The notes under the pieces are model-generated. The model did not search any database and was not told the DNA's origin. It saw only the letters and a list, made by a program, of their open reading frames with translations. Shown here piece by piece: positions 1 through 43,069 of a stretch of DNA of 43,069 nucleotides (the stretch's first letter is position 1; every line of letters starts with the position of its first letter). A program made the position numbers and the translations under genes. The stretch is from an uncultured Muribaculaceae bacterium. GTDB lineage: Bacteria; Bacillota_I; Bacilli_A; RF39; UBA660. The stretch is taken from contig CAYJNH010000002.1 in assembly GCA_964371705.1 (NCBI GenBank), forward strand, positions 1-43,069. The letters run 5' to 3'.

Positions 1-166
1 TAACTGACGTATTATAGGGCAAATCACCCATATTAAGTTCAGTTATCTTTATAACTCCTGTTTCATCTTCAAAAAATAAAGATGCTGCATTTACTTTGTC
101 ACTACCAATTAACATAAATGTAAATACAGTAATTAAAAGTAAATTAGTTTTTAAAAATTTATTCAT
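1..166 (-). CDS. secreted protein, N-terminal part only (gene runs off the left edge)
   Basis: ATG at 166-164 with GGAGGA at 177-172 and a 5-nt spacer. My translation is MNKFLKTNLLLITVFTFMLIGSDKVNA/ASLFFEDETG..., a typical signal peptide with a VNA-A cleavage-like site. It is missing from the ORF track because it is short and truncated. Confidence 0.45.
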   Translation of the reverse strand, partial: MNKFLKTNLLLITVFTFMLIGSDKVNAASLFFEDETGVIKITELNMGDLPYNTSV

Positions 167-184
167 AATATTCCTCCGATGCTT

Positions 185-213
185 ATTATACATCTGTAAT
201 TTGATTTATACAA
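185..213 (-). promoter_or_regulatory. sigma-A-type promoter for the left-edge secreted-protein gene
   Basis: On the minus strand: TTGTAT (213-208), 17-nt spacer, TATAAT (190-185) with TG immediately upstream (TGTATAAT). Confidence 0.35.
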
Positions 214-505
214 TAATTTTTTTAGTAAGTTTCCTTTTTAATGAAAATAGGAACTTAATCGTGGAAATGTATTTTTGGAAGTTTTCTCTACTTTTTAAAA
301 GTGATTTTTTTGAAGGAACCATTGGAAACAATATATTTCCTCCTGATTTCTTGAATACTTCTTTTTCATAAAAAAAATATTGTCTCACTGGCAAAATAAT
401 TTAATACTTATTTTGTATTGTTTTATAAAAAAGTATATTTACGACTTTATATAGAATTTACTGGGACTAATATTTTATCTATTATTAAACTCTCACGAAA
501 AGATT

Positions 506-1657
506 CTACATTTTTTTATTTTCATTTTGTTGTTTTAAATCACATATTTTTTCATAACAATCATAAAATTGTACTTTTTGTAATTCGTAGTCATTTGTTT
601 CAACAGCAGAATTAAACATCATTTTTAAAGTATCCTGCAACATGTAGTTACTTTCTCTTTTGTATTCGTAATTGTCATTAAAGTCCTCTAATTTTAAAGT
701 GTTGCCTTTGTTATATTCCCAATTATCAAACATGAAATTGTATTCCAAGTCTAATCTTATTTTGTTCATCTTTATATCTGAAATACTAATATTTCCTTTT
801 AGATATTCTCTAACAGACTCTTTCACTATATTTTTACATTTTTCTTCAAAAACAAATAATTCATCGGGTGTTAAATTAAGATTATCGAATTCAACTCCAC
901 TATCATGTAAATTATTTAATTGTTTTTCGTTATAAGATCTTAAAATATCTCTTCTATATATCTCAAAATTTGGAATTACTCTTTCTAAACTTTTAAAAGT
1001 TCGGGTGTTCATTATTAAACAAAATTGTTCACTATATAGTTTTTCTTCATCCGTATATTCTTCGCTCCAATTGGGTATATATGGAGTTTTTAAAAATCCT
1101 AAATATTTAGTAAGACTATTTATATCTTTACATGATGTGAAATTTATTTCTTTTTTATCTCCTACAACAAAATCGATGAATGTAAAACCTCCATCAATTA
1201 CGGAATTATCATAAAAAATATTTTTCCCTTTTAATTCTATACCCATGTTAAATAATCTACATATGTCCGATATAGCTTTATCAATGTGAAAATCTGGCAT
1301 GGAAACAAATTCATTCATCAAGTCATATTGAGTTTTAATATCATTTTTGTAGTATGAATATTCATTCAAATTTATTCCTTTTGCTTTTTCTTGTAATACT
1401 AAACAATAATTATATTCTCTAACTTCAACTCTATGTATAGCATGATGTTTTGGAGTTTTTATTCCCTGGGCATTTTTAAAATTTACTGCTTGCATAACTT
1501 TTTCAGCAGATTCCCTTGCTAGGCCATATTTGTTTGGCGAACCATACTTAACCAATATTAAATCTTTATCGACTAAAAATGCTGGACTACCACCATTACT
1601 TATATTTTCAATTTCCTTACCTTGATATTGTTTAATATATTCTTCTATAGTTTTCAT
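506..1657 (-). CDS. hypothetical protein with a possible protein-kinase-like / aminoglycoside-phosphotransferase-like fold
   Basis: ORF-track frame 506..1678, trimmed to ATG 1657 because AGGAG (1667-1663) lies 5 nt upstream. Segments KGKNIFYDN and GGFTFIDF resemble the catalytic-loop and DFG-like segments of APH/choline-kinase-type enzymes. The product call is tentative. Confidence 0.55.
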   Translation of the reverse strand: MKTIEEYIKQYQGKEIENISNGGSPAFLVDKDLILVKYGSPNKYGLARESAEKVMQAVNFKNAQGIKTPKHHAIHRVEVREYNYCLVLQEKAKGINLNEYSYYKNDIKTQYDLMNEFVSMPDFHIDKAISDICRLFNMGIELKGKNIFYDNSVIDGGFTFIDFVVGDKKEINFTSCKDINSLTKYLGFLKTPYIPNWSEEYTDEEKLYSEQFCLIMNTRTFKSLERVIPNFEIYRRDILRSYNEKQLNNLHDSGVEFDNLNLTPDELFVFEEKCKNIVKESVREYLKGNISISDIKMNKIRLDLEYNFMFDNWEYNKGNTLKLEDFNDNYEYKRESNYMLQDTLKMMFNSAVETNDYELQKVQFYDCYEKICDLKQQNENKKM

Positions 1658-1827
1658 TTTAACTCCTTTTTCAATCATTTCGATTATTTTTTCTGATTAT
1701 TAAAAATTTTAATAATTTTTTATCTTTAAAGCCTTTTTAAAATTTTGATATTATTTTCATATCAGCTAGAGTTCTGTCTTGTGATAAATTAAAATCTTCA
1801 TAAGACATTTTTATTATTTTCTTTTAC

Positions 1828-2391
1828 TTATTTTGCTCGTAAAATAAAATCTATTACTACTTTATTAAATTCATGTGATGGATCCATATTTACAAGATGC
1901 CCTGCATTTTTAAAAACTATTACTTCGCTGTCAGGTTCTAAATTATCCCACATTTCAATTGCTTTTAATGCCATTGGAATATCTTTGTATCCACACCCGA
2001 TTAATACTGGATATTCCCTTTTTGTAGTATGTTTATTTACCATATTATTTAATCTAGCAAAATACACAAATGATTTTTTAGGAAACTTAATGTTCATTTG
2101 ATAGAATTCTTCTTGTGCTTGTGGTGTATAGGCTGAAATTAGTTTGTTACTTTGTGCAAACCATTTAATAGAAAACAAAGCCTTTAACATCATTAATCCT
2201 TGTACTTTTCAGTTTTCTTTTTGTATAGCTAAATCGAAATTATTTATATCATAGCCACCGAAACAAGAAATAGAAGATAACTTTTCTGGATACTTGTTTG
2301 CAAAATTTTGAATAAGTACTGCGCCAATTGATACTCCAACAAGGAAAATGTTTTGTAAAATTAATTGTAAATCACTTTTCCCATATTTTTC
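1828..2391 (-). pseudogene. alpha/beta-hydrolase remnant, N-terminally truncated with an in-frame TGA
   Basis: One reading frame is open from 2391 down to the TAA at 1828-1830 except for an in-frame TGA at 2211-2209. It reads EKYGKSDLQLILQNIFLVGVSIGAV...AIQKEN*KVQGLMMLKALF...GCGYKDIP...NAGHLVNMD. The nucleophile elbow G-V-S-I-G, the Asp and the His are present. The roughly 60-90 residues that normally precede the nucleophile are absent because a TAA at 2394-2392 closes the frame. Confidence 0.7.
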
Positions 2392-2617
2392 TTATTAATT
2401 TTAACGATAATGTTGACAGCGTAAAACCAATAACTGGGACTAAAGAACTTAAAAAAATATTGTTATTTTTATTTATTAAATAAGAATAACTAACAACCAC
2501 TATGTATGTTAAAATCATTATACTTATTCTTCTTGTTAAACTTGTTTCCCATGATTTATTTAATTCAACTTGTTTATTTCTTTCTTCTATTTTTTTTATT
2601 TTATTTTCTAAATTCAT
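2372..2617 (-). CDS. small membrane protein (charged N-terminus plus 2 predicted TM segments)
   Basis: ORF-track frame 2372..2626, trimmed to ATG 2617 because AAGGA (2630-2626) is then 8 nt upstream. Hydrophobic stretches are ISIMILTYIVVVSYSYLI and LSSLVPVIGFTLSTLSL. It ends in TGA. Confidence 0.5.
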   Translation of the reverse strand: MNLENKIKKIEERNKQVELNKSWETSLTRRISIMILTYIVVVSYSYLINKNNNIFLSSLVPVIGFTLSTLSLKLIRKIWEK

Positions 2618-2672
2618 ATTTATCATCCTTTTCTTTTTTTAACTTATTGTTTTATTTTTGTAATATATGTGA

Positions 2673-3575
2673 TTATTTAGTTTCTTTCTTTATTAAGTTA
2701 TTAATTAATCCTTGTTCCATATTAATTTTTGTTGGAATTATATATTTTGCATTTATTTTATTTGATATAACATTTGTAATTACTTTCATTGCTCTAGACC
2801 CGTCAAACCATAACGGATTATCACTATTGTTTCTTATTTGATCAAGTGATGTTACTAATGCATCTTTATCATATTTATCACTCATATCTTTAGTTAACAT
2901 ATATTTCTGATTTTCAGAAATATATATATCATTTTTCAACAAATTATACTTTGCATTATTATACCAATATAGATGATCCCCTCCTGCTAATATCAATACA
3001 TCGCTGTTAAGGTTTATATCTCCTATTAAATCAGCAACATAATTACTAACTTCATCAAAAGTACATTTAGGAATGTCTTCTTTTAATGTATTAAACTTTC
3101 TAGTTATATCTACTACACCAAAATCAAAATGCGTCTCTTTAATTATTTTGTTATCTTTTACAAATATTAATTCAGTAGAACCGCCACCGCCTATAAATAT
3201 ACATAAATTTTCTTTATAATCTAAATTTGCATAGCAACCTAATGCTGTAAATTTTGCTTCATCTTCTTGTGTAATTACTTCTATAGTAAGATTATACTTT
3301 TTCAGAATTTCTTTATTTATTTCATCTAATTCTTCACTTGTAATATTTCTAAATATGCTACATCCATATAGTTTAACATTCTTTGTAACATTAATTGCTT
3401 TTTCTATCACACCACACAATTTATTTAAATCACTTTGCTCTATTTTATTTTTTTTATAATAATTATTTTTAAATTCTATTGTGCAGTTATTACTTTTTTC
3501 TAATTTATTTAAATTATATATGTTTGTTTTAGTATTTGTACTACCAATTTCTATTATTGCTACTTTATCGTTCAT
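2673..3575 (-). CDS. Ppx/GppA-family phosphatase (ASKHA fold)
   Basis: VAIIEIGSTNTK corresponds to the D/E-x-GS-N/T-S/T phosphate-1 motif. ITQEDEAKF and IFIGGGGSTEL correspond to the DxGGGSxE motif. The 300-aa length fits two-domain Ppx/GppA enzymes. Confidence 0.8.
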   Translation of the reverse strand: MNDKVAIIEIGSTNTKTNIYNLNKLEKSNNCTIEFKNNYYKKNKIEQSDLNKLCGVIEKAINVTKNVKLYGCSIFRNITSEELDEINKEILKKYNLTIEVITQEDEAKFTALGCYANLDYKENLCIFIGGGGSTELIFVKDNKIIKETHFDFGVVDITRKFNTLKEDIPKCTFDEVSNYVADLIGDINLNSDVLILAGGDHLYWYNNAKYNLLKNDIYISENQKYMLTKDMSDKYDKDALVTSLDQIRNNSDNPLWFDGSRAMKVITNVISNKINAKYIIPTKINMEQGLINNLIKKETK

Positions 3576-3622
3576 AATTATCCTTCTTTTCTTATTAAAT
3601 GCTTTTAATTATTTTTCATTGT

Positions 3623-3937
3623 TTATGTTTGCTTTGTATTAGCTTTTATTCTTTTGAATTCTGATGACTTATTAAGTTCTTTATTTTTTTCTATATTTAA
3701 AAGTAGTGTACCAATTGCTTCTTTATTCCACAAAGCTTTTAATACAGGCACTGAAATGTGGCCATAAATTTTTGATCCAATATATTCTTCAAGATTCAAC
3801 TTTTTTGCTTGAATACCGTTGTTTCCGCTTATTATACATTCTTGAAAAATACTTTGATGTTCTTCAAAAAAAAGCTCTGTTTGATGTCTGTTTAATTCCA
3901 AACATGCAATTACCTCATTTTTATTAAGTTCATCCAC
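3623..3937 (-). CDS. hypothetical protein (104 aa)
   Basis: GTG start at 3937 with GGAGGGG 5 nt upstream. The start overlaps the TAG of the preceding mini-ORF by 1 nt. I recognise no motif. Confidence 0.5.
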   Translation of the reverse strand: MDELNKNEVIACLELNRHQTELFFEEHQSIFQECIISGNNGIQAKKLNLEEYIGSKIYGHISVPVLKALWNKEAIGTLLLNIEKNKELNKSSEFKRIKANTKQT

Positions 3938-4050
3938 TACACCCCTCCATATTGTTCTAAATCATTAAATGTAATAGCAGTTTGATCTGTATTATTTAAT
4001 AAAAAGTCAGGTGCTCCTCCTACTATATCTTCTAAATAAATTCTTATCAT
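3937..4050 (-). CDS. mini-ORF (37 aa), translationally coupled to the 104-aa ORF
   Basis: ATG 4050 with AAAGGAGAA upstream. My translation is MIRIYLEDIVGGAPDFLLNNTDQTAITFNDLEQYGGV. The TAG stop at 3939-3937 shares one nucleotide with the GTG of the next ORF. It is below the ORF-track length cut-off. Confidence 0.35.
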   Translation of the reverse strand: MIRIYLEDIVGGAPDFLLNNTDQTAITFNDLEQYGGV

Positions 4051-4071
4051 AGATTCTCCTTTATATACTTA

Positions 4072-4596
4072 TTACAAGTTGTCTAGTTCGCTTATCATTG
4101 TGTCATAATGACTATCTACTCTATTGGTGATGTCGATATTTAACTCTTTAGCGATATCTAATAACTTTTTTTCATAATCAATATTATCTTCTTCATCAAT
4201 TAACATTTCAATTTCAATAAAAGTACCTAACTTTTCTACCTCATCAATACAAATATTACAATTTTTATATTTGGCATGTTTTCTAACTTTATTTACTTCT
4301 ACCCATTTTTGATATCCTAATGCTTCAAGAAAATCATTTGCTTTTTTATATGAATTTACTTCAAATTCTATTTCTTTTGATTCCATTTTTTTAGAACTTT
4401 GTTTTTTTAGATTTAATTCAACTACACCGTTTGTGTCTCTAACTCTTAACCAAACTGATCCTTCAGTGCTTTTTACATTATTTAAATCTAATACATATAC
4501 TGTATCTTTTTGATTTAGTGGTTCACTAATTTCTTGCAGCATATTTATAACATCGGCTACACTATTAACTTTAAATTTCAATTCTATTTCTCTCAT
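4072..4596 (-). CDS. CYTH-domain protein (CyaB-like class IV adenylyl cyclase / triphosphate tunnel metalloenzyme)
   Basis: The N-terminal REIELKFKV carries the ExExK signature of CYTH domains. The 174-aa size is typical of stand-alone CYTH proteins. A GGAGGAAC RBS is present. Confidence 0.8.
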   Translation of the reverse strand: MREIELKFKVNSVADVINMLQEISEPLNQKDTVYVLDLNNVKSTEGSVWLRVRDTNGVVELNLKKQSSKKMESKEIEFEVNSYKKANDFLEALGYQKWVEVNKVRKHAKYKNCNICIDEVEKLGTFIEIEMLIDEEDNIDYEKKLLDIAKELNIDITNRVDSHYDTMISELDNL

Positions 4597-4619
4597 TTGT
4601 TCCTCCGTTATTTTTTCTT

Positions 4620-5198
4620 TTATGGTTTTATTTGATTACTAAAATGCAAATAACAATCTGGAGTATGATCATTAACCATTCCAGTTGCTTGCATGAAAGC
4701 ATATACTGTTGTTGGCCCTAAAAATTTAAAACCATATTTTTTTAAATCTTTACTTATTTTTTCTGATATTTCAGTTGTAGCTACGGTTTCATTATTAATT
4801 GATCTTTGACCTATAATAGGTGTATTGTTAACATAACTCCATATAAAATTATCAAAACTGCCATACTGTTTTTGTATATTTAAAAATAATTTTGCATTAT
4901 TAATAGCAGCTAAAATTTTTCCTTTATGGCGAATAATTTTTTCATTATTTAGTAACTCTTCTATTTTATCTTCATTGTAATTAGCAACTATTTTAGGTAT
5001 AAAGTTATCAAAGGCTATTAAAAATGCTTCTCTTTTTTTTAGTATAGTAATCCAAGATATACCTGCTTGAAAGGCTTCTAATGTCAGCATTTCAAATAAT
5101 TTGTTATCATCATGCGTTTCTTTTCCCCATTCATTATCATGATAATCTTGATATATTTGAGAACCATCTAACCAAAAACATCTTTTTTTATCGTTCAT
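4620..5198 (-). CDS. tag: DNA-3-methyladenine glycosylase I
   Basis: CFWLDGSQIYQDYHDNEWG...LTLEAFQAGISW is a typical Tag N-terminus with HhH-GPD-like core segments. Length 192 aa. Confidence 0.9.
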   Translation of the reverse strand: MNDKKRCFWLDGSQIYQDYHDNEWGKETHDDNKLFEMLTLEAFQAGISWITILKKREAFLIAFDNFIPKIVANYNEDKIEELLNNEKIIRHKGKILAAINNAKLFLNIQKQYGSFDNFIWSYVNNTPIIGQRSINNETVATTEISEKISKDLKKYGFKFLGPTTVYAFMQATGMVNDHTPDCYLHFSNQIKP

Positions 5199-5286
5199 AT
5201 CTTTCTCCTCTTTTATTTTGTTAATGCTTAACCTTATTACTTACTCACATTATATCATTTTTAATTCTTAGTACCAATGTTTTTTA

Positions 5287-6225
5287 TTAAAATAATGACA
5301 TTTGCGCTTTTTTCACACTTTTAGTCTCTCTATTAGTTATAATAGCGTTTTGAGGTACATCACCTATTAATGAAGGTGAATTAGGATTGTGATTTTTTAT
5401 GTTTTCTAATGAACTTTTTTCGCTTTTTAATGCATAACAATAATTACAACCATTATTACAACAGTTGTAAGTTCCAATTTCAATACTCTCTACACATCTA
5501 CATTCTTCTCTTTGGTTTTTATCTATTTTTACATCTATTTGTATATTAAGTATTTCTTCAATTAATTCTTTGTCTATACATGCACTTTTATTAATGTCAT
5601 ATATAGTTAAATCCACTGCTTCACTGCAAGTATATAATTTCATGTTATTTTCTGAAGCTATTTTAGAAAACTTTTCTGCTAATATATGTATCTTATCAAT
5701 TGTTAATGAATTAGCTGGATTGCCACCCATTCTTCGTGTAACATTTTTATAATCATCTACAAAACTGATAATACATCTATTTGTATATCCTTTTAATTTA
5801 TTAGCCATATATTTAAATAGTTTTTCGTGATATTCAATAGTAAATTTATCGTTAATAATAATTGGATCATATCTCCATACCATTTTGATATTTCCTATTT
5901 TATTACTTAAATATATAAAAGATTCTAGCAATTCTTTTTTACTTGGTAAATTTTTTTCAACGCTTTTATCATAAGGAGTTATAGTAAACTGAAAATAATA
6001 AATATATCCCATTTTACCTATTTCATCCAAATATTTATAGAAAGGTATTGGATTTTTGGTCCAAAAAACTATAATATCAACAGCTTCTTTTGTTAATATA
6101 GCTTTTGAATATCTTTCTGGATTATATGGATTTTGTATTAAAACATATCCATCCTTTAATCTATTTAAAAACCACTGTCCATACTGTGCTGGAATATCAG
6201 TTCTTCTTGTAGCGCTAATTATCAT
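5287..6225 (-). CDS. DUF1848-family protein (Cys-rich; found with DNA-repair genes)
   Basis: MIISATRRTDIPAQYGQWF is the characteristic DUF1848 N-terminus as I recall it. The C-terminal half has the cysteine cluster CRCVESIEIGTYNCCNNGCNYCYA. An ATGA overlap links it to ogt. Confidence 0.7.
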   Translation of the reverse strand: MIISATRRTDIPAQYGQWFLNRLKDGYVLIQNPYNPERYSKAILTKEAVDIIVFWTKNPIPFYKYLDEIGKMGYIYYFQFTITPYDKSVEKNLPSKKELLESFIYLSNKIGNIKMVWRYDPIIINDKFTIEYHEKLFKYMANKLKGYTNRCIISFVDDYKNVTRRMGGNPANSLTIDKIHILAEKFSKIASENNMKLYTCSEAVDLTIYDINKSACIDKELIEEILNIQIDVKIDKNQREECRCVESIEIGTYNCCNNGCNYCYALKSEKSSLENIKNHNPNSPSLIGDVPQNAIITNRETKSVKKAQMSLF

Positions 6226-6686
6226 TTGCTTTCTTTTTCCATTTTTAACAGAACTTCCTTCATATCTAAACCGCCTGCGTAGCCTACTAATTTGTTGTTT
6301 GATCCGATAACTCTATGACATGGAACTGCTATTGTTATAGGATTTTTGTTATTAGCCATACCTACAGCTCTACTTGCTTTTTCATTGCCTACTATAGTAG
6401 CTATTTCCTTATATGTTCTAGTTTCACCATATGGAATTGTGCATAAAGCTTTCCAAACTTTCATTTGAAATTCAGTACCACTTAATTTATATTTAAAATC
6501 GAATGTTTTTCTTTCTCCTTTGAAATACTGATTTAATTGGTTTATAACTTCATTTGTAAATTTTGTTTTTTCACCATAATCTTTAGGGTCTTCTTTTAAT
6601 TTTTTTAAGTATACTACATTATCTTCTTCATATGATACTTTAATCAAACCAAAATTTGTTTTATATACTGCATAACCTTTCATCAT
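6222..6686 (-). CDS. ogt: methylated-DNA--protein-cysteine methyltransferase
   Basis: Active-site PCHRV motif (VPCHRVIGSN) and the upstream YGETRTYKEIA helix. An ATGA overlap links it to adaA. Confidence 0.92.
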   Translation of the reverse strand: MMKGYAVYKTNFGLIKVSYEEDNVVYLKKLKEDPKDYGEKTKFTNEVINQLNQYFKGERKTFDFKYKLSGTEFQMKVWKALCTIPYGETRTYKEIATIVGNEKASRAVGMANNKNPITIAVPCHRVIGSNNKLVGYAGGLDMKEVLLKMEKESK

Positions 6687-7237
6687 TTCGCCTTTTTGTT
6701 TTCCTTTCTATATTTTGTTGGTGTTAAATTACAACTATCTTTAAACGTTTTATAAAAAGCTGAACTACTCCCAAATCCAACTGAGTATACTATGTTTATT
6801 ATACTGTCTTCAGTTTCTATTAATAGTTTTTTTGACTGTTCTAATCTTATATTATTTAAATATTGATTTGGTGTAATTTCATATTCTTTTTGAAATATTT
6901 CCACCACTCTTTTTTTAGATATCCCTAATTTATTTATAGTATTATCTAATAGTTCGTATTCAGTATAATTATTTTCAATTTTTAATTTCAGCATCTTTGC
7001 TAGCTCTTTCATAGGTTTATATTCTATCAAATCGCTTCGGCATCTTTTACATGGTCTATAGCCTTTTTTTATAGCTGAATCAGAATTATCAAAAAATTCT
7101 ACATTTTCTTTATTAGGTAACTTTGATTTACAAGATGGTTTACAATATATACCAGTTGTTTTTACTGCATAAAAAAATGCTGAATCGTAGTTTTCATCAT
7201 TATTTTTTATTATTTTATATTTTTCTTCAAAATTCAT
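6683..7237 (-). CDS. adaA: Ada-type methylphosphotriester-DNA methyltransferase / AraC-family regulator
   Basis: FFYAVKTTGIYCKPSCKSK...RPCKRCRSD is the Ada Zn/Cys4 N-terminal domain and closely resembles B. subtilis AdaA. The C-terminal AraC-type HTH is IVYSVGFGSSSAFYKTFK. Confidence 0.88.
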   Translation of the reverse strand: MNFEEKYKIIKNNDENYDSAFFYAVKTTGIYCKPSCKSKLPNKENVEFFDNSDSAIKKGYRPCKRCRSDLIEYKPMKELAKMLKLKIENNYTEYELLDNTINKLGISKKRVVEIFQKEYEITPNQYLNNIRLEQSKKLLIETEDSIINIVYSVGFGSSSAFYKTFKDSCNLTPTKYRKENKKAK

Positions 7238-7238
7238 A

Positions 7239-7937
7239 TTATACTTTCTTTCTTTTTAATTTATTTAACTCTTCCTTTGTTATTTTATCTACACGAAATG
7301 ATTCTCTGATTTTTTGAATTGCTTTGTTAAACGTAAAATCATCTAGGTTATTATTTAATAAATATTTATGTGTTTGCTTCGGAAATTTAACATAGCATAT
7401 TGATAAACACCATGCTACTGCCATTTTTACATAATATTCTTCATTTTTAATAGTGTCACATACATGCAATATATCATCTATGTACTCTTTTTTTATAAAA
7501 TGAAATAACATTAATACTACTGCAAATCTAATTTCATATTCTTTATTAGAAGTATAGTATTTTTCTAAAAATTCCCATACTCTCTTATCGTAATTTCTAA
7601 CTATTTTCAGTTCACTACAAAAACTATCACAAATGGACCAATTTGATATTTTAGGAATAAATAATTCGACTTGTTTTAAAACTATTTCAATATCTTCTTT
7701 TAAATTTCCTATTATAAATCCTTTTAACATAGTTTCTTCAAAATATATATCATTTGCATTATTTAAATATTCTATTTCATCATTTTTAACCATTTTTTTA
7801 GCTATTTTTCTTATCTCAGGAATTCTAACTCCTATCAAATTATTAATTCCTGGTATTAATGATGAAGCAAATACTTTATATTTTTCTTCACTTAATGCTA
7901 TTAACTCTTTTCGCACTTCTTTTTCTTTACTAATCAT
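7239..7937 (-). CDS. DNA alkylation repair protein (AlkD/AlkC-like HEAT-repeat glycosylase family)
   Basis: The repeat helical pattern and segments such as ISNWSICDSF, EIRFAVVLML and VKMAVAWCLS fit the alkylation-repair HEAT family. The gene is adjacent to adaA-ogt. Confidence 0.72.
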   Translation of the reverse strand: MISKEKEVRKELIALSEEKYKVFASSLIPGINNLIGVRIPEIRKIAKKMVKNDEIEYLNNANDIYFEETMLKGFIIGNLKEDIEIVLKQVELFIPKISNWSICDSFCSELKIVRNYDKRVWEFLEKYYTSNKEYEIRFAVVLMLFHFIKKEYIDDILHVCDTIKNEEYYVKMAVAWCLSICYVKFPKQTHKYLLNNNLDDFTFNKAIQKIRESFRVDKITKEELNKLKRKKV

Positions 7938-7998
7938 GTTACCACCTAACTATTATTATATACTTTTTAAAATATCTTTTCTTCCTGTATATTCACAT

Positions 7999-8556
7999 TT
8001 AATTTTTTATTCTTTTATGAATATCTGTTAAATACTCATTTCCTGATAATTCTATTTTGACTGATGGCTTTTGATCTTCAGAATTCATTTTATAGTACAT
8101 TTTTACTATGTTATCTTCACAGTTTTTATCTATAAATTTTTGTTTATTTCCTCTGTTATGTAGCCTTTTTTTAATTAAATCATTATCATTTATATCAAAA
8201 TATACTAAACAATATGGAATTTTTAATTCAATAATATAATTAACTATATCTGGTGATGGAGTTATAAGCAATTTTTTACCTGCATTAAGATTTTCTAAAA
8301 TTACATTCTTAATATAGTTCAGTGCTGCTTTTTTTCTTTCTATAGTTTCTGGTAAAGTATTGTCACCACCCTTTAATTTTTCATGTTCTTCCACTGAAAA
8401 ATCAACTGGTCTATTATGAGTATAATTAGATCTTATTCTATCAATATCTACGTATTCATCACTATATGATGTAAGAAAAGTCTTGCCTGCACCTGGAACA
8501 CATGCAAATACTTTGATGTCTGTAAGTTTTATATTGTCATTAAATATTATTTTCAT
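7999..8556 (-). CDS. P-loop NTPase / small kinase-like protein
   Basis: Walker A motif CVPGAGKT near the N-terminus. The 185-aa size is typical of nucleoside/nucleotide-kinase-like proteins. No further assignment is possible. Confidence 0.55.
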   Translation of the reverse strand: MKIIFNDNIKLTDIKVFACVPGAGKTFLTSYSDEYVDIDRIRSNYTHNRPVDFSVEEHEKLKGGDNTLPETIERKKAALNYIKNVILENLNAGKKLLITPSPDIVNYIIELKIPYCLVYFDINDNDLIKKRLHNRGNKQKFIDKNCEDNIVKMYYKMNSEDQKPSVKIELSGNEYLTDIHKRIKN

Positions 8557-8632
8557 ATATCTCCTTTTTTATAATATTTTATCATATTAAAAAAAATAAA
8601 AATACTCTATTATGAATATTTTATTATATTTA

Positions 8633-9253
8633 TTAATCAATAATTGTTTTCCAATTGTCATTATTATAAGCATCAAAACACATTTTTATTTGTTCTAAGG
8701 TATTTTTTTCTTCTGCTAAATTTTCTATTTCATTTATATTAAAATATTTACTTTCCACCGTTTCATGATTTTCTTTAAATTCTCCAGAAATTTTAGTGCA
8801 AATTGCAAATACTTTACATATTTTGTATGCATATATAGGTTTATTGTGTTTTTCTCTATCATGAATTGCAACTACTTTATCTATTGTAACGTCTAATCCT
8901 GCTTCTTCTTTAACTTCTTTAATCATATTATCGCCTACTGATATATCTACATCAACCCAACCACCTGGAAGAGCCCATTTTCCATCATACTCTTTTACTA
9001 ATAATATTTTTCCGTTTTCAAATATTGCAGCTCTAGTGTCTAGTTTAGGTGTTTGATAACCTATTTCATTACAAAATAATTTTTCTACTTTATCTAAAGA
9101 AATTCCTGATTTTATACTCATCATTTCCGAAGCTATATTGCGTAGTTCTTCGTATCTTTCTTTATCAAATACATTTTTTTGATAAGTTAAACCTATCTGC
9201 GCGATACTTTGTAACTTTATAGCCCATTCAACAATTTTATCTTCACTATTCAT
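8633..9253 (-). CDS. NUDIX hydrolase with N-terminal Nudix_N-type helical domain
   Basis: The N-terminal WAIKLQSIAQIGLTYQKNVFDKERYEELR is the helical domain seen in YjhB-like ADP-ribose pyrophosphatases. The NUDIX box is GGWVDVDISVGDNMIKEVKEEAGL. Confidence 0.8.
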   Translation of the reverse strand: MNSEDKIVEWAIKLQSIAQIGLTYQKNVFDKERYEELRNIASEMMSIKSGISLDKVEKLFCNEIGYQTPKLDTRAAIFENGKILLVKEYDGKWALPGGWVDVDISVGDNMIKEVKEEAGLDVTIDKVVAIHDREKHNKPIYAYKICKVFAICTKISGEFKENHETVESKYFNINEIENLAEEKNTLEQIKMCFDAYNNDNWKTIID

Positions 9254-9371
9254 ACACTTTATTTCCTATCTTTTCTTTGCCTTTAGTATTATACCACATA
9301 TTAAATTTTATGTAACTATATATTATATAAAAACAATACTGCTTTTTGTTTACTTATGTGTTATTATTATA

Positions 9372-10271
9372 GTGGTGGTTATATTGAAAACTAATATTAA
9401 AAACACAGTAGTGTATTGCTATTTAGTAACTCTACTTATTTCTTTATTTAATAAGTATATTTATATTGTTTCATCTTTTGATGCATCAGAATATGTACTT
9501 TTAAATACATTTGAAATAAAAGGTGTCAACATCGTTATATTGTGTAGTTCTGTATTTATTTTTTCTTATTTAAGAAAGATTAAAATATTATATTATATAT
9601 CGTTTGCTGGAGCTATTGCTGGATATATATATTCATTTTTAGGGACTTATAATGTTTTGAAATATGATGGTATCGGAGCTACAATTAATTTAGAAGTCGG
9701 TTTTTATCTTTATACATTAGCTTTCATATTATTAGTACTACATTTATTTTTTAAGACTCAAGAAAAAAAAGTTGTTACTCAAGATAATCCTTTTATTAAA
9801 GAAACTGAAAATATAGATAAAAATGATTATTTATTTTCTGAATTTGTAATGGGAATAAAAGAAATTAATTATAATACTTTTATGCTGCTGGCTAATGATT
9901 ATAATAAAAAAATTATGAACATAAGATATAAATTAAATGGTAATCCTATGAATATATCTATTAATCACGAAAATATCAAATCTATTGCCTTTGTTTCTAA
10001 AGTAATTATGAATAAAGTTCCTTATAAACCTGAAGATAATGAACACGCTAATTTTTTACTTTCAACTTTATTATTTTCTGGCAATCCATTATCCTTTACT
10101 ATTTCTAAATCTTTGTTAGATTCTTGGACTCCGGATGAAAAAAGTTATAATTTTAATAATTTATTTGAACTAACTATTACACTTGAAAATAATCAAGTAT
10201 TAGTATTTGAAACTTTTAGTAACCCAGAATTTTTTATAAATAAATTTTATCAAACAAAAAACATTGTATAA
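9372..10271 (+). CDS. membrane protein (about 4 N-terminal TM segments plus a soluble C-terminal domain)
   Basis: Long plus-strand ORF with hydrophobic N-terminal segments. The start is uncertain: GTG 9372 or TTG 9384 after GGTGG. It ends in a hairpin terminator. Confidence 0.55.
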   Translation: MVVILKTNIKNTVVYCYLVTLLISLFNKYIYIVSSFDASEYVLLNTFEIKGVNIVILCSSVFIFSYLRKIKILYYISFAGAIAGYIYSFLGTYNVLKYDGIGATINLEVGFYLYTLAFILLVLHLFFKTQEKKVVTQDNPFIKETENIDKNDYLFSEFVMGIKEINYNTFMLLANDYNKKIMNIRYKLNGNPMNISINHENIKSIAFVSKVIMNKVPYKPEDNEHANFLLSTLLFSGNPLSFTISKSLLDSWTPDEKSYNFNNLFELTITLENNQVLVFETFSNPEFFINKFYQTKNIV

Positions 10272-10283
10272 CAATGTTTTTTT
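10256..10283. terminator. bidirectional intrinsic terminator between convergent genes
   Basis: AAAAACATTG-tataa-CAATGTTTTTTT. The stem 10261-10266 / 10272-10277 is flanked by an A-run and a T-run. Confidence 0.7.
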
Positions 10284-11310
10284 ATGCAAACATAAATTTT
10301 TTCTTTGCTAATCTATATCCGTGTACTCCTACAAAATCATTTATCGGGTATGGCAACATTAAATATACATTAGTTGATCTAAATCTTAGTTCGTTATATA
10401 TATGTTCATGTTTAACTTTCAAATAGTTCCATAATTCTTTCCTTTTTTCCCTATCTTCTTTATTTTTTGATAAAGAACTTAATACAGATGATATAGTCAT
10501 CATGATAGATATATTTCTGGTCATACATTTTGCTAATTTAGGATTATCTTTTTTTATTTTTTCAATATTATGACAATCTATGACTATTTTAGCTACTTTA
10601 AACTGCTGATCAATTCTTTTTATCATTGTTTCTTCATTTACAGATTGATCTTCTCTACCAATAAAATATTGATATAAATCTAAGTCTAAATATTTAATTT
10701 TTTTCACATATGGTAATGGGTTATGAGCAAAAATATTATCTACATAAAATGTATGTTTTGGTAAAACAGTTTTAGATTCTCTTAACACTTGTGTTTTATA
10801 TGTCAAGGCATGCATTATTAAATACTGTCCTGTTCTAAATTTTCCTATATCATTCCATGAAGATATTTCATTTGATTTAAATAAATTTTTGTAATTTACT
10901 GTATGTGAGACTCCTTCATGTAATCTATTATAAACATAATTTGATATAAATAAATCTATATTTTCTTTTTTTTCTACTGAATTTTTAATTTCTTCGAGTA
11001 ATTTTAAATATGCCTCATTATCTACCCAATCATCTGAGTCAACTACTTTGTAATATAAACCAGTTGCATTTTCGATTCCTGCGTTTACTCCTGAACCATG
11101 ACCGCCATTTTCTTTATGAACAGCTTTAATTATTTTTGGATATTTTTTTGCATATTTATCTGCTATTTTTGCAGTGTTATCTTTGGATCCATCATTTATA
11201 ATAATGATTTCAACATCTTCTCCGCCAGGTAATAAAGAATCAATACATCTTTCTAGGTAATCTTCTGAATTATAACTAGGTACGGCAAATGTAATATATT
11301 TTGTTTTCAT
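10282..11310 (-). CDS. family-2 glycosyltransferase
   Basis: FAVPSYNSEDYLERCIDSLL...IIIINDGSKDNT...VVDSDDW are the GT2 (GT-A) NDG and DxD motifs. Confidence 0.85.
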   Translation of the reverse strand: MKTKYITFAVPSYNSEDYLERCIDSLLPGGEDVEIIIINDGSKDNTAKIADKYAKKYPKIIKAVHKENGGHGSGVNAGIENATGLYYKVVDSDDWVDNEAYLKLLEEIKNSVEKKENIDLFISNYVYNRLHEGVSHTVNYKNLFKSNEISSWNDIGKFRTGQYLIMHALTYKTQVLRESKTVLPKHTFYVDNIFAHNPLPYVKKIKYLDLDLYQYFIGREDQSVNEETMIKRIDQQFKVAKIVIDCHNIEKIKKDNPKLAKCMTRNISIMMTISSVLSSLSKNKEDREKRKELWNYLKVKHEHIYNELRFRSTNVYLMLPYPINDFVGVHGYRLAKKKFMFA

Positions 11311-11358
11311 TTTCTCTCCTTAAACTATATACTTTATAGTTTAATTATATCACTAATC

Positions 11359-11405
11359 ATAAAAAAACAACACAATTTATACGTATTTATGTAAAATGTG
11401 TTGTT
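11359..11405 (-). terminator. intrinsic terminator after the rplS-lepB-hydrolase unit
   Basis: On the minus strand: AACAACACA (11405-11397) pairs with TGTGTTGTT (11374-11366), followed by TTTTTTT. The loop is long (22 nt). Confidence 0.5.
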
Positions 11406-12199
11406 TAGTTAAAAAAATTTATTATATCATTACTAAAATTTTCTGACTCATTATATAAAGCATGACCTAAATTATCATATATTTTTATTGTACTATTTTT
11501 AATGTGCTTTGATAATATTATCGATGAATTGTATTCAATTATTTTGTCTACTCTTCCTCCGATAATTAAAGTTGGACATTTTATTTTTGATAATTCATTT
11601 AAAGTGTTGTGCACTTTGCAAGACTCAGCATTTAGAATAAATTTGTTTTTGTTTTTTTCATCAATCATTTTATCTATAATAAAATAAAAAGGTCTTATTT
11701 TATTATTAACATAACTTTTATCCATTGTATCATTAAATACTTCATCTAATTTATTTTCTTTTGCTAATGATATCCAGTTATCAATTACAGCATTAGTTTC
11801 ATCGCTAGCTTTTGCAGTTGTGACTATTAGAGCAAGTTTATTAATGTATTCACTATGATTTATTGCTAAATACTGAGCTATCATACCACCCTGAGAAATA
11901 CCAATTATATTTAAATTTTTTAGTTGCAATTGAGCAAAAACTTTACTGTATTCCTCTGCTATCAGTTTAGTAGTATATTTTTCTTTACAAATATTATTTC
12001 TACTGAATATATATACTTTATAATTTTTAGCAAATTCTTTATACATAAGCGCATAAAAGTTAGCTAACTTTTGAACACTTTTCAAACTATCTGCTAAACC
12101 AGGTATAATTACTAGTGTTTTTTCTCCTATCCCAAAAGTAACATAATCAATATCTATATCATCTAATTTTATATTGTTATTTTTCGCATTATAAAACAT
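11405..12199 (-). CDS. alpha/beta-fold hydrolase
   Basis: GxSxG nucleophile elbow (GISQGGM), an Asp in GGRVDKI, and a C-terminal His in NLGHALY. Confidence 0.8.
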   Translation of the reverse strand: MFYNAKNNNIKLDDIDIDYVTFGIGEKTLVIIPGLADSLKSVQKLANFYALMYKEFAKNYKVYIFSRNNICKEKYTTKLIAEEYSKVFAQLQLKNLNIIGISQGGMIAQYLAINHSEYINKLALIVTTAKASDETNAVIDNWISLAKENKLDEVFNDTMDKSYVNNKIRPFYFIIDKMIDEKNKNKFILNAESCKVHNTLNELSKIKCPTLIIGGRVDKIIEYNSSIILSKHIKNSTIKIYDNLGHALYNESENFSNDIINFFN

Positions 12200-12207
12200 A
12201 TTACCTC

Positions 12208-12705
12208 TTAATCAATCATCCCTATTTCGTTAAAAGGAAATAATCTTAAGTGAGCAGTTCCTTCTATATCTTTTTCATTCACTGCGCCAAAATATCTTGA
12301 GTCCAAAGATACTTCTCTATTGTCTCCCATGACAAAATATTCATTATTATTTAATTTTGTTTTTTCTAAGTCTTCAAGATTTATATTATTGTAAGGATCT
12401 TCTAATTTTTTTGTATTAATATAAACAGCTCCGTTTTGTATTTCAACTGTTTCTCCAGGTAAACCAATCACCCTTTTAATAGCAGCTTCGCCTACTACAT
12501 TACTTGATAATACAACTATATCAAATCTGTCATATTTTTTATCTAATTTATTTAATATAAGTATGTCTCCATCTGATAATGTTTCGTTCATACTAGGACC
12601 ATTAACTCTAACAGGTGTTACAATAAAAAATCTTATTACTATCACTACTACTAATATAATTATATATGGTAGTGCCCCTTTTACTTTTTCTTTCATTATA
12701 TTCAC
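12208..12705 (-). CDS. lepB: signal peptidase I
   Basis: GPSMNETL (catalytic Ser), IKRVIGLPGE (catalytic Lys box) and GDNREVSLDSRYFG. The start is ambiguous between GTG 12705 and ATG 12696. Confidence 0.9.
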   Translation of the reverse strand: MNIMKEKVKGALPYIIILVVVIVIRFFIVTPVRVNGPSMNETLSDGDILILNKLDKKYDRFDIVVLSSNVVGEAAIKRVIGLPGETVEIQNGAVYINTKKLEDPYNNINLEDLEKTKLNNNEYFVMGDNREVSLDSRYFGAVNEKDIEGTAHLRLFPFNEIGMID

Positions 12706-12727
12706 TTAAATAAAGAAAGGAAAGACC

Positions 12728-13078
12728 TTAATTTCTTTCCTTAACTTTATAATCTTTGCCTTTATTATTGAATAAATCATCAATAAATCTAGGTTTAGCA
12801 CGTCTAAGTAAACCTTTTCTAACTACAGTAACTTTGTCTATAGTTGGAGTATTAACTGGAAAAATTCTTTTAACAGCTACACCACCAGATATTTTTCTTA
12901 CTGTGAATGTTTCAGAAACACTTCCACCTTTTTTAGAAACTACAAGTCCTTCAAAAGCTTGGATTCTTTCTTTTTTTCCTTCTTTTACCCATACATCAAC
13001 TTTAACAGTATCCCCAACTCTAAACTCAGGAATATCAGTTCTAATATGTTTTTTGTTAATTTTATCTACTAAATTCAT
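12728..13078 (-). CDS. rplS: 50S ribosomal protein L19
   Basis: IPEFRVGDTVKVDVWVKEGKKERIQAFEGLVVSKKGGSVSETFTVRKISGGVAVKRIFPVNTP is an unmistakable L19 sequence. Confidence 0.97.
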   Translation of the reverse strand: MNLVDKINKKHIRTDIPEFRVGDTVKVDVWVKEGKKERIQAFEGLVVSKKGGSVSETFTVRKISGGVAVKRIFPVNTPTIDKVTVVRKGLLRRAKPRFIDDLFNNKGKDYKVKERN

Positions 13079-13187
13079 AAATTAACCATCCTTTCTTCTA
13101 TTTTTTTAACCAATAATCTTGTAAGGTTCCAGCGGATTATTTTTCTTGGGTCTTATAGATTATAACATAAATTAACTGAAAACACAA
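13079..13187 (-). promoter_or_regulatory. rplS promoter plus roughly 70-nt leader (possible L19 autoregulatory leader)
   Basis: TTGTGT (13187-13182), 17-nt spacer, TGT-TATAAT (13164-13159). The leader contains an AAUAAUC / GAUUAUU hairpin (13141-13135 with 13118-13112). L19 leaders are known in Bacillota, but I could not verify the consensus by eye. Confidence 0.4.
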
Positions 13188-13796
13188 TTATTTTTTACGT
13201 TCTCCTCTTCTTCTTATCAATTCTTTTTGAAGCATCTCTATATCTTTAGTGAGTTCGATTATTTTTTCCTCATTTTCTATAATTTGATCTTTAATCATAT
13301 TTATTAAATGATGTTCTTGAAATGCTGCTAAATCATAACTCTGATCATATATTTCTATTTCTTCTGTTTTACTATCTTGACCATATGTTATATATGATTT
13401 ATCGTCGTTAAAAGTTATTGTTTTTGCAGTTTTAAGTTTTTCTTCTGCGATAAATTGAAATACTAATGCGTTTAACTTCGAAGGATTTTTATTATATATT
13501 TTTTGTTCCATCTTATTCATATATTCAATTGTCATACTGCTTGTAATTGAGTTTATTAATCTAGTTGAAGACATCTTTAAAGCTAGTGTAAAATATAATG
13601 CAAGCAATATATTAATAAATGGAGTGAATATAGCTAGTATAACTAGAGGATTTAATTCTTTGTCTCCTTTTTCTGAAGATGGTTTAATTTTGTAACCATC
13701 ATCTGCAAATTTTTTTATAACATCCAGCATTAAATTTACATCTAGACCTAACGCGATTATAATTGTCAGTATGCTTGTTATTATTAATGTAGTCAT
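13188..13796 (-). CDS. hypothetical membrane protein with C-terminal coiled coil
   Basis: Hydrophobic segments are TLIITSILTIIIALGL and LVILAIFTPFINILLALYFTLAL. The heptad-like C-terminus is IENEEKIIELTKDIEMLQKELIRRR. The start lies 2 nt after the stop of the upstream ORF. Confidence 0.55.
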   Translation of the reverse strand: MTTLIITSILTIIIALGLDVNLMLDVIKKFADDGYKIKPSSEKGDKELNPLVILAIFTPFINILLALYFTLALKMSSTRLINSITSSMTIEYMNKMEQKIYNKNPSKLNALVFQFIAEEKLKTAKTITFNDDKSYITYGQDSKTEEIEIYDQSYDLAAFQEHHLINMIKDQIIENEEKIIELTKDIEMLQKELIRRRGERKK

Positions 13797-13798
13797 GT

Positions 13799-14542
13799 TT
13801 ATCTTCTCATTTCTTCTTGGTTTATATTTTCATTTTGTTTATATTCAGATATTATATTTACTGTTTGTTGCATTGATTCAAGATCTTTTTTTGCACTTTG
13901 TATTTCTTTTAATTTTTCTGAAGATGGAAATGCATGCAAATATTCTGGATTATCTTCTTTATTTTCTGGTAATTCATTTCTTTTTAATATTTTGTTTGAA
14001 TCTTCCTTTGTCAAGTTTTTATCTGTGCGCATAAAACTTATATTATATTTTTTTCGTTTTTTTCCTATTTTAGAAAAATTTCCTGTTCCTACATTTTCAA
14101 GTAAACTATTTATAAAAGTATCTTTTTTTGCTTTTCCTTTTACTTCTAAACTTTCTATATAACCTAATTTTTCTAATTCTTTTAATCCTTGTAAAACTAT
14201 TGCTTGGCTAACAGTTGTATATTTTTCATTTTCGTTCATGTTTTCAAGTAAATTGATAAGATTTTTAGAAAAATACTCGTTTTTGTTTTTTATAAAAAAG
14301 CTTTTTATAATACTTTTTCCCATTTTTTGAGATATGCTTTTTTCTCCATCTTTGTTTCTAACTCTAGAAATTTTAAACATATCTGATTTTTTATTTTCAT
14401 AAAATATTTTGTTATTTACAATACTTATTGGAATTAAAAAAACTAGTGTTCCAGCTGCTATTATTGGATTTAAAATTGCTAATATTAATAAAATTCCTAT
14501 TGCTGATATTTCTAAAATATCTTTTATATTTATTTTTTTCAT
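13799..14542 (-). CDS. hypothetical membrane-anchored protein with a winged-helix-like segment
   Basis: The N-terminal hydrophobic hairpin is ISAIGILLILAILNPIIAAGTLVFLIPI. The central TTVSQAIVLQGLKELEKLGYIESLEV looks like a wHTH recognition region. An ATGA overlap links it to the upstream NUDIX gene. Confidence 0.55.
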   Translation of the reverse strand: MKKINIKDILEISAIGILLILAILNPIIAAGTLVFLIPISIVNNKIFYENKKSDMFKISRVRNKDGEKSISQKMGKSIIKSFFIKNKNEYFSKNLINLLENMNENEKYTTVSQAIVLQGLKELEKLGYIESLEVKGKAKKDTFINSLLENVGTGNFSKIGKKRKKYNISFMRTDKNLTKEDSNKILKRNELPENKEDNPEYLHAFPSSEKLKEIQSAKKDLESMQQTVNIISEYKQNENINQEEMRR

Positions 14543-14985
14543 ATTTTATCTACCACCTTTTTTAATATGTGTTTTGCTAATAATGACATATCATTTTCTT
14601 TTAATTTGTTTATATCAAAAAATTTTGCTCCCAATGAATCATTATTTTGCTTACTTAATTCTATATTTTCAGATAATTCATTTTCGTATTTATTAATAGT
14701 GTAGAATATAGCTGTATGATGGACTTTATAAATATCATTTTCATTTTCCCAAATAGGAACGACTGTTGCTACATCTAATAAAGATTGCTTTAGTATATTT
14801 AAACCAGTTTCTTCTAAAAATTCTCTTTTTAATGTTTCTTCAGGACTTTCACCAAATTCCATTGAACCGCCAGGTAAATCTAGTTTACCAGTATACGGAC
14901 CAGCTGCTTTTTTTATTAATAAAATTTTATTATTTTCTATAACTATGCCATATATACCTAGATGTCTATGTTCTTTATACTTCAT
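14539..14985 (-). CDS. NUDIX hydrolase
   Basis: NUDIX box GGSMEFGESPEETLKREFLEETGL, with an AAGGAG RBS. Confidence 0.85.
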   Translation of the reverse strand: MKYKEHRHLGIYGIVIENNKILLIKKAAGPYTGKLDLPGGSMEFGESPEETLKREFLEETGLNILKQSLLDVATVVPIWENENDIYKVHHTAIFYTINKYENELSENIELSKQNNDSLGAKFFDINKLKENDMSLLAKHILKKVVDKI

Positions 14986-15011
14986 ATATGCTCCTTAAAT
15001 TTATTATAACA

Positions 15012-15035
15012 TAAAAAAATAGTAGTAAACTACTA
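15012..15035 (-). terminator. intrinsic terminator closing the ncRNA / 4-TM-protein unit
   Basis: On the minus strand: TAGTAG-ttta-CTACTA (15035-15020) followed by TTTTTTT. The hairpin overlaps the TAG stop of the 179-aa ORF. Confidence 0.6.
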
Positions 15036-15572
15036 AAATTTATAAAATATATGTATTATTTTTCCTACTTTTTCAACTATTTTTTTAGAATTTTTTATAG
15101 CATATGATTTACCAATTGCTTTTCCGCCTACAGTTAAAGAAGCTACAAAACTACTTACAATTAAACTGATTAATACTATATTTATATTAAAAGTGACTGA
15201 TAAAGATATAGCTATAACAGCAGCTAGTGAACCTGATATTACACCACATATATCACCAATTACATCATTTGCTATATTACTTACTTTAGCCGCATTTTTA
15301 ATCATAAACAAACTTTCTTTTGCACCTTTATGTTTTTTTGCTGCTCTTGCATGATGTGAATGTTCTGCATCAGATACTACAGCTACTCCTATTACATCAA
15401 AAAACACACCTATTAATATTATTACTACCATTGCAATTATAGCGTAAAAAGTACTAAATGAATTTACTACAATATTTGATACAACTCCAAATAATGCAGA
15501 TAATATAAAGGTAATAACAAATATCGCTGCTATCCATAATCTTTCTTTTCTTTTTTTATTTTTTGCTTTCAT
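15033..15572 (-). CDS. four-TM membrane protein with DxxxD motif (OapA-like candidate)
   Basis: 179 aa with a basic N-terminus (KAKNKKRKER) and four hydrophobic segments. A basic loop between TM2 and TM3 reads HHARAAKKHKGAKESLFMIKNAAK. NDVIGDICGVISG sits at the start of TM3. A GGAGA RBS is present. The gene lies directly downstream of, and co-oriented with, the 0.5-kb non-coding segment. Confidence 0.65.
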   Translation of the reverse strand: MKAKNKKRKERLWIAAIFVITFILSALFGVVSNIVVNSFSTFYAIIAMVVIILIGVFFDVIGVAVVSDAEHSHHARAAKKHKGAKESLFMIKNAAKVSNIANDVIGDICGVISGSLAAVIAISLSVTFNINIVLISLIVSSFVASLTVGGKAIGKSYAIKNSKKIVEKVGKIIHIFYKF

Positions 15573-15584
15573 ATTTCTCCAAAA

Positions 15585-16083
15585 ATAAATGCATAACTAT
15601 GTATGCATATTAAAGTGTTGTGGTAATATTTTAAATAAATTTTACGGCTTAGGTCAAGTTTGTTTTCCACGTTTTACATCCTTTGGTTACCCTCAGGTGA
15701 TTTCTCTTTCAGAAAAACGAGTGACTGTCACCAGCTCACTTACTTGATGACCACTTAGTCCGTACTTCAATCTTTAAAATATCTACATTGTAACATTCTA
15801 GAGGATTTCCCAAACAAAATTTTACCTGTTATTATTCGCTTTTGCAAAAACAATTTCAACTAAGTATCCGCTGTTTTCACTCACGACAAGCAATTTTTAA
15901 TTAAGTTGGAATATACTAGGCGACGATTATATGCCATTATAATTTTACCTAATATTATTATTCATATACCCACCCTAATCTGGGCGAAAAAAGCAAGTAT
16001 ACAAATATCCTTCATTACTTAAATGATGAATTTTTAGCCTCATCTTCAAACAGAAATTTCGACTAGAATAATGCACCACACGA
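15585..16083 (-). ncRNA. large (about 470-500 nt) candidate structured RNA, OLE-like by context; class unverified
   Basis: Neither strand has an ORF of 60 aa or more across 15573-16123. I counted 23/60 and 24/60 G+C in lines 15661-15720 and 15721-15780, against 13/60 in coding line 15061-15120. A consensus promoter lies immediately upstream. The 5' UGUGGU (16080-16075) can pair with ACCACA (15624-15619), enclosing about 450 nt. A 3' hairpin AUGCAUA-6nt-UAUGCAU (15608-15589) is followed by a U-rich tract. Confidence 0.55.
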
Positions 16084-16088
16084 TTACA

Positions 16089-16117
16089 ATTATATAATAT
16101 TTTTGTTAATTTGTCAA
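16089..16117 (-). promoter_or_regulatory. consensus sigma-A promoter driving the ncRNA
   Basis: On the minus strand: TTGACA (16117-16112), exactly 17 nt, then TATAAT (16094-16089). The predicted start is around 16082. Confidence 0.7.
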
Positions 16118-16123
16118 AATTAC

Positions 16124-16429
16124 TTACTCAACATCTATAATTATACTTTTCCATTTTCCTATTAATGTAATATCTTCTGTTACTTCTTTAGTAAAATCAT
16201 ATTTTTCACCATCTAAATACCATCCATCAAATATGTAATCTGATAATACTGGAGTATCTGGTTCACTTACTACATTTCCATTTACAACTTTTTCAGCTGC
16301 TACACTTGTTCCTCCTTGAGAATCAAATATAACATCATGACTTCTAAATACATATAATCCTATCATTAATAATATTAGTAAGATTACACTTATAGCTATA
16401 AAACTTAATAACAAATTTTTTTTCATCAC
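16124..16429 (-). CDS. membrane-anchored protein with one Listeria-Bacteroides (Flg_new-type) repeat
   Basis: An N-terminal TM segment (LLLSFIAISVILLILLMIGLYVF) is followed by VIFDSQGGTSV...P..P...YIFDGWYLDGEKYDF...V.EDITLIGKW, which matches the repeat pattern. Confidence 0.6.
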   Translation of the reverse strand: MMKKNLLLSFIAISVILLILLMIGLYVFRSHDVIFDSQGGTSVAAEKVVNGNVVSEPDTPVLSDYIFDGWYLDGEKYDFTKEVTEDITLIGKWKSIIIDVE

Positions 16430-16472
16430 TAACCTACCTTCTTATATAAAATTATATCATACTACATTTCTT

Positions 16473-16883
16473 TTATCTACTTTTGTTTATTGTATTTTCA
16501 AGTTCATAATTATAAATATAAGTGTATTTCTTTTTTGTTTCTTGTTCTACAATATAGAGTTCTTTTAACATTTTCTTTATTTTTTCTATCTTCATATGTT
16601 TTTTATATTTATTAAGAATAATTTCCTCTATTCTTTGAATATCACCTAATAATGAAACAATACCATCTTCTCCGGTTTCATCAAGTAATAAAAATGATTT
16701 AATAATTTTTTTATATTTTTTTAAAAATTTTTGAGTTATTGTGTACTCTATAATTTTTTCATCATAAAGCATCATTTTATCTATACTAAATTCTGACATT
16801 TTAGGATAGATTGCTATGCCTTCTTCTATTTTCATATCAAATTCTTTTCCACTTATTTTAGTGTCTACAATTTCGTATTTCAT
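16473..16883 (-). CDS. hypothetical protein (137 aa)
   Basis: ORF-track frame 16473..16925 would overlap trmD by 37 nt. I trimmed it to ATG 16883 (MKYEIVD...). No motif recognised. Confidence 0.5.
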   Translation of the reverse strand: MKYEIVDTKISGKEFDMKIEEGIAIYPKMSEFSIDKMMLYDEKIIEYTITQKFLKKYKKIIKSFLLLDETGEDGIVSLLGDIQRIEEIILNKYKKHMKIEKIKKMLKELYIVEQETKKKYTYIYNYELENTINKSR

Positions 16884-16888
16884 AATAT

Positions 16889-17527
16889 CTATCTTTCTAT
16901 TTTTTTGCGATTCTTCTCTCGCCAATCATTTATAAGTTTATGATTTCCATTTATTAAGACTTCTGGAACTTTCATTCCATTGTATTCAGCAGGTTTGGTA
17001 TACGATGGGTAGTCATAGTATTCATCATCAAAAGATTCAACGTCTAAACTTGACTTATTGATTACTCCTGGTAGAAGCCTAACAATTGAATCACATATTG
17101 CCATCGCTGGTATCTCTCCACCTGTTAAAATATAATCTCCTATAGATATTATTTCATCTGCTAATGATTTTATTCTTTCATCAAATCCCTCGTAGTGACC
17201 ACATATAATAATTATATGTTTAAAATTCAATAATTTTTTAGCTGTTTGCTGATTATATGTTGCACCTTCAGGACTCAATATTATTATATGACTATCATCT
17301 GTTTTAATGTCATTAATTGCATCGAAAATAGGTTCACATCTAAGCAGCATACCAGGTCCTCCGCCGTATATAGTGTCATCTACTTGATTGTTGCTTAATT
17401 TAGAATAATCTCTAAAATTTATTGTGTTTATTGAAACGTAATCATTATTGATTGCTCTTTTTATAATTGATTCAGTTTTAAATCCGTTAAACATTTCTGG
17501 AAATAATGTAAGTATATCTATTTTCAT
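16889..17527 (-). CDS. trmD: tRNA (guanine37-N1)-methyltransferase
   Basis: MKIDILTLFPEMF...DDTIYGGGPGMLL...ICGHYEGFDERI...SIGDYILTGGEIPAM are classic TrmD motifs. An ATGA overlap links it to rimM. Confidence 0.96.
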   Translation of the reverse strand: MKIDILTLFPEMFNGFKTESIIKRAINNDYVSINTINFRDYSKLSNNQVDDTIYGGGPGMLLRCEPIFDAINDIKTDDSHIIILSPEGATYNQQTAKKLLNFKHIIIICGHYEGFDERIKSLADEIISIGDYILTGGEIPAMAICDSIVRLLPGVINKSSLDVESFDDEYYDYPSYTKPAEYNGMKVPEVLINGNHKLINDWREKNRKKIER

Positions 17528-18012
17528 ATTATTAAATCCTTTCCATTATTGGTTACTATTTTTTTATTTTTTACATCTATGTGGTCTATGTAATTTTCTA
17601 TAAATGGGATGTAAAAATTATTATAACCAACAACATGTATTAAATTATGAGCTGGACTATATAATATATCGTTTACTTTACCTAATATAACTTCACCATC
17701 AAATACATCAAAACCAATTAATTCATTTAGTAAATATTCATCTTCTTTTAAATTCAAATCATTTCTATTTATATATACATCAGAAGAAACATATTTATAA
17801 ATTTCATTGATATCATATATTCCATCTATAGTTATCATATCAAAACCTTTATGTGATCTATAACTAGTTATTTTATGATTTTCATCATTAATGTATATTA
17901 TAAATTCATTTTTAAAAACTTTTTCTTTCTTTTCAAAATCACTTTTTATTTTTAATTCCCCTTTTATACCATGTGTACTAGTGATTTTTCCTAAATATAT
18001 TTTATTTTCCAT
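17524..18012 (-). CDS. rimM: 16S rRNA processing protein RimM
   Basis: LGKITSTHGIKGELKIKS matches the RimM N-terminal motif. I trimmed the ORF-track start (18054) to ATG 18012, which has GAGGT upstream. The gene ends with TGA inside the trmD ATGA. Confidence 0.9.
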   Translation of the reverse strand: MENKIYLGKITSTHGIKGELKIKSDFEKKEKVFKNEFIIYINDENHKITSYRSHKGFDMITIDGIYDINEIYKYVSSDVYINRNDLNLKEDEYLLNELIGFDVFDGEVILGKVNDILYSPAHNLIHVVGYNNFYIPFIENYIDHIDVKNKKIVTNNGKDLII

Positions 18013-18718
18013 TATATACCTCGTACATAAGTATTGATGCACTAATACCCGCATTCAAACTTTCACATTCCTCTTTCATAGGAATTTTCACAAGTTCATC
18101 TACTTGTATTTCAGGGTTCATACCATTTCCCTCATTACCTATAACTATGGCTAATTTATCTTTGGTAAAGAAGTTTATTGTTTTACCGCTGTTAACATTG
18201 GTACCTATTATTTTATAACCATTTTCTTTTAATTCAGGGATAGTTTTTTGAATATCTATTTTTTTTATATTAACATTAAATATCATTCCTTCAGATGATC
18301 TTATGACTTTATCATTATATACATCTACTGTTCCATTTCCCAATAATACATTATCAAAACCAAAAGCAACTGCACTTCTAATTATAGTACCTAAATTACC
18401 AGGGTCTTGTAAATTATCTAATATTATTATATTGGAGTCATTAAAGCTGCAATCTGTAATTTTAACTGTTGCTGCTACTTTGCTAATTGTTACTTGATTT
18501 GATATTTTTTTCATTATTTCTTCTGTAACTATATATTTGTTTGCAAAATCATATGAATCACTTAATGTTATTAAATCAATTACTAAATTTTTTTCTAATG
18601 CTATATTAACTAAATGATCACCTTCAATTAAAAATAATTTTTCGTCATCTCTAGTTTTTTTTGTTTTTAATTTACTCCATAATCTAACTTTTTCGTTATT
18701 TACACTTGTTAACTCCAT
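18002..18718 (-). CDS. TrmH/SpoU-family RNA 2'-O-methyltransferase
   Basis: LDNLQDPGNLGTIIRSAVAFGF, IVIGNEGNGM and IPMKEECESLNAGISASILMYE are the three SpoU motifs. Confidence 0.85.
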   Translation of the reverse strand: MELTSVNNEKVRLWSKLKTKKTRDDEKLFLIEGDHLVNIALEKNLVIDLITLSDSYDFANKYIVTEEIMKKISNQVTISKVAATVKITDCSFNDSNIIILDNLQDPGNLGTIIRSAVAFGFDNVLLGNGTVDVYNDKVIRSSEGMIFNVNIKKIDIQKTIPELKENGYKIIGTNVNSGKTINFFTKDKLAIVIGNEGNGMNPEIQVDELVKIPMKEECESLNAGISASILMYEVYNGK

Positions 18719-19347
18719 AATTTTAACCTCTTTTTATATTCTTTGTATTTTGGGCAAGCAGTTTTAACCAGTTCCCAAAATTCTTTTCCATGATTTCCTT
18801 CAAAAAAATGACATAGTTCATGAATTATTACATAATCTATTAATTCAATATCTTTTTTTAATAATTCTGTATTTAATGTTATTTCTTTTTTTCTAGTATG
18901 ACATACACCCCATCTTGTTTTCATTTTTCGTACTTTTATTTTGAATTCTGGTAAATTTACAAAACATTTTTTGCAGATATTTGCTTCTCCAGTAAATACC
19001 TTTACACATTCTTCATTCCAAAATTTTTCTAAACTTGAAACGGATGGTGTATAAACAGTATTATCCTTAAATCCTACTTTAGGTAAGTTTTCTACAACTT
19101 TAACTTCGTATTCTTTTCCTAGATAGTAAAATTTTTCATTATACTCATTTTTTTGTTTTTGTAAGTTATATAAATTTAATATTTCTTCTTCATTTTTTTT
19201 AATTAATGCATTTACTTCTGTTTCTTTCATTCTTAAAGGTGCTGATACTATTAAATTATTTTTTTCATCCACTCTAAAATAAATATTTTTTATACTTTTG
19301 TAATTTATATATGTTTCAATAACTACATCTTTAATATTAATTTTCAT
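18709..19347 (-). CDS. YgjP-like (DUF45 / M48-type) metal-dependent hydrolase
   Basis: HELCHFFEGNHGKEFW contains the HExxH motif followed by the pattern typical of DUF45 proteins. Confidence 0.78.
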   Translation of the reverse strand: MKINIKDVVIETYINYKSIKNIYFRVDEKNNLIVSAPLRMKETEVNALIKKNEEEILNLYNLQKQKNEYNEKFYYLGKEYEVKVVENLPKVGFKDNTVYTPSVSSLEKFWNEECVKVFTGEANICKKCFVNLPEFKIKVRKMKTRWGVCHTRKKEITLNTELLKKDIELIDYVIIHELCHFFEGNHGKEFWELVKTACPKYKEYKKRLKLWS

Positions 19348-19451
19348 ATATACCTCTGAATAAATTTTATCAAAAATAACACAATATGTCTACTTTTATA
19401 CAATATTAATATAGTTATTTATAGATATGTGTATATATTACATGATTCCAA

Positions 19452-19480
19452 TAAAAAAACAGATTAATAATCTGCTTTTT
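19452..19480 (-). terminator. intrinsic terminator after the U32 gene
   Basis: On the minus strand: AAAAAG-CAGATT-att-AATCTG-TTTTTTTAT (stem 19474-19469 / 19465-19460). It overlaps the TAA stop. Confidence 0.65.
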
Positions 19481-20651
19481 CTATTGTTTTAAGTCTTAAC
19501 ATAGTAAATTTTTCTAATTCTATGTCTGTTTTAATTTTCACTATCATTTGTGCATGTGGAGCAACAGTTATTGAATTCATGTTTTTGTCATACATATTAC
19601 TTATTTTATAACTTTGTAATAAATTATTTGGTCCAAAAAACTCGATTTCATCACCTAATTTAAAATTATTTCTCTGTTCAATAGTTAAAATTTTGTTGTT
19701 TTTATCGTAATCTAATACTACTCCTAAAAAGTCTTTATTAGTTACTTCCATTCTATCTGAAAAATATTGATCTGTTTCATCTGGCAAACTATCAAAAAAT
19801 TGTCCTTTTGATTCTCTATTTGCACATCTATTTAGGATATCTAAATAATATTTTTTTAATGGTTCAGTTAATTTTTTTGCTTTTATTAAATCAAATATTG
19901 ATCTATATGTACCAATTATGGTAGCTATATAGTAAATGGATCTCATTCTTCCTTCTACTTTATAAGAAACTACTCCCATATTCATCATTTCTTCAATATG
20001 GTTAATCATATTCAAATCTTTACTCATCATTGTAAAATCTGGTTTGTCATCATTTTCAAAACACCAACGACACACTTGAGCGCATCCGCCTCTATTAGCA
20101 TCTCTATTAGTAGTTATATTAGACAGTACGCATTTGCCAGAAAAAGATGTGCACATTGCCCCATGAATAAATACTTCTGTTTCTAGTTTTGTATTATCTA
20201 TTATTCTTTTTATGTCATTTTTAGAAGTTTCTCTAGCTAGCACTATTCGTTTAACTCCTAAATTTTTCCAAAACAATGCACTATATTCGTTATATACACT
20301 TGCTTGAGTTGATAATACTATAAATAAATTTAAATTTAATTTCTTCACCAAACTTATTACAGCTATATCACTTGCAATTATTCCATCTACACTTATATCT
20401 GCTAAATATCTTAAATATTTTTCTAATCCATTCAAGTCTTTATTATGGAACACTATATTTACTGTTATATATACTTTTTTATTTAAGTTATGAGCATAAT
20501 CAACTGCTGTTTTCAATTCTTCATTAGAAAAATTTTTTGCATTCGCTCTTAAACTATAGTTTTGTCCTCCTATATAAACGGCATCTGCTCCATATAAAAA
20601 AGCAATTTTTAATCTCTCTAAGTCACCGGCTGGTGCTAATAATTCAAACAT
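19464..20651 (-). CDS. U32-family peptidase-like protein (YrrO/TrhP-type, tRNA U34 hydroxylation)
   Basis: MFELLAPAGD start and the U32 signature EVFIHGAMCTSFSGKCVLS. Trimmed to ATG 20651, which has GGTGGTGA upstream. Its position downstream of trmR matches B. subtilis yrrM-yrrN-yrrO. Confidence 0.85.
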   Translation of the reverse strand: MFELLAPAGDLERLKIAFLYGADAVYIGGQNYSLRANAKNFSNEELKTAVDYAHNLNKKVYITVNIVFHNKDLNGLEKYLRYLADISVDGIIASDIAVISLVKKLNLNLFIVLSTQASVYNEYSALFWKNLGVKRIVLARETSKNDIKRIIDNTKLETEVFIHGAMCTSFSGKCVLSNITTNRDANRGGCAQVCRWCFENDDKPDFTMMSKDLNMINHIEEMMNMGVVSYKVEGRMRSIYYIATIIGTYRSIFDLIKAKKLTEPLKKYYLDILNRCANRESKGQFFDSLPDETDQYFSDRMEVTNKDFLGVVLDYDKNNKILTIEQRNNFKLGDEIEFFGPNNLLQSYKISNMYDKNMNSITVAPHAQMIVKIKTDIELEKFTMLRLKTIEKADY

Positions 20652-20652
20652 A

Positions 20653-21414
20653 TTATTCACCACCTTTTAATTTATAAATAGTTTCTTTTTCTAAAAATCC
20701 TTTATATTTTATCTTCCCGTCTAAAAATTTATCTACGGGTACATTAAATAAATTTATTATTACATATTTAATGTTATCATTATAGTTTTCGTTTAGACCA
20801 CTGAATATCTCGTTATAATAAAATACAGTTCCATCTTCATTTTCTATTGATATAAAATCAAACTCTGTATTTTTCAAATTTAATTTGTTTTTATTTTCTA
20901 AATCGTGATATTTTGAATAATTTGTATTTAATTTTCTTTTAGAATAGGACACATTTAAGTATCCAAAACCGTATATACTCAGTTTTTTTGTACTTTTTTC
21001 TAATATTTCATTTGTTTCATCTAATGTAATATCTGGTGATAAAACTACTGTGTCTACAAAATCTAACATTGCATTTACACTATCATAACTAAGGTTATGA
21101 TGCAGGTTAAATAAGATTTTTTCTATTTTCAGATCTTTTATCAATTCTATAACGCCTAAATCATCAAAAACTATCCCTTTAATGTTATTAGGAATTTTGT
21201 TTAATATATTCTTTAAATTATCTAAATCTACATTAGTCATCATTTTATTTATATATATATATGAGTTATCTTCTTTAATTTCATTAATATCAAAATATTT
21301 ATTAAATCCAATAGAAAAAAACTTAAGAGGGTACAAAAATTTTGTTATACCGTTATTCTTAAGTTTTGATATGTCTTCTAAATTTTCAATTATAGTTAAA
21401 AATTTAGATTTCAT
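20653..21414 (-). CDS. second U32-related protein (YrrN-like); assignment mainly positional
   Basis: 253-aa ORF lying between the O-methyltransferase and the U32 gene, as yrrN does in B. subtilis. The sequence is divergent and I could not see the U32 signature. Confidence 0.5.
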   Translation of the reverse strand: MKSKFLTIIENLEDISKLKNNGITKFLYPLKFFSIGFNKYFDINEIKEDNSYIYINKMMTNVDLDNLKNILNKIPNNIKGIVFDDLGVIELIKDLKIEKILFNLHHNLSYDSVNAMLDFVDTVVLSPDITLDETNEILEKSTKKLSIYGFGYLNVSYSKRKLNTNYSKYHDLENKNKLNLKNTEFDFISIENEDGTVFYYNEIFSGLNENYNDNIKYVIINLFNVPVDKFLDGKIKYKGFLEKETIYKLKGGE

Positions 21415-22000
21415 TTTTTTTCACACTCACTGAAAGACCATCGCCTACGTTGTAAAATTTTGTTGTAAATTCTTCATTATCCTTAAGAAAATCTACATAA
21501 TTTTCCACTTTTTCAACTAAACTTTTTAAACTTTTACCTTCTATTTCATTTGAATGACCAACGTGTCCATGAAAATTAATATTATCAGTTATGATAATAC
21601 CATTAGGTGCTAAAAAGTGTTTAAATTTTTCAAAAAATTTAGTATATTGACCTTTAGCTGCATCAATAAATATTAATTCATATTTTATTTCATCAGATAA
21701 ATTCACTTCTAATGCATCTTGATATACTACAGTTATTTTATTATCTAAACCACATTTTTTTACATTTTTAAGACATTCCATATATCTTTCGCCATCACGT
21801 TCAATAGTAGTAATTTGTGTATTTTGATTTACTGATGCCATCAATATTGCTGAGTAACCTATCGCACTTCCTATTTCTAAAATATTTTTTACATTATTTG
21901 CCTTGATGTATTTCATAATAAATGTAATTGAATCTTTTTCTATTATTGGCACATTTTTTTCGGCTGCATATTTTTCCATTTCTAAAATATGTTGTTTCAT
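21404..22000 (-). CDS. trmR: SAM-dependent O-methyltransferase (YrrM/TrmR-like, tRNA mo5U34)
   Basis: The SAM-binding motif I is ILEIGSAIGYSAILMA, and FIDAAKGQY is typical of class 3 O-methyltransferases. Trimmed to ATG 22000, which has AAGGAG upstream. Confidence 0.82.
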   Translation of the reverse strand: MKQHILEMEKYAAEKNVPIIEKDSITFIMKYIKANNVKNILEIGSAIGYSAILMASVNQNTQITTIERDGERYMECLKNVKKCGLDNKITVVYQDALEVNLSDEIKYELIFIDAAKGQYTKFFEKFKHFLAPNGIIITDNINFHGHVGHSNEIEGKSLKSLVEKVENYVDFLKDNEEFTTKFYNVGDGLSVSVKKNEI

Positions 22001-22010
22001 AAAACTCCTT

Positions 22011-23075
22011 CTATAATTTCCCTTCATTACGTAATTCAATAACTTTAGCTTCAAATCCACTAATGGTTTCATAAAAGAATACCTCTCCAGTGGTTACATC
22101 CGCTACAAAGTATAAATAATTTGTATCAGATGGATTTAATGCTGCTGTTATAGATTCAAAAGATGGATTGCATATTGGTCCTATTGGAAGCCCTAAAAAT
22201 TCAGGATTCCTTGTGTTATAACCATTATCTGCATTTAAATCATCTACTGTTAATACAGCTCCAATTTCTTTTCCTACACCATAATATGATGTAACATCCA
22301 TCCCTAGCGGCATGTCAATCGCCAATCTAGAGTATACCACTTGTGAGACTTTTTGTCTAGTTGAAGCATCTAAACCTTCAGTTTCTGCTATAGAGGCAAT
22401 AGTTAATATTTCATGTAGTGAGCTACCACTTTGTTCTATATTTGTTGTAAGACTTGATAATTTAGATGCTGTGTGATCGAGCAGTTTTTCTATTATTTCT
22501 TTTACTGATGAAGATGTATAAAATTCATAAGTATCTGGGAATAAATAACCTTCTAATGGATAATATATTTCATTTTCTAATATATCTTTTGACAAAAAAC
22601 TATATTCATTTACAAGACTTTCAGCATAAACTTTATCTTTAAATATTTCTAATACTTCATCATATGAATAATTGAAATTTTCACTTATTACTTCTGCATA
22701 GTAAGTTATTCTTTTACCTTCCACAAATGTAACTGATACTGTTTCTTCAAAAACATTTGTTTTTCCGTCATTTATTTGATTTAATATTTCGCTAGTACTA
22801 TCTTGTCTATTTAAATTGTAAGTGCCAGCTTGTAAATTCATATTGATATTTAACAATATATAAATATTTGCGGCTATTTCATTTTTAATTATTCCTGCAT
22901 CTTTTAAATCACTTATTATATCAAATTTATTTGTTCCACTTTTTATTTCAAATTTAACGTATTCTGCTTCTTTACTTACTGCTTTAAGCTCATTTAATGT
23001 ATATAAAAACATTGCAATTAATAATGCTGAGATTGAAGCAACTATTATAATTAATATTTTTTTCTTTTTACTCAC
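22011..23075 (-). CDS. mltG: endolytic murein transglycosylase MltG (YceG-like)
   Basis: An N-terminal TM segment plus GYNTRNPEFLGLPIGPICNPSFESITAALNPSDTNYLYFVAD, the conserved YceG core. Confidence 0.9.
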   Translation of the reverse strand: MSKKKKILIIIVASISALLIAMFLYTLNELKAVSKEAEYVKFEIKSGTNKFDIISDLKDAGIIKNEIAANIYILLNINMNLQAGTYNLNRQDSTSEILNQINDGKTNVFEETVSVTFVEGKRITYYAEVISENFNYSYDEVLEIFKDKVYAESLVNEYSFLSKDILENEIYYPLEGYLFPDTYEFYTSSSVKEIIEKLLDHTASKLSSLTTNIEQSGSSLHEILTIASIAETEGLDASTRQKVSQVVYSRLAIDMPLGMDVTSYYGVGKEIGAVLTVDDLNADNGYNTRNPEFLGLPIGPICNPSFESITAALNPSDTNYLYFVADVTTGEVFFYETISGFEAKVIELRNEGKL

Positions 23076-23077
23076 TT

Positions 23078-23293
23078 TTACTCCTTTTCACTCATTTTAT
23101 CTAGCATAATAATCAGATTATCTCTTTCTGATTTAGTTACATCTTTTAGTATGTTAGTATTCTCTTTATACTTTGCAAAATTTACTTTATTATTTTTTTT
23201 GAAGCATATGTAATTGTACTTTTCGTTTTCTACTATAAATAAAATATCGTGTGCTTCTCTTCTTTTGTTTTTTATAAAAATTTTATTTTCCAT
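23078..23293 (-). CDS. small DUF1292/YrzB-like protein
   Basis: A 71-aa ORF between ruvX and mltG, exactly where yrzB sits in B. subtilis. DILFIVENEKYNYICF resembles the DUF1292 core. Confidence 0.5.
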   Translation of the reverse strand: MENKIFIKNKRREAHDILFIVENEKYNYICFKKNNKVNFAKYKENTNILKDVTKSERDNLIIMLDKMSEKE

Positions 23294-23699
23294 TTTGAAT
23301 ACCCTTCATAAAAGTATCTAATATTACAGTTGCAGAAACTGTATCTATGATTTTTTTACTATTTTTTTCGTTTTTTCCTGCTGAATGTAATAAACTCTGT
23401 GCAAAAACAGTACTTAATCTTTCATCAACTAGATGTATTTTAATATTCTTTGTATCAATATAATCTTTTAGTTCATCAAATCTTTTAGTTGCAAAGCCAC
23501 TACTTCCGTCCATATTTTTAGGATAACCTACAATAAAATCTGTTATATTATTTTCTGAAATAATATAGTTTATTTCATTTCCTAATTCATTATAATTTTT
23601 AAAAGCTATTGTATTATATGGACATGCTAAAGTATTTGTTCTATCACTTATTGCTACTCCACATCTTTTTGTACCTAAATCTATTGCTAAATATCTCAT
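23283..23699 (-). CDS. ruvX: Holliday-junction resolvase-like / pre-16S rRNA nuclease RuvX (YqgF)
   Basis: MRYLAIDLGTKRCGVAISD...GYPKNMDGS...DERLST are YqgF-family motifs. Confidence 0.9.
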   Translation of the reverse strand: MRYLAIDLGTKRCGVAISDRTNTLACPYNTIAFKNYNELGNEINYIISENNITDFIVGYPKNMDGSSGFATKRFDELKDYIDTKNIKIHLVDERLSTVFAQSLLHSAGKNEKNSKKIIDTVSATVILDTFMKGIQNGK

Positions 23700-23941
23700 T
23701 ATACACCTAAATATCCATTTAAAATTGCTCTTAATATTTCATTAGAGTTATATTTTTTAATTTTTTTTCTTGCGTTATTATAACTAGTAATATATGATTC
23801 ATCGCCAGTAGTTATATAGCCTACTAGTTGATTTACTGGATCATATCCACTTTCATTTAACGCTTTGATTATTTCATTAATTTCCATTAGAATTAATTCT
23901 TGTCTTAATTCTTTTATATTATATATACTTGTTTTATCCAT
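23699..23941 (-). CDS. ireB: IreB-family regulatory phosphoprotein (UPF0297)
   Basis: ALNESGYDPVNQLVGYITTGDESYITSYNNARKKI closely follows the UPF0297/IreB core ([20 protein letters not shown]). Confidence 0.85.
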   Translation of the reverse strand: MDKTSIYNIKELRQELILMEINEIIKALNESGYDPVNQLVGYITTGDESYITSYNNARKKIKKYNSNEILRAILNGYLGV

Positions 23942-23993
23942 ACTACGTCACCTTCATATATATATTTATTTTAACATTAAACACATAAAATTA

Positions 23994-24021
23994 CAAATAA
24001 AAACCATTATTATAATGGTTT
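23994..24021 (-). terminator. intrinsic terminator after the 178-aa ORF
   Basis: 8-bp stem AAACCATT / AATGGTTT (24021-24014 / 24008-24001) followed by a U-rich tail. It overlaps the double stop TAATAA. Confidence 0.55.
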
Positions 24022-24546
24022 ATTATTTCTTTTTCTTTGATTACATCCAGTTAAAATATTTAACTGGTCTTCGGTAAATACATCTTGATTATAATCATAT
24101 ATTATAGATTCTAAAAAGTAATCTTTAATATTTATTATTTCTTCATAACATGGAAGACTATCTAAACTTTCTTTGTATAAAGATATTATATCTCCTTTTA
24201 TCAATTCTTTTAGTGCCGAATTTTCCTTTTTGTTTTCTTTTTTTACAGTTACTTTTATTTTTCCTGTATACAAATTGATTCTATGCTTTGAAATATAGTT
24301 ACTACATTCATATATTTTACCATGTTTTTCTCCTTCAACCATTTCAGTTGAATAATTTTGTGGATTAATTTTGAAAAATTTTATAGTCTTATCTTTAAAA
24401 TATCCGCCAAAAATAAAATATATTAAATCGTCTTTTTTTGATTTTACTAATCCTTCAAACCATCCGTTTTTTTCTAATAAAATATTTCCTGTAAAATCAC
24501 TTTTTTCTTCTTCATTTATTATATTTATTTCTTTTAATTCCAGCAT
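24010..24546 (-). CDS. hypothetical protein (178 aa)
   Basis: Clean ORF with AAGGAG upstream, plus its own promoter and terminator. No recognisable motif. Confidence 0.55.
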   Translation of the reverse strand: MLELKEINIINEEEKSDFTGNILLEKNGWFEGLVKSKKDDLIYFIFGGYFKDKTIKFFKINPQNYSTEMVEGEKHGKIYECSNYISKHRINLYTGKIKVTVKKENKKENSALKELIKGDIISLYKESLDSLPCYEEIINIKDYFLESIIYDYNQDVFTEDQLNILTGCNQRKRNNKPL

Positions 24547-24566
24547 ATATCTCCTTCAAGGTTTTT

Positions 24567-24595
24567 ATTATATCATATTTGTTACATTTTTGCAA
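24567..24595 (-). promoter_or_regulatory. sigma-A promoter of the 178-aa ORF
   Basis: TTGCAA (24595-24590), 17-nt spacer AAATGTAACAAATATGA, TATAAT (24572-24567). The spacer is 15/17 identical to that of the promoter at 27666-27694. Confidence 0.6.
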
Positions 24596-24638
24596 TTCAA
24601 TAAAAAAACACCAGTATTACTGATATTTATTTATATTT

Positions 24639-24723
24639 TGGTGCAAGCAAAGGGACTTGAACCCCCATGGAATACTCCACTAGATCCTAAGTCTAGCGCG
24701 TCTACCAATTTCGCCATGCTTGC
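24639..24723 (-). tRNA. tRNA-Leu (anticodon UAG), CCA encoded
   Basis: The reverse complement folds as a class II tRNA: acceptor GCAAGCA/UGCUUGC, anticodon arm CUAGA-CUUAGGA-UCUAG, a long variable arm, a GGUUCAAGUCC T-arm and a 3' ACCA. Confidence 0.92.
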
Positions 24724-24726
24724 ATA

Positions 24727-24803
24727 TGGTGGTCCTCGTAGGACTCGAACCTACGACCGCCCGGTTATGAGCCGGATGCTCTAACCAACTGAGCTAGAGG
24801 ACC
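24727..24803 (-). tRNA. tRNA with CAU anticodon (Met, or more likely lysidine-modified Ile2), CCA encoded
   Basis: GGUCCUC-UA-GCUC-AGUUGGUUA-GAGC-A-UCCGG-CUCAUAA-CCGGG-CGGUC-GUAGG-UUCGAGU-CCUAC-GAGGACC-ACCA. The D-arm, T-arm and variable loop strongly resemble B. subtilis tRNA-Ile(CAU) as I recall it. Confidence 0.9.
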
Positions 24804-24814
24804 ACTGCTCTTTA

Positions 24815-24843
24815 ATTTTAGCATAAAATTTATTACAGTGCAA
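24815..24843 (-). promoter_or_regulatory. promoter of the two-tRNA unit
   Basis: TTGCAC (24843-24838), 17-nt spacer, TGC-TAAAAT (24820-24815, extended -10). The predicted start lies about 5 nt before the first tRNA. Confidence 0.55.
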
Positions 24844-24850
24844 GAAAAAA

Positions 24851-25558
24851 TTAATCAATTAATTTACTTTCTCCAGTTAAATAGTTAATTTCTACTCCTG
24901 GTTCTACATTATGTACATAAACATTAAATAATATTCCATCTTCTATTATTGATTGAGCCTCTATAGTAACCCCACTTGCTACGAGATTATTCCCTTCATA
25001 AACAGGCGTTACTCTGTAAAGAACTGGATCATTTGTTTCTTTTATATAATCAGCGACCAAATTTTCAAAAGGAAGCATTCCTTCTACATTAAAACTTCTT
25101 GTACCTGTTATTAAATTTTCTTCATTTGCATTTTCACCTGTTAACTGAAAGCCGATTAAATGAGATCTATTATATAGATACTTTCCTGATACATGTTCAT
25201 ATTTTACTGTATGCCAGCCAGTAGGTTTAATTCCACCTATGCTTTCTCTATCTTCTGTAGGCATCAAGCTTTGATTTATTTTGGCAAAAGCAATACCTGC
25301 TCTACCTAAATTATCAAGTTCACTATAGCTTTCAAATATATTTAAATTTTTATCTTCTTCTGTAAAATAAGGAATATTATTGTTTATTTCTTCAAAATAC
25401 GAACCATTATATTCAATAACTGTGCTACTACTATTAGCAGTAGCTTCTTCTTCAAATAATTCTGATATTAAATTTAGAGAAAAACCTTCTGATGTATTAA
25501 ATAATACAGCTCCTGCGATTGTTATTATTCCTGCTATTATTGCTACACTTTTTTTCAT
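24851..25558 (-). CDS. secreted DNA/RNA non-specific endonuclease (EndA/NucM-like, Endonuclease_NS_2 type)
   Basis: An N-terminal signal/anchor (AIIAGIITIAGAVLF) is followed by GWHTVKY...YNRSHLIGFQLTGENANEENLITGT...MLPFENLVADYI...VLYRVTPVYEGNNLVASGV. This is the conserved core of the family. Confidence 0.85.
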   Translation of the reverse strand: MKKSVAIIAGIITIAGAVLFNTSEGFSLNLISELFEEEATANSSSTVIEYNGSYFEEINNNIPYFTEEDKNLNIFESYSELDNLGRAGIAFAKINQSLMPTEDRESIGGIKPTGWHTVKYEHVSGKYLYNRSHLIGFQLTGENANEENLITGTRSFNVEGMLPFENLVADYIKETNDPVLYRVTPVYEGNNLVASGVTIEAQSIIEDGILFNVYVHNVEPGVEINYLTGESKLID

Positions 25559-25935
25559 TACACACCTTTATATATTGTTTTAGTAATTTTTTCATGAGAA
25601 CTACCAATAAATTCGCTTTCTTCTACTTTTTTATATTTTGCTAAATCTATTTCTAATTTCAAATCGCTTGGATATTTTCGATTAAAGTTATACAAAATGA
25701 TTTCATTTATTTCTTTTTCTAACCCTTTTAAACTATTTGTTTCTACAAAATTATATCCATCAGTTAAATTACTTACTACATTTATATTTTTATTAAATAA
25801 TTTTTCAGAAAATTCTAGAACATTAATTATTTCAATATTTTCTTCTATATCATTTATGATTACTCTATCCTTGCTTACTCTTCTTTTATTAAATAACATA
25901 CCGTTATTTTCATCTACACATACTATTACTTTCAT
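25558..25935 (-). CDS. hypothetical cytoplasmic protein (125 aa), translationally coupled to the nuclease gene
   Basis: Its TAA shares one nucleotide (25558) with the nuclease ATG. The N-terminal MKVIVCVDENNGMLFNKRR resembles the first beta-strand and loop of the DHFR/RibD_C fold, but the rest is not diagnostic. Confidence 0.5.
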   Translation of the reverse strand: MKVIVCVDENNGMLFNKRRVSKDRVIINDIEENIEIINVLEFSEKLFNKNINVVSNLTDGYNFVETNSLKGLEKEINEIILYNFNRKYPSDLKLEIDLAKYKKVEESEFIGSSHEKITKTIYKGV

Positions 25936-26018
25936 ATCTTACCTCAAATATATTATATCAAATTTATCAATATTTACATAATAAATTTTACATGTTATAC
26001 TTACTTTAGAGGTAAAAA

Positions 26019-27209
26019 ATGAAAAAATTATTAATATTTATTGTGTTATTGATAACACCCTACTGCATCAATGCTCTTGATGTAACAGCAGATAATTATA
26101 TAATGTATAATTTGACAGATGATACTGTTTTATTAGAACAAGGAGCTGAAGAAAAAATATTTGTTGCTAGTTTAACTAAAATTACAACTGCTATAGTTGC
26201 TATAGAAAATATAGATAACTTAGATGAAGAAATAACAATAACCAGTAAAGATTTAGAAGGATTACTTGCTGCTAATGCAACTGTTGCTGGATTTAAAGTT
26301 GGCCAAACTGTTACTTATAGAGATTTACTTTATGGGTTAATGTTGCCTAGTGGTGCAGATGCAGCTCAAGCACTGGCATATAACATTGCAGGTTCTAACG
26401 ATGCATTTGTTAGGCTTATGAATGAATTCGTACAAAATTTGAATATAACTACAACAAATTTTACTAATACTACTGGTTTACATCATGATGATAATTATTC
26501 AACTGTCAAAGATGTATCCATTATATTATTACATGCTTTAAATAATGAAAACTTCAAGGAAATATTTACAGCTACTACATATCTAACAAGTGATAAAAAA
26601 TTCACATTTCGAAATAGTTATTCTAGTATAATTAATAATTATGAATTAAATAATGATTATATAAATGGAGCTAAAACAGGTTTTACTGATCAAGCAGGAT
26701 ATTGTTTAGCTAGTATCGGTTCATATAATGATTTGAACTATCTTTTAATAACAGCAGGTTCTGATTATGAAACTAAAGAACCTAATCATCTTATAGATTC
26801 TATTACCATTTATGATTATGTGGCTGCTAATTTTGACTATATTACAGTTCATAAAAAAGGCGATATAATTGATTATATAGACACTAAATATTCAAAAAAA
26901 GTACAATACAATATTGTTGCTGATAGTGATTATTCATTATATACTCATGCTGATAATAATAAAAATGATTTTACATATAGTTATACAGGAGAGGAAGTTA
27001 TAGATCCTAGTTTTTCAGAAAAGAAAATTGGAGTTGTTACAATTTCCTATAACGGAAATGAACTAGATAGTTTTGATGTCGTTTATGATGGATCGTTAGA
27101 GTACTCTATCGAAGGTTTAATCAATATTTACTGGCAATATATTCTTGGCGGTGGAATATTCTTATTTATATTAATGATTGTTTTAATAAAAAGAAAAAAG
27201 CGTAATTAA
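26019..27209 (+). CDS. D-alanyl-D-alanine carboxypeptidase (S11, PBP5-type) with C-terminal membrane anchor
   Basis: A signal peptide, SxxK (VASLTKI), an SxN-like LPSGADAA and KTG (AKTGFT). The C-terminal TM segment GGGIFLFILMIVLI is followed by KRKKRN. Confidence 0.85.
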   Translation: MKKLLIFIVLLITPYCINALDVTADNYIMYNLTDDTVLLEQGAEEKIFVASLTKITTAIVAIENIDNLDEEITITSKDLEGLLAANATVAGFKVGQTVTYRDLLYGLMLPSGADAAQALAYNIAGSNDAFVRLMNEFVQNLNITTTNFTNTTGLHHDDNYSTVKDVSIILLHALNNENFKEIFTATTYLTSDKKFTFRNSYSSIINNYELNNDYINGAKTGFTDQAGYCLASIGSYNDLNYLLITAGSDYETKEPNHLIDSITIYDYVAANFDYITVHKKGDIIDYIDTKYSKKVQYNIVADSDYSLYTHADNNKNDFTYSYTGEEVIDPSFSEKKIGVVTISYNGNELDSFDVVYDGSLEYSIEGLINIYWQYILGGGIFLFILMIVLIKRKKRN

Positions 27210-27217
27210 CGCTTTTT
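27195..27217. terminator. bidirectional terminator between convergent genes
   Basis: AAAAAGCGT-aatta-ACGCTTTTTTT centred on 27204-27208. Confidence 0.7.
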
Positions 27218-27640
27218 TTATTTATTATCTTGTAACATATTCAATAAATCAATTTTAAACATATCTTTAGCTTGATTAGATTTACTAATCATTATACCTT
27301 TATATGTTGTAAGTTCTGATCTATGACCTTCTAACAAGATGTGTTCTGGTGTTATTTTTTCTAAAACAATAGTTTTTTCTTTTTTATACGCAGTATAAAC
27401 TAATTTAATATCACCGTGTATTTGTGCAAATGTTTTATCACTTGGTAATTTTAGTTCATATGTTTCACTATTATTTTTTTTATTTGAAGAAATTAATTCT
27501 CCTACTAACGTACCACTACGAAGTGATGGATAGAAATCGAAGTTGAGTTTTTTGAAAGCAAGCATATTATACTTCTTCAAAGCTCTCTCTAATTTTCTAT
27601 ATTCATTTTCGTCTATGTAGTCTAATACGAATCCTTTCAT
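27218..27640 (-). CDS. hypothetical protein (140 aa); the C-terminal half is faintly RelE/ParE-like
   Basis: Clean ORF with a GGGGGT RBS 8 nt upstream and a consensus promoter. YELKLPSDKTFAQIHGDIKLVYTAYKKEKTIVLEKI is reminiscent of the beta-sheet core of RelE/ParE-fold toxins. This is a weak impression only. Confidence 0.5.
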   Translation of the reverse strand: MKGFVLDYIDENEYRKLERALKKYNMLAFKKLNFDFYPSLRSGTLVGELISSNKKNNSETYELKLPSDKTFAQIHGDIKLVYTAYKKEKTIVLEKITPEHILLEGHRSELTTYKGIMISKSNQAKDMFKIDLLNMLQDNK

Positions 27641-27665
27641 ATATAATACCCCCTACTACAATATG

Positions 27666-27717
27666 ATTATAACATATGTGTTACATTTTGTCAAATATAT
27701 GTGATAAATATGTTACC
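27666..27717 (-). promoter_or_regulatory. consensus promoter with embedded palindrome and repeated GTAACA(C)ATAT boxes (probable operator)
   Basis: TTGACA (27694-27689), 17-nt spacer, TATAAT (27671-27666). The spacer and -10 contain the palindrome TAACA-n4-TGTTA (27683-27670). A second GTAACATAT box lies at 27717-27709, upstream of the -35. Confidence 0.65.
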
Positions 27718-27756
27718 ATCTGAATTTCAATATATCAAAATATTGCCATTTAGTCA

Positions 27757-27780
27757 ATAAAAAACGCCTATTTAAGGCAT
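27757..27780 (-). terminator. intrinsic terminator after the Smr gene
   Basis: On the minus strand: AUGCCU-uaaau-AGGCGU (one G-U pair) followed by UUUUUUAUUG. It overlaps the TAG stop. Confidence 0.55.
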
Positions 27781-28049
27781 TTTTTTAATATTACAATTGT
27801 TTCTCCCACATTCCAGCTATTTAATTTGAATTCTAATACTAGTTTGTGTTTTTTTAAAATACTATGTACTTCATTTGTTAATATATTAGTACTTTTTCCG
27901 TGAACAACTCTTATTATTTGATTATTCATTTTATAATTATCTTCAATAAATTCGTTTAACAAGGAAAAGATCATTGATACTATCTCACCATGCAAATCAA
28001 TTTTTGGTGTTTTACTGGTTAAGATTAACGGCACTTTGTGGTATAACAT
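27768..28049 (-). CDS. stand-alone Smr-domain protein
   Basis: KIDLHGE...IRVVHGKSTNILTNEVHSILKKH...GETIVILK matches the Smr LDLHG and HGKG motifs. The start overlaps the 3' end of the kinase gene: ATG 28049, or GTG 28034. Confidence 0.7.
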   Translation of the reverse strand: MLYHKVPLILTSKTPKIDLHGEIVSMIFSLLNEFIEDNYKMNNQIIRVVHGKSTNILTNEVHSILKKHKLVLEFKLNSWNVGETIVILKKCLK

Positions 28050-28968
28050 TTACAACTCCCATCTTAGAATTATAATAAGCCACAACATTGTTAATATTAG
28101 GAATACTCATTTTATTTCCCATTTGAGAACAAGATAAACCTGCTGCCACATTTGCATATCCAATAGCTTTTTCTAAATCAAAATTTTGAAGAATTCCATA
28201 CGCGAAAGCTGAATGAAATACATCTCCTGCACCTGTTGTGTCAACAACATCTACTTTAATTCCTGGCATAACTTTTATTTCGTTATTTAATAAATACATA
28301 GCTCCCATATCTTCTAATGTAACTATAATATTACTTTTATTAAATCTCTCAACTAACTTTTCATATATTGATACTAGAGTTAACGTGTTTTTAAAATCCA
28401 TTTTAATTGCAGTTAATCTTTCTGCAAAATCTTTACTTATTATTATATATTTACATAATCCGCACAAATCTAAGACTTCGGTTGTTAAATCTACAGCTGA
28501 TAAAATCGATATAGCATTTGGATTTTTTTCTAATAAATGTATACTGGCATGGTATTCGTAGCCATCTAACATTATTAAGTTTGCATCTACTTTTACATCT
28601 TCTTCTTTTTTTACATGAGGTAATGTATCGTTTGAACCAATATGAAACATAGTTCTTGATCCATTACTTCGATTTGTAATTATAAATGATGTTGATGTTG
28701 TTTTATCAAAAGCTGTTTCGAAAAAAGGTAATTTAACTCCAAACATTTCTAGTTCTTTTTTTATTTTTTCCCCATAAGAATCAGCTCCAACAGAACTAAC
28801 CAAATATGTTTCTATGCCCCATTTAGCAAGTAAACTAGCCTCATTTGCTGCTGAGCCTCCACCATTTTCGTATTTTTCATTGATAATATGTTTTGCATTT
28901 TCTTTTGGATATTCTTTAACTACGCAACTTATATCATAAGTTGTTTGGCCTACACATAATACTTTCAT
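28012..28968 (-). CDS. PfkB-family carbohydrate/nucleoside kinase (ribokinase-like)
   Basis: The N-terminal GGSAANEA segment corresponds to the PfkB GG motif. The C-terminal PfkB signature is DTTGAGDVFHSAFAYG. Confidence 0.85.
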   Translation of the reverse strand: MKVLCVGQTTYDISCVVKEYPKENAKHIINEKYENGGGSAANEASLLAKWGIETYLVSSVGADSYGEKIKKELEMFGVKLPFFETAFDKTTSTSFIITNRSNGSRTMFHIGSNDTLPHVKKEEDVKVDANLIMLDGYEYHASIHLLEKNPNAISILSAVDLTTEVLDLCGLCKYIIISKDFAERLTAIKMDFKNTLTLVSIYEKLVERFNKSNIIVTLEDMGAMYLLNNEIKVMPGIKVDVVDTTGAGDVFHSAFAYGILQNFDLEKAIGYANVAAGLSCSQMGNKMSIPNINNVVAYYNSKMGVVNVIPQSAVNLNQ

Positions 28969-29020
28969 TTATGCACCTCTTTACTCTAATTATAATTATA
29001 ATATATTTATTCAAATATTT

Positions 29021-29677
29021 CTAGTTATTTTTGATAAATTTATCTTTATTTATAATGTATAATTTATTTTTTCTACAAAATGCATAAAATATATTTTCTA
29101 TATCTAGTTTATTTTTAGCAATCTCGGTTTTTATCCACTTTTCTGTTTTACTTAATTTTTTTAATGTATCTTCTTGCAACTCACCATCTATTATTATAGG
29201 TATTGGGTAATTACCTTTATATTTGGGCGATTCATATTTAAATACAGATAATTTACCATTATTTTCTAAGAATGCATATTCCACTTCTTCAATAGATTTA
29301 ATTTGTTTTTGCCTTAAACTTAGTAATAAATCATCTAAATTATATCTTTGTTTAACCATTTCATTATAGTTAACTTTTCCACTACATATTATTAATGATG
29401 GTTTGCCATCAAATATACTTCTTATTTTTTTTGATTTCATGTTTAAATATGCAAATAATATCTCAAGCATAACTAAAATAATAGCGGGAATTATAGACAT
29501 CAACATGTTTGCATTATAATTTTCAATGCTTATCGCTACTAATTCTGCTATTAATATTGATACAATCAAATCTATTATACCCAATTGACCTACTTCTCTT
29601 TTTCCCATTATTCTATATAATACAACTATAAAAAAATAAAAAAATATAGTTCTTATACTAATAGTAAATAATTCCAT
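29021..29677 (-). CDS. DUF421 (YetF-family) membrane protein
   Basis: YRIMGKREVGQLGIIDLIVSILIAE matches the YetF-family N-terminal pattern. Trimmed to ATG 29677, with AGGTGA 5 nt upstream. Confidence 0.78.
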   Translation of the reverse strand: MELFTISIRTIFFYFFIVVLYRIMGKREVGQLGIIDLIVSILIAELVAISIENYNANMLMSIIPAIILVMLEILFAYLNMKSKKIRSIFDGKPSLIICSGKVNYNEMVKQRYNLDDLLLSLRQKQIKSIEEVEYAFLENNGKLSVFKYESPKYKGNYPIPIIIDGELQEDTLKKLSKTEKWIKTEIAKNKLDIENIFYAFCRKNKLYIINKDKFIKNN

Positions 29678-29750
29678 ATTTATCACCTACTTATATATTG
29701 ATTTAATAATATTATTTTTATTCATGCATATCTTTTATTAGGTGATTTAT

Positions 29751-30116
29751 TTGAAAAAGTTCCATCCTTACATTAAAAATTTTGGTTTATTTATTTCAGG
29801 GGAAATATTTATAGTGTTTATTTGCAGTTTACTAAATATAATGGGGTTATCTACTAGTATTACTACTATTTTTTTGCTTATTTTAAATGTTCTTTTGTTT
29901 ATATTATTTGGATTTAAAAGTGGTAATAGATCTGTAAAGAAAGGTTATATAACTGGTTTTCTAACTGGATTTATATTATTATTATTTCTCTATTTAATAA
30001 ATATATTATTTTTAAAAGGCGAATTTAATATTAATCAATTTATATACTATCTTATTTTAATATTATCATCTACTTTTGGGGGAATGCTTGGAAAAGCTAA
30101 AAAAGTAGAAAAATAA
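29751..30116 (+). CDS. small multi-pass membrane protein
   Basis: Four hydrophobic segments and a Lys-rich C-terminus. A TTG start at 29751, 5 nt after AGGTGA (29740-29745), is preferred over the ORF-track GTG at 29742. Confidence 0.5.
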   Translation: MKKFHPYIKNFGLFISGEIFIVFICSLLNIMGLSTSITTIFLLILNVLLFILFGFKSGNRSVKKGYITGFLTGFILLLFLYLINILFLKGEFNINQFIYYLILILSSTFGGMLGKAKKVEK

Positions 30117-30141
30117 AATGTACTTAATAAGTACATTTTTT
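30111..30141. terminator. bidirectional terminator between convergent genes
   Basis: 8-bp stem ATGTACTT / AAGTACAT (30118-30125 / 30129-30136) flanked by A-rich and T-rich runs. It overlaps the last codons of the minus-strand ORF. Confidence 0.65.
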
Positions 30142-31032
30142 ATATCTAGTATTTGGTGTGTTTATAGGATATTTTTCATTATATCTTCGTGTCATTATTT
30201 CATGTTTGTTGATTAAAGTTTTATAACTTTTTAATTCATGAGGGCATGCTACTGCTTTCATATCAAATTTTAAAAAATCAAATAATGTTAATATATTATT
30301 ACTAAATAAAATAGTTTTTTCATTACTATCAAACGGAAATTTATCTATACTTTCATGAATAGCTAATTCAGGATCATCGTTAAATCTTGCCATGGTTTCT
30401 TCATCAATATATTTAAAACCATACTTAACTGCTATTTCTTTAAAAGCTATAAATGTTTTTTCTCCAGACCATTCCCATAATTGTATAAGAGGAGTCATCT
30501 TCAATTCATACATTGTATATATATTATTTCTTTCTAGTATATTTTTAACAAAATTGTTATCTATTTCATTGTATGGTATTTCTATATCTAATTCATTTTC
30601 TTGAATTGGAACAAGAAAATCTTCTGGAATATTTAATATACTTAGTTTCTTTTTGATTAATTTAACTTGAGTTAAATGTATTTTATATTTTCCGTTTAAT
30701 AATTTATTACTTGTACTTAAAAACTTTCCTACAGTATGTAAATTATATTTTCTCAAATGTAAATATAGATCATATGATATATCAAAATGTAATAAATTTA
30801 AATTAAGTTTTTTATTAACATCGAGTTTTATTATATTTTCTCTTGTGTAATAAAATAACAAATTTTTTTCTTCTAACCTGTCTTGAAGAATTTTGAATGT
30901 TTTATCACCCATTTTTCTTAAAGATTTTATAAGTGGTATTGGCAAATAAATTAATTCATCTAAACTTTTTAAATATATATCGTATTTATTTTTAAGTTCA
31001 TCTAATATTCTTTGTTCATTAATTAATTCCAT
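30124..31032 (-). CDS. hypothetical protein built of 3-4 RNA-polymerase-alpha-CTD-like helix-hairpin-helix repeats
   Basis: Trimmed to ATG 31032 (GGAGAT upstream). The repeated pattern is LHFDISYDLYLHLRKYNLHTVGKFL..., IDNNFVKNILERNNIYTMYELKMTPLIQL..., and FDSNEKTILFSNNILTLFDFLKFD... These resemble the L-x-L-S-x-R-x-x-N-x-L-x-x-x-x-I-x-T-V-x-D-L unit of the alpha-CTD. Confidence 0.5.
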   Translation of the reverse strand: MELINEQRILDELKNKYDIYLKSLDELIYLPIPLIKSLRKMGDKTFKILQDRLEEKNLLFYYTRENIIKLDVNKKLNLNLLHFDISYDLYLHLRKYNLHTVGKFLSTSNKLLNGKYKIHLTQVKLIKKKLSILNIPEDFLVPIQENELDIEIPYNEIDNNFVKNILERNNIYTMYELKMTPLIQLWEWSGEKTFIAFKEIAVKYGFKYIDEETMARFNDDPELAIHESIDKFPFDSNEKTILFSNNILTLFDFLKFDMKAVACPHELKSYKTLINKHEIMTRRYNEKYPINTPNTRYKKCTY

Positions 31033-31082
31033 AATATCTCCTGACGAACAACATTGTAACACATTTATTACATTTATGCAAA

Positions 31083-32505
<1,423 letters not shown>

Positions 32506-32512
32506 TTATATC

Positions 32513-32542
32513 ATAAAAAAATAGAATAAATAAGCATTCTAT
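32513..32542 (-). terminator. intrinsic terminator after the Fic gene
   Basis: On the minus strand: ATAGAAT-gcttattt-ATTCTAT (32542-32536 / 32527-32521) followed by TTTTTTT. It overlaps the TAG stop. Confidence 0.55.
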
Positions 32543-33360
32543 TTTTTTTCTCCAATTTTTCTTTGATAATTATCTTGTAATCTAGGATCCAATTCTAATA
32601 TTGAATCACAAATTTTATATAAATAAAACTGATTTATATAACTGTAGTCTTGTTGACTTATCGCTGTGTTCATTGCTCTATGATACTCTTTTTTTTCATT
32701 TACCACTACATAAACTGGTGGTATTTTAGCCAATTTAAATAAAACATTTAAAAAAGCTCTAGACGTTCTTCCATTACCATCTGAAAATGGATGTATTCTT
32801 ATTAACTCACATTTTAATTTTATACATTTATTTATATATTCAAAAATTTGATTAATATCATTAGATTTGCCCAGTAATAATCCTTCATTAACTAAATCAT
32901 TTGTGCTATTATATAACATTGCAATTTTTTGAGGAATTATTTGATAACACTCTGTTTCAATTGTACTTCCTTCTAAATATGTTTCAATATCTCTTAGCTT
33001 ACCACCAAATTCAGGATGAGGACACTTAGAATATAAAATTTGATGTAACTTCATAGTCAAGTAAATATTAATATCTTTTTGAGCTAAATATGATTGAATA
33101 TGATCATATACTTTACCTAAACCTAAAATTTCTTTTTCTTCATGAACATTTTCTAACTTACTTTCGTTTTCAATATATTTTTCTCTAAATGAATTAAATA
33201 TATCTTCAAAAACAGGATTTTCTATGTACATATAATAATTTTCTAATACCTTCTGTGGAATATTATCAAAATCATAAAGATTTCCAGAATCTTTTCTGTT
33301 TTTATATCCATCAAAAATAGCTTGGATATATTTAATTTTTTCCATTTTATTTAACTCCAT
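32539..33360 (-). CDS. Fic-family protein (probable AMPylase)
   Basis: Canonical Fic motif HPFSDGNGRTSR, matching HxFx(D/E)GNGRxxR. An AAAGGAG RBS is present. Confidence 0.85.
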   Translation of the reverse strand: MELNKMEKIKYIQAIFDGYKNRKDSGNLYDFDNIPQKVLENYYMYIENPVFEDIFNSFREKYIENESKLENVHEEKEILGLGKVYDHIQSYLAQKDINIYLTMKLHQILYSKCPHPEFGGKLRDIETYLEGSTIETECYQIIPQKIAMLYNSTNDLVNEGLLLGKSNDINQIFEYINKCIKLKCELIRIHPFSDGNGRTSRAFLNVLFKLAKIPPVYVVVNEKKEYHRAMNTAISQQDYSYINQFYLYKICDSILELDPRLQDNYQRKIGEKK

Positions 33361-33417
33361 TCTAATATCTCCTTTGCAAATTATAATATCACTTTTGTAT
33401 CACAATTGCAACATTTA

Positions 33418-34443
33418 TTATTTTTTTATAAACATAGCATCACCAAAGGAAAAAAATCTATATTTGTTTTTTTTCGCATAACTATATGCATTCATTATAT
33501 TGTCTTTACTAGATAATGCGCTAACTAACATTAAAAGTGTACTTTTTGGTAAATGAAAATTAGTTATTAGACTATCTACTGCTTTAAATTTATAACCAGG
33601 ATATATAAATATGTCTGTTTCTTCTTCACACTCTTTAAATTCACCATACTTAGTCATAATAGACTCTAATGTTCTTAAACTTGTTGTACCTACTGAAATT
33701 ATATTTTTACCTAAAGCTTTTGCTTCATTCAACTTATCAGCTACTTCACTGGTCATTTTATAACTTTCTGTATGCATTTTATGTTCAAGTACATTATCAA
33801 CTTCAACAGGTCTAAAAGTTCCTAGACCAACGTGAAGTGTTACATAACATATTTCTACACCTTTACTTTTAATTTTTGCTAATAACTCATCAGTAAAATG
33901 TAATCCTGCTGTTGGAGCTGCTGCTGAACCTAATTCTTTAGCGTATACTGTTTGATATCTATCTTTATCAGAAAGTTTTTCGTGTATATAAGGTGGCAAT
34001 GGCATACTACCTAATTTTTCTAAAATTTCTATAAATATACCTTCATATATAAATCTTATGTTTGTTACACCTTCATCTAACTTTTCTAAAACTTCTGCTT
34101 TTAAATCTTCACCAAATTTAATTATAGTTCCTATTTTCAATCTTTTTTGAGGTTTAGTTAAACACTGCCATAAATCGCCTTCCATATTCTTAAGTAATAA
34201 AACTTCAATAACTGCACCAGTTTCTTCTTTAATACCTATAATTCTAGCAGGCATCACTTTTGTATCATTTAAAACTAATACATCATTTTCATTAAGTTCA
34301 TTAATTATATTTTCAAAAATAGTTTCTTTTAATTCGCCACTTGTTTTATCCATAATTAAAAGTCTAGATTTTTCTCTATTTAAAAGAGGAACCTGAGCAA
34401 TTAACTCTTCTGGTAATTCATAATTGTAATCGTTTGTATTCAT
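33418..34443 (-). CDS. queA: S-adenosylmethionine:tRNA ribosyltransferase-isomerase
   Basis: [43 protein letters not shown] and [11 protein letters not shown] are QueA hallmarks. Confidence 0.96.
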
Positions 34444-34497
34444 TTAAACACTTCTTTCAAACATTATTTTATCATATAATAAAAAAAAGTAAATTAA

Positions 34498-35202
34498 TTA
34501 CTTTTTATTTTTAATTCTTTCATTGCTCGCGATAAAGTTTTTTACACTATTATAAACATTTTCGTGTATAACATCAATAGGTTTTGCTACATCATTTTCT
34601 GCACACTCTATAGTTGTAAATCCGAACTTTTCGGCCATATATACATATGTTGCTTCTGCTTTTCTTAAATGGGATTCGTTGCTTTCCAGTTCATCTAATT
34701 TTTCATTGCGCTTTTCTCTTAGTGGAACTGCTGCTTCGTACGGCATATGTAAAAATACTGTTATATCTGGTTTTGGAAGTTCTAATAAATCATATTCTAG
34801 TTTAGCAATGAAATTTATTATTTCTTTTGTTTCTTCTTCATTTGCTGCCTTACAACCTTGATGTCCCATATTAGATATAGTATATCTATCTAGTAAAACT
34901 AAATCATTTTCTTCTAGCGCCTTATTTATGTTTGCAATGTTATATAGTCTATCTGCTGCATAATAAAGTGATGCAACTTTAGGATCAACTTCTGCAGCAC
35001 CTTCCTTAAACCAACCTTTACATATATGTTCTTTTCCTAAATATGGACCACCAATTATTTTCCCTGTTGGAGAATCGTAATTTGGAAAAGAAAATTTTGA
35101 CACTTTATATCCTTCCTCTGTTAATCTATTCAATAACAAATTTGTTTGTGTTTCTTTTCCTGAACAATCTGTTCCGTCTACTACTAATAATTTACCTTTC
35201 AT
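34498..35202 (-). CDS. tmk: thymidylate (dTMP) kinase
   Basis: P-loop DGTDCSGKETQ, FSFPNYDSPTGKII, YAADR, the LLDRY DR(Y) motif, PDITVFL and a lid-like REKRNEKLDELE. Confidence 0.8.
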   Translation of the reverse strand: MKGKLLVVDGTDCSGKETQTNLLLNRLTEEGYKVSKFSFPNYDSPTGKIIGGPYLGKEHICKGWFKEGAAEVDPKVASLYYAADRLYNIANINKALEENDLVLLDRYTISNMGHQGCKAANEEETKEIINFIAKLEYDLLELPKPDITVFLHMPYEAAVPLREKRNEKLDELESNESHLRKAEATYVYMAEKFGFTTIECAENDVAKPIDVIHENVYNSVKNFIASNERIKNKK

Positions 35203-35204
35203 AA

Positions 35205-36386
35205 TTACACCTTTCTTGTTAATTGTATTCCTTCTTTGAATTTACAACTTTTAGCACATTTATAATCAGGAAAAGTACATCTTGCTCCTTTTGTATAAGG
35301 TAAAAGTTCATTATATAATATTTCATCTTCTTCTTTGTAAGCCTCTAAAGCCTTATCAATAGTAATTTTTGTTTGATCAGCAACTTCTAACTGGGCAGCT
35401 GAACATAATCTTTCTTTTGCTTTTAAAATTAATTTATCTAAAGAACCCTTTTCATTAATGAGTATTAACTCCCCTTGTGGCACTAAATGAGAAACTTTCT
35501 CCATATCATTTAACCATTCTTTAACTAGCTTTGGTTTTTTTTCTAAAAACGGAGGAACAAAATATCTTTTTTCTTCTAAAAACATCATACTATATTCAAT
35601 AGTTCTATGTCTCATACATTGCCCAAAATGAGCTGGAGTACCTAAATAACTAGTTGAATAAGTTTCACTAAAACTATCCTCCACTTTTCTAGAAGCAAAG
35701 ATTGATAAACTCCTATCTTTACGATTAGATTTACCTCTTTCATCTATTAAATTTAGTCTTTCACACTCGCTTATAAACTCTTTAAAATCTTCACATAATT
35801 TTTTATCAAAATATGTATCTTTCGCATTTACTATGTATTTTTCCATAAATGATACAATTCTGTTAAGCTGTACCCATGGAACTGTGTAAATCATTTGCAT
35901 TGGCGTAAATACTGATGCTAGGTACCTTGCATTTTCTTGTGCTAATTTTCTTATTTTTATATCGTCATGAATATAACCATATTGCTCTTTTATTTCTTTT
36001 GCAAAAATGTCTAACCATTTTGTGTAAAGATTTGCTTCAAGATCTGATATTAATTTTTCTATATTTGTATATCTAGCAGACTTTTCACTTGTCGAGCATT
36101 GCCTTTCGTTATTTAAAACCATTGCAAGCATTTTGCTTACATTAGATATTTCAAAACCTATATTAATATGTTCATATGGAGTTGAATGTTCTAAAGCTAA
36201 TGTAAAATTTAATCTTCTTAAAGATGCATCATCTTCTTCGTTTTTAAGTTTAGAATATCCTTCAGTTGAATAACATTCACCTGCTAGTTTAGCAGAGTAT
36301 AATAAAGCCTTCTCTTTATCAAAAGTACCATCTTCCTTTAAAAAAGGTGTGTGTGGTAAAAGTTCTATTTTTAATTTTTTATTCAT
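35205..36386 (-). CDS. thyX: ThyX-like FAD-dependent thymidylate synthase, long internally duplicated form
   Basis: The N-terminal half reads EHSTPYEHINIGFEISNVS....NERQCSTSEKSARY. This aligns with the Thermotoga ThyX segment HETPFEHIVFTF....RHRIASYNELSGRY. The second half reads GQCMRHRTIEYS...RYFVPP...ERLCSAAQLEV. At 393 aa it is well above the 220-250 aa of canonical ThyX. Confidence 0.65.
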   Translation of the reverse strand: MNKKLKIELLPHTPFLKEDGTFDKEKALLYSAKLAGECYSTEGYSKLKNEEDDASLRRLNFTLALEHSTPYEHINIGFEISNVSKMLAMVLNNERQCSTSEKSARYTNIEKLISDLEANLYTKWLDIFAKEIKEQYGYIHDDIKIRKLAQENARYLASVFTPMQMIYTVPWVQLNRIVSFMEKYIVNAKDTYFDKKLCEDFKEFISECERLNLIDERGKSNRKDRSLSIFASRKVEDSFSETYSTSYLGTPAHFGQCMRHRTIEYSMMFLEEKRYFVPPFLEKKPKLVKEWLNDMEKVSHLVPQGELILINEKGSLDKLILKAKERLCSAAQLEVADQTKITIDKALEAYKEEDEILYNELLPYTKGARCTFPDYKCAKSCKFKEGIQLTRKV

Positions 36387-36404
36387 TTTACTTCCTCTTT
36401 CATA

Positions 36405-37625
36405 TTAAATATTTAATGGGTATTTATTTGTTATTTTTTTAACTTCTAGTTTAAGTTCTTTTAATTTATTTTCGTTTTCTTTATTTTTAAATGCTTCTGC
36501 TATTATTCTAGCAATACTTCTAAAATCATCTTCATTTAATCCTCTAGTAGTCATTGCTGCTGTACCAACTCTAATACCGCTTGTAACAAATGGACTCTCT
36601 GTTTCACCTGGAATAGTATTTTTATTTACTGTAATACATATTTTATCTAATAATTTTTCTGCATCTTTACCAGTTAAATTAAAATTATCTTTAACATTTA
36701 TTAAAAACATATGGTTATCTGTACCACCAGAAACTATTTTGAATCCTTCTTTAATAAATTCTTCGCTAAAAGCTTTTGAATTAGATACTACTTTTTTTGC
36801 ATAATCTTTAAAATCAGGTTTTAAAGCTTCGTAAAAACATTGGGCTTTAGCTCCGATAATATGCATTAGAGGTCCACCTTGAGTACCTGGAAATATAACT
36901 TTATCAATTTTTTTTGCTATTTCCTCGTTATTTGTTAAAATTATTCCACCACGAGGACCTCTAAGGGTTTTATGAGTAGTTGAAGTTACTACATCTGCAT
37001 AAGGAAATGCACTTGGATGCATACCACCTGCTATGAGTCCAGCAATATGAGCCATATCCACCATTAAGTAAGCTCCAACTTTATCACTTATATCTCTAAA
37101 TTTTTTAAAATCTATTATTCTTGAATAAGCAGAAGCTCCTGCTATAATCATTTTAGGTTTTTCTTTTACAGCTAATTTTTCTAATTCGTTATAATCAATA
37201 TATTCATCTTTTCCTAAATCATACTGCACAACTTCGTAATCTTGCCCAGAAAAAGACATTTTATGACCATGTGTTAAGTGTCCGCCATTAGATAAATTCA
37301 TTCCTAAAACTTTATCTCCGTGATTTAATAAAGCTCTGTATACTGCCATGTTAGCACTTGATCCACAATGAGGTTGTACATTTGCATATTTACAATCAAA
37401 TAAATTACAAGCATACTCTATAGCTTTACTCTCAAATATATCTACATTTTCACAACCACCATAATATCTTTTTGAAGGATATCCTTCAGCATATTTATTT
37501 GTAAGTATACTTCCTGATAAAGCAAGCACATCTTTTGAAGCATAATTTTCTGATGCAATTAGTTCAATATTTTCTTCTTGTCTTTGTTTTTCTTTTTCTA
37601 ATGCTTCTTTTAAAATTTTATCCAT
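36405..37625 (-). CDS. glyA: serine hydroxymethyltransferase
   Basis: [22 protein letters not shown] and the PLP-lysine segment [14 protein letters not shown]. Trimmed to ATG 37625. Confidence 0.97.
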
Positions 37626-38454
37626 TGTTAATCCTTTCATAAGCTTCTAAAGTATTAGAAACTACCATTGCCACTGTCATAGGTCCAACACCTCCTGGAA
37701 CTGGAGTAATATAAGAAACCTTATTTTTTACATTTTCATAATCTACATCTCCGGTAAGTTTTCCATCTACCCTAGATATTCCTACATCTATAATAACAGA
37801 ATTTTCTTTTACTAATTCTTTTTTTATTAAATGAGTTACACCTGCTGCACTTATTAATATATCTGCTTTACTGCATTTATCTTTTAAATCAACTGTTTTG
37901 GAGTGACAAACTGTAACTGTTGCGCCTAAATTAAGCATAGCCAGTGTTAAAGGTTTGCCTACTAAATTACCTTTTCCTACTATCACAACATCTTTTCCAC
38001 TTATAGAAAGTTTATAATAATTTAATAATTCAATAATGCCTTTGACTGTGCAAGGAAGTACTGGATTTTCATTTAAATAATTTTTATATGTATTTTCCAT
38101 TCCTAATCCATCAATGTCTTTTAAATAATTTATTTTAGATGCACATTTTTTAAAATCTATGTGACTAGGTGTTGGACTTTGAACAATAAGTCCGTGTATA
38201 TTATTATTTTCATTAATGTTTTGTATTAAATCTATTACTTCATTTTCAGTAACTGTTTCTTCTAATTCATATAAATATGGTTTTATTCCAACCATTTCAC
38301 ACTTTTTTATTTTATTATTTACATATATTCTACTAGCTGGATCACTTCCTATTAAAATAATCCCCATTCCCACATTTAAATTATTGACTTCTATTTTTTC
38401 TTTTATATTAATTAACAAGTCATCACTTACTTTTTTACCATCTAATATATTCAT
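37618..38454 (-). CDS. folD: bifunctional methylene-THF dehydrogenase / methenyl-THF cyclohydrolase
   Basis: [39 protein letters not shown] and [14 protein letters not shown]. Confidence 0.96.
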
Positions 38455-39467
38455 TATAACTCCTCATCAAATAGTGTTGCTGCAAAACTTATTCCTAAAT
38501 GTTTATAAGCTTTTTCGCATGCTACTCTGCCACTACGCGTTCTTTTAATAAATCCTTCTTGAAGTAAAAAGGGCTCTACTACATCTTCAATTGTTGTAAC
38601 TTCTTCACCTATACTAGTTGCTATAGTTTGCGCACCTACTGGTCCTCCATTAAATTTTTCAATTAATGCTTTTAAATATTCTATATCTATATTATCAAGC
38701 CCGTAATTATCTACATTTAATCTTTTAAGTGCCACTTTAGTTATTTCTATGTCTATTTTTCCATTTCCATCTACTAATGCAAAATCTCTAACTCTTTTAA
38801 ATAATCTATTAGCAACTCTTGGTGTTTTTCTACTTCTTTTAGCTATTTCAAGTGCTGCATCTGCATCTATATCCATATCAAGAACTCTACTAGTCCTTTT
38901 TACTATTTGTGCAAGTTCATCATTTGTATAATATTCAAGTTTATTAATTATACCAAATCTATCTCTTAAAGGACTTGATAAATCTCCTGCTCTTGTTGTT
39001 GCCCCAACTAATGTAAATGGAGGCAAATCTATTTTTATACTTCTGCTTTTTCCTTCGTTTGACAAAATTATATCTAAAGAAAAATCTTCCATTGCTGGAT
39101 AAAGTATTTCTTCAATAAATGCAGGCATACGATGTATTTCATCGACAAATAGAACATCTCCTGGCTCTAAATTAGATAAAATAGCTGCTAAATCACCACT
39201 TTTTTCAATAGATGGACCACTAGCTGTTTTTATACCTGATTCCATTTCATTTGCTATTATATGTGCAAGTGTTGTTTTACCTAAACCTGGTGGACCATAT
39301 AATAATACATGATCAAGTGGTTCTTCTCTCATTTTAGCTGCTTTTATAAAAATACTTAAATTTTCTTTTAATTCTTTTTGACCAATATATTCTTCTAAAC
39401 TTTCAGGTCTAATGTTTTTTTCAAATATATCTTCTATATTTTCATTTGCATCTACTATTTTGTTCAT
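38454..39467 (-). CDS. ruvB: Holliday junction branch-migration ATPase RuvB
   Basis: [12 protein letters not shown], Walker [10 protein letters not shown], Walker [10 protein letters not shown], and [10 protein letters not shown]. Confidence 0.98.
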
Positions 39468-39998
39468 TTAATATCCTTTCTTTTTGATGTAAGTTAATAA
39501 TTCTTCCCAAGAATATACAAAATCATAATCATGATCTTTTTCTTTATTTCCAAACATTAATGCATTTATACCAGCTTTTTTAATGCTATCTAAATTAAAT
39601 ACATGATCATCTACATAAAGATTTACACCTTCTGATTTTGCTACCTTACCTTTATTTTCCACTTCAAAAAATACTTTGTCATACTTTAAATTCCACTTCT
39701 TAAAATTATTAAGTGTAATATCAATTACTTTAGAATCTTCAAGATAACCTCTTCTGGTAATTATTATTATCTTGTGTCCTTTTAAATTAAGGTAGTCAAA
39801 CACTTCTTTAACACCTTTATGAAGTTTTTCATTTTTCTTAAAATCTAGCAAATACTTTTTTACAAAATCAACATAAATATCTCTAGGAAGCATTTTGAAA
39901 TTATCTGCATATTTTTTATATTCCGATTTCAAAAATATTTCATTAACTATACCAGCACTATCAACCATAGTGTTATCCACATCAAAACCTATTACCAT
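39468..39998 (-). CDS. HAD-superfamily phosphatase (nucleotidase-like)
   Basis: The DxDxT motif FDVDNTMVDS at the N-terminus, IIIITRR (motif II-like) and YVDDH (motif IV). The stop abuts the ruvB start. Confidence 0.65.
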   Translation of the reverse strand: MVIGFDVDNTMVDSAGIVNEIFLKSEYKKYADNFKMLPRDIYVDFVKKYLLDFKKNEKLHKGVKEVFDYLNLKGHKIIIITRRGYLEDSKVIDITLNNFKKWNLKYDKVFFEVENKGKVAKSEGVNLYVDDHVFNLDSIKKAGINALMFGNKEKDHDYDFVYSWEELLTYIKKKGY

Positions 39999-40014
39999 TT
40001 TTTTCTCCTATTTC

Positions 40015-40043
40015 ATTATATAACAAAAATACATTTGTGTAAA
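40015..40043 (-). promoter_or_regulatory. sigma-A promoter upstream of the HAD-ruvB-folD-glyA-thyX-tmk unit
   Basis: TTTACA (40043-40038), 17-nt spacer, TATAAT (40020-40015). Confidence 0.5.
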
Positions 40044-40058
40044 TAGTACACATTGAAT

Positions 40059-40490
40059 TTATTTACATATTTCTTCTTCATTTACAGTGCAACTTTTAAT
40101 TGATATAAATTCTGAATATACAATATCATTTTCTATATATATTATCATTTCATCTTTTGCCATATCTTTGTCAGTGATACTGTTTTTATAGCAACTTTCA
40201 CCATCACACTCGTCACTTATTTTTATATAATCTTTTATGCTATCTACTGTAATTTCCTTGCAGTTTAATATTATCTTTTCATTTATATAACATGTATCAG
40301 TAAGCAAAACTTGATTATCTATCCCATAATTTTTTGCTCCTAAAAGTAAATGTTCTTTTTGTCCTTCAAATATTTCATTTAATGTTATTTTTTCAAATTG
40401 CGACACACCAATAACTGCAATAGTACCTATAATTCCTATTACTAATATGACACTTATTATTTCCATTAAAGTGAACCCTTTATTATTCAT
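40059..40490 (-). CDS. type IV pilin / pseudopilin-like protein with prepilin N-terminal methylation motif
   Basis: MNNKGFTLMEIISVILVIGIIGTIAV carries the G-F-T-L-x-E cleavage/methylation motif plus a hydrophobic helix. The C-terminal domain has six Cys. Confidence 0.75.
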   Translation of the reverse strand: MNNKGFTLMEIISVILVIGIIGTIAVIGVSQFEKITLNEIFEGQKEHLLLGAKNYGIDNQVLLTDTCYINEKIILNCKEITVDSIKDYIKISDECDGESCYKNSITDKDMAKDEMIIYIENDIVYSEFISIKSCTVNEEEICK

Positions 40491-40497
40491 ATTTCAC

Positions 40498-41052
40498 CTA
40501 TTTCATAAGAAGTTTTAAAGCTTCTTTTACTTGTTCTTCTAATGTTTTGGATTTATCTACATTTGTTATAACTTTTTTTATTTCAGTTAATTTATATCCT
40601 AGAGAAGCTAACACATCTATTAAATCATCTGTTGTATCTTCTTCCACTTCTCCTGCTTCAATATTAATTTTACCTTTTAAGTCAAGTATTATTTGTCTAG
40701 CAAGCTTGTCTCCTACTTTAGGAAATTTTGTTAAATACAATGTATTTTCTCTGTTAATTGCATCTACGATTCCTGCTATAGATCCTGTTGCAAATATAGG
40801 CATTGCCACTTTAGGTCCTAACCCTTTAACACTTATAAGTTTTAAAAACAATTCTAACTCTTCACTACTTTTAAATCCATATAAACTATATTCGTCTTCT
40901 CTTATATGAGAGTAAACATATACTTTATATTTATTTTCTAATTCATAACTAAATGGATTTGGTACAAACACTTTATACCCAACACTATTTACATCAATTA
41001 CTATAAAATTACTTCCTTGTTCATCTATTTTTCCTTTAAAATATCTATACAT
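40498..41052 (-). CDS. ruvA: Holliday junction DNA helicase subunit RuvA
   Basis: MYRYFKGKI...VIDVNSVGYKVFVP (OB domain), LISVKGLGPKVA (HhH) and a C-terminal domain III. Trimmed to ATG 41052, with GGGTGA upstream. Confidence 0.93.
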   Translation of the reverse strand: MYRYFKGKIDEQGSNFIVIDVNSVGYKVFVPNPFSYELENKYKVYVYSHIREDEYSLYGFKSSEELELFLKLISVKGLGPKVAMPIFATGSIAGIVDAINRENTLYLTKFPKVGDKLARQIILDLKGKINIEAGEVEEDTTDDLIDVLASLGYKLTEIKKVITNVDKSKTLEEQVKEALKLLMK

Positions 41053-41094
41053 TTCTATCACCCTATTAACATTTTATCAAAATTATTTGTAATA

Positions 41095-41121
41095 TAAAAG
41101 AAAAAAGACTAAATATAGTCT
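41095..41121 (-). terminator. intrinsic terminator after trxA
   Basis: On the minus strand: AGACTA-tatt-TAGTCT (41121-41116 / 41111-41106) followed by TTTTTCTTTT. Confidence 0.55.
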
Positions 41122-41129
41122 CTTTTCTT

Positions 41130-41423
41130 TTACTTATTACATAACTGTAGTAATTCTTCTTTATTTTTAAACCCCACTGCTTTATTAATTTCTTTACCTT
41201 TTTCAAAATAAATAATAGTTGGAATACTCATCACTCCATATTTATTTGATATATCTTGAAACTCATCAATGTTTACTTTAATAATTTCCACTTCGTTTAT
41301 AGTTTCAAGTACTGGGCCAAGCATTTTACATGGCCCACACCAATCTGCATAAAAATCCACTAAATAATTTCCTTCATTTATTAAATTATTGAAATCATCT
41401 TCTTTACTTAAATATTTAATCAT
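41130..41423 (-). CDS. trxA: thioredoxin
   Basis: WCGPC active site (FYADWCGPCKMLGP). Length 97 aa. Confidence 0.93.
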   Translation of the reverse strand: MIKYLSKEDDFNNLINEGNYLVDFYADWCGPCKMLGPVLETINEVEIIKVNIDEFQDISNKYGVMSIPTIIYFEKGKEINKAVGFKNKEELLQLCNK

Positions 41424-41434
41424 ATTTTCCTCCT

Positions 41435-42130
41435 TTAATTAAATTGTATCCCTGGTAAATTTATTTTTTCTTCATCTATTAGCTGTTGAGCTGTTTCTTT
41501 TGATATCATTCCGTATTTTATCAATACTTCTAGCACTTCTACATGAAAATCTGTTAAATCATCGCCATCTTCATAATTTTTTATCAACTCGTTAATTTCT
41601 TCTGTAGTTACTGTTGTATCAGATAGAACTGTTCTTACTATCGGAGTTCTATTTATCACATTACTAGCAAATGCACTTTCCAAAACATATTCTTGAGTTT
41701 GCGGTATTTGAATTAGAACTATAATTATTACAAACGTGTATATCATACCTTCAACCAAACCTGCTAGAGCACCTAAAATTTTATCTGGTAAATATAATAT
41801 AACTGTTGCTTTTAATACTTTATCTACTAAACCAGCTATACAAACTAATATATTTAATATACAGTATAGAAGTATAAATATTAGTACAAACGATACTCCA
41901 TTATAAAACAAAATATTAATTGATCCTATGTCACTGAAAATTCCACCGAAATCAAAAAATGGCATAAATCCTATTAAAAAATTAGCTAGTACTCCTTTAA
42001 GAACATAAGAAATAATCGTTATTACTATTAAACCTAGTAATCTAACAGTTGTTTTTATTACACCTTTTTTATATCCTAGAATAACTGTTAAAAGAACTAA
42101 TACAAATATACCTATATCTATAAAATTCAT
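41435..42130 (-). CDS. cvpA: CvpA-family membrane protein with soluble C-terminal extension
   Basis: MNFIDIGIFVLVLLTVILGYKKGVIKT is a typical CvpA start, followed by about 4 TM segments. It sits divergent from rnhC, as yshB does in B. subtilis. Confidence 0.72.
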   Translation of the reverse strand: MNFIDIGIFVLVLLTVILGYKKGVIKTTVRLLGLIVITIISYVLKGVLANFLIGFMPFFDFGGIFSDIGSINILFYNGVSFVLIFILLYCILNILVCIAGLVDKVLKATVILYLPDKILGALAGLVEGMIYTFVIIIVLIQIPQTQEYVLESAFASNVINRTPIVRTVLSDTTVTTEEINELIKNYEDGDDLTDFHVEVLEVLIKYGMISKETAQQLIDEEKINLPGIQFN

Positions 42131-42217
42131 ATCTAAACCCTCTTCCTATTATTAATTATATAACAATTATAATGAAAAATAAAGTTATTTATGATAAAAT
42201 ATATTTAGGTGATGTAA

Positions 42218-43069
42218 ATGGTTTTTGTATTTAAACCCAGTGAAAATGTAAAAAAGAAAATAATTGAATATTATGATAATTTAAAAAAGGACTCTGCTCC
42301 TCCATATTCTGTATTTCAGGCTATGGATGCTGATACTACTGTTACTTTATATGAAAGTGGAAAAGTTATGTTTCAAGGAATAAGTGCAGATGTTGATGTA
42401 AATATATGGGCTGCTATGGAAAGAAAACTTAATAACAGAGATGTTTTAAAAGAAAATGACAAGAAAGACAAGAAGGATAAAGATAAAGACAAAAACAAAG
42501 ATAAAGAAAATTCTTATGAATATTTAAAACATATTTCTACAGTTGGATCTGATGAAGTTGGAACAGGAGATTATTTTGGACCTATTATAGTCACTGCTAC
42601 TTATGTTTCAAAAGAAAACATTGTTAGACTTTCTGAACTTAATATTGGAGATTCGAAGAAAATGACTGATGATAGAATAAAAGAAGTTGCTCCTACTATT
42701 ATGAAATTTCTTCCTTATTCTACTCTTTGTTTAAGTAATCCAGAGTTTAATAATATTCAGGACTATAATATGAACAAAATCAAAACTATACTTCATAATA
42801 AAGTTTTATATTCACTTCTTTTAAAAGAAGATGTTAAACCAGAGAGAATTGTAGTAGATCAATTTACTACTCCTAAAAGTTATTTTGGATATATTACCGA
42901 TGCTCCTAATGTTGTTAAAAATATTACTTTTTTAACTAAAGCTGAAGATAAAGTTTATTCAGTTGCTGCTGCTTCTGTTATAAGTAGATATTTATTTTTA
43001 ACTAAAATGAAAGAAATGAATGATGAACTTGGAAAAGTTGTCCCTCTTGGAGCAGGAGTTTTAGTTGAT
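42218..43069 (+). CDS. rnhC: ribonuclease HIII, 3' end beyond the window
   Basis: ATG 42218 with AGGTGA 5 nt upstream. The frame stays open to the window edge (852 nt). It has an N-terminal TBP-like domain (VTLYESGKVMFQG), then GSDEVGTGDYFGP (catalytic DE), DSKK and VDQF... as in B. subtilis RnhC. It is missing from the ORF track because no stop codon is reached. Confidence 0.88.
   Translation, partial: MVFVFKPSENVKKKIIEYYDNLKKDSAPPYSVFQAMDADTTVTLYESGKVMFQGISADVDVNIWAAMERKLNNRDVLKENDKKDKKDKDKDKNKDKENSYEYLKHISTVGSDEVGTGDYFGPIIVTATYVSKENIVRLSELNIGDSKKMTDDRIKEVAPTIMKFLPYSTLCLSNPEFNNIQDYNMNKIKTILHNKVLYSLLLKEDVKPERIVVDQFTTPKSYFGYITDAPNVVKNITFLTKAEDKVYSVAAASVISRYLFLTKMKEMNDELGKVVPLGAGVLVD

Follow-up and report, generated by a model that had tools for sequence, protein, structure and literature searches.

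What does the one long gene-free segment of this locus encode, and how is it connected to the small membrane protein gene that follows it? The window (the whole stretch of DNA that was analysed, 43,069 nt) contains a segment at 15573-16123 that a first-pass annotation had singled out as its only long ORF-free stretch. This description is accurate: at 551 nt, it is the longest stretch in the window without an ORF of at least 60 amino acids, and the runner-up measures 178 nt. A rise in G+C content had been noticed there as well. The 492-nt RNA segment described below has 31.9% G+C, compared to a window mean of 25.6% (standard deviation 3.1%), placing it at the 97th percentile of 492-nt windows. 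Two readings had been offered, namely a size-reduced OLE (ornate, large, extremophilic) ribonucleoprotein locus or a distinct large RNA partnered with an OapA-like protein. The features of the locus, in the direction of transcription, are as follows.

16089 to 16117, minus strand: sigma-70-type promoter TTGACA-17-TATAAT upstream of OLE, matching the consensus at 12 of 12 positions and conserved in relatives.
15604 to 16095, minus strand: OLE RNA gene in a reduced form, identified by Rfam RF01071, deletion mapping and covariation.
15581 to 15608, minus strand: AT-rich hairpin AUGCAUA/UAUGCAU (15608-15589) followed by UUAUUUUU (15588-15581), conserved in related loci L001-L005.
15033 to 15572, minus strand: oapA, encoding 179 amino acids with four hydrophobic segments, a DxxxD motif (D103-D107) and no proline.
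15013 to 15035, minus strand: weak terminator-like hairpin UAGUAG-UUUA-CUACUA (15035-15020) with a run of seven U residues (15019-15013), found by folding.

We searched the entire window with the Rfam 15 models at their gathering thresholds. Positions 15604-16095 on the minus strand match OLE (RF01071) with 242 bits (E 2.5e-67; gathering score 50), and the match spans model positions 1-616 and is not truncated. This full-model match bears out the first of the two earlier readings and decides against the second. The locus is very probably ole-oapA, consisting of a reduced OLE RNA (~465-500 nt) with its membrane partner OapA encoded directly downstream.

Other candidates fell away in the course of the same searches. 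A permissive cmscan (E <= 1) of 14950-16200 against 4227 Rfam families matched no RNA family but OLE, and this excludes ROOL, GOLLD, raiA, RNase P, tmRNA, 6S, SRP, T-box and group II introns; the Rfam match itself excludes a new RNA class. We rejected a degraded gene too, as the sole ORF in the stretch is one of 52 amino acids on the plus strand and the substitutions among relatives follow compensatory base pairing and are not codon-like.

A full-length OLE is about 600 nt long and contains P7, P8 and a long P9 arch, a description that the 492-nt match in the window does not fit. We named the lost helices by comparison with the full-length OLE of related locus L010 (671 nt, 477 bits) and the published nomenclature. 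In this alignment, three elements are missing from the window RNA (P7, P8 and the distal P9 arch, which carries the kissing loop), and their absence is the reason for its short length. Relative to the Rfam model, ~120 nt are missing. The P7/P8 segment that follows P6 (model positions ~198-280) is reduced to 16 nt, while the 46 nt of distal P9 are replaced by a single nucleotide. These deletions place the RNA among the published reduced variants, not outside the OLE family.

The rest of the molecule is present. Its structured core (~16080-15619) is closed by P1 (UGUGGU/ACCACA); the 3' domain is kept entire, as are the long-range helices P1-P3. Three loops are kept in the window and throughout an alignment of 12 OLE sequences: L4, the A-rich P4 loop (CUAAAAAU); L5.1 (GCCCA); and L6.1 (AAUGGCAU). 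Also common to all 12 are the ACGGACUAAGUGG and GACCUAAGCCG blocks, a GGAAA hairpin and two hairpins whose GNRA loops belong to domain 2: P13 (GUGA in the window), which also has a single-nucleotide bulge, and P14.1 (GUAA in the window). The tetraloop and bulge of P13 form the OapB site.

Several of these parts have a place in the known structure. Cryo-EM dimers of OLE have four dimerisation centres, made up of a P4 loop-P4 loop contact, two P5.1-P6.1 kissing contacts and a P9-P9 kissing loop (Lyon & Breaker 2025). Neither P7 nor P8 takes part in a dimer contact, a possible reason why some natural OLEs do without them (Lyon & Breaker 2025), and the P9.3 loop covaries among the palindromes GGCC, GAUC and AGCU (Kretsch et al.). 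The window RNA has the loops of three of the four contacts (L4, L5.1 and L6.1) and lacks the P9 kissing loop. Because this fourth contact is missing, dimerisation of the window form is an assumption.

To collect related loci, we scanned one genome per species with the OapA protein, which gave 11 loci, and eight further homologues gave 8 more. An Rfam-significant OLE lies directly upstream of the oapA homologue in all 19, and thus in 20 of 20 with the window included, in agreement with the adjacency that the first-pass annotation had given as established. The one exception in detail is a small ORF between OLE and oapA in L004 and L005.

Covariation among these sequences supports the predicted structure. 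In the 12 aligned OLE sequences, standard pairs fill 97.6% of the structure cells, and 70 of the 125 pairs change on both sides, values obtained with a consensus structure derived from the same 12-sequence alignment, which favours it. None of 500 shuffles reaches the observed pairing and compensation, and when the partners are slid by 1-3 columns, pairing is ~41% with 15-24 two-sided pairs. The margin is very large, and the independent Rfam model agrees. Within the window's own clade (seven members: the window plus L001-L006), 40 of 143 predicted pairs are compensatory. The end pairing proposed earlier, between UGUGGU (16080-16075) and ACCACA (15624-15619), is predicted to close the structure in both alignments; among its six pairs, three show two-sided change, as in L009 (AUGGC/GCCAU).

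The OLEs of the related loci can be arranged by how much of the structure they keep.

Full-length (L010): 671 nt, 477 bits, all helices.
Intermediate (L007, L008, L009, L011 and L013): 584-596 nt for the four complete copies, with a shortened P7/P8 region and an intact P9 arch with a GGCC loop; the 519-nt OLE of L013 has its 5' end cut by a contig edge.
Without P7 or P8 (L015): 546 nt, arch kept, AGCU loop.
Minimal (the window, L001-L006 and L016-L019): 480-498 nt, without P7, P8 or the arch.

L012 (564 nt) and L014 (541 nt) were left out of these tiers by the motif-based measurement. The arch-less minimal form thus makes up 11 of the 20 OLEs sampled and occurs in at least three genomic contexts. 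The comparison suggests that P7, P8 and the P9 kissing-loop arch are not needed for the core function of the RNA.

The same deletions could be read in the opposite sense. If P7, P8 and the P9 arch were lost through genome shrinkage, the RNA would be a decaying, non-functional relic of OLE, leaving oapA, as the gene of a small CNNM-like cation transporter, as the only part that counts. The bit score of the window RNA is half that of full-length OLE (242 vs 477), one published dimer contact is gone, and OapB- and OapC-like genes are absent from the 43-kb window, and such genomes are reported by Fernando & Breaker 2024 to lack them. However, the seven clade members share the same reduced architecture and long invariant blocks, the 40 of 143 compensatory pairs arise within this clade alone, the promoter is conserved and the linkage of OLE to oapA holds in all 20 loci. 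Furthermore, the same reduced form appears in other OapA lineages and genomic contexts (L016-L019). We consider decay very unlikely and regard the locus as a reduced OLE that is maintained together with oapA.

The partner protein also fits this reading. Kyte-Doolittle hydropathy gives four hydrophobic segments for the 179-aa protein, which also has a basic N-terminus and, as first described, a basic loop and the sequence DVIGD at residues 103-107. Its size and segment number agree with those of OapA, a protein of about 20 kDa that spans the membrane with four helices. The DxxxD motif, which had been named as conserved in OapA, is indeed a published hallmark, and both of its aspartates (D103 and D107 in the window) are unchanged throughout sets of 16 and 41 homologues. 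Proline is entirely missing from the window protein. It scores 26.8 bits against the Pfam CNNM model (PF01595), just below the cut-off of 28.4, and its sole PDB sequence match by phmmer is the archaeal Mg2+ transporter CorB (7m1t/7m1u); in NCBIfam, the only match is a sub-threshold and uninformative one to the SA1362 family. An AF2 model built with 41 homologues is all-helical (pLDDT 85.6), and its best Foldseek matches are again 7m1t/7m1u (probability 1.00, TM 0.60). No OapA structure was found in the PDB, where the sequence and structure searches gave CorB only.

These results agree with Fernando & Breaker 2024 (PMC11332333), in which OapA is described as CNNM-like with 7M1U as its best structural match, as having four transmembrane helices where CNNM has three, and as differing in two further respects: the DxxxD of OapA is absent from CNNM domains, and the conserved CNNM proline is absent from OapA. 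Compared to the MpfA/CorB/CNNM Mg2+ transporters (PF01595; 7M1T, 7M1U), OapA shares a related transmembrane fold but has neither CBS or CorC domains nor the conserved CNNM proline; what it has in addition is a fourth transmembrane helix, the DxxxD motif and a constant pairing with OLE RNA. Homology of the window protein to bona fide OapA rests on these hallmarks and on its 46.5% identity to the homologue that adjoins the full-length, 477-bit OLE in L010. Judged from its sequence and the predicted model, the 179-aa protein carries the published OapA hallmarks and a CNNM/CorB-like fold.

The first-pass annotation had called the position of this pair, between trmD and rplS, unusual. That judgement was too strong, as OLE and oapA occupy several contexts across the related lineages sampled and the trmD-rplS site is conserved in the clade. 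In the window and L001-L006, the upstream gene order is a ygjP-like gene, a spoU-type methylase gene, rimM and trmD. Next come a clade-specific ORF (150 aa in the window), a gene for a small Listeria-Bacteroides-repeat protein, OLE and oapA, and then a variable segment, rplS and lepB. In the window, this variable segment consists of a NUDIX gene plus two lysine-rich ORFs of unknown kind. The rimM-trmD-ORF-OLE-oapA-rplS-lepB order recurs in L016, where OapA identity is down to 55%, while other lineages have OLE-oapA at other sites, such as between argS/ygjV and bipA or between aroA and acpS. Given these varied contexts, OLE and oapA move together, and their position between trmD and rplS is characteristic of the clade. 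In general, the gene content of the window is that of ordinary chromosomal housekeeping. OLE is a feature of anaerobic or extremophilic Bacillota; here, the more distant related loci come from gut-sample MAGs titled Bacilli, Bacillota or Clostridia, and the six closest carry the title uncultured Muribaculaceae, which is probably a batch label.

A perfect TTGACA-17-TATAAT sequence had been seen pointing into the gene-free stretch, and no other site in the 6 kb that we scanned agrees with the consensus at 12/12 positions. Promoter-like sites overall are no commoner than in shuffled sequence (50 found vs 47 expected), so a 12/12 match alone proves little. Conservation makes the better case. Within the clade alignment, the -10 box is retained, and in most related loci OLE is preceded, at the equivalent position, by a -10 box and a -35 box of the form TTGAC(A/T), which supports the promoter. 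Transcription of OLE would be expected to start at ~16085-16081.

At its other end, the RNA gives way to oapA through a second conserved element. An AT-rich hairpin with a U-run lies between OLE and the ribosome-binding site of oapA (GGAG, 15580-15577). Its predicted stability is -5.9 to -6.3 kcal/mol (z = -0.8), and the fold energy alone is not significant. An equivalent hairpin and U-run nevertheless occurs in L001-L005, with both arms changed in L002 (AUGACAUAAA/UUUAUGUCAU), and is absent from L006. It is probably a leaky intrinsic terminator or a 3'-end element of OLE. The hairpin after oapA, which includes the oapA stop codon in its UAGUAG/CUACUA stem, folds at -6.9 kcal/mol (z = -2.4 vs shuffles). 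A terminator scanner called neither hairpin, the one after oapA having too few G-C pairs.

These elements modify two of the earlier statements. No strong terminator had been seen before oapA, and this is correct as far as it goes, but a conserved AT-rich hairpin and U-run (15608-15581) had been passed over. In the same way, the description of a self-contained module is right in that the unit has its own conserved promoter and ends, as had been noted, at a hairpin and U-run after oapA, albeit a weak one (-6.9 kcal/mol); it is incomplete in that a conserved hairpin and U-run also separates OLE from oapA.

The arrangement raises the question of whether the RNA acts mainly in cis, as a 5' regulatory region of oapA such as a Mg2+-sensing attenuator that uses the hairpin and U-run. 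The RNA does lie directly upstream of oapA on the same strand, the terminator-like hairpin and U-run are placed 8 nt before the ribosome-binding site, and no separate oapA promoter is evident in the intervening 31 nt. In L004 and L005, however, the hairpin element is followed by a consensus promoter (TTGACT-17-TATAAT) and an extra small ORF, and only then by oapA, indicating that OLE is transcribed as a product of its own, beyond any role as the oapA leader. The hairpin is also constant, with no alternative-pairing switch evident on a non-exhaustive look, and the OLE of H. halodurans is an abundant, stable RNA bound by OapA, OapB and OapC in a trans-acting ribonucleoprotein. A leader function is thus highly improbable as the main role, and we return to OLE as an RNA product in its own right, paired with OapA.

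How such a pair might work can be outlined from studies of Halalkalibacterium halodurans and from the cryo-EM structure of the Clostridium acetobutylicum RNA. By analogy, OLE would be transcribed from its own sigma-70 promoter, most transcripts would stop at the weak hairpin and U-run, and read-through would provide the oapA mRNA. We infer that a leaky stop of this kind would leave the RNA more abundant than the oapA message. The RNA would be bound by OapA dimers and kept at or within the membrane, as may be expected from the H. halodurans system. The particle would aid in coping with stress, including Mg2+, cold, alcohols and poor carbon sources, possibly by way of the CNNM-like OapA, through which it may control the transport of divalent cations.

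The version found in this low-G+C lineage has probably been pared down and has fewer protein partners. A particle of this type has been proposed for gut MAGs with reduced genomes by Fernando & Breaker (PMC11332333). We found no OapB-like (KOW/S1-like) or OapC-like (YbxF/L7Ae family) genes by Pfam among practically all ORFs of the 43-kb window, which fits that report and is no proof for the whole genome.

Set beside the full-length OLE of H. halodurans and C. acetobutylicum, the window RNA belongs to the same covariance-model family and has the same helix order, the L4, L5.1 and L6.1 loops, P10 to P15 and both GNRA loops, and in both cases oapA lies directly downstream and encodes a protein with DxxxD and four transmembrane segments. 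The two differ in size and architecture (~490 nt vs ~600, with no P7, P8 or P9 arch in the window) and in setting. Full-length OLE sits in a long polycistronic operon, whereas the window OLE has its own promoter, lies between trmD and rplS in a 25.6% G+C segment and has no OapB or OapC gene within 43 kb.

A closer counterpart has already been described. According to the available text of Fernando & Breaker 2024 (mSphere, PMC11332333), reduced OLE variants occur in RF39 and TANB77 gut MAGs with reduced genomes, and these hosts are largely without OapB and OapC. Variant 1 has shorter P7, P8 and P9 stems; variant 2, common in the RF39 clade, has no P7 or P8 at all, and its hosts have reduced genomes. 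As far as that text allows the comparison, the window RNA resembles variant 2 in having neither P7 nor P8 while keeping the highly conserved nucleotides of full-length OLE, and its 242 bits fall inside the 235-310 band given for variant 2, a band that comes from the authors' own model and not from Rfam's. The distal P9 arch, with its palindromic kissing loop, is also missing from the window RNA, a loss that the text does not mention for variant 2.

The finding is therefore real but already known, since the family is in Rfam and comparable reduced variants were published in 2024. The novelty first claimed for the locus was overstated in this respect. The locus adds no new class; it bears out the picture of gut Bacillota whose small, AT-rich genomes retain a pared-back OLE-OapA pair. 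OLE is among the largest conserved bacterial RNAs for which a biochemical function is still sought, so every natural reduced form points to parts that it can do without.

On this basis, we tentatively suggest that the window RNA may be a natural minimal OLE of ~465-500 nt, without P7, P8 and the whole P9 arch, lacking the fourth dimerisation centre and expressed as an autonomous cassette of promoter, RNA, leaky terminator and oapA. We found no description of a natural loss of the P9 dimerisation loop in the literature searched, some of which was accessible only in part. If the suggestion is right and new to the literature, it shows that natural OLEs can do without the P9 kissing loop, and the locus would provide the smallest natural OLE-OapA pair on which to base structural studies and reconstitution. 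With a 0.5-kb RNA and a single 179-aa partner, it could be a convenient minimal system for reconstitution.

Two smaller points about the locus are new in a minor way. The literature searched makes no mention of OLE RNA together with trmD, and the first point is the conserved trmD-OLE-oapA-rplS placement in the clade. The second is the autonomous promoter, together with the weak hairpin and U-run between OLE and oapA.

The distal P9 arch of OLE RNA, together with its palindromic kissing loop, is absent from 11 of the 20 OLE RNAs sampled. In published work on OLE, this loop forms the fourth dimer contact. The RNAs without the arch are those of the window, of its six closest relatives (L001-L006) and of loci L016-L019, which we set against L007-L011, L013 and L015. 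GGCC is the loop of the P9 arch in the longer OLE forms. The OLE RNA of L015 lacks helices P7 and P8, yet its arch is present, with the loop AGCU.

Within the 3' domain of the window's OLE RNA, we observed a promoter-like sequence, TTGACC-18-TAAAAT (15628-15657, minus strand), whose -35-like hexamer belongs to the conserved ACUUGACCUAAGCCG block. This site may have arisen by chance, or it may serve oapA as an internal promoter. Two members of the clade that shares the trmD-OLE-oapA-rplS gene order carry an additional small ORF between OLE and oapA, encoding 83 aa in L004 (5331-5582) and 103 aa in L005 (6629-6940). Each extra ORF has a consensus-like promoter of its own upstream, which in L004 reads TTGACT-17-TATAAT. 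Neither of these two ORFs received a family assignment.

Around the OLE-oapA locus, the window contains the following ORFs:

13188-14542: two lysine-rich ORFs (202 aa and 247 aa) that lie in the variable segment separating oapA from rplS
16473-16925: ORF of 150 aa, overlapping the 3' end of trmD

Searches of Pfam and NCBIfam returned no family match for any of the three. The 150-aa ORF is kept across the clade but evolves rapidly, at 28-50% identity. Clade synteny is broken in L006, where a 797-aa protein and a 197-aa ORF (2075-5149) are inserted between OLE and a small Listeria-Bacteroides-repeat gene. The larger product is surface-protein-like, with many tandem repeats of the 'FDTSQVTDMSxMF' type.

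All six closest relatives were deposited as 'uncultured Muribaculaceae bacterium' (Bacteroidota). Because these loci contain OLE-oapA, share the gene order of the window and show high protein identity, their record titles seem to reflect batch labelling and not a taxonomic assignment.

Elsewhere in the window and in L007, a Bacilli MAG from goat rectum, we noted the following features:

Window 4620-7937: compact alkylation-repair cluster comprising 3-methyladenine glycosylase, DUF1848, Ogt methyltransferase, an AraC-family regulator that carries a fused Ada-type zinc-binding domain, and an AlkD-like DNA alkylation repair protein
Window 24642-24803, minus strand: a pair of neighbouring tRNA genes, scoring 71 and 58 bits with the Rfam tRNA model
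L007:4060-4212, minus strand: glmS ribozyme (75.5 bits)

The tRNA stretch has the highest G+C in the window, and the glmS ribozyme lies approximately 2 kb upstream of the L007 OLE locus.
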